This document shows positions 1 through 64,000 of a stretch of 64,000 nucleotides of DNA, piece by piece. Position 1 is the stretch's first letter; each line of letters starts with the position of its first letter. The stretch lies in NCBI GenBank assembly GCA_036008385.1, contig DASYNX010000082.1, positions 15,867 through 79,866 on the forward strand. Direction: 5' to 3'. The notes below the pieces were generated by a model. It had not been told where the DNA came from and made no database searches. It saw only the letters and a list, made by a program, of their open reading frames with translations. A program made the position numbers and the translations under genes. Origin of the DNA: Steroidobacteraceae bacterium. Lineage in GTDB: Bacteria > Pseudomonadota > Gammaproteobacteria > Steroidobacterales > Steroidobacteraceae.

Positions 1-511
1 GTCCGCGCGCTTCCGTGTAGCCGAAGCAGCTGCCGCTCGCGCGGTGGTTGAGCGCGCGTGTCAGCAGGCGCCGCCAGACATCGAGGGGAAAGTGGCGATG
101 CTCGGGCGTGCCCAGCCGGAAGCCGGGGCCGGCGGGGCGTGCCGCGTCGGCGAATCGCATGACTGTCGGCGCGGCGCGCCGCCACCAGGGGTTCAGCTGC
201 TCGCCCGCGGCTCGCGAGCGGCGACGCACCGGCCGCGGGCGCGCGATGAGATCGGCCACCTGTGCCCGGGCGCCCGCGTGCGTGAGCACGTAACCCTCCG
301 CCACCAGCAGCTCGTACGCGGCGATCACGGTGTTGCGGGCGATGCGGTAGGCCCTGGCCACACGCCGTGTCGAGGGCAGCTGCGCGCCCGGCAGCAGCCG
401 ACGGTCGAGGATCGCGGCGCGCAGCTGCCCATGGAGCTGGCGTGCGAGGCTCCCCGCACCGGTGGCCGTGAAGGCGATCGGGAACTCGAAGACTGGTTCC
501 TGAGGATTCAT
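1..511 (-). CDS. MocR/GntR-family transcriptional regulator, N-terminal part (runs off the window)
   Basis: Absent from the ORF track because there is no stop in the window. My translation from the ATG at 511-509 gives MNPQEPVFEFPIAFTATGAGSLARQLHGQLRAAILDRRLLPGAQLPSTRRVARAYRIARNTVIAAYELLVAEGYV... This is the canonical GntR winged-helix motif followed by a linker, as in PLP-aminotransferase-fused MocR regulators. Divergent from ygiQ. Confidence 0.75.
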   Translation of the reverse strand, partial: MNPQEPVFEFPIAFTATGAGSLARQLHGQLRAAILDRRLLPGAQLPSTRRVARAYRIARNTVIAAYELLVAEGYVLTHAGARAQVADLIARPRPVRRRSRAAGEQLNPWWRRAAPTVMRFADAARPAGPGFRLGTPEHRHFPLDVWRRLLTRALNHRASGSCFGYTEARG

Positions 512-630
512 AGGTTCTGGGGTCGCTGGGGGACCAGCGGGAGATTACACACCGCCGGCCGCGGGCGCCCGAGCGGCGCTGCGGCCGGCGCGTGACCGGC
601 TGCGGCGGCGCCGTCATAATTGCCGATCCC

Positions 631-2844
<2,214 letters not shown>

Positions 2845-3010
2845 CGCTGTCCGACGGTTTGACCAACTGCTCGCGACGCTGCGGCACGACGGTGCACCCG
2901 GCGCCGCCGGCCGTCAGCGGGAGTGCGCACGCGCTGTGGTAGCCGGGGCGTGCGCGCGGCGCGGTGCACGCGATTGCGGATGCAGGTGGCGCCAGAGTAG
3001 GGTGAGTGTC

Positions 3011-4534
3011 ATGAGAGCGCAGGCACGGTATGCCGGATGGCGGGGGCTGCTTGCGGTCGCCCTGACACTGGCGGCGGCGCGCCTGACCGCGGCGCCGGCG
3101 CCTGCGCCCGCCAAGGCCGCGCCGCCTGCAGTGGCAACATCCGCGGCCGCAACGCCCACGGCCGGATCGCCTGCTGCCGCCGCCGCGCCTGCGGCCACGC
3201 CACGGCCCGACGGCGGCACGGCTGCAGTGCTGGAGATCAACGGCGCGATTGGCCCGGCGACCTCGCGCTACGTCGTTCGCGGGCTCGCCGCGGCCCAACA
3301 GGGCGGCAGCCGTCTGGTGGTCCTGCAGCTCGACACGCCGGGCGGGCTCGACAGCGCGATGCGAGACATCATTCGCGCGATCCTCGCCTCGCCGGTTCCG
3401 GTGGTGGGGTACGTGAGTCCGCCGGGCGCACGCGCGGCCAGCGCCGGGACCTACATTCTCTATGCCTGCCACATTGCCGCGATGGCGCCGGCGACCAACC
3501 TCGGGGCGGCCACTCCGGTCGCGATCGGCGGCGAGCCCCAGCCCGCGCCGGTACCGCTGCCCGGCGGCGCGCGTCCGCCGGAGAAGAACGGCGGCGGCGC
3601 GGACTCCGGTTCGGGGCCGGGCAACAGCGGCGCACACGCGCCGGCCGAGCCGGCGAGCGCCATGGAGCGCAAGGTGATCAACGACGCCGTCGCCTACATC
3701 CGCGGGCTCGCCGAGCTGCGCGGTCGCAACGCCGACTGGGCCGAGCAGGCGGTGCGCGGCGCGGCGAGCCTGTCGGCCACGGCGGCGCTGCATCAGAAGG
3801 TGATCGATGTCATCGCCCGCGATATGCCGGATCTGCTGGCGCAGATCGACGGCCGTGAAGTGCGCATCGAGAACCGCACCGTGAAGCTCGCGAGCCGCGA
3901 CCTCACCCTCGAGCACATGAGACCCGACTGGCGTACGCAGCTGCTGGCGGTGATCACCAATCCCACCGTGGCGTACGGCCTGATGGTGATCGGCATCTGG
4001 GGCCTGCTGCTCGAGGGCTACAATCCCGGCGCGGTGCTGCCCGGCGTGGTCGGCTCGATCTGCCTGCTGGTGGCGCTGTTCGCGTTCCAGATCCTGTCGG
4101 TAAACTACGCCGGCCTCGCCCTGGTGCTGGTGGGCACCGGCATGATCATCGCGGAGTTCTTCTTTCCGACCTACGGTTCGCTCGGCGTGGGCGGTCTCAT
4201 CGCATTCGTGGTCGGCTCGCTCATTCTTTTCGATACCGACGTGCCGGGCCTCAGCGTCGGGCGGGGAGTGATCGCGGCATTCGCCACCGTGGGCGCGCTG
4301 GTAATTGCCTCCATCGTCTACCTCGCGACCCGCGCCATGCGTCATCCGGTCTCGACCGGGGCCCAGGCCATGATCGGCGCGAGCGCCGAAGTGGTCGCGG
4401 ACTTCACCGGCAAGGGGCGGGTGCGCTACGGCGGCGAGCTGTGGAACGCGCGCAGCAGCGCGGCGTTGCGCACCGGCGATCTGGCCCGCATCGTAAAGGT
4501 GGAAGGTCTAACATTGTGGGTCGAGCCGCAGTGA
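3011..4534 (+). CDS. NfeD-family membrane-bound ClpP-class serine protease
   Basis: ORF 2741..4534. Signal peptide after MRAQARYAGW. ClpP-like core is LEINGAIGPATSRYV...LDTPGGLDSAMRDII...ASAGTYI. Multiple TM helices and a C-terminal NfeD beta-barrel (RVRYGGELWNARS). Immediately upstream of an SPFH gene. Confidence 0.9.
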   Translation: MRAQARYAGWRGLLAVALTLAAARLTAAPAPAPAKAAPPAVATSAAATPTAGSPAAAAAPAATPRPDGGTAAVLEINGAIGPATSRYVVRGLAAAQQGGSRLVVLQLDTPGGLDSAMRDIIRAILASPVPVVGYVSPPGARAASAGTYILYACHIAAMAPATNLGAATPVAIGGEPQPAPVPLPGGARPPEKNGGGADSGSGPGNSGAHAPAEPASAMERKVINDAVAYIRGLAELRGRNADWAEQAVRGAASLSATAALHQKVIDVIARDMPDLLAQIDGREVRIENRTVKLASRDLTLEHMRPDWRTQLLAVITNPTVAYGLMVIGIWGLLLEGYNPGAVLPGVVGSICLLVALFAFQILSVNYAGLALVLVGTGMIIAEFFFPTYGSLGVGGLIAFVVGSLILFDTDVPGLSVGRGVIAAFATVGALVIASIVYLATRAMRHPVSTGAQAMIGASAEVVADFTGKGRVRYGGELWNARSSAALRTGDLARIVKVEGLTLWVEPQ

Positions 4535-4557
4535 GCGGCTGAACACCGGAGAGTTTT

Positions 4558-5304
4558 ATGCCGTTCGGAATCGCCGTATTCGTCATCATCGTGGTGCTGC
4601 TGTTCAGCGCGCTCAACGTGCTCAACGAATACGAGCGCGCCGTGGTATTCACCCTCGGGCGCTTCACCGGCATCAAGGGTCCGGGTCTGGTGCTGATCTG
4701 GCCCGCCATCCAGCGCATGCGCCGCGTCGACCTGCGCGTCATCGTGCTCAACGTGCCGAAGCAGGACGTGATCACGCGCGACAACGTGTCGGTGAAGGTG
4801 AACGCCGTCGTCTACTTCCGCATCGTCGATCCCGGCAAGGCCATCATCCAGGTAGCCAACGCCTTCGACGCCACCAGCCAGGTGGCACAGACGACGCTGC
4901 GCTCGGTCGTCGGCCAGCACGAGATGGACGACCTGCTCGCGCAGCGCGACAAGCTCAACGTCGACCTGCAGCGCATTCTCGATCAGAGCACCGAGAACTG
5001 GGGCATCAAGGTGTCCACCGTCGAGATCAAGGACGTCGATCTCGATGAGAGCATGATCCGCGCCATGGCGAAGCAGGCCGAGGCCGAGCGCACCCGGCGC
5101 GCCAAGATCATCCACGCCGAGGGCGAGGCCCAGGCCGCGCAGCAGCTCGTCGAAGCGGCGAAAGCACTCGCGCAACAGCCGAGCGCGCTGCAGCTGCGCT
5201 ACCTGCAGACACTCGCAGACATCGCCCACGAGCGAACGCAGCTCATCGTCTTCCCACTGCCGCTCGACCTGATCAAGCCGTTCTTCGGCCCGCACGGTGA
5301 ATAG
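4558..5304 (+). CDS. SPFH/band-7 (stomatin-like, slipin) protein
   Basis: 248 aa with an N-terminal TM helix, then EYERAVVFTLGRF...GPGLVLIWP and an EAERTRRAKIIHAEGEAQAA coiled coil. Classic NfeD-SPFH operon pairing. Confidence 0.92.
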   Translation: MPFGIAVFVIIVVLLFSALNVLNEYERAVVFTLGRFTGIKGPGLVLIWPAIQRMRRVDLRVIVLNVPKQDVITRDNVSVKVNAVVYFRIVDPGKAIIQVANAFDATSQVAQTTLRSVVGQHEMDDLLAQRDKLNVDLQRILDQSTENWGIKVSTVEIKDVDLDESMIRAMAKQAEAERTRRAKIIHAEGEAQAAQQLVEAAKALAQQPSALQLRYLQTLADIAHERTQLIVFPLPLDLIKPFFGPHGE

Positions 5305-5668
5305 CAGCCGTGCGCTGGCCGCCGCCGGGCTCTTGCTGGCGCTCGCCACCGCGTGCGGCGCCTTCGGCGCCCACGCCCTCAAGGGTCAGCTCGCTGCGGA
5401 GCGGCTGCAGCTGTGGGAGACGGCCGTGCGCTATCAGTTCTTCCAGTCCCTTGGGCTCATCGCGGTGGGCCTGACGTTGCGCACGCTCGACGGCGGCGCG
5501 CTGCGCGCCGCGGCGGCGCTGCTCGCCGCCGGCACGCTGTTGTTCTCGGGGAGCCTCTACGCGCTCAGCCTCGGCGCGCCGCGCTCGCTCGGCGTGCTCA
5601 CCCCGCTCGGCGGTATCGCCTGGATCGGCGCCTGGCTGCTGTTTGCAGTCGGCGTCTGGCGCCACTGA
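5297..5668 (+). CDS. DUF423 (YgdD/TMEM256-like) membrane protein
   Basis: 123 aa with four predicted TM segments. CGAFGAHALKG...WETAVRYQFFQSLG motif is characteristic of DUF423. 8-nt overlap with the preceding gene. Confidence 0.8.
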   Translation: MNSSRALAAAGLLLALATACGAFGAHALKGQLAAERLQLWETAVRYQFFQSLGLIAVGLTLRTLDGGALRAAAALLAAGTLLFSGSLYALSLGAPRSLGVLTPLGGIAWIGAWLLFAVGVWRH

Positions 5669-5701
5669 AGCCGGCAAACTTCATCTCCAGGAACGTCACT
5701 C

Positions 5702-7786
5702 ATGTTGACTCGCACGCAACTGACCCTGCTCGCTCTCATCGCCGCCCTGGCAGTTATCGTGCCGCGCTCGCCGGCACCCGCGGCGGCCGCGGCGTCCACG
5801 GCGGCCGCGCCGGGCGCTGCTCCGGCCGCACAGGCGCAGATCCCGCCCTGGGGACTCGACCTCACCGCCCGTGATCCATCGGTCAAGCCGGGCGATGACT
5901 TCTATCGCTACGCCAACGGTCATTGGCTCGATACGCACAACATTCCGCCCGACCGCGCGCGCTGGGGCGCGTTCGACGCGCTGCAGGAGCGCTCGCTCCA
6001 GCAGGTGCGCGATATCCTCGAGGCGCTGCCGGCCACCGCGAGTCCGGGAAGCAACCAACAGAAGCTCAGGGATTACTATCGCGCCTACCTCGATACCGCG
6101 GCCATCGACCAGCTGGGGCTCGCGCCGGCGCGCGCGGGCTTCGATGCCATCGCCGCCGCACGCAGTTATGAGGACGTGGCACGTCTCATGGGCCGTGCGG
6201 AGCTGCGCCTCACGGCGCCGATCGGCTTCGACACCGATCCCGACGAGAAGGATCCGGACCATTACATGGCGGAGATCCTGCAGAGCGGGTTAGGACTGCC
6301 GGATCGCGATTACTACCTGAAGGACGAGCCCGTCTACCGCGAGCTGCGCACCAAGTACGCCGCGCACATCGAGCGTCTGCTGGCGCTCGCCGGTGTCGCG
6401 GATGCGGCCGCGGCGGCGAAGTCCGTCGTCGAGGTGGAAACGCAGATCGCCAGCGCGCACTGGCCGCGCGCCAAGAGCCGCGAGCGCGACCTGACCTACA
6501 ACCCGCACACCCGCGAGGAGCTGGCCACCTTCGCTCCCGGCTTCCCCTGGGCGGCGCTGCTCGGCGGGGCGGGACTCGATGCGCAGCCGCGCTTCATCGT
6601 GCGCCAACCCGATGCGGTGCAGGCGCTGTGTGCACTGTTCGAGAAAGTGCCCGTGGAGCGCTGGCGGACGTACCTCGAGTACCACTACCTCGTCGGCAAC
6701 GCGGACGTGCTGCCGAAGGCCTACGACCAGGAAGTGTTCGACTTCTACGGCCGCACCCTGAACGGCCAGCCCGAGCAGCGGGCCCGCTGGAAGCGTGCGG
6801 TGAGCTCGGTCGACCGCGGACTCGGTGAGGCGGCCGGCGAGTTGTACGTGCAGCGTTATTTTCCGCCCTCCTCCAAGCAGCAGATGCTCGAGTTGGTCGA
6901 GAACCTGCGCGCCGCTTACCGGCAGCGCATCGCCCATCTGCCGTGGATGGGCCCGGCGACCCGCAAGCTGGCACTGGAGAAGCTCGCGGCGTTTCACCCG
7001 AAGATCGGCTACCCGGACAAGTGGCGCGACTACTCCGGCCTCGAGGTGAAGGCGGGGGATGCGTTCGGCAACGTCGCGCGCGCCGTGGCCTTCGAGTGGC
7101 AGCGTCAGGTCAAGCGCCTCGGCGGACCGACCGATCGCGGCGAGTGGGAGATGACGCCGCAGACCATCAACGCCTACTACAACCCGACCTTTAACGAAGT
7201 GGTGTTCCCCGCTGCGATCCTGCAGGCACCGTTCTTCGATCCGCATGCCGATGCGGCCATCAACTACGGTGCGGTGGGCGGCGTCATCGGACACGAGATG
7301 GGTCACGGCTTCGATGACCAGGGCGCCAAGTCGGACGCGCGCGGTGTGCTGCGCGACTGGTGGCAGCCGCAGGACGAGCAGGCGTTCCACAAGCGCGTCG
7401 ACCGGCTCGACGGGCAGTACTCCTCGTTCGAGGCGCTGCCGGGGCTCAAAGTCAACGGCCGGCTCACCCTTGGTGAGAACATCGGCGACCTCGGCGGCAT
7501 GTCGGTGGCCAACGAGGCCTACCATATCTCGCTGCACGGCAAGCCCGCGCCGGTGCTCGACGGCTTGAGCGGCGATCAGCGCTTCTTCCTCTCCTGGGCG
7601 CAGGTGTGGCAGGAAAAGCAGCGCGATGAAAACCTGCGTAACCAGGTCACCAGCAATCCCCACAGCCCGGCAAAGTTCCGCGTCAACGGCGTAGTGCGCA
7701 ACGTCGACGCCTGGTACCCGGCCTTCAACGTGCAACCCGGCGAGAAGCTGTATCTCGCGCCGGAGGAGCGCGTTCACATCTGGTGA
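5702..7786 (+). CDS. M13-family zinc metallopeptidase (PepO / endothelin-converting-enzyme-like), secreted
   Basis: 694 aa with a signal peptide. HEMGHGFD zinc motif, ENIGDLGG and the NAYY motif of neprilysin-family peptidases. Confidence 0.92.
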   Translation: MLTRTQLTLLALIAALAVIVPRSPAPAAAAASTAAAPGAAPAAQAQIPPWGLDLTARDPSVKPGDDFYRYANGHWLDTHNIPPDRARWGAFDALQERSLQQVRDILEALPATASPGSNQQKLRDYYRAYLDTAAIDQLGLAPARAGFDAIAAARSYEDVARLMGRAELRLTAPIGFDTDPDEKDPDHYMAEILQSGLGLPDRDYYLKDEPVYRELRTKYAAHIERLLALAGVADAAAAAKSVVEVETQIASAHWPRAKSRERDLTYNPHTREELATFAPGFPWAALLGGAGLDAQPRFIVRQPDAVQALCALFEKVPVERWRTYLEYHYLVGNADVLPKAYDQEVFDFYGRTLNGQPEQRARWKRAVSSVDRGLGEAAGELYVQRYFPPSSKQQMLELVENLRAAYRQRIAHLPWMGPATRKLALEKLAAFHPKIGYPDKWRDYSGLEVKAGDAFGNVARAVAFEWQRQVKRLGGPTDRGEWEMTPQTINAYYNPTFNEVVFPAAILQAPFFDPHADAAINYGAVGGVIGHEMGHGFDDQGAKSDARGVLRDWWQPQDEQAFHKRVDRLDGQYSSFEALPGLKVNGRLTLGENIGDLGGMSVANEAYHISLHGKPAPVLDGLSGDQRFFLSWAQVWQEKQRDENLRNQVTSNPHSPAKFRVNGVVRNVDAWYPAFNVQPGEKLYLAPEERVHIW

Positions 7787-10362
7787 AGTCCGGGCTGCCT
7801 ATCGATGAGGCGCTGCCGGCGCTGCGCGCAGCCCTGCAGCGGCACCATGCCGCCGTGCTGCAGGCGCCGCCGGGCGCGGGCAAGAGCACGGTGGTGCCGC
7901 TCGCGCTGTTGGATGAGGACTGGACGCGCGGCCAGCGGCTGCTGATGCTCGAGCCGCGGCGGCTCGCCGCGCGCGCGATCGCCGCGCGCATGGCGCACAC
8001 ACTCGGCGAGAGCGTCGGCGCCACCGTCGGCTACCGCATGCGCCTCGACACCCGCGTCTCGCGCGCGACGCGCGTGGAGGTGGTGACTGAGGGCGTGCTG
8101 ACGCGGCTGCTGCAGGACGACCCGGCACTCGAGGGCGTGGCGGTCGTTATCTTCGATGAGTTCCACGAGCGCAGCCTGCAGGCGGACCTGGGACTGGCGC
8201 TCGCCATCGATGCGCGCGCCACCCTGGCACCGCAGCTGCGCCTGCTGGTGATGTCGGCTACGCTCGACGGCGAGGCGGTGGCGCAGCTGCTCGCCGATGC
8301 GCCGCTCGTCAGCGCCCCGGGTGAGGCTTTCCCGGTCGAGACACGCTACGCCGGCAGCGGCCTGCCCACGCTCCCGCCGCCTCCCGGGGTGCGCGGGCCG
8401 CAGCTGGCCGCACTCATCGCGCCGCTCGTCACCCGCGCGCTGCGCGAAGAGCGCGGCGACCTGCTGGTGTTCCTGCCGGGCGCGGGCGAGATCCGGCGCC
8501 TGCAGACGCTGCTGGCGCAGGCGCCCGCGGCCGCCGCGGGCGTCGCGATCCTGCCGCTCTACGGCGAGCTGACGGCCGCGGAGCAGGACGCCGCACTCGC
8601 CCCCGCCGTCGGCGGCGCGCGCAAGGTCGTGCTGGCCACCAACATCGCCGAGACCGGGCTCACCATTCCCGGCGTGCGGGTGGTGGTCGATGCAGGGCTC
8701 ATGCGGCGCGCACGCTTCGATCCGGTCACCGGCATGAGCCGCCTCGAGACCGTGCGCATCTCGCGTGCCTCGGCGGAGCAGCGGCGTGGCCGCGCCGGCC
8801 GCACGCAGCCCGGAGTGTGCTATCGCGCGTGGAGCGAGGGCGCGCAGGCGGCGCTGACGGCCTTCACGCCGCCGGAGATCATGGAGGCGGATCTCGCGCC
8901 GCTCGCGCTGGAGCTGGCGAGCTGGGGTGTCCGCGAGACGAGCGAGCTGCGCTGGATCGATGCGCCGCCGGCGGCGATGCTCGCGAGCGCGCGCGATCTG
9001 CTCGAGCGACTCGGGGCGCTGGACGAGACCGGGCGCATCAGCGCGCACGGGCGTGAGATGGCGCGCCTCGGCGTGCACCCGCGTCTCGCGCACATGCTGC
9101 TGCGTGCCCGCGACCTGAACGCCGTGCCACTCGCAGCCCAGCTGGCCGCGCTGCTGTCGGAGCGCGACGTGCTGCGCGGCGGCGGCGCGCGGGATGCGGA
9201 CATCCGCACCCGCCTCGAGTTGTTGCACGGCGGCGCTGTGCCAGCGGGCGCCGACCGCGCCACGCTCGCACGCGCGCGCCGCGCGGCCCGCGACCTCGAA
9301 CGGCTCGCCGCGGGCGGCGCCCCGGGCAAGGCGCGCAACGCCGGCGCGGGTGAGACCCGCGGCGACGTGGATGCCGGCGTGCTGCTCGCGTTCGCCCATC
9401 CGGATCGCATCGGTCGCCGGCGCGCCGGGGATGGCGGTCGCTTCACGCTCGCCAACGGCCGTGGAGCAGCCTTTGCCGAGGCGCAGGCGCTCGCGCGCCA
9501 GGAGTTCATCGTGGCCGTGGACCTCGACGATCGCGAGCGCGATGCACGCATCCTGCTGGCCGCTCCCCTCAGCCGACAGCAGCTGCTCGAGCAGTGCGGC
9601 GAGCGCATCCGCGAGCGCGAGTCCGTGGAGTGGAGCTCGCGCGAGCAGGCGGTCCTCGCACGGCGCACGCTGGAGCTCGATGCGATCGTGCTGGAGGAGA
9701 AGCCGCTGGCACCGGTGCCGGTCGAGGCGGCGCGCGCGGCGATGCTTGCGGGCGTGCGCGACCTCGGCGTTGCCGCGCTTCCCTGGGACCGCGCGGCGCG
9801 CGACCTGCAGGCACGCATCGGGTTCGTGCGCCGCGCGCTCGCGGAGGCTCCGGGAATGCCGCCGGAGTGGCCCGACGTATCCGATGACGCGCTGCTCGAG
9901 TCGCTGGACCGCTGGCTCGCGCCGTGGCTGGAGGGGGTCACGCGCCGCGAGCACCTGGCGCGCGTGCCGCTCTGTGAAGCGCTGCAGGCGCAGCTCAGCT
10001 TCGCGCAGCAGCGCGAGCTCGCCGAGTGGGCGCCGACGCATCTCACCCTGTCGGGCGACGCGCGCGTCCGCGTCGACTATCGCGACGACAGCGCACCCGT
10101 GGTGTCGGTGCGGCTGCAGGAGGTGTTCGGGCTCGCAGCGACGCCGCGCCTCGGTCGCGGCCGTGTGCCGGTGACCTTCCGGCTGCTCTCGCCCGCCCAG
10201 CGCCCGGTGCAGGTGACCCGCGATCTCGAGAGCTTCTGGCGCGGCTCGTACGCCCAGGTGCGCAAGGACCTGCGCGGCCGCTATCCCAAGCACTACTGGC
10301 CGGAGAATCCGCTCGAGGCGCAACCGATGCGCGGCACGCGCCGCCCGCCGGGCCGGCGCTAA
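7783..10362 (+). CDS. hrpB: ATP-dependent RNA helicase HrpB
   Basis: 859 aa. Walker A is APPGAGKST, DEAH-type box is DEFHER. HrpB C-terminal domain is present. GTGA overlap with the upstream gene. Confidence 0.93.
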   Translation: MKSGLPIDEALPALRAALQRHHAAVLQAPPGAGKSTVVPLALLDEDWTRGQRLLMLEPRRLAARAIAARMAHTLGESVGATVGYRMRLDTRVSRATRVEVVTEGVLTRLLQDDPALEGVAVVIFDEFHERSLQADLGLALAIDARATLAPQLRLLVMSATLDGEAVAQLLADAPLVSAPGEAFPVETRYAGSGLPTLPPPPGVRGPQLAALIAPLVTRALREERGDLLVFLPGAGEIRRLQTLLAQAPAAAAGVAILPLYGELTAAEQDAALAPAVGGARKVVLATNIAETGLTIPGVRVVVDAGLMRRARFDPVTGMSRLETVRISRASAEQRRGRAGRTQPGVCYRAWSEGAQAALTAFTPPEIMEADLAPLALELASWGVRETSELRWIDAPPAAMLASARDLLERLGALDETGRISAHGREMARLGVHPRLAHMLLRARDLNAVPLAAQLAALLSERDVLRGGGARDADIRTRLELLHGGAVPAGADRATLARARRAARDLERLAAGGAPGKARNAGAGETRGDVDAGVLLAFAHPDRIGRRRAGDGGRFTLANGRGAAFAEAQALARQEFIVAVDLDDRERDARILLAAPLSRQQLLEQCGERIRERESVEWSSREQAVLARRTLELDAIVLEEKPLAPVPVEAARAAMLAGVRDLGVAALPWDRAARDLQARIGFVRRALAEAPGMPPEWPDVSDDALLESLDRWLAPWLEGVTRREHLARVPLCEALQAQLSFAQQRELAEWAPTHLTLSGDARVRVDYRDDSAPVVSVRLQEVFGLAATPRLGRGRVPVTFRLLSPAQRPVQVTRDLESFWRGSYAQVRKDLRGRYPKHYWPENPLEAQPMRGTRRPPGRR

Positions 10363-10405
10363 TCGGGTATATTCGCGCGCTCACGGCCGGCGGGGGTCAT
10401 TCGCG

Positions 10406-11032
10406 ATGATATCGGCACGCGCCGCTCTCGATACTTTGTGTGAAGGCAACCGCCGCTTCGTCAGTGAGCTCGGGTTCGAGGCGGGCGCGCTCCGCACGCG
10501 GCGCCGCGAGCTGCCGGAGGTGCAGGAGCCGTTCGCCATCATTCTCGGCTGCTCGGACGCGCGCGTGCCCGCCGAGATCATCTTCGATCAGGGGCTCGGC
10601 GACCTGTTCGTCATCCGCGTGGCGGGCAACATCGTCGCCCCGTCGCAGGTGGGTAGCGTCGAGTTCGCCGCCGAGACGTTCGGCACACGGCTGGTGGTCG
10701 TGCTCGGGCACACCGGCTGCGGCGCCATCCATGCAACGCTCGAGCAGCTGCGGCGCCCCTCGCGCGAGCAGTCGCGCAACCTGCGCACCATCGTCGAGCG
10801 CATTCGCCCGGCGGTGGAGGGGTTGTTGGAGCGCGGACCGCCGCGCGATCTGCCAGCGCTCGAGCAGCAGGCCGTGCGCGCCAACATCCGCATGTCGGCC
10901 GATCACCTGCGTCACGGCTCCGAGGTGCTCGAGCAGCTGATCGAGAAGGACGGCCTGATGGTGGTGGGGGCGGAGTATTCGCTCGCGACTGGCGTGGTGG
11001 ATTTCTTCGACGGCGTGCCCCTGGCCCGCTGA
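10406..11032 (+). CDS. beta-class carbonic anhydrase
   Basis: 208 aa. Zinc ligand motifs are CSDARV and HTGCGA. Confidence 0.9.
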   Translation: MISARAALDTLCEGNRRFVSELGFEAGALRTRRRELPEVQEPFAIILGCSDARVPAEIIFDQGLGDLFVIRVAGNIVAPSQVGSVEFAAETFGTRLVVVLGHTGCGAIHATLEQLRRPSREQSRNLRTIVERIRPAVEGLLERGPPRDLPALEQQAVRANIRMSADHLRHGSEVLEQLIEKDGLMVVGAEYSLATGVVDFFDGVPLAR

Positions 11033-11094
11033 AGCGCGTGGCACACCGGGCCCCGGCCCGGGTCAGAAGATCGGTGGCTGGCTGCCACCATTTG

Positions 11095-11595
11095 TCACGA
11101 CGCCCCGCGATTGGCCTCGGCCGGCGTAGCGGCGGCGGCGCGCCCGCCGCGCTCGAACCAGCGCTCGAGCCAGTGATCGACCGACAGCCGGCCAGGACCT
11201 GCGATCGCGAGCCACAGGAACAGCGCCAGGTACTCGAACTCGTCGAAGCCGAGCAGAGTCTCGAGCGAATCGACCTCGGCCCACTTCGCCGAGCGGATGG
11301 CCACGATCATGGTGACGCCGAGCGCGCCCGCGGAGATGCGCGTCAGCAGTCCCAGCAGCAGCAACAACCCGCCGAAGAACTCGACTCCCGACACGAACGG
11401 CGCCAGCAGCTGCGGCGCGGGGACCCCCCAGCCGACAAAGTTCTCGGTCACCTGCGGCAGGTTCATGAGCTTGCCCCAGCCGCTCAGCAGGAATACCCAG
11501 CCGACCGTAATGCGGGCAAACAGCGGTGCCAGCCAGGCGAGATGCCCGGCAACGCGCCGGGGCCAGTCGATGAGCCATTCAACCAGGAACTTCAC
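11095..11595 (-). CDS. DoxX-family membrane protein
   Basis: Frame of ORF 11095..11745. RITVGWVFLLSGWGKL...FVSGVEFFGGLLLLLGLLTR is typical of DoxX. Start set at the GTG at 11595, preceded by GGAG at 5-nt spacing. Confidence 0.8.
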   Translation of the reverse strand: MKFLVEWLIDWPRRVAGHLAWLAPLFARITVGWVFLLSGWGKLMNLPQVTENFVGWGVPAPQLLAPFVSGVEFFGGLLLLLGLLTRISAGALGVTMIVAIRSAKWAEVDSLETLLGFDEFEYLALFLWLAIAGPGRLSVDHWLERWFERGGRAAAATPAEANRGAS

Positions 11596-11708
11596 GGTAA
11601 CTCCTGTGTGTGCGGGAACAGTTGGCCGAGCAGACCGGGCAGTCCGGCGCGATATTGCCGGAGCCGCGGTCGCGCATGCGTATAATCGCCGCCTTCGGCG
11701 AACCCGGC

Positions 11709-12287
11709 ATGCGCAATTCTCAGCCCGAATCTCCGGTCTCCTCAATTAGCGAGCGGCTGCCCGGATCCGAGGTGCGGGCGGCATTCAGCCAACTGCTCGA
11801 GTCGCTGCGCCCGGACCTGCTGCGTTTCGCGCACTGGCTCGCGCGTGACCGGGCGATCGCGGAGGACATCGTGCAGGAGTCGCTGCTGCGGGCCTGGCGC
11901 TCCCAGGATTCCCTGAAGGACTCCGGCGCTGCGCGCGCCTGGCTGCTGACCATTGTGCGCCGCGAGCACGCACGACTGTACGAGCGCAAGCGCCTGGAGC
12001 TCGTGTCGCTCGAGGAAGTGGCCGAAACTCACGCAGGCCCGAGGGTGGCGCAACCCGACGGCGACCTCTTTACGCTGCGTCATGCGATCATGAGATTACC
12101 GATTGAGTATCGTGAGCCTCTCGTCCTGCAGGTCCTCGGCGGATTCTCCACCGAGGAGATTGCGCGCGAGCTGGCCCTTTCCCCGACCGCCGTGCTGACG
12201 CGCCTGTTTCGTGCGCGCAACAAGCTGCGTGTGATCTGCGGCATGGCGGCCGCACCTGACGTGACCGGCGGCGAGGCCCTGTCATGA
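11709..12287 (+). CDS. ECF (sigma-70 group IV) RNA polymerase sigma factor
   Basis: Region 2 is DIVQESLLRAW...LLTIVRRE and region 4 is STEEIARELALSPTAVLTRLFRARNKL. Start at the ATG at 11709 within ORF 11610..12287. ATGA overlap with the downstream anti-sigma gene. Confidence 0.9.
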   Translation: MRNSQPESPVSSISERLPGSEVRAAFSQLLESLRPDLLRFAHWLARDRAIAEDIVQESLLRAWRSQDSLKDSGAARAWLLTIVRREHARLYERKRLELVSLEEVAETHAGPRVAQPDGDLFTLRHAIMRLPIEYREPLVLQVLGGFSTEEIARELALSPTAVLTRLFRARNKLRVICGMAAAPDVTGGEALS

Positions 12288-12961
12288 CCTGCGACGACGC
12301 GCGCCTCTCGATCGGGGCGGAGCCGGGCTCCACCGGTCCCGCACTGGAGGAGCACCTGCTTGCCTGCCCGGCCTGCAGGCAATTCCGCGAGGAAATGCGT
12401 GCCCTCGACGGTAATATCCGTCGGGCGCTGGAGCACGCGCCGGAACCGCTGACGGCGCAACGTCGCACAGCGCCGGCGGTGTGGCGGCAATGGGCGCTGG
12501 CGGCGAGCGTGGCGCTTGCCATGTTCGCGGCGCTGGCGGTCTGGGTGCTGCGGCCGAGCGACACGCTGGCGCGCGACGTAGTGGCGCATGTGCAGGCCGA
12601 GCCGGAGAGCTGGCTCGCCACGCAGCACGTGGACGCCCAGGCCATCGAGGCGGCACTGCGCGGTGCGGGCGTTGAGCTCAACATCACTTCCAACCGGATC
12701 AGCTACGCGCAGAGCTGCTGGTTCCGCGGTCACTACGTCCCGCATCTGGTCGTGAATACGACACAGGGCCCCGCCACGGTGATAATCCTGAAGCACGAAC
12801 AGGTGAGCGCGCGCCACACCTTCCACGAGGCGGGGATGAGCGGTGTCATCGTGCCGGCGGGCGCGGGCAGCATCGCGGTGCTCACGCGTGGCGGCGGCAA
12901 CGTCGACCAGATCGCCGGGCAGATGGAGCAGGACGTGCGCTGGCTGCCGAAAACGTCCTGA
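12284..12961 (+). CDS. anti-sigma factor (zf-HC2 N-terminus, DUF3379-like)
   Basis: 225 aa. HxxxCxxC motif is EEHLLACPACRQF, followed by one TM helix (WALAASVALAMFAALAVWVL) and a periplasmic domain. Translationally coupled to the ECF sigma gene. Confidence 0.8.
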   Translation: MTCDDARLSIGAEPGSTGPALEEHLLACPACRQFREEMRALDGNIRRALEHAPEPLTAQRRTAPAVWRQWALAASVALAMFAALAVWVLRPSDTLARDVVAHVQAEPESWLATQHVDAQAIEAALRGAGVELNITSNRISYAQSCWFRGHYVPHLVVNTTQGPATVIILKHEQVSARHTFHEAGMSGVIVPAGAGSIAVLTRGGGNVDQIAGQMEQDVRWLPKTS

Positions 12962-12984
12962 GGCAAGCCGGCGCTACCCCGGTG

Positions 12985-14883
12985 TCAGGATCCGGGCGCG
13001 CCCGCCAGCGGCAGCGTTAGCCGGCTGGCATGGCCGCTGTCGTGGAAGATGCGGATGTGGGCTACCCGTGCGTCCGCGGGGTTCTCATAGCCTATGCGGC
13101 CGCCGGTGTTGTAGTTCTTCTGGTAGCTCGGGGAGTTGAGCGGTGCGAGCACCAGGCGCAGTCGTGCTCCCGCCGGTATGCGCCAGGCGACCCAGTGGAA
13201 CTCGAACGGGATGCGCACCGTCTCGCCCGGCTTGAGCAGCTCCTCGCGGAACGGCCCGTCGCGGAAACGGGCGCGACGCATGTCCTGGCCGAGCTGCACG
13301 ACGGAGCCATCGGGCTTGACCAGCATCACCTGGGCCCACAGATCGAAGTCCGGGGTGTCGGCCGCACACACGAGATCGAGCCTCAGGTGCCCGGCGATCT
13401 CGGTATCCCGGACGAACGGCTCGGAGTGAAACACCAGGGCGCGCTTCTGCAGCGCGCGAAACTGGCTCGTCAGACCCTCGTCCGCGACGTACTTCGCGAC
13501 CTCGAGCTCCGGAAGCTCGTGCGGATCGCTGACCATCTGCGCCGGCGGCTCCGTTCCCGCAGCGTGTGCGCTCAGGTGGCCGGAGTGAAACAGGTCCCCG
13601 GGGGTGCCCTCGGGCGCGGACAGGCTGAGCGTCAGCTCCCCGCCGGAGGAGGCGCCGGCGAGCGTGCCGGCGTAGCGCCACTCGTCGGCTCCCATCATGA
13701 AGTAGGCAACCTTGTCGCGGAAAAACGCCGGCAGCGGGCCGCGCCCGAGCGCCCAGTCGTACCAATCGAGATGCAGCTTCTTCATGTCGATGACGGCGGC
13801 ATCGGGAATGGTCAGGCCCTCGACGTCCTTCGCCGGCGACTGCGTACCGCCATGGTCCCAGGGGCCGATCACGAGGTAGTGCTTCGCCACAGCAAGGGTG
13901 GGCGCGCCTGCGATGTGATTGCGGTAGTAACGCAGCGCGCCCGGCTGATCGTCGTCGAAGAACCCGGTGGCGGTGAGCACCGGGAAGCTCATGGCGGCGT
14001 AGGCCGGCGGCTTCGGCTCGGCAGCCAGGTTGAAAGTCTCGTCGCCGACATGGTCGAGCCAGGCCGTCATTATCGGTACCCGACGGCCGTCCTCAATCAT
14101 CCACCAGTCGTCGGGAGCGATCCCCTCCGCGTGATCGAGCTCGCCGAACGGTCGCTGCGCGGCGTACTGCTCGAGCATCTTGCCGAACCAGTAGTCCCGG
14201 TTGGCGATGAAGGCGGGATTGAGCGCGCGCCCGGAGGTGTATCCGAGGATGACGGCGGTCCAGGCCTGCGGGATGCCGTTGGTGTTGGGGACGTCCCAAC
14301 CGGGATAGATCGACACATAAGGCGCGATCGCCGTGAGGTGGGGCGGATGCTGCGCGGCCGTGCGCCACTGCGTCATGCCGACGTACGAGCCGCCGTACAT
14401 CGCAACCTGGCCGTTACTCCAGGGTTGCTGCGCGATCCACTCGACGACGTCGTAGCCGTCGCGGCCCACCTGCAGGCCGAGGTTATCGCTCTTCACCCCG
14501 CCGGAGCGGCAGCGGCCGCGTACGCACGCTTGCACGAACACGTAGCCATGGCGCGCGAAGTAAGGTGGCTCGCCGCGGCGGCTGCCGTCGATGTCGTACT
14601 GCGTCAGTGTCAAGATGGCCGGCGCCCGGGCTTTCAAATCCGACGGCCGGGTGATCCACGCCTCCAGCTCGACGCCATCGCGCATCGGGATCATGCGGCT
14701 GAGCTCGATGTCATAGCCCGGCCCGACGTTGGTCGCCGGGGCGGCCGGCGCGGCGGTCAGCCCCACGGTCGCTACCGTGGCCAGCGCCAGCGCCGCCGCG
14801 CCGACACGCGCGCCACGCAGCCACGGCCGGCCGCGCATGGCGGGCGCGCGCGGCTCAGGTGTCGTCGCAGTTTGCCGCTTCAT
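12985..14883 (-). CDS. CocE/NonD-family hydrolase (S15 X-Pro dipeptidyl-peptidase fold), secreted
   Basis: ORF 12985..14919. IPMRDGVELEAWITRP..., nucleophile elbow GGSYVGMTQW and a C-terminal beta-sandwich domain. Start placed at MKRQT ahead of the signal peptide (alternative start at 14919). Confidence 0.85.
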   Translation of the reverse strand: MKRQTATTPEPRAPAMRGRPWLRGARVGAAALALATVATVGLTAAPAAPATNVGPGYDIELSRMIPMRDGVELEAWITRPSDLKARAPAILTLTQYDIDGSRRGEPPYFARHGYVFVQACVRGRCRSGGVKSDNLGLQVGRDGYDVVEWIAQQPWSNGQVAMYGGSYVGMTQWRTAAQHPPHLTAIAPYVSIYPGWDVPNTNGIPQAWTAVILGYTSGRALNPAFIANRDYWFGKMLEQYAAQRPFGELDHAEGIAPDDWWMIEDGRRVPIMTAWLDHVGDETFNLAAEPKPPAYAAMSFPVLTATGFFDDDQPGALRYYRNHIAGAPTLAVAKHYLVIGPWDHGGTQSPAKDVEGLTIPDAAVIDMKKLHLDWYDWALGRGPLPAFFRDKVAYFMMGADEWRYAGTLAGASSGGELTLSLSAPEGTPGDLFHSGHLSAHAAGTEPPAQMVSDPHELPELEVAKYVADEGLTSQFRALQKRALVFHSEPFVRDTEIAGHLRLDLVCAADTPDFDLWAQVMLVKPDGSVVQLGQDMRRARFRDGPFREELLKPGETVRIPFEFHWVAWRIPAGARLRLVLAPLNSPSYQKNYNTGGRIGYENPADARVAHIRIFHDSGHASRLTLPLAGAPGS

Positions 14884-15005
14884 TGTGATACGCATGGCCG
14901 AGCGCGGCAGTTTACACACGTTATGTTCCCTTGCCGGTTTGATTGCCGCGCAGCGCGCGCATACGCTCTCCCCCTGACCGCAGACATCGCAGGAGCGTTT
15001 CCCCC

Positions 15006-15437
15006 ATGATGCGCATTCAAGGACCGAACCTCGCTGCCGTCGTGCTCCTGCTCGCGGGCTGCTCGACGTCCTCGCATGTACTGATCGGCACCCCGCGCCC
15101 GCCGATCTCCCCGGAAAGCGTCCGGGTCTATCTGCAGCCCCCGCCGCACTACGAGCAGATCGCCACGATCAGCGGCACGAGCCAGGGATCCCTGGCTCTC
15201 ACCGGCCAGCAGAACATGGACAAGGCGATCGAGCGGATGAAACAGGAAGCCGCGAAGCTCGGCGCCAACGGCATCCTGTTGCAGGGCGTCCAGGACGTCC
15301 AGTCGGGCTCCGTCGGCACCGGGGTCGGCAACTCGAGCGTCAGCGGCAACAGCGCCACCGGCGTCGGCGTCGGTGGATCCTTCGGGCTCTACAGCAAGGC
15401 GGCGAGCGGCATTGCGATCTACGTGCCGCCGGAGTGA
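15006..15437 (+). CDS. small lipoprotein, function unknown
   Basis: Within ORF 14943..15437. MMRIQGPNLAAVVLLLAGCS carries a lipobox. Gly/Ser-rich C-terminus. No family confidently recognised. Confidence 0.6.
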   Translation: MMRIQGPNLAAVVLLLAGCSTSSHVLIGTPRPPISPESVRVYLQPPPHYEQIATISGTSQGSLALTGQQNMDKAIERMKQEAAKLGANGILLQGVQDVQSGSVGTGVGNSSVSGNSATGVGVGGSFGLYSKAASGIAIYVPPE

Positions 15438-15516
15438 GGCCGGCTGCGCGACCCGCCGGGTGCGGCGGAGTGGATGACCCAGTTACGTTGTCTCCGGTTT
15501 CCTGCGGAACGCGATC

Positions 15517-16161
15517 ATGAGCCCCTTCCCCGACGACATCTTCACCGAGCAGACCGCCGATGCTGACACGCTAGCTAATCTCGGCCCGCTGCGGCGACTG
15601 GCCGGCATCTGGGAAAGCAGCGCCGGTGTGGACATCAATCCCAAGCCCGAGGGGCCGCAACGGCGCGAGTATCGCGAGCGCATCGAGTTGCAGCCGATCG
15701 ACGCGCAAGCCAACGGGCCGCAGCTGTTCTATGGCCTGCGCTACCACACGCGCATCCTCGCAAGTGACGAACAGGCCACCTTTCACGACCAGACCGGCTA
15801 CTGGCTGTGGGAGCCGGCCACCGGACTGGTGCTACAGACGCTGTCCATCCCGCGCGGCCAGGTGGCCATCGCCGCCGGCCACGCCTCACCCGACGCCACC
15901 GAGCTGGTGCTGACGGCGAAGCGCGGACAGACCGACTACGGCATCTGCTCGACGTCCTTCCTCGAGTACGCCTTTTGCACCGAGTCCTATCGCATCGAGG
16001 TCGTCTTCAATCCCGACGGCAGCTGGAGTTATGTGCTCGACACGATGCTGGCGGTGCGCGGCCGCGAGGAGCTCTTCCAGCATCGTGATCGCAACACGCT
16101 GATCAAGGTTGCGGAGCCGACGCCTAACCCGCTGCTGCTGCTGCGCCGCGCTTCCTCCTGA
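15517..16161 (+). CDS. nitrobindin/FABP-like heme-binding beta-barrel protein (DUF1794-like)
   Basis: 214 aa. LGPLRRLAGIWESSAGVDINP matches the L..L.G.W.G.G opening of THAP4/nitrobindin-type barrels. Family assignment is from memory only. Confidence 0.5.
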   Translation: MSPFPDDIFTEQTADADTLANLGPLRRLAGIWESSAGVDINPKPEGPQRREYRERIELQPIDAQANGPQLFYGLRYHTRILASDEQATFHDQTGYWLWEPATGLVLQTLSIPRGQVAIAAGHASPDATELVLTAKRGQTDYGICSTSFLEYAFCTESYRIEVVFNPDGSWSYVLDTMLAVRGREELFQHRDRNTLIKVAEPTPNPLLLLRRASS

Positions 16162-16906
16162 CCGCTCGCGGAACGGAACGGGACACCAGCGTCACGCTCA
16201 CCGGCTGCAGGTAGAAGGCGTACTGGGCTAGACAGAGACGCAGGAAATTCCGCGCATTGTATCCGCAGTGGCGTAACAGCGAACGGTGCGTCAACCACAC
16301 TGCGATCGCTGTGCCCGCGAAGAAAGCGCGGTGAGCCAAACGCAGCAGGGTGCGCGCCGGCGCGGCGCGGCGCGCACGCAAGGCGAGCAGCAGCTGAGAC
16401 TCGAATCCGATGTGGGCGAGCTCATCGGAGACCAGGGTGCGGCACAACACCTTCAGGCGCTGGCAACCGGTGGCGCACTCGAGCGCGCGGTAGTACACGT
16501 TGCCGATCAACTCGGCGCTGATGAGCACGTACAGGTACAGCTCCAGACCCGCGAGTCGTCGCACGCGCCGGAACACCCGATCGGTCCAGTCGCTGCTCTT
16601 GAGCGGAATCTGATGATCCTCCATGAACGTCCGCAGCAATGCCGCATGCCGCTGCTCCTCGCGGATGAACAACTCCGTGATCCGAACCACCGCGGGGGTC
16701 CGGTGCAGGCGCGCGAAGCGCTCCGCCGCGCGCAGCAGTGAGCCGCCCTCGGACTGTTCACCGAGCTGAAAGGTCGCGATTGAGCTGGCGATGAGCCGCC
16801 GCTCAGCGGGTGGCAGGGAGTCGGACAGACCGCGCGGAATGCAACGCGGATGCTCAGCGTGGTATTCAAAGTGATTCAGCCAGATCTGCAGATCATCGGG
16901 AAACAT
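16124..16906 (-). CDS. ferritin-like di-iron carboxylate protein, function unknown
   Basis: 260 aa with two E...ExxH pairs (FIREEQRHA and VSDELAHIG, plus upstream E residues), as in di-iron oxygenase/ferritin-like folds. Its 3' end overlaps the convergent gene by 38 nt. Confidence 0.6.
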   Translation of the reverse strand: MFPDDLQIWLNHFEYHAEHPRCIPRGLSDSLPPAERRLIASSIATFQLGEQSEGGSLLRAAERFARLHRTPAVVRITELFIREEQRHAALLRTFMEDHQIPLKSSDWTDRVFRRVRRLAGLELYLYVLISAELIGNVYYRALECATGCQRLKVLCRTLVSDELAHIGFESQLLLALRARRAAPARTLLRLAHRAFFAGTAIAVWLTHRSLLRHCGYNARNFLRLCLAQYAFYLQPVSVTLVSRSVPRAVRRKRGAAAAAG

Positions 16907-17096
16907 GCCGGGATCCTCCTGTGCTGCACGAAACAGCGTGCGAGCACATTCGGATGACGCGGTGGCGCGATCAGGGCAGATTGTGGCAGCGCTGCTGCTG
17001 CGCGAGAGCCTCCGGTTCGACGTTGCCGAGAACCACCTTCATCCCTTCGCTGGCAAACCGCTCTGGACGGGCGACGCTCCGTGTTGGTAGTTGGAA

Positions 17097-17412
17097 TGGG
17101 CCCGGTAGGATTCGAACCTACGACCAAGGGATTCACTCTGCCCCGGCGTTTCCGCCGGGAGTGGACTATCTCTTCACCCGCGCACGTGGTCGCGTGCGTG
17201 TGGGTGCGGGATGCTCCAGCCTGTCATCAAGGGCACTCGAGCCCTCAGGTAGTCTCTGCACCTTCCGCCGGTGTACCGGCGGCTCGGCTCAGGGTTGCCA
17301 TGGGCAGGATTCCCGAAGGTTTCCCTGAATTCATCCCGTCCACTTCGCGCGTTTCCGCGTGAAGGCACCTTTGTCGATGAGTCCCCTGCACTAACCGCTG
17401 TGCTACAGGCCC
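17097..17412 (-). tRNA. tRNA-Ile(CAU) (lysidine-type tRNA-Ile2) interrupted by a group I intron
   Basis: Exon 1 (17412-17377) is GGGCCTG TA GCAC AGCGGTTA GTGC A GGGGA CTCAT. Exon 2 (17133-17097) is AA TCCCT TGGTC GTAGG TTCGAAT CCTAC CGGGCCC A. Joined, they give a 73-nt cloverleaf with a 7-bp acceptor, CAU anticodon, G1:C72, C4:G69, C5:G68, a G27-U43 wobble and a UGGUC variable loop, as in E. coli ileX. CCA is not encoded. Confidence 0.85.
17134..17376 (-). ncRNA. group I self-splicing intron (IC3-like, no ORF) in the tRNA anticodon loop
   Basis: 243 nt inserted right after anticodon CAT. An internal guide GTG 8 nt into the intron can pair with exon CAU (G-U at the splice site). The intron ends in G (17134). 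It contains GTGCCTT..., GAAA tetraloops, ATGGCAAC, GAGCC and GAAGGTGCAGAGACTA, which parallel my recollection of the Azoarcus tRNA-Ile intron (GUGCCUUGCG...AUGGCAACGCCGAGCC...GAAGGUGUAGAGACUA). Confidence 0.8.
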
Positions 17413-17885
17413 AACGACGCGATTGTAGCAGTCGGTCGTGCGCTCAGTTGCCCGGCGCAGCGGGCTCTTGCGGCTGGGTCTGGAATATCGGGCCGCCCTG
17501 GTGCGTGAAGTAGACCTTGCCCTGGCTGCGCGCGATGTAGATGCACGACGTATCCGCCCAAGGCGAAGTCACGGACGGTGAAGATGTCGGCTTCGTCGGC
17601 GCCGTTCACTCCGATGAATCTCGCACCAGAACCCACAGCATGCAGACCGAGAGACTCGAGGGCCGGGCGCCACAGCGTGCTCTTGGCGGCACCGGTATCC
17701 ACCAGCATTTGTGCGGCATGTCCGTCGATGGAGACGGCTGCCAGCGGCTCGTTGTGGGTCGTTGTGACGCTCAGCTCGCCGATCTTCAGGAGCTGGCACG
17801 CGCCCTTGGCCGCCATGACGGGCTCGCCTGCGAGCGTGAGAGCGGATATAGCCGCAGCTCCGATCCATGCCCTGAGACCCCTCAC
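17403..17885 (-). CDS. retropepsin-like (clan AA) aspartic protease, secreted; the 3' third is probably frameshifted
   Basis: 160-aa ORF with a signal peptide and the active-site motif LVDTGAAKST. After ~GGYVV the called frame becomes R/P/A-rich junk and runs 10 nt into the tRNA. The +1 frame reads CIYIARSQGKVYFTHQGGPIFQTQPQEPAAPGN and stops at 17444. Confidence 0.55.
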   Translation of the reverse strand: MRGLRAWIGAAAISALTLAGEPVMAAKGACQLLKIGELSVTTTHNEPLAAVSIDGHAAQMLVDTGAAKSTLWRPALESLGLHAVGSGARFIGVNGADEADIFTVRDFALGGYVVHLHRAQPGQGLLHAPGRPDIPDPAARARCAGQLSARPTATIASLGL

Positions 17886-18190
17886 ACGCCCCCCGGACCG
17901 CTGATCAATAGCGAATCAACGGACGGCTCTCGTTGGAGCTGCGCCCCTTGGAGCTGCGCCGCGAGAAGGCTTCCTCGAGCGTGCCCTGGAACCAGGAAAT
18001 CTCGCTCGCGCCGCGCCGGTGGGAAGGGCAGCCGGGGGCCTGTGATGTTGTCCCGGACGACGGCGTCAGCGGTCGCGCGCTGCACGAGCGCGGACTGCGG
18101 ACCGGGAACAGGCTCGGGCTGCCTCTTGCCCCGACAGCCGTCCAGCATGAGCGCCACGGCCAGTGCCGCCGTAAGCCAAAGCGACCTCAT
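17882..18190 (-). CDS. small putative lipoprotein, function unknown
   Basis: Internal Met of antisense-looking ORF 17882..18613. MRSLWLTAALAVALMLDGC is a signal plus lipobox-like Cys, preceded by AAGGGGG. GTGA overlap with the retropepsin-like gene start. Contains a direct repeat encoding AQLQGAQLQ. Confidence 0.45.
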   Translation of the reverse strand: MRSLWLTAALAVALMLDGCRGKRQPEPVPGPQSALVQRATADAVVRDNITGPRLPFPPARRERDFLVPGHARGSLLAAQLQGAQLQREPSVDSLLISGPGGV

Positions 18191-18295
18191 GGCAGGTACC
18201 CCCTTGCCATCGCCGGCGGCAACGTTAGCATGGCCCTCCCGCCGCGGATACGTCGTTGTCCGCCGCGGAGATGAGCCGAGGAAGGAGACCGCATC

Positions 18296-18898
18296 ATGAA
18301 GCTCTACTATCGTCCCGCCGCCTGCTCGCTGGCGTCGAACATCGCGCTGCGCGAAGCGGGACTGAAATTCGAGCTGGTCAAGGTCGACCGCCGCACCAAG
18401 AAGGCCGCCGACGGGCTGGACTTCAACGAGGTGAACCCCAAGGGGTACGTACCCGCGCTGACCCTCGATAACGGCGAGGTGTTGACGGAGAACGTTGCGG
18501 TGCTGCAATACATCGCCGACCGCAACCCTGCGGCGAAGCTGGCGCCGCCGGCGGGCACGATGGAGCGCTACCGTCTGATGGAATGGCTCAGCTTCATCAA
18601 CTCCGAGGTGCACAAGGGGTTCTCGCCCCTGTTCCGCGACGATGCCTCAGAGGACGTCAAGCAATTCACGCGCATGAACCTGCAGGGTCGCCTCGACTAT
18701 CTCGAGCGCATCCTCGGCGGCCGGACTTTCCTCATGGGCGAGCAGTTCACCGTCGCCGACGCCTACCTGTTCGCGGTGGCGAGCTGGGGCAGACACGTCA
18801 AAGTCGACCTCGGTCCCGCGCTGCAGCGCTACGTGGAGCGTGTAGGCCAGCGCCCACACGTGATCGAGGCGCTCACGACGGAAGGGCTGGTCAAATGA
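18296..18898 (+). CDS. gstA: glutathione S-transferase GstA
   Basis: 200 aa. MKLYYRPAACSLASNIALREAGLKFELVKVD...VNPKGYVPAL...VLQYIAD...EWLSFINSEVHKGFSPLF is collinear with E. coli GstA. GAAGGAG RBS. Confidence 0.9.
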   Translation: MKLYYRPAACSLASNIALREAGLKFELVKVDRRTKKAADGLDFNEVNPKGYVPALTLDNGEVLTENVAVLQYIADRNPAAKLAPPAGTMERYRLMEWLSFINSEVHKGFSPLFRDDASEDVKQFTRMNLQGRLDYLERILGGRTFLMGEQFTVADAYLFAVASWGRHVKVDLGPALQRYVERVGQRPHVIEALTTEGLVK

Positions 18899-18992
18899 TG
18901 CCGGGCCAGCGCTTCGGAAGCAGGCGGCCGGTGATCGTCGGCCGTTTGCTGTTACCATCGGCGCGTGCAGCCCTGGGATGCGAGAGGACGCA

Positions 18993-19196
18993 ATGGCTAC
19001 CAAACTCAACAAGCAGCTCAAGCGCGAAATCGACGTGGACGGCAAACCGTACATGATCACGCTCTCACCGGAGGGCGTGAAGCTGACCGAGAAGGGCAAG
19101 CGGCTCGGGCGCGAGCACACCTGGAAATCGCTGCTGGGCGTGGAGGGTGGCGCCGCGGCGCCGGCCGCCGGCTCGTCCTTCGGCGAGCTGAGCTGA
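18993..19196 (+). CDS. hypothetical small protein
   Basis: MATKLNKQLKREIDVDGKPYMITLSPEGVKLTEKGKRLGREHTWKSLL... within ORF 18978..19196. Globular-looking composition. No family recognised. Confidence 0.45.
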   Translation: MATKLNKQLKREIDVDGKPYMITLSPEGVKLTEKGKRLGREHTWKSLLGVEGGAAAPAAGSSFGELS

Positions 19197-19222
19197 CCCC
19201 GCCCGACCAGGGACCCGTGGCG

Positions 19223-19483
19223 ATGACTCAGGAGAGCCTGCGCGAGCTGCTCGCCCGGGTGCACGAGCGCCTGAGCGTCAGCGGCGGGGCGCTCGATGCG
19301 GAGTCGCGGGCGCTGCTCGGCGCGGTGATGCGCGACATCGAGCGCCTCGACCCCGGCGCGGCGGCTGCGGCGGCGCACGCGCCGCGACTGGAATCGCTCG
19401 CGGTGAGATTCGAGGCCGGGCATCCGGGACTGGCAGAAGCGCTGCGGGAAGTCATCGACGCGCTCGGCAAGGCCGGAATCTAA
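19223..19483 (+). CDS. DUF4404-family protein
   Basis: MTQESLRELLARVHERL...LESLAVRFEAGHPGLAEALREVIDALGKAGI. Helical repeat pattern and C-terminal motif are typical of DUF4404. Internal Met of ORF 18965..19483. Confidence 0.6.
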   Translation: MTQESLRELLARVHERLSVSGGALDAESRALLGAVMRDIERLDPGAAAAAAHAPRLESLAVRFEAGHPGLAEALREVIDALGKAGI

Positions 19484-19558
19484 CGTGGCCTGATCAACCG
19501 ATTGTTTGCCGTCCCGCGACCGGGAGCGGCATACCTTCGCTGGCCGCTCGAGGGGACG

Positions 19559-20278
19559 GTGGCGAATAGCCCTGAAAGATCTCCGGTCTTCTATGCGCGG
19601 GTCGCAGGGTGCATCTACCTGGTTGCGATGGCCTTAGGGATCTTCAGTCAATCATTCGTTCTGGGGCGCATGGTGGAAGACGATGCGGCGGCAACGGCGC
19701 ACAACATCGTAGCTGCCGAGGGCCTCTTTCGGCTTGGCATCGCCATCGATGTGATCACGTTTGTAAGCGACGTCGTAATCGCCTGGGCGCTGTACGAATT
19801 GCTCAAGTTCGTGGACAAGAGTCTCGCCTTGCTTGGCGCATTCCTGCGAATTGCCGATGGAGCCATCCTCGCCGTCGTTACACTGAACGGGCTCATCACC
19901 CTGCGGCTGTTGAGCGGTGTTGGCTACCTTCACGGATTCGATACGAATCAGTTGCAGGGACTTGCGAGATTGTTTGTCAGCGCGCGTGGCCTCGGTTTCT
20001 ATATCGGCTTCGTATTTCTGGGGCTCGGGTCGGCGGTATTCGCCTACCTGCTGCTGAAATCGCGCTACGTACCCGCGATACTGCCGGCGTGGGGCATCTT
20101 AGCGTCGCTGCTGTTGGCGATCGGGTCGCTTGCCGTGATTTTCTCGCCCTGGTTCGCGGGCAACGCTGCGATGGCCTACATGGTCCCGATGTTCTTCTAC
20201 GAAGTGCCGCTCGGCCTGTGGTTCCTGATCAGGGGTGTCAGGTCCCCCACGAGGCAGGCAGCACTCACAGCCGACTGA
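19559..20278 (+). CDS. DUF4386-family membrane protein
   Basis: Frame of ORF 19502..20278. ARVAGCIYLVAMALGIFSQSF...IVAAEGLFRLGIAIDVITFVSDVVIAWALYELLK is typical of DUF4386. Start uncertain: GTG at 19559 with GAGG upstream, versus TTG at 19502. Confidence 0.7.
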   Translation: MANSPERSPVFYARVAGCIYLVAMALGIFSQSFVLGRMVEDDAAATAHNIVAAEGLFRLGIAIDVITFVSDVVIAWALYELLKFVDKSLALLGAFLRIADGAILAVVTLNGLITLRLLSGVGYLHGFDTNQLQGLARLFVSARGLGFYIGFVFLGLGSAVFAYLLLKSRYVPAILPAWGILASLLLAIGSLAVIFSPWFAGNAAMAYMVPMFFYEVPLGLWFLIRGVRSPTRQAALTAD

Positions 20279-20311
20279 CGGAAGTACCGCAGCGCTGGCG
20301 CGCCGCGCGCG

Positions 20312-22456
<2,145 letters not shown>

Positions 22457-22575
22457 GTGTCGGGGTGTGCTGCGGGCCTGAAGTGCTCTATCTGCTGCCG
22501 GGAGCCGAGCAGCTCAAGGGGCGAAAGGCAAAGCTCGCAAGTTTATTTGACTCCGGTTAAATCACCAAATCGATA

Positions 22576-24378
22576 TTAGCCGCCGCGCAGCTCACGGTGG
22601 CTGAGTCTCTCTATAAGCCTCTGAAATTCCTCAATTTCCGCGGCCGCCAGGCTGCCTGCCCGACTTTTGGCCTCGAGGGCCTCCAGACGCCGTCCGGCCG
22701 CCTGGTCGGCCAGCTTGACGAGCGCGGCCCGCAGCTCGCCCACCGCTGCGGACGCTTCCGTAATGACCTCCTCGCGCTCGAGGAGTTTCTGCAGCGCAGC
22801 GCCGCCCTCGCGGCCCGAGAAGCGCTCGATGACCTGGGCGGCAATCTGCGCGGGCTGCTCGCGCAGATTGTCGAGCAGCTCGCGCAACAGCGCGACACCG
22901 GCCTCGTCGCTGGCATCGAGGCCGGCGCGCTCTGGCGCCGTCACCTCGAGCGCGATCGGCGGGTAGTGCAGCAGCCGCACGATCGCCTGGCGCACGAGGC
23001 TGCCGCGTCCGGCGCCGCGTGCCGGACGTGCGGGCCGCCGGACTGGCGCCGGAGCGGCGGTTGGTGCGTCGGCGCGGCCGTGTGTCCACAGCTCCGCCAG
23101 ACGCGCAGGGCTCAGGCCCACGACCCCGGCGAGCCGCTCGAGCAGCAGCTCGCGATAGACCCCCTCGGGGACCTTCGCGAACAGCGGCCGGGCGCTCTCG
23201 GCAAAGCGCGCGCGACCGTCGGCGTGCTTGAGCTCGCTCTGCTCCGAGAGCTCGCGCACCAGGTACTCCGACAGCGGCACGGCGCCGGCGAGGCGCTGCT
23301 CGAACCCGGCGCGTCCCTCGGCCGCCACCAACGTGTCCGGATCGTGACCCTCGGGCAGGAACAGGAAGCGGATCTCGCGTCCCTCGCGCGCTTCGGGCAG
23401 CGCCTGCTGCAACGCGCGCCACGCGGCCGCCCGCCCGGCGCGATCGCCGTCGAAGGCGAACACCACCGCCGGCACCAGCCGGAAGATGCGCCGGAAGTGC
23501 TCGGCCGTGGTGGCGGTGCCGAGGGTCGCCACGGTGTAATCGACGCCCTCCTGATGCAGCCGCACAGTGTCCATGTAGCCTTCGACGACGACGAGGCGCG
23601 TCAGGTTGGACCGGGCGCGCCGCGTCTCGTACAGGCCGTAGAGCTCCCGGCCCTTGTGAAACAACACCGTCTCCGGCGAGTTGAGGTACTTCGGCTCCCC
23701 GGCTTCGATGACCCGCCCGCCGAAGGCGATTACCCGACCGCGGGTATCGCGGATGGGGAACATGAGGCGGTCGCGGAAGCGATCGTAGTAGCGCTCGCCG
23801 TCGCGCACCGTGCCGCGCTCGCGTTCGACGATGAGGCCGGCGTCGCTCATCAGCCGCCGCTCGGCGTCGCTGCCGCCAAAGCGGCGCAGCAGCTCGTTCC
23901 ACGAGTCCGGTGCATAACCGATCGCGAAGCGCTCCACGGTCGCCTCGCTCAGGCCGCGCCGCGCCAGGTACTCCCGGGCACGCGGCGTGCGCGCGAGCTG
24001 TTCGGCGTAGCAGCGGGCGACCCGCGCCATGAGCTCATACAGCGGCTCGTCGCTGCGGCGCGCGCCGGGCGCGACGCCGCCCTCGTGCGGCACCTCCAGG
24101 GCCAAGCGCGTGGCGAGCTCCTCCACGGCCTCGGGGAAGCTCATGTGATCGTGTTCCATGAGAAACCCGATGGCCGTACCGTGCTTGCCGCAGCCGAAGC
24201 AGTGATAGAACTGCTTGTCGGGGCTCACCCAGAATGAAGGAGTCTTCTCGTTGTGGAACGGGCAGCAGGCCTTGTACTCGCGGCCCGACTTCTTCAGCTG
24301 CACGCGCGCGCCGATGATCTCCACGATATCGGCGCGAGCAATGAGCTCATCGATGAAGCTCTGGGGGATGCGTCCCAA
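22576..24378 (-). CDS. dnaG: DNA primase DnaG
   Basis: 600 aa. Zinc finger is CPFHNEKTPSF...CFGCGKHG. TOPRIM domain is VVVEGYMD. Confidence 0.95.
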   Translation of the reverse strand: MGRIPQSFIDELIARADIVEIIGARVQLKKSGREYKACCPFHNEKTPSFWVSPDKQFYHCFGCGKHGTAIGFLMEHDHMSFPEAVEELATRLALEVPHEGGVAPGARRSDEPLYELMARVARCYAEQLARTPRAREYLARRGLSEATVERFAIGYAPDSWNELLRRFGGSDAERRLMSDAGLIVERERGTVRDGERYYDRFRDRLMFPIRDTRGRVIAFGGRVIEAGEPKYLNSPETVLFHKGRELYGLYETRRARSNLTRLVVVEGYMDTVRLHQEGVDYTVATLGTATTAEHFRRIFRLVPAVVFAFDGDRAGRAAAWRALQQALPEAREGREIRFLFLPEGHDPDTLVAAEGRAGFEQRLAGAVPLSEYLVRELSEQSELKHADGRARFAESARPLFAKVPEGVYRELLLERLAGVVGLSPARLAELWTHGRADAPTAAPAPVRRPARPARGAGRGSLVRQAIVRLLHYPPIALEVTAPERAGLDASDEAGVALLRELLDNLREQPAQIAAQVIERFSGREGGAALQKLLEREEVITEASAAVGELRAALVKLADQAAGRRLEALEAKSRAGSLAAAEIEEFQRLIERLSHRELRGG

Positions 24379-24400
24379 GTGCCGCGTCCCGTGCAGGAAC

Positions 24401-24844
24401 TCAGCCCAGCTTCTGCCTGATCCGCGCGCTGACCGCGCCCATGTCGGCGCGACCCTGCGCCTTCGGTTTGACGACCGCCATCACCTTGCCCATGTCCTTG
24501 ACGGAGGCGGCGCCGGTGGTGGCGATCGCCGCGACAATCAGCGCATCGATCTCGGCATCGCTCAGCTGCGCGGGCAGGTAGCCCTGCAGCACGGTGATCT
24601 CGGCGGTTTCCTTCGCGACCAGGTCGGCGCGGCCGCCGCTCTGGAACTGGGTGATGGCCTCGCGTCGCTGCCTGATCATCTTGTCGAGGACTGCGAGCAC
24701 CTGGCCGTCATCGAGCGTGATGCGCTCGTCCACCTCGCGCTGCTTGATGGCGGCGAGTGCCAGACGAATGGTGCCGAGCCGCTCCTTGTCGCCGGCCCGC
24801 ATCGCACTCTTCATGTCGTCGGTGATGCGTTCCTTCAGCGCCAT
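24401..24844 (-). CDS. GatB/YqeY-domain protein
   Basis: 147 aa. MALKERITDDMKSAMRAGDKERLGTIRLALAAIKQREVDE is typical of YqeY. Lies between rpsU and dnaG. Confidence 0.9.
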   Translation of the reverse strand: MALKERITDDMKSAMRAGDKERLGTIRLALAAIKQREVDERITLDDGQVLAVLDKMIRQRREAITQFQSGGRADLVAKETAEITVLQGYLPAQLSDAEIDALIVAAIATTGAASVKDMGKVMAVVKPKAQGRADMGAVSARIRQKLG

Positions 24845-24858
24845 GGCGCGCGCCGCCC

Positions 24859-25068
24859 CTAGCGGGAGCTGCGCATGCCGTCGCGGGAGACGCGCTTCAT
24901 GTGGCGCTTGATGGCGGCCGCCTTCTTGCGCTTGCGCTCCTGCGTGGGCTTCTCGTAGAACTCGCGCCGCCGCAGCTCGGTGAGAATGCCGGCCTTCTCG
25001 CAGGCGCGCTTGAAACGCCGCAGGGCGGCATCGAAGTACTCGTTCTCACGCACTCGAACGCTCGGCAT
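24859..25068 (-). CDS. rpsU: 30S ribosomal protein S21
   Basis: [52 protein letters not shown]... Internal Met of ORF 24859..25113. GAGG RBS. Confidence 0.95.
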
Positions 25069-25259
25069 CCAAACCTCAAGTCGTTGATCGGAAAGGAGAT
25101 TTAAGACACCCACCCGGCCGTGACAGGTTCAGCGGCCAGTCGGGGGCGGGGGATTCTAAAGGACCCCCGCCGCAAAGGCAAAAGCGCCTCGCCGCTTTGG
25201 GGCCGCGGCGCACATCACTGGCAAGTGCGGCTCGCGCCCTGGATGCTTGAGGCCTGCGG

Positions 25260-25565
25260 TCAGCGGCACTCGCACACGGCGGTCTTCATGCAGGAGGCGC
25301 TGCCACCCGGCCACTCCTCGCCCGTCGTGCACGACGCCTGCTGGTCGCCGCAGCTCACCGAGCAACCGCCGCAGATCCCTTTCGGCAACGACACCGGCGC
25401 ACTGCAGGAGTGGGCCTGAGTGGGCGGCGCGGGGCTGGGGCCGGCGGCCTGGGCCTCGGACGGTGGCTGCTCCCGCGCGACCGCGGCGCAGCCACCGAGC
25501 GACACGACCGCCGAGAGCACAGCCGGGATCAGGGCAACAGCGCAGGCAGGTGCACGGGTTCTCAT
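25260..25565 (-). CDS. small Cys-rich putative lipoprotein
   Basis: Internal Met of ORF 25260..25598. [26 protein letters not shown] carries a lipobox, then a Pro/Ala linker. The last ~50 aa hold nine Cys ([47 protein letters not shown]). No family recognised. Confidence 0.5.
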
Positions 25566-25654
25566 GCGATCGGGGCTGCGGCTCAAACGGGCCGGCATAT
25601 TACCTCCACCCCCGTCTGCCGGTGCGCGCGTGCGCTTTCAATTACAATTTTTTT

Positions 25655-26674
25655 ATGCGGGTCCTCGCCCTCGAATCCTCCTGTGACGAGAGCGCCGCCG
25701 CGGTGCTCGATGCGCACGCGGGGCTGCTCGCGCACGAGCTGTTCACGCAGGTGGAGCTGCACCGCGCCTACGGGGGCGTGGTGCCCGAGCTCGCCTCGCG
25801 CGACCACGTGCGACGTCTGCTGCCGCTCGCGCGCCGCGCGCTCGAGCGCGCGGCGACGCGCCCGCAGGACCTCCACGGCGTCGCCTACACGGCCGGCCCG
25901 GGGCTCATCGGGGCGCTCCTCACCGGCGCAGCGCTGGCACGCAGCCTCGCGTATGCCTGGGGCGTGCCGGCGATCGGCGTCCATCATCTCGAGGGACATC
26001 TGCTCGTCCCGCTCCTCGAGCCCGAGCCGCCCCCTTTCCCGCACCTCGCGCTGCTGGTCTCCGGCGGCCACACGCTGCTCATCGAGGTCTCCGCCGTCGG
26101 GGCCTACCGCGTGCTGGGCGAGAGCCGCGACGATGCCGCGGGCGAGGCCTTCGACAAGACCGCCAAGCTTCTCGGGCTCGCCTATCCGGGCGGCCCGCAG
26201 CTGGCGCAGCTCGCCGCGCGCGGCGCCGCGGGCGCGTTCACCTTCCCCCGTCCCATGCTGGATCGGCCCGGGCTCGAGTTCAGCTTCTCGGGACTGAAGA
26301 CCGCGGTGCTGCAGGCGCTGCGCGGACGCGAGCTGACCGAGCGGCTGCGCGCCGACGTGGCGCGCGCGGTGCAGGAGGCCATCGTCGCGACCCTGACGGC
26401 GAAAGCGCTGCGGGCGCTCGAGTACACGGGCCTCGGCGCACTGGTGGTGTCCGGGGGTGTCAGCGCCAACCAGTTCCTGCGCGAGCAGCTCACCGCCGCC
26501 GCAGGCGCGCGCGGCGCGCGCGTGTACTATCCGCGCATCGAGTTTTCCACCGACAACGCAGCGATGATCGCCGTGGCGGGACTCAAGCGCCTCGCGGCCG
26601 GGCAGCACGACGGGCTCGCCATCCAGGCGCACGCCCGCTGGCCGCTCGAGTCACTGCCGGCCCTGAACGCATGA
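25655..26674 (+). CDS. tsaD: tRNA N6-adenosine threonylcarbamoyltransferase TsaD
   Basis: [17 protein letters not shown]... and the metal site GVHHLEGHL. Start at the ATG at 25655 within the over-extended ORF 25247..26674. Divergent from rpsU, as in E. coli. Confidence 0.95.
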
Positions 26675-27081
26675 GCCACACCCCCGAGCGCGGCGACCGC
26701 ATCTTCCTGCACGGGCTGACCGCCGAGTGCATCATCGGATTCATCGACTGGGAGCGGCGCGTCAAGCAGACGGTCGTGCTCGATCTCGAGATGCCGGTCG
26801 ATTGCCGGGCGGCATCTCGCAGCGACAACGTGGCCGACACGCTCGACTACAAGAAGGTGGCCAAGCGGGTGCTGGCGTTCATCGAGGCTTCCGAGTTCCA
26901 GCTGGTGGAAACGCTGGCGCACCGCATCGCGCTGCTGGTCCTCGAGGAGTTCGCGGTGGAGTGGGTGCGCGTCGCGCTCAACAAGCCCGGTGCGATCCGC
27001 AGCTCCCGCGACGTCGGCGTGGTGCTCGAGCGCACGCGCGCGGACCTCCCGCCCGCGTCCCCCGCCCCCGCGCGGACCTGA
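26671..27081 (+). CDS. folB: dihydroneopterin aldolase FolB
   Basis: 136 aa. [33 protein letters not shown]...[13 protein letters not shown] overlap with tsaD. Confidence 0.88.
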
Positions 27082-27087
27082 CGCACC

Positions 27088-27570
27088 GTGCCCGCGGTCT
27101 ACGTCGCGGCCGGCAGCAACATCGAGCCCGAGCACAACCTCGCCCGCGCCGTGGCAGAGCTCACGCGCGAGTTCCCCAGCGTGCGCTTCTCGCCCTGGTA
27201 CCGCAACCGCGCCTTCGGATTCGCAGGCGCGGACTTCATCAACCTGGTCGCGGGCTTCGACACCGAGCGGCCGGTAGGCGAGCTGCTCGCAGCGCTGCAC
27301 GCCATCGAGACACTCTGCGGGCGCCCGCGCGCGGCGCCGCGCTGGGCGCCGCGCTCGATGGATCTCGACGTGCTGCTGTACGGCGACCTGGTGTGCGATG
27401 AGCCGGGGCTGAAGCTGCCGCGCCCGGACCTGCTGAAGCGTGCCTACATGCTCGGGCCGCTGGCGCAGCTGGCACCCGCGCTCGTGCACCCGACGGAGAA
27501 GCTGACGATCGCCGAGCTGTGGCGGCGCCTCGATCCGCTCGCGCACCCGCTCGAGCAGGTGCGCCCCTAG
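27088..27570 (+). CDS. folK: 6-hydroxymethyl-7,8-dihydropterin pyrophosphokinase FolK
   Basis: 160 aa. VYVAAGSNIEPEHNL...RWAPRSMDLDVLLYGD...LPRPDLLKRAYMLGPL are HPPK hallmarks. Confidence 0.9.
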   Translation: MPAVYVAAGSNIEPEHNLARAVAELTREFPSVRFSPWYRNRAFGFAGADFINLVAGFDTERPVGELLAALHAIETLCGRPRAAPRWAPRSMDLDVLLYGDLVCDEPGLKLPRPDLLKRAYMLGPLAQLAPALVHPTEKLTIAELWRRLDPLAHPLEQVRP

Positions 27571-27591
27571 GTGCGCGCGGGCCGCCGCGTG

Positions 27592-28368
27592 TTACCAGCC
27601 GATGCTGCGCCCGCCGTCCACGGCGAGAATCTGCCCGGTGACGTACGGCGCCTCGGTGGCGAAGAACAGGCAGACGCGCGCCACGTCCTCGGCCGAGCCG
27701 GCCCGCTTGAGCGCCGTGCGCTGCACGATGCTTTCGCGCAGCGCCGCATCGGGCCCGTCCTCGGGCCACATGACCGGCCCGGGGGCTACCGCGTTCACCC
27801 GCACGTGGGGCCCGAGCTCGCGGGCGAGCGATTTCGTCAGCATGATGAGGCCCGCCTTGGCGACGCTGTACACGGTGTAGCGACGCAGGGGCATCACACC
27901 ATGAATATCCGCCAGATTGATGATGAGCCCGCGCGCCTCGTGCAGCATCGGTGCCGCCGCCTGAGCGAGGAACAGCGGCGCCCGCAGATTGGTGCCGATC
28001 AGATCGTCCCAGTCGATTGGGGTGATGTCACCGAGCGGTGTCGGATAGAACGTCGAGGCGTTGTTCACCAGGATGTCGAGGCCGCCGAAGGCATCGGCCG
28101 CCGCCTTCGCCAGCGCCGGCAGCTGTGCCACCTCGAGCAGGTCGGCGTCGACGGCTCGGGCGGAAGCGGCGCGCGCGGCGTTCAGCTCGCGCGCGAGCGC
28201 CGCGGCATCGTCGGCGGAGCTGCGATAGTGCAGCACCACGTTGGCACCGGCGCCGTGCAGCGTGCGCGCGATGGTGGCACCCACGCGGCGCGCCGCTCCG
28301 GTCACGAGTGCCGTCTTGCCCTTGAGCGCGGCGGGCGGCGTCGCCGGATGCGGGGTGTCGTGCTCCAT
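27592..28368 (-). CDS. pteridine reductase / SDR-family oxidoreductase (FolM-like)
   Basis: 258 aa. TGAARRVG NAD(P)-binding motif, YxxxK (YSVAKAG). Convergent with folBK. Confidence 0.8.
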   Translation of the reverse strand: MEHDTPHPATPPAALKGKTALVTGAARRVGATIARTLHGAGANVVLHYRSSADDAAALARELNAARAASARAVDADLLEVAQLPALAKAAADAFGGLDILVNNASTFYPTPLGDITPIDWDDLIGTNLRAPLFLAQAAAPMLHEARGLIINLADIHGVMPLRRYTVYSVAKAGLIMLTKSLARELGPHVRVNAVAPGPVMWPEDGPDAALRESIVQRTALKRAGSAEDVARVCLFFATEAPYVTGQILAVDGGRSIGW

Positions 28369-28379
28369 GGGCGCCGATT

Positions 28380-29576
28380 ATGACTGCATCCCCGCCGCGC
28401 TCAATCCTGCCGCCGCTCACGCCCGAGGAGCAGCGCCACAGCCGCGCCCTGGCTGCGCTCATCCACGGCGAGCTGCGGGCCGCCGGCGGGTGGCTGTCGT
28501 TCGAGCGCTTCATGGAGCTGGCGTTGTACGCGCCGGGGCTGGGTTACTACAGTGCCGGCAGCACCAAGCTGGGCGCGGGCGGAGACTTTGTCACCGCCCC
28601 CGAGGTGTCCGACCTGTTCGGGCGCTGCCTGGCACGCCAGTGCGCCGCCGTGCTCGCCGTCACCGGCGGGGACATTCTCGAGCTCGGTGCCGGCACCGGG
28701 CGGTTGGCGGCGGCGCTGCTCGGCGAGCTCGCCACGCTGGGTGTGCTGCCCGAGCGCTACGCGATTCTCGAGGTCAGCGCCGATCTCGCGGCGCGCCAGC
28801 GCGCGCGCCTCGCGCAGCTGCCGCCGGCGCTGCGCGAGCGGGTAGTGTGGCTCGAGGGGTTGCCGCAGCGTCCGCTCACAGGCGTCATGCTGGCCAACGA
28901 AGTTGCCGATGCTCTGCCGTGCCGCCGCTTCAGCTGGCGTGCGAGCGGTGTGACGGAGCTCGGCATCGAGGCCGCGGGCTCATCAGGCGAAGCGGTCAGC
29001 TGGTGCGAGCGCGGCCGCAGCGCCGACGCCGCCCTCACGCAGGCGTGCGCGGCGCTGCTCGCGGGATTGCCGGCGCCGCTCCCGCAGGGCTACACCTCGG
29101 AGGTGTGCCTGCGGGTCGCGCCGTGGATCGCATCGCTCAGCGATTGCCTCGGGCGCGGCCTGCTGCTGCTCTGCGACTACGGACTGCCGCGGTCGCACTA
29201 CTATCACCCGCAGCGAGTGAGCGGCACGCTGCGCTGTCATTTCAGACAGCGCGCGCACGCGGACCCATACATCAACGTGGGAGTGCAGGACATCACCGCC
29301 TGGGTGGACTTCACACGGGTCGCGGAAGCCGCCGCGGCGGTTGACCTCGACGTCGGCGGCTTTGCGACCCAGGCGGCGTTTCTGTTGGCGCTCGGCATCG
29401 AGCAGTTGGTGGCCGCCGCGCCGCCCGGTGCCACGCACGCGCGCCTCGCCGGTGAGGCGCGGCGGCTGCTCATGCCGGAGGAAATGGGCGAGGCGTTCAA
29501 GGCGATGGCGCTCACCCGCGGCATCGAGCTGCCGCTCGCGGGCTTTGCGCTTCAGGACCTGCGTCACCTGTTGTAG
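28380..29576 (+). CDS. class I SAM-dependent methyltransferase, MidA/NDUFAF7 (DUF185) family
   Basis: 398 aa. FERFMELALYAPGLGYYSAG...GDFVTAPEVSDLFG...ILELGAGTGRLA. Confidence 0.85.
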   Translation: MTASPPRSILPPLTPEEQRHSRALAALIHGELRAAGGWLSFERFMELALYAPGLGYYSAGSTKLGAGGDFVTAPEVSDLFGRCLARQCAAVLAVTGGDILELGAGTGRLAAALLGELATLGVLPERYAILEVSADLAARQRARLAQLPPALRERVVWLEGLPQRPLTGVMLANEVADALPCRRFSWRASGVTELGIEAAGSSGEAVSWCERGRSADAALTQACAALLAGLPAPLPQGYTSEVCLRVAPWIASLSDCLGRGLLLLCDYGLPRSHYYHPQRVSGTLRCHFRQRAHADPYINVGVQDITAWVDFTRVAEAAAAVDLDVGGFATQAAFLLALGIEQLVAAAPPGATHARLAGEARRLLMPEEMGEAFKAMALTRGIELPLAGFALQDLRHLL

Positions 29577-29706
29577 CCGCGTACACGTGTATGCCGGCGT
29601 GGGTAGCCGGCGCCAGGCGCCACGCGACCCCTGCGGTTAAGATGGCGTGCCCGGCGCGGTCTCGCCCGGCGGCACAACTCCTCACCAGGCTTTGGGATAA
29701 GGGTGA

Positions 29707-30576
29707 ATGTCAGTACTGAAAGTGATCATTCTCGCGATCGTGCAGGGACTGGCCGAGCTGCTGCCGGTGTCGAGCTCGGCTCACGTCGTTGTGGCGGAGA
29801 AGCTGCTGGGACTCGACCCGTCCTCGCCGCCCATGACACTGCTGCTCGTCATGCTCCACACGGGCACCATGGTGGCCGTGATCGTGTATTTCTGGCCGCA
29901 GTGGCGCGGCACCTGGTTTCAGAGCGCCGCGGCCTTCAAGACCGTTGCCGGTCAGGTCGTGATCGCGACAGTCCTCACGGCACTCGTTGGCGAAACGATC
30001 GTGAAGATCATCGAGCGGACGGTGTTACGCGACGTCCCGCATGCGCAGATCGAGGATCTCTTCAGCCACCTCGAGTACATCGCACCCGCCCTGGCTGCCG
30101 TCGGCGTGCTGATCGTGCTGGCGGGGATATTCGAGAGACGGCATCGCGAGCGGACGCCAGCGCTGACGGATGAGCTGACCGCGGGCCGGGCGGGAGTGAT
30201 TGGTGCGGTCCAGGGACTGTGTCTGCCGTTCCGGGGCTTCTCGCGCTCGGGAGCGACCATCTCCACCGGGATGCTGTTGGGAGTGGCCAAGTGGCGCGCG
30301 GAAAGTTTCAGCTTCGCTTTGGCCGTGGTCCTTACTCCACCGGTGGTGGCGCGCGAGGTCATGCGTCTGCTACACGCCGCGCACGCCAACGGCCGCGGCG
30401 ATCTGGCCTCCGCCGCGATGCTGAGTGTGCTCGGCGCGGTGGTGGCGTTGCTCGCGGGCCTGCTCGCGTTGAAGTGGCTCAGCCGCTGGCTGGAGAACGG
30501 CCGCTGGTATCTGTTCGGACTCTATTGCCTGGTGGCCGCCGCGGGCGTCGCCCTGTTGCACCGCGCCGGATATTGA
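29707..30576 (+). CDS. uppP: undecaprenyl-diphosphate phosphatase
   Basis: 289 aa, polytopic. QGLAELLPVSSSAH and SRSGATI motifs. Confidence 0.92.
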   Translation: MSVLKVIILAIVQGLAELLPVSSSAHVVVAEKLLGLDPSSPPMTLLLVMLHTGTMVAVIVYFWPQWRGTWFQSAAAFKTVAGQVVIATVLTALVGETIVKIIERTVLRDVPHAQIEDLFSHLEYIAPALAAVGVLIVLAGIFERRHRERTPALTDELTAGRAGVIGAVQGLCLPFRGFSRSGATISTGMLLGVAKWRAESFSFALAVVLTPPVVAREVMRLLHAAHANGRGDLASAAMLSVLGAVVALLAGLLALKWLSRWLENGRWYLFGLYCLVAAAGVALLHRAGY

Positions 30577-30604
30577 TCCGCCGCGGTCAGGCGTAGCGGC
30601 GACC

Positions 30605-31837
30605 TCAGATCCCGTTCGCCTGCGCCTTGACGGCACCGACGGCGACGAGGCGCCGCCGCCGCAGCTCTTCGCCGATGGCGCGGCCCTCGAGCCCGTGACG
30701 CTGCTCCTCGGACAGCGTGACCGCGGCGGCGGCGCCCAGCGCCCGCCCGAGATACGCGGCCTGCGGATAGGGCTCGTGCTCGCGGCCGGTGCGCCCGCGC
30801 GCATCGGCCTCGCAGGCGAGCAGCAGCTCTGCGAACCGCTCGGGCCGGCGCAGTGCATCGCAATCCTCCAGCAGCGTGAGCAGCGTCGTCGGCTTGAGCT
30901 CCGGCGCGCGGTGCACCAGGGTGTGGTAACGCGACGCGAGGATCGCCAGCTCGCGGTGACCGTTCGGCACCTTGAGACGCGCGCACAGTCCCTCGATCAG
31001 GGGCACACCGGCCTCCTCGTGACCGTGATGACTCGGCCAGCGCTCGCGCGGCGTGCGCGCCTTGCCCAGATCGTGGGTCAGTGCGGCAAAGCGCACCGCG
31101 CCCGAGGCACCGAGCGACGCCGCAAGTCCCACCGCCAGCATGACGTGCACGCCGGTGTCGATCTCCGGATGCCAGCGCGGCGGTTGCGGCACTCCATAGA
31201 GCGCGTCGATCTCCGGGAAGATCACCCCGAGGGCGCCGCAGGCGCGCAGCGTCTCGAAGAACACCTGCGGCTGAGTTTCCGCAAGCGCGCGCTCGGTTTC
31301 CTGCCAGACACGCTCGGGGACCAGTGCGCTCACTTCGCCGGCCGCGGTCATGCGCTGCATCAGCTCGAGCGTCTCCGGCGCGACGCGAAAGCCGAGCGGC
31401 GCGAAGCGCGCCGCAAAGCGCGCCACCCGCAGCACGCGTACCGGATCCTCGACGAAGGCCGGCGACACGTGACGCAGCAGCCGGGCGGCGAGGTCTGCCT
31501 GACCGCCGTAGGGATCGATGATCTCGCCGCTCTCGCTCGCGGCGATCGCGTTGATGGTGAGGTCGCGGCGCCTGAGATCCTCCTCGAGCGTCACCTCCGG
31601 AGAGAACTGCGTGGTGAAGCCACGGTAGCCGGGAGCCACCTTGCGCTCGAGCCGCGCGAGTGCGTACTCCTCGTGCGTCTGCGGATGCAGGAACACCGGA
31701 AACTCGCGGCCGACGCTCTGGTAGCCGGCACGCTCCAGCTCCTGCGGCAGTGCCCCGACCACCACCCAGTCACGCTCGCGCACCGGCAGCCCGAGCAGCT
31801 GGTCCCGTACGGCGCCGCCGACCAAGTAGACTCGCAT
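30605..31837 (-). CDS. cca: multifunctional CCA-adding enzyme (with HD phosphohydrolase domain)
   Basis: [16 protein letters not shown]...RDLTINA. HD domain is HDLGK. Start at 31837 (MRVY, as in E. coli [12 protein letters not shown]) within the longer ORF 30605..32164. Confidence 0.92.
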
Positions 31838-32975
31838 GATGTGCATGTTAACTGAGACGCCTGCGCTGAGTGCGACGCCGGTAGGTGTTGCCGCGCACCG
31901 CCGGCGAGCCGTGCGACTGCGGCGCGGCGCTCGGTTGCCAGCGCTGGTGGCGGCGTGTGCGCTGCTCGCCGGCTGCGGCACGACGTACGTCATGCAGGCC
32001 GCCGGCGGCGAGTGGCGCGTATTGCACGCACGCGAGCCGATCGACCAGGTGATCGCAAATCCGCACACACCGTCCGAGCTGCGCAAGCGACTCGAGCAGG
32101 TGCGTGCCGCGCGCGACTTTGCCTCCACCGAGCTGGGACTGCCCGACAACAACAGCTTCCGCACCTACGCCGACATCGGCCGGCCGTACGTGGTGTGGAA
32201 CGTCGTGGCCACCCCCGAGTTCTCGGTGGAGCCGAGGCGCTGGTGCTTCCCGGTGGCCGGCTGTGTGGACTATCGTGGCTACTTCAGCGAGCGCAAGGCG
32301 CACGACTTCGCCCTCGACCTGGAGGCGCGAGGCTTCGATGTCGCGCTCGGAGGCGTGCCGGCGTACTCGACGCTGGGCAAGTTCGCGGATCCAGTGCTCT
32401 CCAGCATGCTGCGCTATGACGACACCGAGCTGGCGGCAATCATGTTCCACGAGCTGGCGCATCAGCTCCTGTACGTGCGCGATGACTCGGAGTTCAACGA
32501 GGCCTTTGCCACCACCGTGGAAGACGCCGGCCTCGAGCGCTGGCTGGTGCACCAGGGGGAGGCGGCGCGGATCGAGGCCTATCGCCGCGATCAGGCGCAT
32601 GAGCAGGCGTTCGTCGATCTCCTGGTGCGTACCCGCGCGCGGCTCGTGACGCTCTATGCCTCGGGTGTGCCGCGCGCGGACATGCGCGCCGGGAAGGCGG
32701 CGGTGTTCGACGGGCTGGCCGGCGAGCTGCGGGCGCTCGAGCGCCTCCAGGGCGCGAACTATCCGCTCTACGATGAATGGATCGCCGCGGGGCTGAACAA
32801 TGCCGACCTCGCCTCGGTGGCGACCTACTACGACTGCGTGCCGGGCTTCACGCGGTTGCTGCAGCAGGAGGACAACAATCTCGAGCGTCTCTACGCCGCG
32901 GCGCGGGCGCTGGCGAAGCTGCCGCGCGCCGAGCGGCACGCGCGGCTGTGCACGCCGGCGAAGGCGCCCGGGTGA
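31836..32975 (+). CDS. putative aminopeptidase (PF10023/DUF2265 family) lipoprotein
   Basis: 379 aa. Lipobox is [20 protein letters not shown]...[11 protein letters not shown] (HExxH-like) ...[10 protein letters not shown] is typical of this family. Confidence 0.8.
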
Positions 32976-32983
32976 GCCGCGAC

Positions 32984-33907
32984 TCAGGCGAGCGCGTGCG
33001 CCGTCGGCGCCAGATACAGCGGTAGCTCGGCCAGCATGGGTCGCGCAGCGATGCCGAGTGCCGCGCAGCCGTCCTCGCGGCACACGCAATCGATCGTCAG
33101 CGAGCGGAAGTTGTCGAGCGAGAACGGCTTGCCGGGCAGCAGGCCCATGAGTACGCCCTGGATGACACCGAGTGCATCGGGCACACGCACGATGTGGCAA
33201 GGCAGGCCGGCGACGCGGGCGGTCAGGTGCACGAGCTGCTCGAGGCTCATGATCTCCGGTCCGCACAGCTGGTAGGTGGCGCCGCGGCTCGCATGGGTAT
33301 CGAGCGCGCGCACGAACGCCTCGGCCACGTCGAGCACGCTGACCGGGGCAAAGCGCGCCGCGGCGCGTGCCAGCGGCAGCACTCCGGCGCTCAGGCGCAG
33401 GAGGCCCGCGAAGCGGTTGGTTAGCGAGTCGCCCGCCCCGAAGATCACCGACGGCCGGAAGATGGTCAGCGCAGGCTGGGCCGCTTCCGTGTGGGCGGCG
33501 GCGCGCAGCTGCGTCTCGGCGGCGCCCTTGGAGCGCAGGTAGCGGCTCGGTGCGTGCTCATCGGCCCCGAGCGCACTCATATGCAGCAGGCGGCGCACGC
33601 CCGCGCCACGGGCGGCCGCCATTGCCTTCGCCGCCAGCTGGGTGTGCACGGCCTCGAAGGTGGCACGTCCGCGGGGATTCAGGATCCCGACCAGGTTGAT
33701 GACCGCGTCGCAGTCCTTGAAGAGCTGCCCGAGCACCCGCGGGTCGTGCACGTTCGCGCGCCGCAGCTCGGCGGTATCGAGCACGCGCAGCCGCTCGGCG
33801 TGCGCGAGGTTGCGGGTGGGCACGCGTACCCAGTGCCCGGCACGCACCAGCCGGCTCACCAGCTCCGTGCCGACGAAACCGCTGCCTCCCAGCACACAGA
33901 CGTTCAC
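32984..33907 (-). CDS. NAD(P)H-binding, NDUFA9-like atypical SDR protein
   Basis: VNVCVLGGSGFVGTELVSRL Rossmann motif. Start at the GTG at 33907, preceded by AAGAGGA. The remainder of ORF 32984..34189 upstream is an overextension. Confidence 0.8.
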   Translation of the reverse strand: MNVCVLGGSGFVGTELVSRLVRAGHWVRVPTRNLAHAERLRVLDTAELRRANVHDPRVLGQLFKDCDAVINLVGILNPRGRATFEAVHTQLAAKAMAAARGAGVRRLLHMSALGADEHAPSRYLRSKGAAETQLRAAAHTEAAQPALTIFRPSVIFGAGDSLTNRFAGLLRLSAGVLPLARAAARFAPVSVLDVAEAFVRALDTHASRGATYQLCGPEIMSLEQLVHLTARVAGLPCHIVRVPDALGVIQGVLMGLLPGKPFSLDNFRSLTIDCVCREDGCAALGIAARPMLAELPLYLAPTAHALA

Positions 33908-33977
33908 ATCCGGTCCTCTTGCGGTGTCGCCGGCGGACTGCCCGCGCCGGCGTGCACGGCCGTGACTTCGTTTTCTC

Positions 33978-35330
33978 TCAGCGCAGCGGGATGAGGAGCA
34001 CCGTGTTGCCGCGCCGCACTTCCAGCACCAGTACCGCCGCGCCGCGGGCGCGCTCGCGCAGCTCGCGCAGGTCGCCGACGCGGCCGCGATTGGCGCCGAC
34101 GATGACATCGTCGGCGCGCAACCCCGCCTGGGCGGCGGCACTGCCCGCCTCGACGCTGCGCACCAGCGCACCACCCGAGTCGGGCGCATCGGCGAGCACG
34201 GCGCCCTCGAAGCTCTTGTGAATGCTCGCCGGACTGCCGGTGAGCTCGCGGCTGGTGTCGGCGATCACCGCGGTGACGCGCAGCGGCTTGCCGTCGCGGA
34301 CCAGGCCGATATCGACCTTGTCGCCCACGCGTAGCAGTCCGATGGTGTTGCGCAGCTCGCTGTTGGATTTGACCGGCTGCCCGTTCACCGAGGTGATGAC
34401 GTCGCCAGTGCGGATCCCGGCGTGGTCGGCCGGTGAGCCCTCGACCACCTGCGACACCAGCGCACCCACGGCGCTCGGCAGCCCGAGCGAGTGGGCGATG
34501 TCGGGGGTTACGGTGTACATGCTCACGCCCAGCTGTCCGCGCTTGACCGAGCCGTACTTGATGAGCTGGTCCATCACGCTGCGCGCCATGTTCACCGGGA
34601 TCGCAAAGCCGATGCCGATGTTGCCGCCGCTGCGCGACAGGATGGCGGTATTGATGCCGATCAGCTCACCGCGCAGGTTGACGAGGGCGCCGCCGGAATT
34701 GCCCGGATTGATCGAGGCATCGGTCTGGATGAAGTCCTCGTAGCCGTCGGGGTTGATCCCCGAGCGCGACAGCCCGCTGACGATTCCCGAGGTCACGGTG
34801 TGCTGCAGGCCGAAGGGATTGCCGATCGCCACCACGAAATCACCCACCTCGGCGCGCGCAGAGTCCCCGAGCGCGATCTGCGACAGCCCGTCGGGCTTCA
34901 CCTTGAGCACCGCGACGTCGGAGGGGGCGTCGCTGCCGACGATCTCGGCCTTGAGGTCGCGCCCGTCCTGCAGCGTCACGGTGATCTCGTTGGCATTCTC
35001 CACCACGTGGGCGTTGGTGACGATGTAGCCGATCTTGGCATCGAAGATCACGCCCGAACCGGCGCTCTGGAACGGCCGATCGCGCGGGCCGGTGTCGGGA
35101 GGCACGTCGAAGAAGCGGCGGAAGAAGGGATCGTCGAGCAGCGGGTTCTGCGGCCCGCGCTCATGGATGGTGCCGCGCGTGGCGATGTTCACCACCGCCG
35201 GCGACACCTTCTTGATCATCGGCGCGAGCGTCGGGAGCGGGGTATCGCCGATCGCCGGCGGTATGGCAGCCGGCAGTGGCGCCGCGGCCAGCGTGACGAT
35301 CAGCCACAGGATGAACTGCGCGCGTCTCAT
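33978..35330 (-). CDS. DegQ/DegP (Do-family) periplasmic serine endoprotease with two PDZ domains
   Basis: 450 aa with a signal peptide. Catalytic triad context is TNAHVV / D...AVLKV / GNSGGAL. Two PDZ-like segments. Confidence 0.92.
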   Translation of the reverse strand: MRRAQFILWLIVTLAAAPLPAAIPPAIGDTPLPTLAPMIKKVSPAVVNIATRGTIHERGPQNPLLDDPFFRRFFDVPPDTGPRDRPFQSAGSGVIFDAKIGYIVTNAHVVENANEITVTLQDGRDLKAEIVGSDAPSDVAVLKVKPDGLSQIALGDSARAEVGDFVVAIGNPFGLQHTVTSGIVSGLSRSGINPDGYEDFIQTDASINPGNSGGALVNLRGELIGINTAILSRSGGNIGIGFAIPVNMARSVMDQLIKYGSVKRGQLGVSMYTVTPDIAHSLGLPSAVGALVSQVVEGSPADHAGIRTGDVITSVNGQPVKSNSELRNTIGLLRVGDKVDIGLVRDGKPLRVTAVIADTSRELTGSPASIHKSFEGAVLADAPDSGGALVRSVEAGSAAAQAGLRADDVIVGANRGRVGDLRELRERARGAAVLVLEVRRGNTVLLIPLR

Positions 35331-35379
35331 GCCGCGGGAATTCTAGCCCGAAGCGACTGCCCGGGCTCGTGAGGAAGAT

Positions 35380-35422
35380 AACGGGAAAATCAGGCGCCGG
35401 TGGCGGATGCTCCGCCACCGGC
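35380..35422 (-). terminator. intrinsic terminator downstream of hsp20
   Basis: Perfect 11-bp stem GCCGGTGGCGG/CCGCCACCGGC with a 5-nt loop (35396-35422), followed on the minus strand by GCCTGATTTTCCCGTTATCTT. Confidence 0.55.
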
Positions 35423-35438
35423 TGAGCCTGGCAGGCCC

Positions 35439-35864
35439 TCAGGCAGCCTTGATCTCGATGCGGCGCGGCTGCACCTCGGGGCGCTTCGGAAGGGTGACTT
35501 CCAGCACGCCGTTGGTGTGCGTCGCCTTGATCGCCTCGGCATTGACGCTCTCCGGGAGCGTGAAGCGGCGCAGGAACGTTCCTGCCGCCCGCTCGACGCG
35601 CTCGTAGCCGTCCTTGGAGGACTTCTTCTCCGAGCGGCGCTCGCCCTTGATGGCCAGCACGCCCTGCTCGGCGGTGATCTCGATATCCTTGTCCTCAACG
35701 CCCGGCAGGTCGGCGACCACGACGAAGCGCTCGGCCTCTTCGTGAATGTCGACGTGCGGGATCCAGCTGACGCTGGCGCCGTCAGCGCTCTGGTCCAGGG
35801 CGCGATCGAGCTGCCGCTGGAAGCGGCCGAACAGCGCCCACGGCTCATAACGAACGATGGTCAT
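35439..35864 (-). CDS. Hsp20/IbpA-family small heat-shock protein
   Basis: MTIVRYEPWALFGRFQRQLD...VDIHEEAERFVVVADLPGVEDKDIEI...GVLEVTLPK (alpha-crystallin domain). GAGGAG RBS. The ORF track overextends to 36491. Confidence 0.92.
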   Translation of the reverse strand: MTIVRYEPWALFGRFQRQLDRALDQSADGASVSWIPHVDIHEEAERFVVVADLPGVEDKDIEITAEQGVLAIKGERRSEKKSSKDGYERVERAAGTFLRRFTLPESVNAEAIKATHTNGVLEVTLPKRPEVQPRRIEIKAA

Positions 35865-35923
35865 GGAAAAATCTCCTCTAGCAAACGATAAAAACTTGGG
35901 CGCACGAAGCGCTTGTGCCACCG

Positions 35924-35951
35924 ATGTGCGGTCGGGCGCGGCGCTTTCAAG
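35924..35951 (-). promoter_or_regulatory. sigma-32 (RpoH) type heat-shock promoter for hsp20
   Basis: The minus strand reads CTTGAAA-13 nt-CCGCACAT, against the consensus CTTGAAA-N13-14-CCCCATNT. It lies ~60 nt upstream of the hsp20 ATG. Confidence 0.6.
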
Positions 35952-36140
35952 AGGAAGCCGACCAGCGGTGTCGCGTCGCCGCGAGTCGCAGCGCGCCGCC
36001 TGAGCACACGCCCGCGGGTGCTGAGCTGCTGGTCGGAAAGCAGCCAGTGGCGAAGTTGCGGTGCCGCGCGCTGCGGTCAAAGCCGCGCTCAAGGTGCGTA
36101 GCGTTGTGAGCAGGCTGTGCAGAACCTGTGCCCGCCCTGG

Positions 36141-36156
36141 GCACAATATATTGGGA
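36141..36156 (+). promoter_or_regulatory. weaker NrdR-box-like site
   Basis: GCACAATATATTGGGA resembles aCACaAtATATtGtGt at most positions. It lies in the AT-rich island between hsp20 and nrdJa, but is not at the canonical ~31-bp spacing from the other box. Confidence 0.3.
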
Positions 36157-36279
36157 TTGGCTGGCTCTGTGACAAGGCTCACATTTCTGCGAAATATGTC
36201 ATGAAAGTTACGGCCAAAAATATCGTAAACGTCTAAAAACACTTGAGAAAAGTGACCAATAAAAATGACGGCGGCAATC

Positions 36280-36308
36280 TTGACGCACCCTGGCATGCTC
36301 ATTAGTCT
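36280..36308 (+). promoter_or_regulatory. candidate sigma-70 promoter for nrdJab
   Basis: TTGACG-17 nt-TAGTCT. The predicted start site falls just before the NrdR-box palindrome, implying a ~200-nt leader. Confidence 0.35.
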
Positions 36309-36318
36309 TTTGACCCCG

Positions 36319-36334
36319 ACACAAGATCTTGTGT
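36319..36334 (+). promoter_or_regulatory. NrdR box (perfect 16-bp palindrome)
   Basis: ACACAAGATCTTGTGT fits the NrdR operator pattern ACACwA-N4-TwGTGT. It lies ~180 nt upstream of the nrdJa ATG, immediately downstream of the candidate -10. Confidence 0.55.
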
Positions 36335-36514
36335 TCGCACGAAGCGATAAAGGGTCACGCGGTCGGGGGGAGGATTCAGGGACCTGGTTGCCGGAAAGGC
36401 GGCAGGTACCGGTCAGGCTGACGGGGGGCTCAACAGCTCCATTGCGCGCTTCGGCCGGATTTTCCCTGCAATCCGTTGGGCAAGGCGTCAAGAACTCGGA
36501 GCGCCGCGGATTAC

Positions 36515-38662
36515 ATGAACACCGTGATGAAGACCGAGCCTATGGGTGTCGAGGCGATTCCCTTCCAGGAAGCGTCACTCGACATCTGGGACAAGAAGTA
36601 CCGGCTCACCGCCAAGGACGGTACGCCCATCGACAAGACGATGGACGATACCTACAAGCGTGTGGCGCGCGCGCTCGCGGAGGTTGAGTCACAGGACGTG
36701 CGCGAGCACTGGTACGAGCGCTTCCTGTGGGCACTGCGCCGCGGGGCGATTCCTGCCGGCCGCGTGACCTCCAACGCCGGCGCGCTCGAGCACAAGCCCG
36801 CGACCTCGACGATCAACTGCACGGTGTCGGGGACGATCCTCGACTCGATGGACGACATCCTCAAGAAAGTGCACGAGGCGGGGCTGACGCTGAAGGCGGG
36901 CTGCGGCATCGGTTATGAATTCTCGACGCTGCGCCCGCGTGGCGCGTACGTCTCGGGCGCTGGCGCCTACACCTCGGGCCCGCTGTCGTTCATGGATATC
37001 TTCGACAAGATGTGCTTCACCGTCTCGTCCGCCGGCGGCCGCCGCGGCGCGCAGATGGGCACGTTCGACATCGGCCATCCGGACGTCATGGAGTTCATCC
37101 GCGCCAAGCGCGAGAACGGCCGCTTGCGCCAGTTCAACCTGTCGCTGCTGATCACCGACGAGTTCATGCAAGCGGTGCGCGAGGATCGTGAGTGGAGGCT
37201 CGCCTTTCCGCTTTCCCGCCGCGAATACGAGACCGACAGACCGGATGTCAGCGATCAGACCAAGTTCCTGTGGCGCGAGTGGCCGGTGCACGAGGGCTAC
37301 GTCGTCAACGACGAGGGTCTGGTGGCCTGCAGGATTTACAAGACTCTGCCGGCGCGTCGCATGTGGGATGTCATCATGACGTCCACCTACGACTTCGCCG
37401 AGCCCGGCTTCGTTCTCATCGACCGCTCCAACGAGATGAACAACAACTGGTGGTGCGAGAACATCCGCGCTACCAACCCGTGTGGTGAGCAAAATTTGCC
37501 GGCATACGGCGCGTGTTTGCTCGGTTCCGTAAACCTGACACGTTTTGTCAAGCATCCCTTCACCGATTTCGCGGAATTCGATTGGAGCGAATACCGCGAG
37601 GTGGTCAAGGTGTTCACTCGCATGCTCGACAACGTCGTCGAGATCAACGGGCTGCCGCTCGAGAAGCAGCGCGAGGAGATCCTGCGCAAGCGCCGTCACG
37701 GCATGGGCTACCTCGGCCTCGGCAGCACCCTGACTCTTCTCAGAATGAAGTACGGCTCGCCGGAATCGGTGCAGTTCACCGAGGACGTGTCGCGCGAGAT
37801 GGCAGTCGCCGGCTGGGAAGCAGCGCTCGAGCTGGCGCGCGAGAAGGGCCCGGCGCCGATCATGAACGAGGAGTTCACGGTCACGAAGGAGATGCTGCGC
37901 AAGCGTCCGGAGATGGTGCGTGACGGCTGGAAGCCCGGGGTGAAGATCCCGGGCCGGCTGCTGCACATGAAATACAGCCGCTATATGCAGCGCATCGCGC
38001 AGGTGGCGCCGCAGCTGGTGCACGAACTGGCGGAGACCGGTGCGCGCTTCACCCACCACACCTCCATCGCGCCGACCGGCACCATCTCGCTGTCGCTCGC
38101 CAACAATGCGTCCAACGGCATCGAGCCGTCGTTCGCGCATCACTATTTCCGCAACGTGATTCGGGAGGGCAAGAAGTCCAAAGAGAAGATCGACGTTTAT
38201 TCCTTCGAGTTGCTGGCCTATCGCGAGCTCATCAACCCGAATGCCAAACCTGGAGCCACGAACGATGATGAGAGACTGCCGGACTACTTCATCGCGTCCG
38301 ATAACATCACCCCCAAAGAGCACGTCGAAGTGCAGGCTGCGGCCCAGAAGTGGGTCGATTCATCGATTTCTAAGACGGCGAACGTGCCTACGGATTTTGC
38401 CTACGAGAAGTTCAAGGACATCTATCTGTATGCACACGTGCAGGGACTGAAGGGCTGCACCACGTTCCGCTTCAATCCGGAGGCCTTCCAGGGCGTGCTG
38501 GTGAAGGAGCAGGACCTGAAGAACACCATCTACAAGTTCACCCTCGAGGACGGCAGCGTGATCGAGGTGCGGGGCGACGAAGAGATCGACTACGACGGCG
38601 AGATTCATACCGCCGCCAATCTCTTCGATGCGATGAAGGACGGGTACTACGGACGCATGTAG
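36515..38662 (+). CDS. nrdJa: adenosylcobalamin-dependent (class II) ribonucleotide reductase, large N-terminal fragment NrdJa
   Basis: ORF 36476..38662. DIWDKKYRL...NCTVSG...GCGIGYEFSTLRPRGA...NPCGEQNLP...ISKTANVP are class II RNR core motifs. Start at the ATG at 36515 (alternative at 36527). Confidence 0.9.
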   Translation: MNTVMKTEPMGVEAIPFQEASLDIWDKKYRLTAKDGTPIDKTMDDTYKRVARALAEVESQDVREHWYERFLWALRRGAIPAGRVTSNAGALEHKPATSTINCTVSGTILDSMDDILKKVHEAGLTLKAGCGIGYEFSTLRPRGAYVSGAGAYTSGPLSFMDIFDKMCFTVSSAGGRRGAQMGTFDIGHPDVMEFIRAKRENGRLRQFNLSLLITDEFMQAVREDREWRLAFPLSRREYETDRPDVSDQTKFLWREWPVHEGYVVNDEGLVACRIYKTLPARRMWDVIMTSTYDFAEPGFVLIDRSNEMNNNWWCENIRATNPCGEQNLPAYGACLLGSVNLTRFVKHPFTDFAEFDWSEYREVVKVFTRMLDNVVEINGLPLEKQREEILRKRRHGMGYLGLGSTLTLLRMKYGSPESVQFTEDVSREMAVAGWEAALELAREKGPAPIMNEEFTVTKEMLRKRPEMVRDGWKPGVKIPGRLLHMKYSRYMQRIAQVAPQLVHELAETGARFTHHTSIAPTGTISLSLANNASNGIEPSFAHHYFRNVIREGKKSKEKIDVYSFELLAYRELINPNAKPGATNDDERLPDYFIASDNITPKEHVEVQAAAQKWVDSSISKTANVPTDFAYEKFKDIYLYAHVQGLKGCTTFRFNPEAFQGVLVKEQDLKNTIYKFTLEDGSVIEVRGDEEIDYDGEIHTAANLFDAMKDGYYGRM

Positions 38663-38700
38663 CGCCTTGAAAAGCGCCACTGCAGCCTCAGGAAAATGCC

Positions 38701-39450
38701 ATGACCATCAAGATCGATCGGAAAATCGTCAAGTATCAGGTACAGAAGCCTGACGAGAAGCGGGCTGTGCTACCCGAGCCGAAGGCAACGGCTCAGGCCG
38801 CGCCGCAGGCGGCAGAGCCGGAGACGGTGCGCGACCGCAACGGCCATATGGCGAAGGTCATCCGGATGCACGAGAAGCTCGAGCGTCCGGAGGTCCTGGT
38901 CGGCTCGACCTACAAGATCAAGACGCCGATCTCCGATCACGCCATGTACGTGACCATCAACGACATCGTGTTGAACGAGGGCACCGAGTACGAGCAGCGC
39001 CGTCCGTTCGAGATCTTCATCAATTCGAAGAACCTCGATCACTTCCAGTGGATCGTGGCGCTCACGCGCATCATCTCGGCGGTGTTCCGCAAGGGCGGCG
39101 ACGTCACCTTCCTGGTCGATGAGCTCAAGGCGGTGTTCGATCCGCGCGGCGGCTACTGGCAGCCGGGCGGCAAGTTCATGCCCTCGATCATCGCCGAGCT
39201 CGGCTACGTGATCGAGAAGCACCTGCAGACCATCGGCCTGATCAGGAAGACCCAGCTCGACAGTCACCAGCGCAAGCTGGTCGACGAGAAGCGCGCCGAG
39301 TTCGAAGCGCGCGCGCGCCAGGCCGATGCCTTCGCCAAGTCGCACTTCCCCGAGGGCGCGCAGCTCTGTGGCCGCTGCAGCACCGCGGCGGTGGTGATGC
39401 TCGATGGCTGCATGACCTGCCTCAACTGCGGCGACTCGAAGTGCGGGTGA
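38701..39450 (+). CDS. nrdJb: class II ribonucleotide reductase C-terminal fragment NrdJb
   Basis: 249 aa. LERPEVLVGSTYKIKTP...MYVTINDIV...PFEIFINSKN...ALTRIISAVFRKGGD (TSCPD-type domain) and a C-terminal Cys cluster CGRCS...CMTCLNCGDSKCG. The split arrangement matches the P. aeruginosa nrdJab arrangement as I recall it. Confidence 0.85.
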   Translation: MTIKIDRKIVKYQVQKPDEKRAVLPEPKATAQAAPQAAEPETVRDRNGHMAKVIRMHEKLERPEVLVGSTYKIKTPISDHAMYVTINDIVLNEGTEYEQRRPFEIFINSKNLDHFQWIVALTRIISAVFRKGGDVTFLVDELKAVFDPRGGYWQPGGKFMPSIIAELGYVIEKHLQTIGLIRKTQLDSHQRKLVDEKRAEFEARARQADAFAKSHFPEGAQLCGRCSTAAVVMLDGCMTCLNCGDSKCG

Positions 39451-39503
39451 ACCGGTTTCCAGTTTTTGCGACGACCCACCACTGACAGAATCGACGCGCT
39501 TTG

Positions 39504-39533
39504 CGAGGCAGCCAAGCGGCTGCCTCGTTTCTT
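39504..39533 (+). terminator. intrinsic terminator after nrdJb
   Basis: CGAGGCAGCC-AAGC-GGCTGCCTCG (10-bp stem) followed by TTTCTT. Confidence 0.65.
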
Positions 39534-40711
39534 CAGCGCCGCGGCAGGCGCTGTCCTGGCAGGCGATCCTGTGCGAGCAGGCTGACCTGCGGGAGTGCCG
39601 GTCCGCCGGCATGCTCGCAGCGCGCTCGCATGCGATCCTCCGGCAGGCTCGGGTCGCAGTTGAGCGCCATCTGCAGCTCGATGCTGCGCGGCGCCGCGAG
39701 CCCGCCGAAGCGCCGATCGATCTCGAGCAGCAGCTTCTGGGCATCGGCGGGCCGGCCGCGGCGAATGAGCGCATCCGCCTCATCCAGCTGAGCGCTCAGC
39801 GCCTTGTCGAGTTGCGAGCGGCAGGCGGCGAGCTGCGACGGGTTCGGGCTCGTGTGCGTGGACAGCTGCTGCAGCGCCAGCGACAGTGCCCGGGCACTTG
39901 CCACTTCGTGGCCGGTGCCGTGCACGACTTCCGTGTCCACGTCGAACACGCACCACTTGCGCATGGACTCCCGGCTGTCGGCATCCGCGGCGAGGTGTGC
40001 GACATCGTATTCACCCGTCAGGTAGACCAGTCGCGTCGACTCCTGGAATCGCCGGAACAGATCCATGCGCGGCACGGCCGGCACGCCGTTGCCAAGCGGA
40101 TCGCTGCCGGCGTTGAGCAACGCGCCGCGAAAGACATCCGGATAGCCGAGCGCCAGACGCAGCGCGATGCGCGCGCCCCCGGAGAAACCGCCCACGTACA
40201 CGCGCTGCGCGTCGACCGCATAGCGCTGCATGACGTTGTAGGCGGCCAGCAGCGCCAGCGGCTCGCGGCGCGCCAGGACGTTCTCCTCGTTGCCGGAGCG
40301 GCGCGCGCTCACGTAGATCAGGCCGTAGTGATCCAGCACCACGCTCCAGCCCTCCGGCAGCCGCGCATCCTGCCAGGGCGGCACGAACACCAGCAGGCCA
40401 TAGCCGTGAGGCGGCGCCGTGGCGGGTACGTACAGCACGAACCTCTCGGCGGGGAGGTCGAGCGGCTGCTCGACCAGGTGCCCGGTGGAGCGCGCGAGTA
40501 TTTCCTTGGCCTGCTCCGCGGCGAGCGGGCTGAGCAACCGGCGCAGCAGCTCGGCGCTCGCCGCCTCAGGTGCGTACTCGGTGAATACCACCTCGGTCTG
40601 CAGGCCGGTGGGGGCGGGCGCGGCCGCAACGGCGCGCACATCAGGCCCGGCCGCCAGCGCGGCGCTGAGCGCCAGCGCGCGAACGATGGAGCGGAGTCTC
40701 ACGCGCCGCAT
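39533..40711 (-). CDS. secreted alpha/beta-hydrolase-fold protein (esterase-like), function unknown
   Basis: ORF 39533..40735. Signal peptide is MRRVRLRSIVRALALSAALAAG. GxSxG elbow is GGFSGGARIAL. Helical C-terminal domain. Confidence 0.55.
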   Translation of the reverse strand: MRRVRLRSIVRALALSAALAAGPDVRAVAAAPAPTGLQTEVVFTEYAPEAASAELLRRLLSPLAAEQAKEILARSTGHLVEQPLDLPAERFVLYVPATAPPHGYGLLVFVPPWQDARLPEGWSVVLDHYGLIYVSARRSGNEENVLARREPLALLAAYNVMQRYAVDAQRVYVGGFSGGARIALRLALGYPDVFRGALLNAGSDPLGNGVPAVPRMDLFRRFQESTRLVYLTGEYDVAHLAADADSRESMRKWCVFDVDTEVVHGTGHEVASARALSLALQQLSTHTSPNPSQLAACRSQLDKALSAQLDEADALIRRGRPADAQKLLLEIDRRFGGLAAPRSIELQMALNCDPSLPEDRMRARCEHAGGPALPQVSLLAQDRLPGQRLPRR

Positions 40712-40820
40712 GCGGGCAAGTGTGCCACTTGCCACGCTGCTGGGCCGACGATCACGGTCAGTGACACGTTCCGGCGCAGTGCGTGTCGTGCGCCGCCGGA
40801 ACGCGCTGCCGTCTCAGGTC

Positions 40821-40846
40821 AAAAAAAACCCCGCTTGAGGCGGGGT
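40821..40846 (-). terminator. orphan intrinsic terminator (minus strand)
   Basis: The minus strand reads ACCCCGC-CTCAA-GCGGGGT followed by TTTTTTTT. There is no minus-strand CDS upstream of it. Confidence 0.8.
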
Positions 40847-40994
40847 GTCGGTCGCTTGCTTGTGTGTGGAGGAGTGTCGTTCTCGTTGTTATCCGGTCAG
40901 GACACGGTATCCGATGAGCCAAACCGGCTACATTGCGGATCCATGCTTTCTTCTGTTATCCCGTGGCGTTGAGTACCTTCCCCGGCTTTTGCCT
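40821..40994 (-). ncRNA. candidate small RNA (unclassified)
   Basis: Bounded by a minus-strand TTGGCA-16 nt-TATAGG promoter-like element (41028-41001) and the orphan terminator. It contains the CU-rich block CACTCCTCCACACACA (40876-40861). No credible ORF. 5' end not determined. Confidence 0.3.
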
Positions 40995-41287
40995 CTGATG
41001 CCTATAGGATGAGCAACACCCGTGCCAACGCGGCCGGTCGCTGAGCCCATGCGACATCTTGTGCCCGCGGGGTCGCACAAATGTGATCCAGTGCACAGTG
41101 CAGGTGCCTCCGGGCGTGCCCCGGGGCACCTGCGGGGCAGGTTCTGGCAGGGGCCTGTCGGTGCCGGGGACCCCCAAGTGTCAAGATATTCGACGTATTG
41201 GACGCCGCCGGGCGGGGTTGCGCGGAGGCCGAGGATGCTGCAAGCCCTTGAATGCACGTTGGATCTGGCCGTTCTGCCGGGGTGTAA

Positions 41288-43390
41288 ATGAACCCGACAT
41301 GGCTCCCGCGGGGCTCGCGCGCGCGGCTCCAGCACCTTGCGGTCGTGGCCCGGGGGCTGTTTGCCGTGAGCGCGCTGCTCTTGTGCTTGCCCGTCGCGGT
41401 CGCCGACAGTCCCATGCCGCGCCCGCCACAGCTCGAGCGCGATGTGCAGTTCTGGATCCGCGTCTACACCCAGATCGACACCAACTCCGGATTCCTCCAC
41501 GACCAGTACAACCTCGCGGTGGTGTACGACACGCTGCATTTCGAGCCCGACAGCTCACCTACCATGCGGCAGCGGGTCGTCGATGCCGCCCGCAACCGCT
41601 ACGCCGCGGCGCTGCGGCGGATCGCGGACGCCGGCGACGGAGAGTTGTCGGCCGACGATCAGCGCGTCAAGGCTCTGTGGGGGCCCGAGGGCACGCCCGC
41701 GCGGCTGCGCGCAGCGGTCGACGACATCCGCTTTCAGCTCGGACAGGCCGATCGCTTTCGCCGCGGCCTGGTCCGCTCCGGTGCCTGGGAAACGCACATT
41801 GCCGAAACACTCGCGAACCTGGGACTGCCGGCCGAGCTGGCGGTGCTGCCGCACGTCGAGTCCTCGTTCAATCCTAACGCCTACTCCAAGGCCGGTGCTG
41901 CGGGGCTGTGGCAGTTCATGCGCTCGACCGGACGGCGCTACCTGCGCATCGACGGCGCGGTGGACGATCGCCTCGATCCGTTCCGCTCGACCGAGGCCGC
42001 CGCGCAGCTGCTCGCCTACAACTACCGGGTGCTCGGGACCTGGCCGCTGGCGCTCACCGCCTACAATCACGGCACGGCCGGGGTGCGCCATGCGAAGGAA
42101 TCCATGGGCACCGACGACATCGTCCGCATCGTGCGCGGCTACAGCGGACGCACCTTCGGATTCGCCTCGCGCAATTTCTACGTGTCGTTTCTCGCCGCAC
42201 TCGACATCGACCACAACCCGGAAAAGTACTTCGGCTCCGTGCAGAGGGACAGCGAGGCGCGCTTTCACGAGGTCGTGGTGCCCGCCTACGTGCCGGCCAC
42301 CGCGCTCGAGCGCAGCCTCAAGGTGGACGCGGTGAAGCTGCGCGAGCTGAATCCGGCGCTGCTGTCGTCGGTGTGGAACGGTCAGCAGCGCGTGCCGAAG
42401 GCGTACCGGCTGCGCCTGCCGCTCGATGGCGGGCAATGGACCAGCGAGCTGCTTGCGCAGCGCCTCGCCCCCGAGGACATGTTCGCTGGCCAGCGCGGGC
42501 CGCGTCGCTACCGCGTGCAGAGCGGCGATACACTCGCGGCCCTCGCCGATCGCTACGGCGTGTCGATTCAGACGCTGGCGCGCATGAACCGCCTGCGCAT
42601 CAGTGCGCACCTGCGCCCGGGCAGCACGATCAGTCTGCCGGAAACTTCGCCGGCGACGGCATCCGTGACGCTCGCCGCCGCGACCCCGCCGGTCCCGGCG
42701 GTCTCCGCACCCGCCGCACCTGCCCAGGCCGCCTCCGCCGCCACTGTGGCGGCGGTGGCGCCGCCCTCGCCGGGAGGCGCGGTTTCGGCCGAGGTCGCAC
42801 AGCGCGAGAGCGCGGAGGAGGCGGCGGCCATGGCGGAAATCGTGGTCGCGAGTGCGCGGCCGCACGCGGCCGGTCTCCAGCCGGTCTCTGAGGCGCAGGC
42901 GGAGGCGCTCGGCCCGGCGCTCGGAGCGCCGGCGGACAGCGAGCAGAGTGCCGATCCGTTCGACTACAGCGTCGCGCAGGACGGCACCATCCGGGTAGCG
43001 CCGGAGGAGACGCTCGGCCACTACGCCGACTGGCTCGGTCTCACCTCGGCGCAGCTGCGCACGCTCAATCACCTGAAGCAGCGCGCGCCGGTGCGCATCG
43101 GTGAGCGCCTCAAGCTCGACTTCACGCAGGTCACCCGCGAGGTGTTCGAGACGCTGCGCCACGAGTATCACCGCGAGCTGCAGGCCGCCTACTTCGCCGC
43201 CCACCGCATTGTCGGCACCGAGGTGCACATCGCGCGGCCGGGCGATTCGGCGTGGACGCTCACCAAGCACGAGTCACGACTGCCGGTGTGGCTGCTGCAG
43301 CAGTACAACCCCGATGTCGATCTCGGCGAGCTGCATGCCGGCATGCAGATCGTGGTGCCGCGCGTGGAAGAAGTTGGCAGCGGTGGCTAG
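41288..43390 (+). CDS. mltD: membrane-bound lytic murein transglycosylase D-like (SLT domain plus LysM repeats)
   Basis: 700 aa. SLT catalytic region is LPHVESSFNPNAYSKAGAAGLWQFM. LysM is YRVQSGDTLAALADRYGVSIQTLARMNRL, with a second C-terminal LysM-like repeat. Confidence 0.88.
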   Translation: MNPTWLPRGSRARLQHLAVVARGLFAVSALLLCLPVAVADSPMPRPPQLERDVQFWIRVYTQIDTNSGFLHDQYNLAVVYDTLHFEPDSSPTMRQRVVDAARNRYAAALRRIADAGDGELSADDQRVKALWGPEGTPARLRAAVDDIRFQLGQADRFRRGLVRSGAWETHIAETLANLGLPAELAVLPHVESSFNPNAYSKAGAAGLWQFMRSTGRRYLRIDGAVDDRLDPFRSTEAAAQLLAYNYRVLGTWPLALTAYNHGTAGVRHAKESMGTDDIVRIVRGYSGRTFGFASRNFYVSFLAALDIDHNPEKYFGSVQRDSEARFHEVVVPAYVPATALERSLKVDAVKLRELNPALLSSVWNGQQRVPKAYRLRLPLDGGQWTSELLAQRLAPEDMFAGQRGPRRYRVQSGDTLAALADRYGVSIQTLARMNRLRISAHLRPGSTISLPETSPATASVTLAAATPPVPAVSAPAAPAQAASAATVAAVAPPSPGGAVSAEVAQRESAEEAAAMAEIVVASARPHAAGLQPVSEAQAEALGPALGAPADSEQSADPFDYSVAQDGTIRVAPEETLGHYADWLGLTSAQLRTLNHLKQRAPVRIGERLKLDFTQVTREVFETLRHEYHRELQAAYFAAHRIVGTEVHIARPGDSAWTLTKHESRLPVWLLQQYNPDVDLGELHAGMQIVVPRVEEVGSGG

Positions 43391-43590
43391 CCGCTGCTGT
43401 GCGACCAGGCCGCTCGGGCGTGAACCAACCATGCGCGCAACGAACCGCGCCGGCGGCGTGTCGCGGACGACGTCGGCACCCGACGACAGTCGGTTTGTGA
43501 CGCAACGGTCGGCTGTGACGGAGGTATGTGTCGGGGAGGCGGCGCTGCGCCTATAATTGCTGCGGCCTGCGGAAGCCGGCACGGAAACCG

Positions 43591-44136
43591 ATGCGTCTCA
43601 GAAACTTAGCTCTGATATTGGCAGTAGCCTTGAGGCTGGGCGCCGCCCACGCGGACAGCGTGCCGCAGGCGCAGCCGGTGATGCTGACCCCGCCCTCCAC
43701 GGTGACGCTGCCGATCGTCGACCGCGTGGTGGTGAAAAAGGGTGAGCGCCGGCTGCTGCTCATGCACGGCGGCAACGTGGTGCGCTCGTATCACGTGGCC
43801 CTCGGCCTCAACCCCGAGGGACAAAAGGAGCGCTCCGGCGACTTCCGCACCCCTGAAGGGACCTACCACCTCGATAAACGCAATCCGCGCAGCGACTTCT
43901 TCCTGTCGATCAAGGTGTCCTATCCGAACGAGACCGACCTGAAGCGCGCGCGGGCGCGCCACTGGGACACCGGCGGCTCGATCATGATTCACGGCCTGCC
44001 GAACCAGCTCAAGCACGAGCCGGAGTACTACGAGAGCCACGACTGGACCGATGGCTGCATCGCGGTGTCCAACGCTGACATGACCGAGATCTGGATGCTC
44101 ACCCCCGACGACGTGCTGATCGACATCCGTCCCTGA
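43591..44136 (+). CDS. L,D-transpeptidase (YkuD-fold) family protein
   Basis: Signal peptide is MRLRNLALILAVALRLGAAHA. VVVKKGERRLLL...EGTYHL...IMIHG...WTDGCIAV holds the catalytic His/Cys. Confidence 0.88.
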   Translation: MRLRNLALILAVALRLGAAHADSVPQAQPVMLTPPSTVTLPIVDRVVVKKGERRLLLMHGGNVVRSYHVALGLNPEGQKERSGDFRTPEGTYHLDKRNPRSDFFLSIKVSYPNETDLKRARARHWDTGGSIMIHGLPNQLKHEPEYYESHDWTDGCIAVSNADMTEIWMLTPDDVLIDIRP

Positions 44137-44139
44137 GCA

Positions 44140-45519
44140 GTGACCAGCGAGTTTCCAGAATTCGTCGACGCGCGCGTCGGTCCGCGCGGCAGTCTCGAGA
44201 ATCTGTCGCAGACCGAGATCGACAAGCTGCTCGATACCGGTCAGGGCGGGCTGTATCCGCTGTTCCGCCGCTGCGCGCTGGCGGTGCTCAACTCCGGCGC
44301 CCCCACCGACAACGCCAAGGAGATCTTCGACCGCTACCGCGATTTCGACATCCGCATCGTGCGCCATCCCTGGGGCGTGAAGCTCGAGATGCAGAATGCC
44401 CCGGGGGCGGCGTTCGTCGACGGGCAGATGATCCGCGGCATCAAGGAGCACCTGTTCGCGGTGCTGCGCGACGTGGTGTTCATCTCCAACGAGATCATCG
44501 CCAGCGGGCGCTTCGACCTCACCGACTCCGCCTCCATCACCAACGCGGTGTTCCACGTGCTGCGCAACGCACGGCTGCTCGACTACAAGGCACGACCGAA
44601 CCTGGTGGTGTGCTGGGGCGGGCACTCGATCGCGGCCAGCGAGTACCAGTACACCAAGAACGTCGGCTACGAGCTCGGCCTGCGCGCCCTCGACGTCTGC
44701 ACCGGCTGCGGCCCGGGAGCCATGAAGGGTCCGATGAAGGGCGCCACCATCGGGCATGCCAAGCAGCGCATCGAGCAGCGCCGCTACGTCGGCATTACCG
44801 AGCCGGGTATCATCGCCGCCGAGCCGCCCAATCCGATCGTCACCCAGCTCGCCATCATGCCGGACATCGAGAAGCGCCTGGAGGCGTTCGTGCGCCTGGC
44901 GCACGGCATCGTGGTGTTTCCCGGCGGGGCGGGGACCGCGGAGGAGATCCTGTATCTGGCGGGTATTCTGCTCGACCCGGCGAACCGCGAGCAGCCGTTC
45001 CCGATCGTGCTCACCGGGCCGCGCGACAGCGCCGCCTATTTCGAGCACATCATCCGCTTCATCGCCGGCACCCTCGGGGAGGACGCCGTACGGCGCTTCA
45101 CCGTGGTCATCGGCGACCCCCCTGATGTGGCACGGCGCATGGTGCGCGGCATGGACGCGGTGCGTGAATTCCGCCGCCGCCACAGCGACTCGTACAACTT
45201 CAACTGGCTGCTGTCGGTGCAGCCGCAGTTCCAGCAGCCCTTCGAGGTCACGCACGCCACCATGCGCGCACTCGAGCTGCGCCGCGATCAGCCGGCGCAC
45301 GAGCTGGCCGCGAACCTGCGCCGGGCGTTCTCCGGCATCGTCACCGGCAACGTGAAGGAATACGGCATCCAGGCGATCGAGCGCGAAGGCCCCTTCGAGC
45401 TCGCGGGAGACCCGCAGATCATGCGGCTGCTCGATGAGCTGCTCGCCGCGTTCGTGGCGCAGCGGCGCATGCGCCTCCCGGGCAGTACCTACCGGCCGGT
45501 ATACCGCCTGGTGGCGTGA
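44140..45519 (+). CDS. ppnN: nucleotide 5'-monophosphate nucleosidase PpnN (YgdH, LOG family)
   Basis: 459 aa, collinear with E. coli PpnN as I recall it: LFRRCALAVLNSG, VVCWGGHSI, CTGCGPGAMKGPMKGA, IMPDIEKRLEAFVR, FPGGAGTAEE, LRRAFSGIVTGNVKE, FVAQRRMRLPGS. Confidence 0.93.
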   Translation: MTSEFPEFVDARVGPRGSLENLSQTEIDKLLDTGQGGLYPLFRRCALAVLNSGAPTDNAKEIFDRYRDFDIRIVRHPWGVKLEMQNAPGAAFVDGQMIRGIKEHLFAVLRDVVFISNEIIASGRFDLTDSASITNAVFHVLRNARLLDYKARPNLVVCWGGHSIAASEYQYTKNVGYELGLRALDVCTGCGPGAMKGPMKGATIGHAKQRIEQRRYVGITEPGIIAAEPPNPIVTQLAIMPDIEKRLEAFVRLAHGIVVFPGGAGTAEEILYLAGILLDPANREQPFPIVLTGPRDSAAYFEHIIRFIAGTLGEDAVRRFTVVIGDPPDVARRMVRGMDAVREFRRRHSDSYNFNWLLSVQPQFQQPFEVTHATMRALELRRDQPAHELAANLRRAFSGIVTGNVKEYGIQAIEREGPFELAGDPQIMRLLDELLAAFVAQRRMRLPGSTYRPVYRLVA

Positions 45520-45721
45520 CAGCGTCGCACTGCTTGTCGCCTTGCAGCGCGCCGGCGCGCCCGATGACATAACGCTATAACGCTTTGCGTGCGGCACACT
45601 TTGTGCGGCACGCGCGAGAGCTGCGTCCCAGCGTAGCGGTGCGGCGACATGCCTGTGAACCAGTTCCTGCGGTGCGCGCGGCGAACGCCGTACGCTCGTC
45701 ATCAATCTTCAGGAGCTTCTC

Positions 45722-45976
45722 ATGGGCTCAAGCGACAGGGGGCGAGACGACGCGCCCGGCACGCACCGCGACCCGGCGGCACCCGGCAACCCGACGGGTG
45801 GGGCGGATGCATACGCCAACTGGCTCGAGCGCATGCAGCGTGCCCGCGCCCGCCAGGCCGCGATAACCCGCAACCTCTACACGTGGTCGAACTACAAGAA
45901 CTGGGCGGACCAGGTGCGCGACTCGTGGGCCGCGACCGATGCCGCCGCGCACGCCGCTGCCAAGCCCAAGAAGTAA
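45722..45976 (+). CDS. hypothetical small protein (disordered N-terminus, Trp-rich helical C-terminus)
   Basis: 84 aa. AGGAG is 7 nt upstream of the ATG. ...AYANWLERMQRARARQAAITRNLYTWSNYKNWADQVRDSW... No family recognised. Confidence 0.5.
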   Translation: MGSSDRGRDDAPGTHRDPAAPGNPTGGADAYANWLERMQRARARQAAITRNLYTWSNYKNWADQVRDSWAATDAAAHAAAKPKK

Positions 45977-46073
45977 CCCACCGGATCTTCCCCCGCGGGC
46001 GCTGCGATTTCCGGCGCCCCAGACTCTCCAGGCGATTCCCAGGCCCCTTCCAGGGCCTGTCTCAGGCTTTCTC

Positions 46074-46877
46074 TCAGGCGATGGCGAGTGCCGCAGGCGC
46101 GGCGCTTCCAGTGTGCGCGGCCGAGTCCGGCGCGTCCGGAGGCTCTCCGGCTGCCGCCGCCGCCTCTCCAGCGGCCGCGGATCCCTGCGCGCCCTGCGAG
46201 GCGGCGCCCGGCGGCAGCTGCGGAGCGCCGCGCGGCCGTGCCAGCCATTCGACCAGGGGAACCCACTGCTCGACGTCGTGCTGCGCCACGTAGCTCTTCA
46301 TCTCGTGCACGCCCACCCCGAGCTCGGCGGCGCGCACGTAGTTCTGCGAGTCGCGGATGGTCGCGACGATCGGGATCCCGAGGGTGTGCAGGAAGCGGAT
46401 GAGCGCCTGGTAGGTGAGTGTGTTGCGGCGGATGCGGTTGGCGATCACGCCGATGCGGTCGTCCTCGCGCCGGATCTTGGCCACCAGCAGCAGGTCGCGG
46501 ATGCAGCGCGAGCAGGTGTGGATATCGATGTCCGAGGGCAGCACCGGCACGATGACCTTGTCGGCCTCGCGCGTCACGTCCGGGAGGTGGCGCGCCTCGA
46601 GCGCGGCCGGTGTGTCGACGATCACGTGGGTGGCCACGTCCGGCACGCGCAACTGGAACGCCCGCGTCGTGCGGCTGTCTTTCTCGAAAGCGGCGATGAC
46701 GTGAACCTGAGGCTGAGACGGCTTGCGCTTGCGCACCCAGCGCAGCGACGAGCCCTGCGGATCGAAATCCATGAGGACCGGTACCTGCCCGCGACAGGCG
46801 AGATAACTCGCCAGGTTGATCGCGATGGTCGTCTTGCCCGACCCGCCTTTGGGGTTCAGGACGACGATGCGCTGCAT
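46074..46877 (-). CDS. orphan ParA/MinD-like P-loop ATPase with a disordered C-terminal tail
   Basis: MQRIVVLNPKGGSGKTTIAINLASYL...MDFDPQGS is a deviant Walker A with the signature Lys. Start at 46877 within ORF 46074..46955. No parB-like gene is adjacent. Confidence 0.85.
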   Translation of the reverse strand: MQRIVVLNPKGGSGKTTIAINLASYLACRGQVPVLMDFDPQGSSLRWVRKRKPSQPQVHVIAAFEKDSRTTRAFQLRVPDVATHVIVDTPAALEARHLPDVTREADKVIVPVLPSDIDIHTCSRCIRDLLLVAKIRREDDRIGVIANRIRRNTLTYQALIRFLHTLGIPIVATIRDSQNYVRAAELGVGVHEMKSYVAQHDVEQWVPLVEWLARPRGAPQLPPGAASQGAQGSAAAGEAAAAAGEPPDAPDSAAHTGSAAPAALAIA

Positions 46878-47028
46878 GATGCCCTTATGTTCTGTCACAT
46901 CCGCGTGGTGACGCGGTTCGCAGCCAAGCCTACGCAGCTCATAAGTGTGCTGCAAGCCGCGACAACGGCACGCGCCACTGTGAGCGCGCGCACGCCGCTC
47001 AAGGGCGGGCTTCCGTAGATTTTCCCGC

Positions 47029-47220
47029 GTGGAAGAGTTCTTTCTGCACCTGTGGGATGACCTGGACGACGTCGCTGGCGTCTGCCGTCACGTGGCGGCA
47101 TCGATCGCGGCCGAGTTGGTCGCCGGCGCCGCGCCGCTGATCGCGGCGGCTTCCAGCGCGCTGCTGGCCGGGACCACGCTGCTGCTGGCGCACCGGCAGA
47201 TCCTGCGCTTCCTCGCGTAA
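47029..47220 (+). CDS. possible small membrane protein
   Basis: 63-aa ORF (GTG start) with high third-position G+C and a hydrophobic core (AASIAAELVAGAAPLIAAASSALLAGTTLLLA). No clear RBS. Confidence 0.35.
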   Translation: MEEFFLHLWDDLDDVAGVCRHVAASIAAELVAGAAPLIAAASSALLAGTTLLLAHRQILRFLA

Positions 47221-47341
47221 GCGCCACCTGCGGGCCGGGGCCACGCCCGCCGCCGCTCCTCCCGGGCACGACCTGAGCCCGACGACCCTCCCCCAGACCG
47301 CTCTCAGCCGAGCCCGCGCCAGGTCGCGTTCGCACGTAGTG

Positions 47342-47370
47342 CTTGAAAATTCCGCGGTACTTCCCAAGAT
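47342..47370 (+). promoter_or_regulatory. sigma-32 (RpoH) type heat-shock promoter for htpG
   Basis: CTTGAAA-14 nt-CCCAAGAT, against the consensus CTTGAAA-N13-14-CCCCATNT, 40 nt upstream of the htpG ATG. Confidence 0.6.
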
Positions 47371-47409
47371 CGCACGTCTGCGCTTCTCAAGACCTGCGGA
47401 CATATCAGC

Positions 47410-49353
47410 ATGGAATCCGAACAAACCCAGAAACCCGCCGCCCAGGGCGAACCCACCCCGACTTCCGGCGCCCGGCAGACGCACGGCTTTCAGGCCGAGG
47501 TACGCGAGCTGCTGAAGCTCATGATCCACTCGCTCTACAGCCACCGGGAGATCTTCCTGCGCGAGCTCATCTCCAACGCCTCGGACGCCTGCGACCGGCT
47601 GCGCTTCGCCGCCATCGCCAACGGTGCGCTGCTGGCCCAGGACCCCGAGCTCGGCATCCGCATCGACGCCGACAGCGCCGCCGGCACCGTGACCATCACC
47701 GACAACGGCATCGGCATGACGCGCGCGGAGGCCATCGCCAACCTCGGCACCATTGCCCGCTCGGGCACCGCGGAGTTCTTTCGCTCGCTCTCGGGCGATG
47801 AGCAGAAGGCCTCGGCGCTCATCGGTCAGTTCGGCGTGGGGTTCTACTCCGCCTTCATCGTCGCCGAGCGCGTCACGGTGCGCTCGCGCAAGGCCGGCGA
47901 GCCCGCGGAAGCCGGGGTGTGCTGGGAGTCGGGGGCGGACGGGGAATTCACCGTGGAGACCGTTACGCACCCGACACGCGGCACGGAAGTGACGCTGCAC
48001 CTCAGGGAGGATGCGCGCGAGTTCGCCGATCCCCTGCGTCTGCGCGGTCTCATCCGCCGCTACTCGGACCACATCGGCTTCCCGGTGCGCATGCGCAAGC
48101 AAGGCGAGGCGTCGCTCGAGTACGAGGTGGTGAACCAGGCGAAGGCACTGTGGACGCTGCCGCGCAGCGAGATCCCCGACGAAGAGTACAAGCAGTTCTA
48201 CCAGTACCTGGCGCACGACTTCACCGACCCGCTCGCCTGGAGCCACAACAAGGTGGAAGGCAAGCGCGAATACATCAGCCTGCTGTACGTGCCGGCGCGC
48301 GCGCCCTGGGACCTGTGGCAGCGCGACGCGGCGCGGGGACTGAAACTGTACGTGCGCCGCGTGTTCATCATGGACGACGCCGAGCAGTTCTTGCCGCTGT
48401 ACCTGCGTTTCATCAAGGGCGTGGTGGATTCCAGCGACCTGCCGCTGAACATCTCGCGCGAGCTCCTGCAGCAGGAGCCGGAGGTCGAGGCGATCAGGAG
48501 CGGGCTCACCAAACGGGCGCTCGACCTGCTCACGCGGCTGATGAAGGAGGAGCCGGAGAAGTACGCCACCTTCTGGAAGGAGTTCGGCGCGGTGCTCAAG
48601 GAAGGCATCGCGCAGGATCACGCCAACCAGGCGGCGATCCTGCCGCTGCTGCGCTTTGCCAGCACGCATCAGGCCGACGACACCCCGTCGGTGAGCCTCG
48701 CCGATTACCTGGCGCGCATGCAGCCCGGTCAGCAGCGCGTCTACTATGTCATCGCCGAGAGCCTGGCGGCGGCGCGCGGCAGCCCGGCCATCGAGCGCCT
48801 CAAGGAGCGCGGGCTCGAAGTGCTGCTGCTCGCCGAGCGCATCGACGAGTGGGTCATGGGGCAGCTTGAGCCCTACGAGGGCAAGCGCTTCAAGGACGCC
48901 GCGCGCGGGGATCTCGAGCTCGGCGGACTCGAGAGCGAGGCGGAGCGGGCGCAGCACCACGCCGAGCTCAAGGAGAGCAAGGGGCTGCTGAAGCGCATCA
49001 AGGACGCACTGGGCGAGCGCATCACCGAGGTGCGTGTCAGCGAGCGCCTGCGCGAGTCGCCCGCGTGCCTGGTGCTGGGCGAGCACGATCTGTCCGAGCA
49101 CCTGCGCCGTATCCTCGCGGCCGCCGGCCAGACGGCCCCGGCCGCCCGTCCGCTGCTCGAGGTGAACGTCGCTCACCCGCTGGTGAAGTATCTCGAGGGC
49201 GTCACCGATGCCGGCCAGTTCGCCGAGCTGGCGCAGCTGCTCTACGACCAGGCCGCGCTCGCCGAGGGCACCCCGCTCGCCAACCCGCCCGAGTACGTGC
49301 AGCGCCTCAATCGGCTGCTGGTGCGGCTCGCGGCACCGGCAGGCGCGAGCTGA
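47410..49353 (+). CDS. htpG: molecular chaperone HtpG (Hsp90)
   Basis: 647 aa. FQAEVRELLKLMIHSLYSHREIFLRELISNASDACDRLRF and GQFGVGFYSAF. Confidence 0.96.
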   Translation: MESEQTQKPAAQGEPTPTSGARQTHGFQAEVRELLKLMIHSLYSHREIFLRELISNASDACDRLRFAAIANGALLAQDPELGIRIDADSAAGTVTITDNGIGMTRAEAIANLGTIARSGTAEFFRSLSGDEQKASALIGQFGVGFYSAFIVAERVTVRSRKAGEPAEAGVCWESGADGEFTVETVTHPTRGTEVTLHLREDAREFADPLRLRGLIRRYSDHIGFPVRMRKQGEASLEYEVVNQAKALWTLPRSEIPDEEYKQFYQYLAHDFTDPLAWSHNKVEGKREYISLLYVPARAPWDLWQRDAARGLKLYVRRVFIMDDAEQFLPLYLRFIKGVVDSSDLPLNISRELLQQEPEVEAIRSGLTKRALDLLTRLMKEEPEKYATFWKEFGAVLKEGIAQDHANQAAILPLLRFASTHQADDTPSVSLADYLARMQPGQQRVYYVIAESLAAARGSPAIERLKERGLEVLLLAERIDEWVMGQLEPYEGKRFKDAARGDLELGGLESEAERAQHHAELKESKGLLKRIKDALGERITEVRVSERLRESPACLVLGEHDLSEHLRRILAAAGQTAPAARPLLEVNVAHPLVKYLEGVTDAGQFAELAQLLYDQAALAEGTPLANPPEYVQRLNRLLVRLAAPAGAS

Positions 49354-49355
49354 GC

Positions 49356-50024
49356 GTGGTGAGCCAACCGGTGCGTGGCGAGCGCCTCACGCTCGCAGGA
49401 CCCGCCGGCGCCCTCGAGGCGCTGGTCGAGACGCCCGCAGCCGAGACCGGCAGCTCGCGCGCCAGCGCCTTCGGCGTGGTGTGCCATCCGCATCCGCTCT
49501 ACAACGGAACCCTGGACAACAAGGTGGTGTGGACGCTGGCGCGCGCCTTCCTGCAGCTTGGCACGCCCGCCATCCGTTTCAACCTCCGCGGCGTGGGCGC
49601 GAGCGCTGGGAGCTACGACGAGGGACGCGGTGAGACCGAAGATACGCTCGCGGTCATCGCCTGGGGCCGGCAACGCTGGCCGGGAGCGGCGCTGTGGCTC
49701 GCGGGTTTCTCCTTCGGCGGCGTCGTGGCGCTGCGGGCCGCCGCGCAAGAGCTGCCGGCGTGCCTGGTCACCGTGGCGCCCGGCATCACCCGCATCGATC
49801 CGGGCGATGCCGCGCCGCCCGCGTGCCCGTGGCTGATTGTGCAGGGAGCGGCGGATGATGTCGTACCGGCGGACGTGGTGATCGACTGGGCGCGGCGGCT
49901 GTCACCGGCGCCGGAGCTCGCCCTGCTGCCCGGGGCGGGGCACTTCTTCCACGGTCGCATCAACGAGCTGCGCGACCTGGTGGTGGGTTTCCTCGAGCGC
50001 TTCGGGGCGCGCGCGCCGCGCTGA
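49356..50024 (+). CDS. alpha/beta-hydrolase-fold protein
   Basis: Frame of ORF 49065..50024. GVVCHPHPLYNGTLDNKVV..., nucleophile elbow LAGFSFGG and GAGHFF. GTG start 3 nt after the htpG stop. Confidence 0.7.
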   Translation: MVSQPVRGERLTLAGPAGALEALVETPAAETGSSRASAFGVVCHPHPLYNGTLDNKVVWTLARAFLQLGTPAIRFNLRGVGASAGSYDEGRGETEDTLAVIAWGRQRWPGAALWLAGFSFGGVVALRAAAQELPACLVTVAPGITRIDPGDAAPPACPWLIVQGAADDVVPADVVIDWARRLSPAPELALLPGAGHFFHGRINELRDLVVGFLERFGARAPR

Positions 50025-50063
50025 AAAGACCGGGCGCGCTGGAAGAACTGGCCCCGCACCAAC

Positions 50064-50100
50064 AAAAAAGCCCGGCGGGTTCCCCGTCGGGCTTCGTTGT
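50064..50100. terminator. bidirectional intrinsic terminator between convergent genes
   Basis: AAAAAA-GCCCGGCGGG-TT-CCCCGTCGGGC-TTCGTTGT. The A-run and T-rich flanks serve both the plus-strand hydrolase gene and the minus-strand HU gene. Confidence 0.6.
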
Positions 50101-50124
50101 CCGCAGGTGCGGAAAGGGCGAGCC

Positions 50125-50439
50125 TTAGGAGTTCACCATCGCCTTCAGGCTCTTCAAGGGCATCACGCGAACCTTCTTACTCGCCGGCTTGGCCTTGAAC
50201 ATCATCTTCTCGCCGGTGAACGGGTTGACGCCCTCGCGCGCCTTGGTCGCCGGCTTCTTGACGACCTTCATCTTCAAGAGGCCCGGCATGGTGAACAGAC
50301 CGTTGCCGCGCAGGCTCTTCTTGATCACGCCCCCCAGTGAATCGAAGACGCCTCCGACTTGCTTGCGGGAGAGCCCCGTGTCCTTGGAGATGTGTGTCAG
50401 GACTTCCGACTTGGTCGGTGCGCCACCCTTTTTCGCCAT
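50125..50439 (-). CDS. HU/IHF-family nucleoid-associated DNA-binding protein
   Basis: 104 aa. KSEVLTHISKDTGLSRKQVGGVFDSL...GLFTMPGLLKMKVVKKPATKAREGVNPFTGEKMMFKAKP shows the arm motif R-x-G-x-NP-x-TGE. Confidence 0.85.
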   Translation of the reverse strand: MAKKGGAPTKSEVLTHISKDTGLSRKQVGGVFDSLGGVIKKSLRGNGLFTMPGLLKMKVVKKPATKAREGVNPFTGEKMMFKAKPASKKVRVMPLKSLKAMVNS

Positions 50440-50633
50440 GTTGCCCTACTCCTCGAGAATTTAGTGTTGCGAGAGGCGGTGCGTGTGCGCACCGCGCGTG
50501 AGAATCGGTGCGGGAAAATAGCACATGCGCGTGCTTTCGCAAGCGCTTTTTTTCACTCCGGTGTTGCGAAAATGCCTTTTTTCACAGGGTTTCCCGCAGC
50601 ACCGGCGGCGCACCGGTGGGGTCAGCTGCGTCC

Positions 50634-50682
50634 GCGAAGCTGCCGCGAAGCTGCTGCGAATGCTGCGATTCTCGTTGCGAAG
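50634..50682. repeat. short tandem/degenerate direct repeats (GCGAAGCTGC units) in an intergenic region
   Basis: GCGAAGCTGCcGCGAAGCTGCtGCGAAtGCTGCGAttctcgttGCGAAG. The same gap carries TTGCGA(A) four times in either orientation (50467, 50536 rc, 50564, 50675). Confidence 0.6.
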
Positions 50683-50777
50683 TCGGCGCTAAGCGCGTGT
50701 TCCCCAACGCAACGGCGCCACGCAACCGCCAGCGCTGCGGCGCACTGTGACGGGATTTTCAGGCCATTTTCAGCGAA

Positions 50778-51311
50778 TCATACCGCGCGAATCAGGATGA
50801 GAGTCGCGTAGATCGCAATGATTGCCCACATGGGCGAGAGGTCAAGGCCCGCGACCGAGGGGATCAGCCGCCGGAAGGGCCGCAGCACCGGCTCACACAG
50901 CGTCGTCAGCACCGACTGCAGCGGCGAGTAGCCGCCCGGGGCGATGAGACTGAGCAGCGCGTACAGGAAGATCGCGTAGAGGTAGGTCCACAGCAGCGTG
51001 CGCGCGATCTCGGTCAGCACCGGGCGGATCCACAGCAATGGCCCGGGTATGCCGATGCCGTGCAGCGCGAACAGGCAGCCGACATCGACGAGCGCCACCA
51101 GCAGCACCGCGATCACCGAGGCGGTGTCGACCTTGCCGATCGGCGGCAGCACGCGCCGCAGCGGCAGGATGAGCGGGTTGGTGATGCGCACGACCGCCTG
51201 GCAGAGCGGGTTGCGGAAGTCGGCGCGCGTCCACTGCAGCAGCAGCCGCGCTATCACCACGAACAGCGCCAGCGACAGCAGCGTCTCGATGATGAAGATG
51301 ATCGGGCTCAT
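50778..51311 (-). CDS. yggT: YggT-family membrane protein
   Basis: 177 aa. Duplicated YggT repeat with LLLQWTRADFRNPLCQAVVRITNPLILPLRRVLP. Confidence 0.9.
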   Translation of the reverse strand: MSPIIFIIETLLSLALFVVIARLLLQWTRADFRNPLCQAVVRITNPLILPLRRVLPPIGKVDTASVIAVLLVALVDVGCLFALHGIGIPGPLLWIRPVLTEIARTLLWTYLYAIFLYALLSLIAPGGYSPLQSVLTTLCEPVLRPFRRLIPSVAGLDLSPMWAIIAIYATLILIRAV

Positions 51312-51329
51312 GCTCTCCCCGGCGTTGGA

Positions 51330-52151
51330 TCAGCTCGCCGCGGCGCTGGCGAGCTCGCGGCTGCGCTGCGTGGCGGCGGCGAGCGCCTGGGCGACCGCAC
51401 TGCCGAGGCCCGCGGCCGCGAGCGCCTGCAGCGCCGCTTCGGTGGTGCCGCCCGGGGAAGTCACCTCGGCGCGCAACTGCGCGAGGTCCGCATCCCCCGA
51501 CTGCACCAGAAGTCCCGACCCGCGAAGGGTGACGGCCGCCAGGCGCTGCGCGGCGGCGCCTTCGAGCCCGAGCTGTCGGCCGGCCTCGGCCATGAGCTCG
51601 GCCAGCAGAAAGAAGTACGCCGGCCCGCTGCCCGAGAGCGCCGTGACGACATCGAGCGCCGCTTCGTCCGGTACCCAGACGACTTCCCCCACGGCGCTCA
51701 GCACCTGCGCGGCATCGGCCCGTTGCACCGCTGCGACGGAGGGCGGTGCATACAGCCCCGTGATACCGGCGCCGATCAGTGCCGGGCGATTCGGCATGGC
51801 GCGCACCAGCGGTACGCCCGGCCCGCAGGCGGACTCGAGGGTGGCGATGCGGACGCCCGCCACTATCGAGATGACCAGCGGTTGAGTCCTCGCAAGCGGG
51901 CCGGCGAGTGCGCCGAGCGCCGCGGCGGCCTCCTGCGGCTTCACCGCCAGCACGACTACGGCTGCCCCGTCGATCGCGGCGCGATTGTCGGCGGTAGCGG
52001 TGACGGCGAATTCCCGCGCCAGTGCCTCGCGGGCCGCCGGCAGGCTCTCCCCGGCGCTCAGCTGCTCGGGCCGCATGCCCGAGCGCAGCAGTCCCCCGAT
52101 GAGCGCGCGGCCCATGTTGCCGGCTCCGAGAATGCAGATGCGCCTGGCCAT
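51330..52151 (-). CDS. proC: pyrroline-5-carboxylate reductase
   Basis: 273 aa. ICILGAGNMGRALIGGL Rossmann motif and VTSPGGTTEAAL. Confidence 0.94.
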   Translation of the reverse strand: MARRICILGAGNMGRALIGGLLRSGMRPEQLSAGESLPAAREALAREFAVTATADNRAAIDGAAVVVLAVKPQEAAAALGALAGPLARTQPLVISIVAGVRIATLESACGPGVPLVRAMPNRPALIGAGITGLYAPPSVAAVQRADAAQVLSAVGEVVWVPDEAALDVVTALSGSGPAYFFLLAELMAEAGRQLGLEGAAAQRLAAVTLRGSGLLVQSGDADLAQLRAEVTSPGGTTEAALQALAAAGLGSAVAQALAAATQRSRELASAAAS

Positions 52152-52192
52152 GGGATGGATTGTACGAAAAGATTCCGCCGGAGCGCGGTGCC

Positions 52193-52891
52193 TCAGGCCG
52201 GGCGCGGACCGAACAGCGCGGTTCCGAGCCGCACGATGGTCGCGCCTTCGAGGATCGCCGCCTCGAAGTCACCGCTCATGCCCATCGACAGCGTGTCGAG
52301 GCGGCCGCCGGAGGCGTTGAGGTCATCACGCAGCGCGCGCAGCTGCGCGAACCAGGCCCGCTGGCGCCCCGGCTCGCTCTCCTCCGGAGGGATACACATC
52401 AGTCCGCGCAGCGTGAGGCGCGGCAGCCGTGCGACCGCGGCCGCCAGCGCCGGCAGCTCGGCGGCCGCAACGCCCCCCTTGCTCAGCTCGCCCGCGACGT
52501 TCACCTGCAGGCACAGGTTGAGCGGCAGTGCCTGCGGCGGGCGTTGGGCGGACAGCCGCTCGGCCACCTTGAGGCGGTCGACGGCGTGCACCCAGTCGAA
52601 GTGCTCCGCGATCAGGCGGGTCTTGTTGGCCTGGACACGGCCGAGGAAGTGCCAGGTGAGGGAGCGTTCCTGCAGCGCCGCAACCTTTTCCAGTGCCTCC
52701 TGCAGGTAACTCTCGCCGAAATCCGTGAGCCCGCAATCGGCGGCCGCGGCGAGCAGCTCCACCGGCTGCGCCTTGCCGACCGCCAGGAGTGTGACCGACT
52801 GCGCATTCCGGCCGGCGGCGGCCGCCGCCCGCGCCACGCGCTCACGCACCGCGCGGACGCGTTCGGCCAAATTCTGCGGACTCATTAACAT
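52193..52891 (-). CDS. yggS: YggS-family pyridoxal-phosphate homeostasis protein
   Basis: 232 aa. TLLAVGKAQP (PLP Lys), WHFLGRVQANK, LSMGMSGDFEAAI. Confidence 0.93.
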   Translation of the reverse strand: MLMSPQNLAERVRAVRERVARAAAAAGRNAQSVTLLAVGKAQPVELLAAAADCGLTDFGESYLQEALEKVAALQERSLTWHFLGRVQANKTRLIAEHFDWVHAVDRLKVAERLSAQRPPQALPLNLCLQVNVAGELSKGGVAAAELPALAAAVARLPRLTLRGLMCIPPEESEPGRQRAWFAQLRALRDDLNASGGRLDTLSMGMSGDFEAAILEGATIVRLGTALFGPRPA

Positions 52892-52986
52892 ATGGGACGG
52901 GTGACCCCTTTATACTGCCAACGCGCTTCGCAAGCAGGCGCGTTGGTGTGCGCCTGCTGCGTGCGTGCTGCGTCCTGGGAGCGTCA

Positions 52987-54027
52987 ATGGCCGTCGATAT
53001 CGCGCAACTGCTGGCATTCGCCGTCAAGAACAACGCCTCGGACCTGCATCTGTCCTCGGGCGTGCCGCCAATGATCCGCGTCGATGGTGACATGAAGCGG
53101 ATCAACATGCCGCCGCTGTCGCACAAGGAAGTGCACTCCATGGTGTACGACATCATGAACGACAAGCAGCGCAAGGCCTATGAGGAGTTCTTCGAGACCG
53201 ACTTCTCCTTCGAGATCCCGAAGCTGGCGCGCTTTCGCGTCAACGCCTTCAATCAGAACCGGGGCGCGGGCGCGGTGTTCCGCAACATCCCGTCGGTCAT
53301 TTCGTCGCTGGAGGACCTGAACGCGCCGAAGATCTTCCGCGACCTGTGCATGCTGCCGCGCGGACTGGTGCTGGTCACCGGGCCTACCGGCTCCGGCAAG
53401 TCGACCACCCTCGCCGGCATGGTGAATCACTGCAACGACAATCGCCCCGACCACATCATCACCATCGAGGATCCGATCGAGTTCGTGCACGAGTCCAAGC
53501 GCTGCCTGGTCAACCAGCGCGAGGTGCACCGCGACACGCTCGGCTTCAGCGAGGCGCTGCGCTCGGCGCTGCGCGAGGATCCCGACGTCATCCTGGTCGG
53601 TGAAATGCGCGACCTGGAGACCATCCGCCTGGCGCTCACCGCCGCCGAGACCGGCCACCTGGTGTTCGGCACGCTGCACACCTCGTCCGCCGCCAAGACC
53701 ATCGACCGCATCGTCGACGTCTTCCCCGGCGAGGAGAAGGACATGGTGCGCTCGATGCTGTCGGAGTCGCTGCGCGCGGTGATCTCGCAGACCCTCATGA
53801 AGAAAAACGGCGGCGGCCGCATCGCGGCGCACGAGATCATGATCGGCACGCCGGCGATCCGTAACCTCATCCGCGAGGGCAAGATCGCGCAGATGTACTC
53901 CTCCATCCAGACCGGCGGCGCCCAGGGTATGCAGACCCTCGACCAGTGCCTCACCGAGCTGGTTGCCAAGGGCCAGGTCAGCAGGGAAGAGGCGCGCTAC
54001 AAGGCGCAGAACAAGGACGCGGTGTAA
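52987..54027 (+). CDS. pilT: type IV pilus retraction ATPase PilT
   Basis: MAVDIAQLLAFAVKNNASDLHLSSG... Walker A is GPTGSGKST. AHEIMIGTPAIRNLIREGK is the PilT signature. Start at 52987 within ORF 52948..54027. Confidence 0.95.
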   Translation: MAVDIAQLLAFAVKNNASDLHLSSGVPPMIRVDGDMKRINMPPLSHKEVHSMVYDIMNDKQRKAYEEFFETDFSFEIPKLARFRVNAFNQNRGAGAVFRNIPSVISSLEDLNAPKIFRDLCMLPRGLVLVTGPTGSGKSTTLAGMVNHCNDNRPDHIITIEDPIEFVHESKRCLVNQREVHRDTLGFSEALRSALREDPDVILVGEMRDLETIRLALTAAETGHLVFGTLHTSSAAKTIDRIVDVFPGEEKDMVRSMLSESLRAVISQTLMKKNGGGRIAAHEIMIGTPAIRNLIREGKIAQMYSSIQTGGAQGMQTLDQCLTELVAKGQVSREEARYKAQNKDAV

Positions 54028-54044
54028 GCAGGGGGCGAGAGCAC

Positions 54045-55199
54045 ATGGATCGCGACCAAGCCATCAAGCTGATGCAGGACCTGCTGCGGCGGGTGACCGA
54101 GAAGAAGGCCTCCGACCTGTTCGTCACCGCCGGCTTCCCGCCGGCGATCAAGATCGACGGCGAGATCCGCCCGCAGAGCGAGCGCGCCCTCACCAGCGAG
54201 CAGTCGGCGATCCTGGTACGTGCCATCATGAACGACCGGCAGACCAAGGAATTCGACGCCACCAAGGAATGCAACTTCGCCATCGCCCCGCAGGGCATCG
54301 GGCGCTTCCGCGTGAGCGCCTTCGTGCAGCAGGGCGCCATCGGCTGCGTCATCCGCCTGATCAACGCCAAGATCCCGACGTTCGAGGAGCTGGAGCTGCC
54401 GCCGGTCCTCAAGGAGGTCGTGCTGTCCAAGCGCGGGCTGGTGATCATCGTCGGCGGCACCGGCTCGGGTAAGTCCACCACGCTCGCGGCGATGGTCGGC
54501 TACCGCAACGAGAAGACCCGCGGCCACATCGTCACCATCGAGGATCCGGTCGAGTACGTGCACACCCACAAGGGCTGCGTGATCACGCATCGCGAGGTGG
54601 GCGTGGACACCGAATCCTGGGGCAATGCGCTCAAGAACACGCTGCGCCAGGCGCCCGACGTGATCCTCATCGGCGAGATCCGTGACCGCGACACCATGGA
54701 GTATGGCATCCAGTTCTCGGAGACCGGGCACCTGGTGCTCGCGACGCTGCACGCCAACAGCGCCAACCAGGCGCTCGACCGTATCGTCAACTTCTTTCCC
54801 GATGAGCGCCGCGACCAGCTGCTGATGGACCTGTCGCTCAACATCCGCGCCATGGTGTCGCAGCGCCTCGTCCCGCGCGAGGCGGGCGTCGGGCGCATCG
54901 CGGCGATGGAGATCATGCTCAGCTCGCCGCTCATCGCGGATTTGATCTTCAAGGGCGACGTGGCCAAGATCAAGGAAGTGATGTCGCGCTCGACCCGCCT
55001 CGGCATGAAGACCTTCGACCAGGCGCTGTTCGAGCTGTACGAGACCGGCTTCATCTCTTACGAGGATGCGCTGCGCAATGCCGACTCGAAGAACGAGCTG
55101 CGCCTGCGCATCAAGCTCGACAGCAAACGCGAGCAGAAGCACGTCGACGATGGCGGTGCGCTGAAGATCGTCGAGGAAGAGCAGGGCCGTAGCCTGTGA
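54045..55199 (+). CDS. pilU: type IV pilus ATPase PilU
   Basis: MDRDQAIKLMQDLLRRVTEKKASDLFVTAGFPP... Walker A is GGTGSGKST. AMEIMLSSPLIADLIFKGD is the PilU-type helix. Start at 54045 within ORF 53946..55199. Confidence 0.92.
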   Translation: MDRDQAIKLMQDLLRRVTEKKASDLFVTAGFPPAIKIDGEIRPQSERALTSEQSAILVRAIMNDRQTKEFDATKECNFAIAPQGIGRFRVSAFVQQGAIGCVIRLINAKIPTFEELELPPVLKEVVLSKRGLVIIVGGTGSGKSTTLAAMVGYRNEKTRGHIVTIEDPVEYVHTHKGCVITHREVGVDTESWGNALKNTLRQAPDVILIGEIRDRDTMEYGIQFSETGHLVLATLHANSANQALDRIVNFFPDERRDQLLMDLSLNIRAMVSQRLVPREAGVGRIAAMEIMLSSPLIADLIFKGDVAKIKEVMSRSTRLGMKTFDQALFELYETGFISYEDALRNADSKNELRLRIKLDSKREQKHVDDGGALKIVEEEQGRSL

Positions 55200-56359
55200 C
55201 AGCAGCGAGGGATGTGAAGACACGCGAGGACCTCGAAACGACCGGGCGCACTCCGGCGTTGACGGACGCGCTGACCGCGGCCGTTACCTCCCGCCACCCG
55301 ACGCTCAACACCAAGCCGCTGTTCAAGCTGATGGTGGAGAAGAAGGCCTCGGACCTGTTCTTCACCTCCAACGCCCCCATCAAGATCAAGATCGAGGGCC
55401 AGATCCTGCCGGTGAACAAGCAGGTGCTGACGCCGGAGACGGTGCGCCAGACGGCCTTCGCGCTCATGACGTCCGAGCAGCGCGAGCACTTCCAGCGCGA
55501 GTGGGAGCTCGACTTCGCGGTCTCCGAGCCCGGACTCGGGCGCTTCCGCGTCAACGTGTTCATGCAGCGCGGCTTCCCGGCGATGGTGATGCGCTACATC
55601 ACCGCCGACATGCCGCGGCTCGATTCGCTGGGACTCCCGGAGGTGGTCGGCGAGCTGACGCTCATGAAGCGCGGCCTGCTCCTCATGGTCGGGGCCACCG
55701 GCTCGGGCAAGTCCACCACGCTCGCGGCGATGATCAACTATCGCAACGAGAACGTCTCCGACCACATCGTCACCATCGAGGACCCGATCGAGTTCCTGCA
55801 TACCAACAAGCGCTCGCTCGTCAACCAGCGCGAGGTGGGGCTGGACACCAAGAGCTACTCACGCGCGCTGCGCGGGGTGGTGCGCGCCGCGCCGGACGTC
55901 ATCCTGATCGGCGAGATCCGTGACAAGGAGGGCATGGAGGCCGCCATCAATCTCGCCGGCACCGGCCACCTGGTCCTTGCCACGCTGCACGCCAACAATT
56001 GCGCCGAGTCGCTCGACCGCATCATCAACATGTTCCCGCGCGAGCAGCACAACCAGATCTTCCTCGACCTGTCGCAGTACCTGCGCGCCATCATGGCGCA
56101 GCGCCTGGTGATGGGTAAGGACAACCGCCGCGTCGCCGCAGTGGAGGTCATGATCAACACCCCGCACATCGCCACCCTCATCAAGAAGGGCGACGTGGTG
56201 TCGATCAAGGAAGCGATCAATGCCTCGAGCGACATGAGTATCCAGAGCTTCGATGCGTCGCTGTTCAGCCTGTACCGGGCGGGCCGCGTCGCGCTCGAGG
56301 AAGCGCTCGCCAACGCCGACTCGCGCGCCAACCTCGAGGCCAAGATCAACTTCGGCTAG
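55196..56359 (+). CDS. third PilT/PilU-family hexameric ATPase (PilU-like paralogue)
   Basis: 387 aa. MVEKKASDLFFTSNAPIKIKIEG, Walker A GATGSGKST, AVEVMINTPHIATLIKKGD. GTGA overlap with pilU. The true start may be internal, because the N-terminal ~45 aa lie outside the conserved core. Confidence 0.88.
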   Translation: MTAARDVKTREDLETTGRTPALTDALTAAVTSRHPTLNTKPLFKLMVEKKASDLFFTSNAPIKIKIEGQILPVNKQVLTPETVRQTAFALMTSEQREHFQREWELDFAVSEPGLGRFRVNVFMQRGFPAMVMRYITADMPRLDSLGLPEVVGELTLMKRGLLLMVGATGSGKSTTLAAMINYRNENVSDHIVTIEDPIEFLHTNKRSLVNQREVGLDTKSYSRALRGVVRAAPDVILIGEIRDKEGMEAAINLAGTGHLVLATLHANNCAESLDRIINMFPREQHNQIFLDLSQYLRAIMAQRLVMGKDNRRVAAVEVMINTPHIATLIKKGDVVSIKEAINASSDMSIQSFDASLFSLYRAGRVALEEALANADSRANLEAKINFG

Positions 56360-56435
56360 GTATTGCGGGTGTTACGGGCGCTGGCAGCCGGCCGAGCAGC
56401 GCCGGTCCGCGCCCCGACGCGCCGCGGCGTCGCCG

Positions 56436-57191
56436 TCATGGCGTCCGTGGTCCGGCGGCCGGCGCGACGTTCCACTGGTCGATGAGTTTCCAGATTCCGG
56501 CGTCGATGTCGTGCCAGCGTGGCAGGTTGCTGACGTGGGTGCGCCAGGCGATGCGCACGCCGCCATAGCGTGTGGTGAAGTATCTCGCCTGCAGCACCGG
56601 GAAGACGCCGGGGGCGTACGGCGGCACGGCGACGTACAGCAGGATGTCTTCGCGGTTCGCGGTGTCGCGCCGGCCGTAGCAGGCGATCCGGTCCGTGAGG
56701 ATGCGGCCCTGGTAGCACCTCAGCCCGTACATGTCCTTGTGGTCGTTGGGGTTGAGGAGATCCTCGAGCGCGCGCTTCAGCATGTTGGGTGGATATTCGC
56801 CCGGCGCACCCGGCTCGGCTTCGTGCGGGTCACCCGCGTGCAGGTAGACGACCTCGACCTTGTTCGGGTCGAACTCGTTCTGGTAGTTCTCGAGCGTATA
56901 GCCGGTGAAGTCCGGCAGAAAGAAATCGAACTGCACCTCCGCGCGGTCCGACTGCGCGAACATCAGCGCGTGGCTGGCCTCGCCGTGGTGGATCGCCGAC
57001 AGCTCGTATTGCAGGGGAATCGCGAGGATCAGCTGATCGGTGACCTTCAGGGGGGCCGAGCGGCCCTGCGGCCACTCGCGCGGAGCCTGCGCAGACTCAG
57101 CGCCCGGCGTGCGGGGTGTGGACCCGCGCTTGCCGCAGCCGGCCGCAGCGACGGCACAGAGGCACAGCACGGCGGTGAGTGACAGTTTCAT
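56436..57191 (-). CDS. lipoprotein, function unknown
   Basis: MKLSLTAVLCLCAVAAAGC lipobox at an internal Met of ORF 56436..57545. The globular 230-aa mature part belongs to no family I recognise. Last gene of the pyrB operon. Confidence 0.6.
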   Translation of the reverse strand: MKLSLTAVLCLCAVAAAGCGKRGSTPRTPGAESAQAPREWPQGRSAPLKVTDQLILAIPLQYELSAIHHGEASHALMFAQSDRAEVQFDFFLPDFTGYTLENYQNEFDPNKVEVVYLHAGDPHEAEPGAPGEYPPNMLKRALEDLLNPNDHKDMYGLRCYQGRILTDRIACYGRRDTANREDILLYVAVPPYAPGVFPVLQARYFTTRYGGVRIAWRTHVSNLPRWHDIDAGIWKLIDQWNVAPAAGPRTP

Positions 57192-57208
57192 CCCACGCCG
57201 CCGGCTTC

Positions 57209-58084
57209 TCAGAACACCGCATGGGCATCGAACACCGGCCCGTCCACGCACACCCGCTTCATCGCCGGCCCCGCGGGCGTGCGCACCTGCACCGTGCAGC
57301 CGGCGCAGCCACCGACCGCGCAGGCCATGAACTCCTCGAGCGACACCTGGCAGGGCAGTCGGTAGCGGCGCGCGAGCTGTGCGCTCGCTTCCAGCATCGG
57401 CGTCGGGCCGCAGCAGAAGATCTCGACCTCGCCGAGCTCGGCGGCCCGCAGCGAAGCGAGCCACGCCTCGGCAAGCTCGGTGACGAACCCGGAAAAACAA
57501 CCCGGAAAGTCCGCGCGACTCGCCAGGCGGCTCGGCACTCCCCATTCCTCGAGCAGCGGCATGCAGGCGATGCTGCCCGCAGGGATGCCGGGCACGATGA
57601 GGGTCGAAGGACGGGTGCGAAACGGAAACGGCACTTCCGATCCCATGAGCACCAGCGGCTTCCAGGCGGCGCCGGGCTGGGTGCGCAGGCGCTCGGCGAG
57701 GAACACCATCGGCGGAATGCCGACGCCGCCGCCCAGCAGCAGCGCGCGCGGCCGCTCGGCATGCGCGCTGAAGGGCCGCCCGATCGGACCCAGCACGCTC
57801 ACCTCATCGGCCGCGCGGCGGGCGCCGAGGGCCTGCAGCCCCGGCCCCACCACCTTGTAGAGCAGCTCGATCCAGCCCGCGCGCGCGTCGGCACGCATGA
57901 TCGACAGCGGCCGGCGCATCGGGATCGAGGCATCGCAGCTGACGTGCACGAAGCTGCCGGGCTCGGCGCGGGCGGCGCACCGGGGCGCCGCCAGGCGCAG
58001 CACGAACTGCTGCGCGTCGTAGGCCAGCTGCGAGATGACGCGCGCCGTCTCCAGGAAGATCGTGCCGCGGGTGAGGCTGGTCAT
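57209..58084 (-). CDS. PyrK-like FAD/[2Fe-2S] ferredoxin-reductase-type protein (dihydroorotate dehydrogenase electron-transfer-subunit family)
   Basis: 291 aa. RPLSIM (FAD site), LLLGGGVGIPPM (NAD-like site), C-terminal MACAVGGCAGC...VCVDGPVF Cys cluster. ATGA overlap with the pyrB stop. Confidence 0.75.
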   Translation of the reverse strand: MTSLTRGTIFLETARVISQLAYDAQQFVLRLAAPRCAARAEPGSFVHVSCDASIPMRRPLSIMRADARAGWIELLYKVVGPGLQALGARRAADEVSVLGPIGRPFSAHAERPRALLLGGGVGIPPMVFLAERLRTQPGAAWKPLVLMGSEVPFPFRTRPSTLIVPGIPAGSIACMPLLEEWGVPSRLASRADFPGCFSGFVTELAEAWLASLRAAELGEVEIFCCGPTPMLEASAQLARRYRLPCQVSLEEFMACAVGGCAGCTVQVRTPAGPAMKRVCVDGPVFDAHAVF

Positions 58085-59046
58085 GACCGACCGCCGCGCG
58101 TGGTCAGCACCTCCTCGAGCACCGCCATGCGCACGGCGACGCCGTTGCGCACCTGGTCGCGGATGACCGACTGCGGCCCGTCGGCGACGTCGGAGGCGAT
58201 CTCGATGCCGCGGTTCATGGGCTGCGGGTGCATGACGATGGCATCGGGCCGCGCCAGCGCCAGGCGCTCGCGGGTGAGGCCCCAGGCCGCGAAGTAGCGC
58301 TCGCCGTCGGGCAGCTCCGCCTCGGTCATGCGCTCCTTCTGGATGCGCAGCATCATGATGACGTCGGCGTCGCGCAGCGCATCCGCAAGGCGGGTGTGGC
58401 GCTCGCAGCCGGGGAACTCGCCCGCTTCCGGCATGAGAGCGGGCGGAGCGGCGAGCGCGAAGCGGCCGACGCCGAGCGTGCGCAGTGCGTGCCAGGCCGA
58501 GCGCGCGACGCGCGAGTGGCGCAGGTCGCCCACGATCGCGACGGCGAGCCCGGCGAAGCGCTGCTTGCGCTGATAGACGGTGAGCGCGTCCAGCAGGCCC
58601 TGCGTCGGGTGCGACACGTGCGCCTCGCCGGCCGACAGCACGCTCACGTGGGGCGCCACGTGTGCGGCCACCAGCCCGGGGACGCCGGCTTCCGCGTCGC
58701 GGATGACGAAGGCATCCACGTACAGCGACTCGAGGGTGTAGACGGTATCGAGCATGCTCTCGCCCTTGACGCGCGAGGACAGCTGCACCTCGAGGTTCAC
58801 GACCTGGGCGCCGAGGCGCCTGGCGGCGAGCTCGAAGCTGACGCGCGTGCGCGTCGAGGGCTCGGTGAACAGGTTCGCCACCGTCGCGCCGGCGAGCGTC
58901 TGGCTGAGCGGCGGCTTGGCCCCGAGCGGCCGTACGAAGGTCTGCGAGCGTTCGAGCAGGCGCTCGAGCTGCGCGCGCGCAAGCGTCTCGAGGGTGAGCA
59001 GATGGCGCAGTGTGCCGTCGGGGCGCAGCTGTTCGGTCATGTTCAT
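58081..59046 (-). CDS. pyrB: aspartate carbamoyltransferase catalytic subunit
   Basis: 321 aa. EPSTRTRVSFE, SHPTQGLLD and MHPQPMNRG motifs. Confidence 0.95.
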   Translation of the reverse strand: MNMTEQLRPDGTLRHLLTLETLARAQLERLLERSQTFVRPLGAKPPLSQTLAGATVANLFTEPSTRTRVSFELAARRLGAQVVNLEVQLSSRVKGESMLDTVYTLESLYVDAFVIRDAEAGVPGLVAAHVAPHVSVLSAGEAHVSHPTQGLLDALTVYQRKQRFAGLAVAIVGDLRHSRVARSAWHALRTLGVGRFALAAPPALMPEAGEFPGCERHTRLADALRDADVIMMLRIQKERMTEAELPDGERYFAAWGLTRERLALARPDAIVMHPQPMNRGIEIASDVADGPQSVIRDQVRNGVAVRMAVLEEVLTTRGGRS

Positions 59047-59480
59047 TTCCCCTCGCCCTGCAGGAAGCGCCCGAGGATCACGGCCGCAGCCGCGCTGTCG
59101 ACGTCGGCGCGCTGCACGCGCCGGCGGCGCTGCCCGCTGGCGCGCTGCGCCTTCAGCGCGGCGCTCGCCTCGAGCGACGAGAAACGCTCATCGACCAGGT
59201 GAACCGGCAGGCCGAAGCGGCGCTCGAGCTCGGCGGCGAAGCGCCGCACCGCCGCCTGCAGCGTCGCCTCACTCCCGTCGGCATTGTACGGCGCCCCGAC
59301 CACCAGCAGGCCGGGCGCGAGCGCGCGCACCTCGCGCGCGATCGCCTCCCAGTCGGGTCCGGTGCGGGAGACCGAGGCTGTGCCACGCGGCGTGGCGCTG
59401 CGCGTGAGCGTATCGCCGGAGGCGATGCCAATACGTTTGAGTCCGAAATCGAAGGCGAGGACTACTTTCGCCCGCGTCAT
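59043..59480 (-). CDS. ruvX: Holliday-junction-resolvase-like nuclease RuvX (YqgF)
   Basis: 145 aa. VLAFDFGLKRIGIASGD...VDERFSS. Overlaps the pyrB start by 4 nt. Confidence 0.92.
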   Translation of the reverse strand: MTRAKVVLAFDFGLKRIGIASGDTLTRSATPRGTASVSRTGPDWEAIAREVRALAPGLLVVGAPYNADGSEATLQAAVRRFAAELERRFGLPVHLVDERFSSLEASAALKAQRASGQRRRRVQRADVDSAAAAVILGRFLQGEGK

Positions 59481-59498
59481 GCCCTTGCGGCGCGCCGC

Positions 59499-60134
59499 TC
59501 AGGCATGCCCGGCTTCGGTGCTGAGGCGATCGACGTCGATGCCCAGCAACCGCCACGCTCCCGCCCAGCGCTCCTCGAACGGCAGCTCGAAGACCACGCG
59601 CGGATCGACCGGCATGCATGCCCAGGCGTTGTCCTTCATCTCGCGCTCGAGTTGCCCGGACTCCCATCCGGCGTAGCCGAGCGCGATGAAGGCATCCGAG
59701 GGGCCCTCGCCGCGCGCCATTGCGGCGAGCACGTCGCGCGAGGTCGTCACCTGGATGGTCTCCGAGACCTTGTGGGTGTGATCCCACTGCCCGCCCGGGC
59801 GGTGCAGGACGAAGCCGCGGTCGGTGTGCACCGGGCCGCCGCGCAGCACCGGCTGCGCGGCGATGTGCTCGGTGGAGGGCTCGAGCTTCATCTGCGACAG
59901 CACGTCCGAGAGCTTCATCGGCAGGGGCTTGTTGAGCACGATGCCGAGCGCTCCCTTGTCGGTGTGCTCGCAGATGATGGCCACGGTCTGCGCGAAGTTC
60001 GGGTCGGTGAGCTGCGGCATGGCGATCAGCAGGTGGTTGGTGAGGCTGCCGCCCTCGGCGTCACCGAATATCGGGCCGCCGTTCGTCTCGCCCGGGACGT
60101 CCTTGCCGCTCACGGAGCTGTGCTTGCCGCCCAT
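59499..60134 (-). CDS. YqgE/AlgH-family protein
   Basis: LTNHLLIAMPQLTDPNFAQTVAIICEHTDKGALGIVLNKPL matches E. coli YqgE. Start uncertain: Met at 60134 within ORF 59499..60230, with no clear RBS. Confidence 0.85.
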   Translation of the reverse strand: MGGKHSSVSGKDVPGETNGGPIFGDAEGGSLTNHLLIAMPQLTDPNFAQTVAIICEHTDKGALGIVLNKPLPMKLSDVLSQMKLEPSTEHIAAQPVLRGGPVHTDRGFVLHRPGGQWDHTHKVSETIQVTTSRDVLAAMARGEGPSDAFIALGYAGWESGQLEREMKDNAWACMPVDPRVVFELPFEERWAGAWRLLGIDVDRLSTEAGHA

Positions 60135-60165
60135 GTAAGGAGTATGGGCATGGCGGCGGCCAGTC

Positions 60166-61068
60166 TCAAGGCGCGGTTGACACCGTGCCGCCACCGAGTC
60201 GCCCGCCTGTGAACTGCCACTCGTAGGCAAAGTGCAACACGCGGTACTGGGCGGCCAGTTCCGGCGGAAAGGGGTCGAAGGGGCTCGCCAGCCTCAGCGT
60301 GGAGAGCGCCGCCTGGTCGAGCTCCGCATCGCCGCTCGAGCGGCGGATCTCCGCCACCTGGATGCGGCCGTCGGAATCGATCGCCACCGCCACGAGCGGG
60401 CTCGCCTTGGTCCCGGTGGTGCGCGCGGCGTTCGGGAAGTTGAGCGTGCCGATGCGCTCGACCTTGCGCCGCCAGGCATCGAGATAGGGAGCGAGCGCCG
60501 CGGCGCGCGTGTCGGGGGTGATCCAGAGTTCGTCGCGCTGCGGTCCGCGCAGCTCCGCCGGTCCCTGCTCGTCCTCGGGTCCCGGCGGCTCGACCGGGGT
60601 CTGATCGAGCAGCAGCGGGCGGTTGCGCTCGAGTCCGGTGCTGCCAAGTTCGGCGAGGTAGCGCACGTCCGTGTTCCAGGCAGTCGTCGTCAGCACACGC
60701 TCGTCGGGGCTTCCGGTGCGCTCGTGTTGCTCGGCGAGGGTGTCGCCGTCGGGTGTGCCGGAATGTTTCGGAGTGGGAACCGCCGAGGCACGGTTGCGCG
60801 GCGTCTTCGGGGTGCGCGTGTTGCCCGAGCCGAGCTGCGTGCGCTGGGCCAGGTAGGTCGCGGTGGGGTTGCGGTCGGCCGAGGGCAGCTCGTCGGAGAC
60901 CAGCAGCACCTCGAGCCCGGGAGCCGAGTCCTTGTTCCCTGCGGAAGCGTTGAAGGTGAGCCCGAGAATAATGAGTCCATGCAGCATCGCGGCCAGGAAC
61001 AGCATGGTCAGCAGGCGGTCCCACACCGGGGCTCTGCCCTCCCGCAGCATGAGTGCGCGCCGCGCCAT
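60166..61068 (-). CDS. TonB-family energy-transducer-like protein (same position as I recall for P. aeruginosa TonB3)
   Basis: Met at 61068, then the TM anchor VWDRLLTMLFLAAMLHGLIILGL, a Pro/Thr-rich linker and the TonB C-terminal domain (ASPLVAVAIDSDGRIQVAEIRRSSGDAELDQAALSTLRLASPFDPFP). Lies between gshB and algH. Confidence 0.8.
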   Translation of the reverse strand: MARRALMLREGRAPVWDRLLTMLFLAAMLHGLIILGLTFNASAGNKDSAPGLEVLLVSDELPSADRNPTATYLAQRTQLGSGNTRTPKTPRNRASAVPTPKHSGTPDGDTLAEQHERTGSPDERVLTTTAWNTDVRYLAELGSTGLERNRPLLLDQTPVEPPGPEDEQGPAELRGPQRDELWITPDTRAAALAPYLDAWRRKVERIGTLNFPNAARTTGTKASPLVAVAIDSDGRIQVAEIRRSSGDAELDQAALSTLRLASPFDPFPPELAAQYRVLHFAYEWQFTGGRLGGGTVSTAP

Positions 61069-61072
61069 GGGA

Positions 61073-62287
61073 TCAGCCCGCGGAGCCGGCCGAAGCAGGC
61101 GCGGCGGGTGAACCGGGTTCGGCGGTTCCCGTGGGCGCAGCCGGCGGTCCGGCCGCGGCAGGCGTGGCCGGCGTCGCCGGCGCGGCGGGAGCCGCCGGCG
61201 TGGCGGTTGCAGCAGCCGCGGCGGGTGAAGCGGGTGCGGCGGGCGCAACGGGCCCGGCGGACGCAGCAGGCGCCGTGCCTCCCGCATCGGGCGCTCGCGC
61301 TGCGCCACGTGCTTCGGCCGCGCGCGCACGGGCGGCGAGGCGCCGCTCGATGGCGCCCATCAGCAGATCCCCGATCTTCAGGCCGAACTGCTTGTCGAGC
61401 TCGCGGATTCCTGTCGGGCTGGTGACATTGATCTCGGTCACGAAGCCGCCGATCACATCGAGGCCCACGAACAGCATGCCGCGCGCGGCGAGCGTCGGCC
61501 CGATCTGACCGGCGAGCCAGCGATCGCGATCGCTGAGCGGGCGGCCGACGCCGCGGGCGCCGGCAGCGAGATTGCCGCGGTGGTCGTCGGCGGAGGGAAT
61601 GCGCGCCAGGGCGTAGGGCACCGGCTCGCCGTCGACGAGCAGCACACGCGCATCGCCCGACTCCACGATGGCCGGGATGTAACGCTGTGCGATGGCGAAG
61701 CGCGTGCCGTAGTCGGTGAGGGTCTCGAACACCACGCGCGCGTTGCGATCCTCCTTGTCCAGCACGAAGATCGAGCGTCCGCCCATGCCGTGCAGCGGCT
61801 TCACCACGATGCGGCCGTACTCGCGCAGGAAGCCGGCCATCTCCGCCATGTCGCGCGTGATCACTGTCGGGGCGCAGCACTGCGGGAACCAGGCCGTGTA
61901 CACCTTCTCGTTCATATCGCGCAGGCCCTGGGGCCGGTTGACGACCAGCACGCCGCCGGCCTCTGCACGCTCGAGGATGTACGTGGTGTAGATGTACTCG
62001 GTATCGAACGGTGGGTCCTTGCGCATCAGCAGGCAGTCGAGAGCGCGCAGGGGAGCCATTACTGCCGGACCCAGCGTGAACCAGTCGGCCGCATCGGCGC
62101 GCACGCTGAGCGCCCGCATGTAGCCGTAGGCCACGCCGTCGCGCAGCAGCAGGTCGCGCTGCTCGAGGTAGGCGAGCTCGAAGCCGCGCTCCTGTGCGGC
62201 CAGCAGCATCGCCAGCGTCGAGTCCTTGGCGTAAGTGATGGCGTCGATGGGATCCATCACCACGCCAAGCCGTTTCGGGGTGGCCAT
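61073..62287 (-). CDS. gshB: glutathione synthetase GshB, with an Ala/Pro-rich C-terminal extension
   Basis: MATPKRLGVVMDPIDAITYAKDSTLAMLLAAQERGFEL...MRKDPPFD...VVKPLHGMGGRSIF...GLDVIGGFVTEINVTSPTG. The ATP-grasp core ends near GAIERRL, and ~85 further low-complexity residues follow before the stop. Confidence 0.93.
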   Translation of the reverse strand: MATPKRLGVVMDPIDAITYAKDSTLAMLLAAQERGFELAYLEQRDLLLRDGVAYGYMRALSVRADAADWFTLGPAVMAPLRALDCLLMRKDPPFDTEYIYTTYILERAEAGGVLVVNRPQGLRDMNEKVYTAWFPQCCAPTVITRDMAEMAGFLREYGRIVVKPLHGMGGRSIFVLDKEDRNARVVFETLTDYGTRFAIAQRYIPAIVESGDARVLLVDGEPVPYALARIPSADDHRGNLAAGARGVGRPLSDRDRWLAGQIGPTLAARGMLFVGLDVIGGFVTEINVTSPTGIRELDKQFGLKIGDLLMGAIERRLAARARAAEARGAARAPDAGGTAPAASAGPVAPAAPASPAAAAATATPAAPAAPATPATPAAAGPPAAPTGTAEPGSPAAPASAGSAG

Positions 62288-62593
62288 CGGCGTGATTATG
62301 CTCGTCGGCGGCGCGAATGGGTCTGCCGCCGGCGGGGGCGCCCGGCCGCCGGCCGCGACGACCTTCGAAAAACGTGACGTGCATGGCATAGCAGGGGGTG
62401 TACCGATATGTTAAAACCGCCCTGCGCTTGCCCGCGCGCGGGGGACCCCGTGAAACTAAGTGGCTGTGTGGACAGCGCTCGCCGCCGTGAGCCTTAGTTT
62501 TCGCGCCGGTTCGTCAGTCCCGCCACGCGTGAGCGTGGCACGCGCGCCCGTGGCGTGGCCGTGCCCGGCGTTATTGAGAGGAGTTCCCTGACC

Positions 62594-62986
62594 GTGACCG
62601 GCAACAACAGCAAGCTCCAGGGCCTGAAGGTACTGGTCATCGACGACAGCAAGACCATCCGCCGCACCGCCGAGACGCTGCTGGCGAAGGAAGGCTGCGA
62701 GGTGTTCACCGCCATCGACGGCTTCGACGCGCTCGCCAAGATCGCCGACCACCAGCCCGACATCGTGTTCGTCGACATCATGATGCCGCGCCTCGACGGC
62801 TACCAGACCTGTTCGCTCATCAAACACAACAAGGTGTTTCGCTCCATCCCGGTCATCATGTTGTCGTCGAAGGATGGGCTGTTCGATCGCGCGCGCGGAC
62901 GCATCGTCGGCTCGGAACACTATCTGACCAAGCCCTTCACCAAGGACGAACTGCTCTCAGCGATCGAGACCCATATCGGGAGATGA
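62594..62986 (+). CDS. pilG: twitching-motility response regulator PilG (CheY-like)
   Basis: LKVLVIDDSKTIRRTAETLLAKEGCEVFTAIDGFDALAKIADHQPDIVFVDIMMPRLDGYQTC...YLTKPF is nearly collinear with P. aeruginosa PilG as I recall it. Start set at the GTG at 62594, 10 nt after GAGAGGAG (the ORF begins at 62555). Confidence 0.92.
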   Translation: MTGNNSKLQGLKVLVIDDSKTIRRTAETLLAKEGCEVFTAIDGFDALAKIADHQPDIVFVDIMMPRLDGYQTCSLIKHNKVFRSIPVIMLSSKDGLFDRARGRIVGSEHYLTKPFTKDELLSAIETHIGR

Positions 62987-63357
62987 TGGTCATGGCGCTG
63001 ATCCTGATCGTTGACGACTCACCGACCGAGCTACACGTAATGCAGAAGGCGCTCGAGAGGCACGGCTTCCGCACCGCGGCGGCCGCCGACGGCGCCGAGG
63101 GCGTGCGCCTGGCGCGCGAGATGAATCCCGACCTGATCTTCATGGACATCGTCATGCCCGGGATGAACGGTTATCAGGCAACGCGGGCGCTGGCGAACGA
63201 TCCGCGCACGCGCTCCATTCCGATCGTCATGGTGACTTCCAAGGGCCAGGAGACCGACCGCATCTGGGGCCTGCGCCAGGGTGCGGTCGACTACATGGTG
63301 AAACCCGTGTCCCCCGATCAACTGGTCGCCAAAGCGCAGGCGACCCTGTCCCCCTGA
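62983..63357 (+). CDS. pilH: twitching-motility response regulator PilH (CheY-like)
   Basis: 124 aa. ILIVDDSPTE...DLIFMDIVMPGMNGYQATRAL...VMVTSKGQETDRIWGLRQGAVDYMVKP. ATGA overlap with pilG. Confidence 0.92.
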   Translation: MMVMALILIVDDSPTELHVMQKALERHGFRTAAAADGAEGVRLAREMNPDLIFMDIVMPGMNGYQATRALANDPRTRSIPIVMVTSKGQETDRIWGLRQGAVDYMVKPVSPDQLVAKAQATLSP

Positions 63358-63359
63358 GC

Positions 63360-63971
63360 GTGGCCGCTCGCGCGGCTATGCGCCCCGAAAACATGACCGA
63401 GCCGACCGCCCCAGCCGAGATTGACCTCAAGTCGCTCCGCGACCGGCCGTTCGAGCTGCTGGCGGAACTCGAGCGGCGTGGTCGCGCGGTCTCCGCGCAG
63501 CTCAATGAGGAAGCCACCGGCGGGCGCGAATGGGTCGGCGTCGCGCTGCGCATGGCCGGGGACCTGTACCTGGTGGCGCGCGAGGAGACCCGCGAGGTGC
63601 TCGGGGTCCCGACCAGCCCGACCCGCGTACCGGGTGCCAAGCCCTGGATCAAGGGTCTCGCCAACGTGCGCGGCCAGCTGCTGCCCGTCATCGACCTGCG
63701 GCAGTTCCTCGGCAGCGGTGTCACGCCCGTCACGCGCAACACCCGCGTCGTGGTGGTGAATCACCGCGAGATCCCCGCCGGGCTCCTGGTCGATGAAGTG
63801 CTGGGCTTCCGGCGCTTCGCCGAAGGGGAATTCTCCGGCGAGGCCCCGCCCACGGTGGCGCGCTGCGAGCGCTATCTCGCGGGCGCATTCCGCCGCGCCC
63901 ACGAGCAGTGGCCGGTCTTGAGCCTGCGCGCCATCCTCGAGAGTCCGGCGTTCGCGGAGGCGGCGGCATGA
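63360..63971 (+). CDS. pilI: CheW-like coupling protein PilI
   Basis: 203 aa. CheW domain is VPGAKPWIKGLANVRGQLLPVIDLRQFLG...VVVNHREIPAGLLVDEVLG. Start at the GTG at 63360 or the ATG at 63378. Confidence 0.88.
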   Translation: MAARAAMRPENMTEPTAPAEIDLKSLRDRPFELLAELERRGRAVSAQLNEEATGGREWVGVALRMAGDLYLVAREETREVLGVPTSPTRVPGAKPWIKGLANVRGQLLPVIDLRQFLGSGVTPVTRNTRVVVVNHREIPAGLLVDEVLGFRRFAEGEFSGEAPPTVARCERYLAGAFRRAHEQWPVLSLRAILESPAFAEAAA

Positions 63972-64000
63972 GCGCCGGCGACGGCACGCCCCGGGGGCTC
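63968..64000 (+). CDS. pilJ: start of the PilJ-type methyl-accepting chemotaxis protein (partial, runs off the window)
   Basis: The ATG at 63968 overlaps the pilI stop (ATGA). Only 11 codons are visible (MSAGDGTPRGL), so the identity rests on pilGHIJ synteny alone. Confidence 0.5.
   Translation, partial: MSAGDGTPRGL

Follow-up and report, generated by a model that had tools for sequence, protein, structure and literature searches.

A gammaproteobacterial tRNA-Ile2 gene split by an apparently intact group I intron of the Ile2.5Ug class with a P7.1-type hairpin

Described introns of tRNA-Ile2 and their relatives

The interruption of tRNA-Ile2 genes by group I introns is well documented, Ile2.5Ug being one of the four classical split types among 5,292 split tRNA genes (Williams 2020, 10.1101/2020.01.27.920355). 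In this class, the host is the tRNA-Ile2 with anticodon CAU, the intron sits directly after the anticodon triplet (position 5 in the scheme of Williams), U stands at -1, and the intron lacks an ORF and ends in G. The locus described here lies in a window of 64,000 nt (the whole stretch of DNA that was analysed) and shows no defining difference from this class. Class, insertion site and mechanism are already established, and the window gene is a catalogued and widespread split-gene type with an extra hairpin. The sequence-only reading of this DNA had taken such bacterial introns to be rare, a view that is contradicted by the classical standing of Ile2.5Ug and by the at least 120 genomes matched in our scan. 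The seed alignment of Williams represents Ile2.5Ug by the short Azoarcus intron only, the P7.1-bearing form not being shown for tRNA-Ile2, and two reviews (PMC3984707, PMC11835236) do not treat gammaproteobacterial tRNA-Ile introns specifically.

The Azoarcus intron shares with the window intron its insertion site, the CAU/GUG P1, the GAAA-capped P2 and P9, the layout of P6a and P9.0, and the core blocks AUGGCAAC, GAGCC and GAAGGUG(C/U)AGAGACUA. Its host is a betaproteobacterium, whereas that of the window is a gammaproteobacterium (Steroidobacteraceae-like). At 243 nt, the intron of the window exceeds the 205-nt Azoarcus intron by 38 nt because a 37-nt segment takes the place of the 1-nt joiner between P7 and P3'. 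The greater length had been recognized from the sequence alone; however, the extra hairpin to which it had been ascribed, CGCACCCACACGCACGCGACCACGTGCGCGGGTG, is an ordinary P8. Further differences are seen in P8 (CACCC-ACA...C-GGGUG in the window, the CCUAAG/UAUGG motif in Azoarcus), in P5 (CCUUCG...CCAUGG against CCUAAG...UAUGG in Azoarcus, Aol6) and in J8/7-P7 (GAAGAGAUAGUCC against GAAGGCAUAGUCC). We take the CCUAAG/UAUGG motifs of Azoarcus P5 and P8 to be tetraloop receptors of the 11-nt type. In these respects, the window intron departs from the Azoarcus-type minimal IC3 introns, which measure about 200-205 nt, join P7 to P3' by about 1 nt and carry CCUAAG/UAUGG receptors in P5 and P8.

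Other relatives come closer in the 3' half. The seed introns Lys.2Ug, Asn.4Ug, Phe.2Ug and Leu.1Ug and the tmRNA introns have a helix between P7 and P3' in the same layout as the window intron; that of Mga42.Leu.1Ug, for instance, reads CCUG-...-UAAUAA-CAGG. These P7.1-bearing seeds also share with it a P3 of the xGGGUG AAUUC type, a P3' of the form AGCGyCCxG and the J8/7-P7 sequence AUGAGAUAGUCC, but they reside in other tRNAs at other anticodon-loop positions, and the tmRNA introns, which are located in the T loop, have both a P7.1 and a P7.2 hairpin. The cyanobacterial and plastid tRNA-Leu(UAA) introns (Leu.3Ug) are likewise small, ORF-less, of IC3 type and placed in the anticodon loop, and we count Sel1.Leu.3Ug as like the window intron in its P8 (CCCUAAC/GAGGG type) and J8/7 (AAGrGAUAGUCC). 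They differ in their host tRNA, in a site after U34 and in having no P7.1 hairpin. In pairwise comparison, the whole-length identity of the window intron to the published seeds is 55-67%. For the 5' half, the highest identity (71%) is with the seeds of Azoarcus and Arg.5Ug; the 3' half is 44% identical to Azoarcus versus 56-60% to the P7.1-bearing seeds, and the seeds nearest to it are Lys.2Ug and Arg.5Ug (59-60%).

The split gene, its identity and its setting

On the minus strand of the window, removal of 243 nt joins two exons into a complete 73-nt cloverleaf (Table 1). The coordinates, strand and lengths are exactly those proposed from the sequence alone, and all the arms then listed are present, as are G1:C72, C4:G69, C5:G68, G27-U43, the GUG guide and the two GAAA loops. 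The intron begins with CGACAAAGGTGCC and ends with CAGAGTG, and the insertion falls between bases 36 and 37 of tRNA-Ile2; as in Ile2.5Ug, position -1 is U and the omega position G. Because the extraction of the relatives' introns required a terminal G, its conservation among them is not independent support. Run on the 64-kb window with the intron in place, ARAGORN called no tRNA; given the joined exons, it returned a clean cloverleaf with anticodon CAT, while its intron mode shifted the junction by 2 nt and read CTG. The same exon 1 and exon 2 recur unchanged in 13 of the loci listed by the genome scan. Moreover, 19 metagenome contigs carry, without interruption, a gene that agrees with the predicted product at each of its 73 nt; two of these contigs (L231 and L202) have the tRNA downstream of RpoD on the same strand, with an RpoD 85% identical to that of the window. 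L213 is another locus with an intron-less allele. Because the joined exons fold as a tRNA(CAT) and 19 intron-less alleles have the identical sequence, the splice junction is placed after CAU.

Table 1. Features of the split tRNA-Ile2 locus, in positions of the window, ordered along the direction of transcription
Feature	Position	Strand	Details
dnaG-rpoD	20312..24378	-	Upstream marker of the ileX-equivalent locus; Pfam domains on JGI gene calls
Candidate extended -10 box, TGCTACAAT	17422..17430	-	9 nt upstream of the first tRNA nucleotide
tRNA-Ile2 exon 1	17377..17412	-	tRNA positions 1-36, the last three being anticodon CAU; GGGCCTGTAGCACAGCGGTTAGTGCAGGGGACTCAT (36 nt)
Group I intron without ORF	17134..17376	-	243 nt; Rfam RF00028 match; structure backed by 90 homologues
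Internal guide GUG (intron 9-11)	17366..17368	-	Forms P1 with exon CAU, with a U-1:G wobble
P2 hairpin with GAAA tetraloop	17343..17364 (L2 at 17352..17355)	-	Compensatory change in 8/8 pairs
P3 5' strand (CGGGAUG)	17332..17338	-	Partner 17207..17213; 98.9% of cells paired; 4/7 pairs covary
P4-P5-P6-P6a domain, including AUGGCAAC and GAGCC	17260..17327	-	From the covariance-model alignment; P4 100% paired; 7/7 P6a pairs covary
P7 5' strand (GAGACUA, bulged A)	17250..17256	-	Invariant in 90/90; partner 17163..17168
P7.1-type hairpin and linker	17214..17249	-	CCUG-A-GGGC-UCGAGU-GCCC-UUGAUGA-CAGG-CUGGAG
P3 3' strand (CAUCCCG)	17207..17213	-	Partner of 17332..17338
P8 hairpin	17175..17206	-	Corresponds to P8 in the Rfam alignment; outer 5 pairs 98% paired, 3 covary
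P7 3' strand (UAGUCC)	17163..17168	-	Invariant
P9.0 (ACU/AGU) around P9 with GAAA tetraloop	17135..17162	-	P9 7/7 and P9.0 3/3 pairs covary
Terminal guanosine (omega G), 3' splice site	17134..17134	-	G243, directly after P9.0
tRNA-Ile2 exon 2	17097..17133	-	tRNA positions 37-73; AATCCCTTGGTCGTAGGTTCGAATCCTACCGGGCCCA (37 nt); CCA not encoded

The isotype was called from similarity, identity elements and synteny rather than from an isotype-specific covariance model. The best E. coli match of the spliced tRNA is annotated as tRNA-Ile(CAU), with 82% identity (60/73) to an ileY-type gene; against K-12 ileX, 57 of 73 positions are identical, as compared with about 50/73 for the tRNAs for Met and fMet of E. 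coli. The anticodon CAU goes together with an elongator-type G1:C72, not an initiator C1xA72, and the acceptor stem GGGCCUG/CGGGCCC carries C4:G69 and C5:G68, which are identity elements for TilS in E. coli, as G3:C70 is in Burkholderia (PMC12514573). The two C:G pairs are shared with E. coli ileX and ileY, as is the ileX neighbourhood; the E. coli genes differ in being uninterrupted and in encoding CCA, while the window gene is set apart by its GCAC/GUGC D stem and by G3:C70, a pair it has in common with Burkholderia. The gene order in the window follows tsaD-rpsU-dnaG-rpoD-...-ileX of E. coli K-12, where mug stands between rpoD and ileX, and 41 related loci likewise have RpoD upstream of the tRNA and on its strand. 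Since E. coli tRNA-Ile(CAU) is the best match, the C4:G69 and C5:G68 pairs are present and the gene occupies the ileX position, the split gene is, as judged from its sequence, the ileX-equivalent tRNA-Ile2.

A TGnTACAAT box stands at an equal distance from the tRNA in the majority of the relatives that have the intron, and several alleles lacking it show the box as well. This conserved -10-like box suggests that the tRNA gene has its own promoter, with the caveat that a generic sigma-70 promoter scan found no full promoter at the locus. A terminator scan gave a single hit, a spurious one on the plus strand within the intron. AUA codons are rare in this DNA, at 13 of 13,038 codons in long GC3-rich ORFs, and rpoD and dnaG contain one each; an AUA-decoding tRNA is therefore needed.

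The group I fold and the hairpin between P7 and P3'

The sole Rfam family matched in the window is RF00028 (Intron_gpI), at 17389..17142 on the minus strand, where the hit scores 70 bits (E = 1e-15; gathering score 50) and the alignment spans model positions 1-253 of 253. The assignment made by the sequence-only reading, an ORF-less group I intron directly after CAU with the site and GUG guide of the Azoarcus intron, is thus upheld; the ATGGCAAC, GAGCC and GAAGGTGCAGAGACTA blocks on which it drew are present and match the Azoarcus sequence in the Williams seed alignment. The structure was assessed by applying a hand-derived P1-P9.0 fold to 90 homologous introns. In this set, 96.0% of cells are paired, as against 34-44% when the partners are slid by 1-3 columns, compensatory change is seen in 43 of 65 pairs, and none of 500 shuffles attains any of the observed measures. 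Such compensatory changes across 90 species indicate selection for the fold. Covariation backs the conserved P3-P9 core characteristic of group I introns (the P4-P6 and P3-P8 domains, and P7 with its bulged A), and the P1 pairs C:G, A:U and U:G are invariant in all 90 sequences. The tetraloops capping P2 (intron 22-25) and P9 (intron 225-228) are both GAAA, i.e., of the GNRA type. The window intron itself has the consensus base at all 130 columns conserved at >= 90%, and each of its 65 structural pairs is a standard pair. The locus can hence be described as a tRNA-Ile2 gene holding an apparently intact group I intron, which we infer to be self-splicing.

The P7.1-type hairpin is a 34-nt insert relative to the RF00028 model and, with its linker, accounts for the segment that is absent from the 205-nt Azoarcus intron. 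Among the matches listed by the genome scan, about 90 genomes share this segment, whereas Azoarcus-type introns of 197-205 nt have a 1-nt joiner there (L014, L022, L023, L046, L048, L091, L094, L105, L111 and L118). Over the 90 introns, its outer helix is paired in 99.4% and its inner helix in 98.6%, all eight of its pairs show changes on both sides, and the 3' internal loop UUrAUnA is kept in 86. In subgroup IA introns, P7.1 and P7.2 brace the core. By analogy, the P7.1-type hairpin, a conserved peripheral element, would most likely brace the P3-P8/P7 core.

Taken together, it is very likely that an ORF-less intron of the Ile2.5Ug class, 243 nt long and capable of splicing itself, separates nt 36 from nt 37 of the ileX-equivalent tRNA-Ile2 gene. 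Under the proposed mechanism, transcription would start from the gene's own promoter, with the TGCTACAAT box 9 nt upstream, and the intron RNA would adopt the P1-P9.0 fold, in which exon CAU pairs with the guide GUG to give the U-1:G wobble. An exogenous guanosine held in P7 would attack the 5' splice site; P9.0 would then bring the terminal G243 into the same pocket, and the freed 3'-OH of U36 would attack the 3' splice site, joining the exons into the 73-nt tRNA. The ends of this tRNA would be processed, its CCA, which is not encoded, supplied by the CCA-adding enzyme, and its anticodon CAU converted by TilS to lysidine-AU for the reading of AUA.

Distribution, alternative readings and annotation

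A single pattern scan of the genome collection matched at least 120 species genomes or loci. Of the 120 loci among the matches listed, 102 could be resolved cleanly into split tRNA-Ile2 genes, the majority from Gamma- and Betaproteobacteria; the other 18 give no clean split tRNA call, probably because they are truncated at the locus ends or represent tRNAs of another type. Cultured carriers include Dyella acidisoli 4MZ03, Dyella mobilis DHON07, Rhodanobacter fulvus Jip2, Lysobacter daejeonensis GH1-9 and Luteimonas aestuarii B9, and complete carrier genomes include CP064031, OZ245781 and OY968773. The presence or absence of the intron differs among close relatives, and the identical intron sequence occurs in contigs from two JGI samples (3300037490 and 3300037248). 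The nearest relatives of the window locus among the matches listed are MAGs labelled Steroidobacteraceae; thus, the gammaproteobacterial context read from the sequence stands, while its Pseudomonas-like character does not.

Three readings would deny either the function or the identity of the gene. The intron could be a decayed relic that no longer splices, with the locus a tRNA pseudogene and AUA read through a tRNA-Ile2 copy elsewhere; the intron-less alleles of relatives do allow for a second copy in this genome. However, the lack of any deviation at the 130 conserved columns, the 65 intact pairs, the compensatory changes that reveal selection on the fold in 90 species, the identity of the exons to functional-looking intron-less alleles and the retention of the promoter-like box render a relic very improbable. 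We regard it as just as hard to accept that the gene encodes an elongator tRNA-Met(CAU): ARAGORN labels every CAT anticodon as Met, and the anticodon alone does not separate Met from Ile2, but the similarity (60/73 to E. coli tRNA-Ile(CAU) versus about 50/73 to tRNA-Met), the C4:G69 and C5:G68 TilS pairs and the rpoD-linked ileX position all favour Ile2, and the Williams pipeline puts such a configuration in Ile2.5Ug. As to the boundaries, a pure cloverleaf search leaves them formally ambiguous, and the ARAGORN -i output (anticodon CTG) corresponds to splice sites 2 nt upstream, with exon 1 ending in CTC, the intron in GAG and exon 2 beginning with TGAAT, giving a tRNA-Gln(CUG) whose ligated exons would read CUCUGAAU. 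This junction would place C instead of U at -1, against a CAU/GUG P1 with a U:G wobble that is invariant in 90/90; P9.0 ends right before G243, the intron-less alleles read CTCATAATCCC, and the acceptor stem and overall sequence fit Ile2. The tRNA-Gln(CTG) call was rejected because the wobble, P9.0 and the intron-less alleles contradict it, and a shifted junction is extremely improbable.

Other readings concern the relation of the Ile2.5Ug intron of the window to that of Azoarcus. Tentatively, and with more doubt than confidence, the P7.1-bearing tRNA-Ile2 introns might be viewed as a distinct, undescribed subclass that dominates the Gammaproteobacteria (about 90 of 102 loci among the matches listed) and of which the window intron is typical. 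The near-invariant asymmetric loop of the hairpin (A or G opposite UUrAUnA) would then make a tertiary contact that stands in for the 11-nt-type tetraloop receptors of Azoarcus, and the site between CAU and A may have been reached independently of the Azoarcus lineage. A full separation of the P7.1-bearing and Azoarcus-type Ile2 introns into two lineages that colonized this site independently, e.g., by GUG-guided reverse splicing, appears unlikely. It would agree with the differences in P7.1, P8 receptor type and J8/7-P7 sequence, with the recurrence of the P7.1 motif in introns of other tRNA hosts, with the variable presence of the intron among close relatives and with the 3' half (44% identity to Azoarcus versus 56-60% to P7.1-bearing seeds). 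On the other hand, the 5' half is nearest to Azoarcus and Arg.5Ug (71%), identities over the whole length are much alike for all seeds (55-67%), and the gain or loss of a single hairpin is an easy change.

These observations leave current understanding unchanged; their biological value is modest, and their practical value lies in annotation. If the split gene is the sole tRNA-Ile2 copy, AUA decoding would depend on an RNA-catalysed reaction. The approximately 90 naturally occurring forms of this small ribozyme, which covary, are closely related to the Azoarcus model and have an extra hairpin and other receptor motifs, constitute a comparative set for how peripheral elements stabilize a minimal group I core. 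The failure of ARAGORN to find a tRNA in the window implies that standard tRNA finders miss such genes; without tools that allow for introns, the genomes of Steroidobacteraceae, Xanthomonadales/Lysobacterales, Woeseiaceae and many Betaproteobacteria would seem to be missing the essential tRNA that decodes AUA.

The split gene and its splice junction

The split tRNA gene of the sequence-only reading is real and correctly placed, since all of the sequence features and the exon and intron coordinates that it listed were found at the locus. With the window left unspliced, ARAGORN calls no tRNA in all 64 kb; the joined exons give a clean cloverleaf with the anticodon CAT. The sole Rfam family match within the 64-kb window is Intron_gpI (RF00028), at 17389..17142 on the minus strand, over the whole model length and at 70 bits (E = 1e-15) against a gathering score of 50. 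The core interpretation of that reading, a group I intron in tRNA-Ile2, is right.

Features of the tRNA-Ile2 locus (window positions)
Feature	Coordinates	Strand	Sequence or basis
Extended -10 type box	17430..17422	minus	TGCTACAAT; 3' end 9 nt before tRNA position 1
tRNA-Ile2 exon 1	17412..17377	minus	GGGCCTGTAGCACAGCGGTTAGTGCAGGGGACTCAT
Group I intron, 243 nt	17376..17134	minus	CGACAAAGGTGCC...GGGGCAGAGTG
P7.1-type element	17249..17214	minus	P3' complementarity and Rfam alignment
tRNA-Ile2 exon 2	17133..17097	minus	AATCCCTTGGTCGTAGGTTCGAATCCTACCGGGCCCA

The intron mode of ARAGORN places the junction 2 nt further upstream, with CTG as the anticodon. We rejected this placement because the -1 base would be C instead of U; because the P1 pairing CAU/GUG, including the U-1:G wobble, does not vary in 90/90 homologues; because the covarying P9.0 (ACU/AGU) stops directly before the terminal G243; and because at least 19 metagenome contigs carry an intron-less gene that equals, at all 73 nt, the product predicted from the CAU|...G|AA junction. 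For this junction, these alleles are the nearest that sequence data can come to an independent validation.

Intron fold and the hairpin between P7 and P3'

The fold, worked out manually with the help of the Rfam alignment, comprises P1, P2 (GAAA loop), P3, P4, P5, P6, P6a, P7, an extra hairpin, P8, P9.0 and P9 (GAAA loop), and all 65 of its 65 pairs are standard in the window intron. It has strong support from 90 distinct homologous introns aligned with MAFFT: 96.0% of cells are paired, versus 34-44% with the 3' partners slid by 1-3 columns; both sides change at 43/65 pairs, and 0/500 column shuffles equal any observed measure. Covariation extends to all pairs of P2 (8/8), P6a (7/7), P9 (7/7), P9.0 (3/3) and the extra hairpin (8/8), while P5, P6 and P7 are uninformative because they are invariant. 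The window intron appears intact, as it matches the family consensus at 130/130 columns conserved at ≥90%; at 243 nt, it is too small for a homing endonuclease gene.

The extra ~40 nt had been assigned to the GC-rich hairpin CGCACCC...GGGTG, which the Rfam alignment instead puts at P8; the same alignment has a 34-nt insertion between the 5' strand of P7 (AGACUA) and P3'. Complementarity to the 5' strand of P3 located P3' in 99/102 introns, which display two architectures. The first comprises introns of 197-205 nt, nearly all betaproteobacterial, which share the 1-nt joiner of Azoarcus; the second, which the window has in common with about 90 further genomes among the matches listed, has a conserved element of the pattern A-CCUG-A-GGGC-(loop)-GCCC-UUrAUnA-CAGG-CnnGAG. 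Both helices of this element are paired in about 99% of cells in the 90-intron alignment, and its asymmetric 3' internal loop UUrAUnA is kept in 86/90 sequences. It is mostly 37 nt, with apical-loop insertions stretching some examples to 83 nt.

The position of the element is that of P7.1. In subgroup IA introns, of which they are typical, P7.1 and P7.2 sit between P7 and P3'. Both belong to the peripheral elements by which group I subclasses are defined (PMC3984707). By analogy, the hairpin probably braces the P3-P8/P7 core. Where members of the intron family are longer, the added length lies mainly in the apical loop of this hairpin: the longest example, a 307-nt intron, lies at L100:6824-7136 (L-numbers up to L121 denote genome-collection loci matching the intron pattern), and further expansions are found in L104, L007, L008, L061, L120, L033, L056, L017 and L103. 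A 3' extension after P9 is found instead in L054, L032, L103, L119 and L069.

The Azoarcus tRNA-Ile intron (Aol6), the only representative of its class in the Williams seed alignment (10.1101/2020.01.27.920355), is 205 nt long and described as without peripheral domains (PMC13168695); unlike the window intron, it lacks any element between P7 and P3', so that the hairpin is foreign to this textbook example. However, the Williams seeds of the Lys.2Ug, Asn.4Ug, Phe.2Ug, Leu.1Ug and tmRNA introns have a helix annotated there, and thus the hairpin is a known kind of peripheral helix; in Mga42.Leu.1Ug it reads CCUG-AGCUUAU-GCGA-AUAGGCU-UAAUAA-CAGG, a sequence of the same motif as in the window. Over its whole length, the window intron is 55-67% identical to the published seeds, a range that does not single out a closest one; for its 5' half, the nearest seeds are Azoarcus and Arg.5Ug (71%), and for its 3' half, Arg.5Ug and the P7.1-bearing Lys.2Ug (59-60%). 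We consider it rather unlikely that the P7.1-bearing Ile2 introns form a distinct subclass, marked by a new tertiary contact or by an origin of their own.

Distribution, hosts and intron-less alleles

In 80,413 bacterial genomes, Williams mapped 5,292 tRNA genes split by group I introns, with four classical types, Leu.3Ug, Arg.5Ug, fMet.2Ug and Ile2.5Ug, all recorded as IC3 (10.1101/2020.01.27.920355). The window gene is a member of Ile2.5Ug, in which the intron follows anticodon base 36 of tRNA-Ile2. The earlier suggestion of rarity does not survive this catalogue: the locus adds one member to a widespread class. A genome-collection scan with the pattern CTCAT-N60-90-GGYAAY-N15-45-AAGGTGYAGAGACT gave at least 120 matches, and those listed include 102 clean split tRNA(CAU) loci of the GGGCC... 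type, their introns being 197-307 nt long. Cultured hosts include Lysobacter, Luteimonas, Rhodanobacter, Dyella, Granulosicoccus and Pseudoduganella; also among the hosts are many Steroidobacteraceae and Woeseiaceae MAGs, several betaproteobacterial genera and a few MAGs with other-phylum labels. Further matches to the pattern are in MAGs labelled Planctomycetota, Cyclobacteriaceae, Omnitrophota, Verrucomicrobiales, Opitutia, Fibrobacter, Nitrospira/Nitrospirales and candidate phyla radiation bacteria (L035, L040, L058, L060, L089, L026, L052, L073, L083, L062, L078), with a clean split tRNA confirmed only in the first five of these loci. Some such labels may reflect mis-binning, as the tRNA of L060 is identical to the Woeseiaceae type.

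JGI metagenome contigs match the window, and the intron is identical in contigs of two samples. Among the matches listed, 13 loci have exons identical to those of the window, and the closest introns are L011 (92%) and L079 (91%). The closest RpoD proteins (89-99%) are from Steroidobacteraceae MAGs. The genomic context, previously called Pseudomonas-like, is therefore gammaproteobacterial but not specifically that of Pseudomonas.

A metagenome scan with a joined-exon 28-mer recovered uninterrupted tRNA-Ile2 genes of the window clade's type in at least 120 contigs (L127-L246). In L231 and L202, both of which have the intron-less gene identical over 73 nt, it lies downstream of a same-strand RpoD gene whose product is 85% identical to that of the window; in L213, the tRNA is on the strand opposite a 96%-identical RpoD C-terminal fragment. 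Given the identical intron-less alleles, the intron is polymorphic among fairly close relatives, and its presence/absence pattern is as expected for an optional gain-and-loss element.

tRNA identity, proposed expression and neighbourhood

Across 5,426 E. coli genomes, the best match of the spliced product is a gene annotated tRNA-Ile (82% over the full length, 60/73), and ileX of E. coli K-12, annotated tRNA-Ile(CAU), is identical at 57/73 positions; the E. coli elongator and initiator tRNA-Met match at ~50/73. The G1:C72 pair shows that it is not an initiator tRNA. It also carries C4:G69 and C5:G68, the identity pairs of E. coli TilS, and G3:C70, a pair of importance to the TilS of Burkholderia (PMC12514573). 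The gene order tsaD, rpsU, yqeY, dnaG, rpoD, four small genes and the tRNA parallels tsaD-rpsU-dnaG-rpoD-mug-ileX of E. coli, and a same-strand RpoD gene lies upstream of the tRNA in 41 related loci (median gap 542 nt). Judged by similarity, TilS pairs and neighbourhood, the gene is the ileX-equivalent tRNA-Ile2 gene. AUA accounts for 13/13,038 codons in long GC3-rich ORFs; though rare, it occurs once each in rpoD and dnaG, and hence tRNA-Ile2 is needed. Were the split gene the sole tRNA-Ile2 copy, the reading of AUA would depend on splicing.

Like the window, most intron-bearing relatives and several intron-less alleles have TGnTACAAT at 9-11 nt before tRNA position 1, which suggests that the gene has its own promoter and a very short leader; this promoter stays putative, as a generic promoter scan called none at the locus. 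An ORF at 17403..17885 (minus strand; JGI call Asp_protease_2) shares 10 nt with the 5' end of the tRNA. Its final ~45 residues look out of frame, and an alternative frame from about 17545 reads YIARSQGKVYFTHQGGPIFQTQPQEPAAPGN, with a stop near 17445, which suggests a frameshift or assembly error.

The data give the sequence, the covariation-supported fold, the tRNA identity features, synteny and the occurrence of the predicted mature sequence; the splicing pathway proposed here is taken from established group I chemistry. Exon CAU would pair with the guide GUG to form P1, and a guanosine bound in P7 would attack after U36. P9.0 would then bring G243 to the guanosine site in P7, and U36 would attack the 3' splice site, yielding a 73-nt tRNA to be end-processed, supplied with CCA and lysidinylated. 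The window gene encodes no 3' CCA (GGGCCCA, ending at 17097, is followed by TTCC at 17096..17093, minus strand), and neither do most of the identical-exon clade (L011, L021, L031, L036, L041, L049, L063, L079, L088, L093, L096, L121); this clade thus depends on the CCA-adding enzyme for tRNA-Ile2. The majority of the remaining intron-bearing loci do encode CCA.

Elsewhere in the window, G+C falls to 0.615-0.63 at 36001..40000, versus about 0.69 in the rest, and this segment could have been horizontally acquired. The AT skew of -0.226 at 20001..22000, in the rpoD region, is far stronger than elsewhere in the window; its probable cause is that RpoD, a minus-strand product, has an acidic spacer rich in Glu/Asp.
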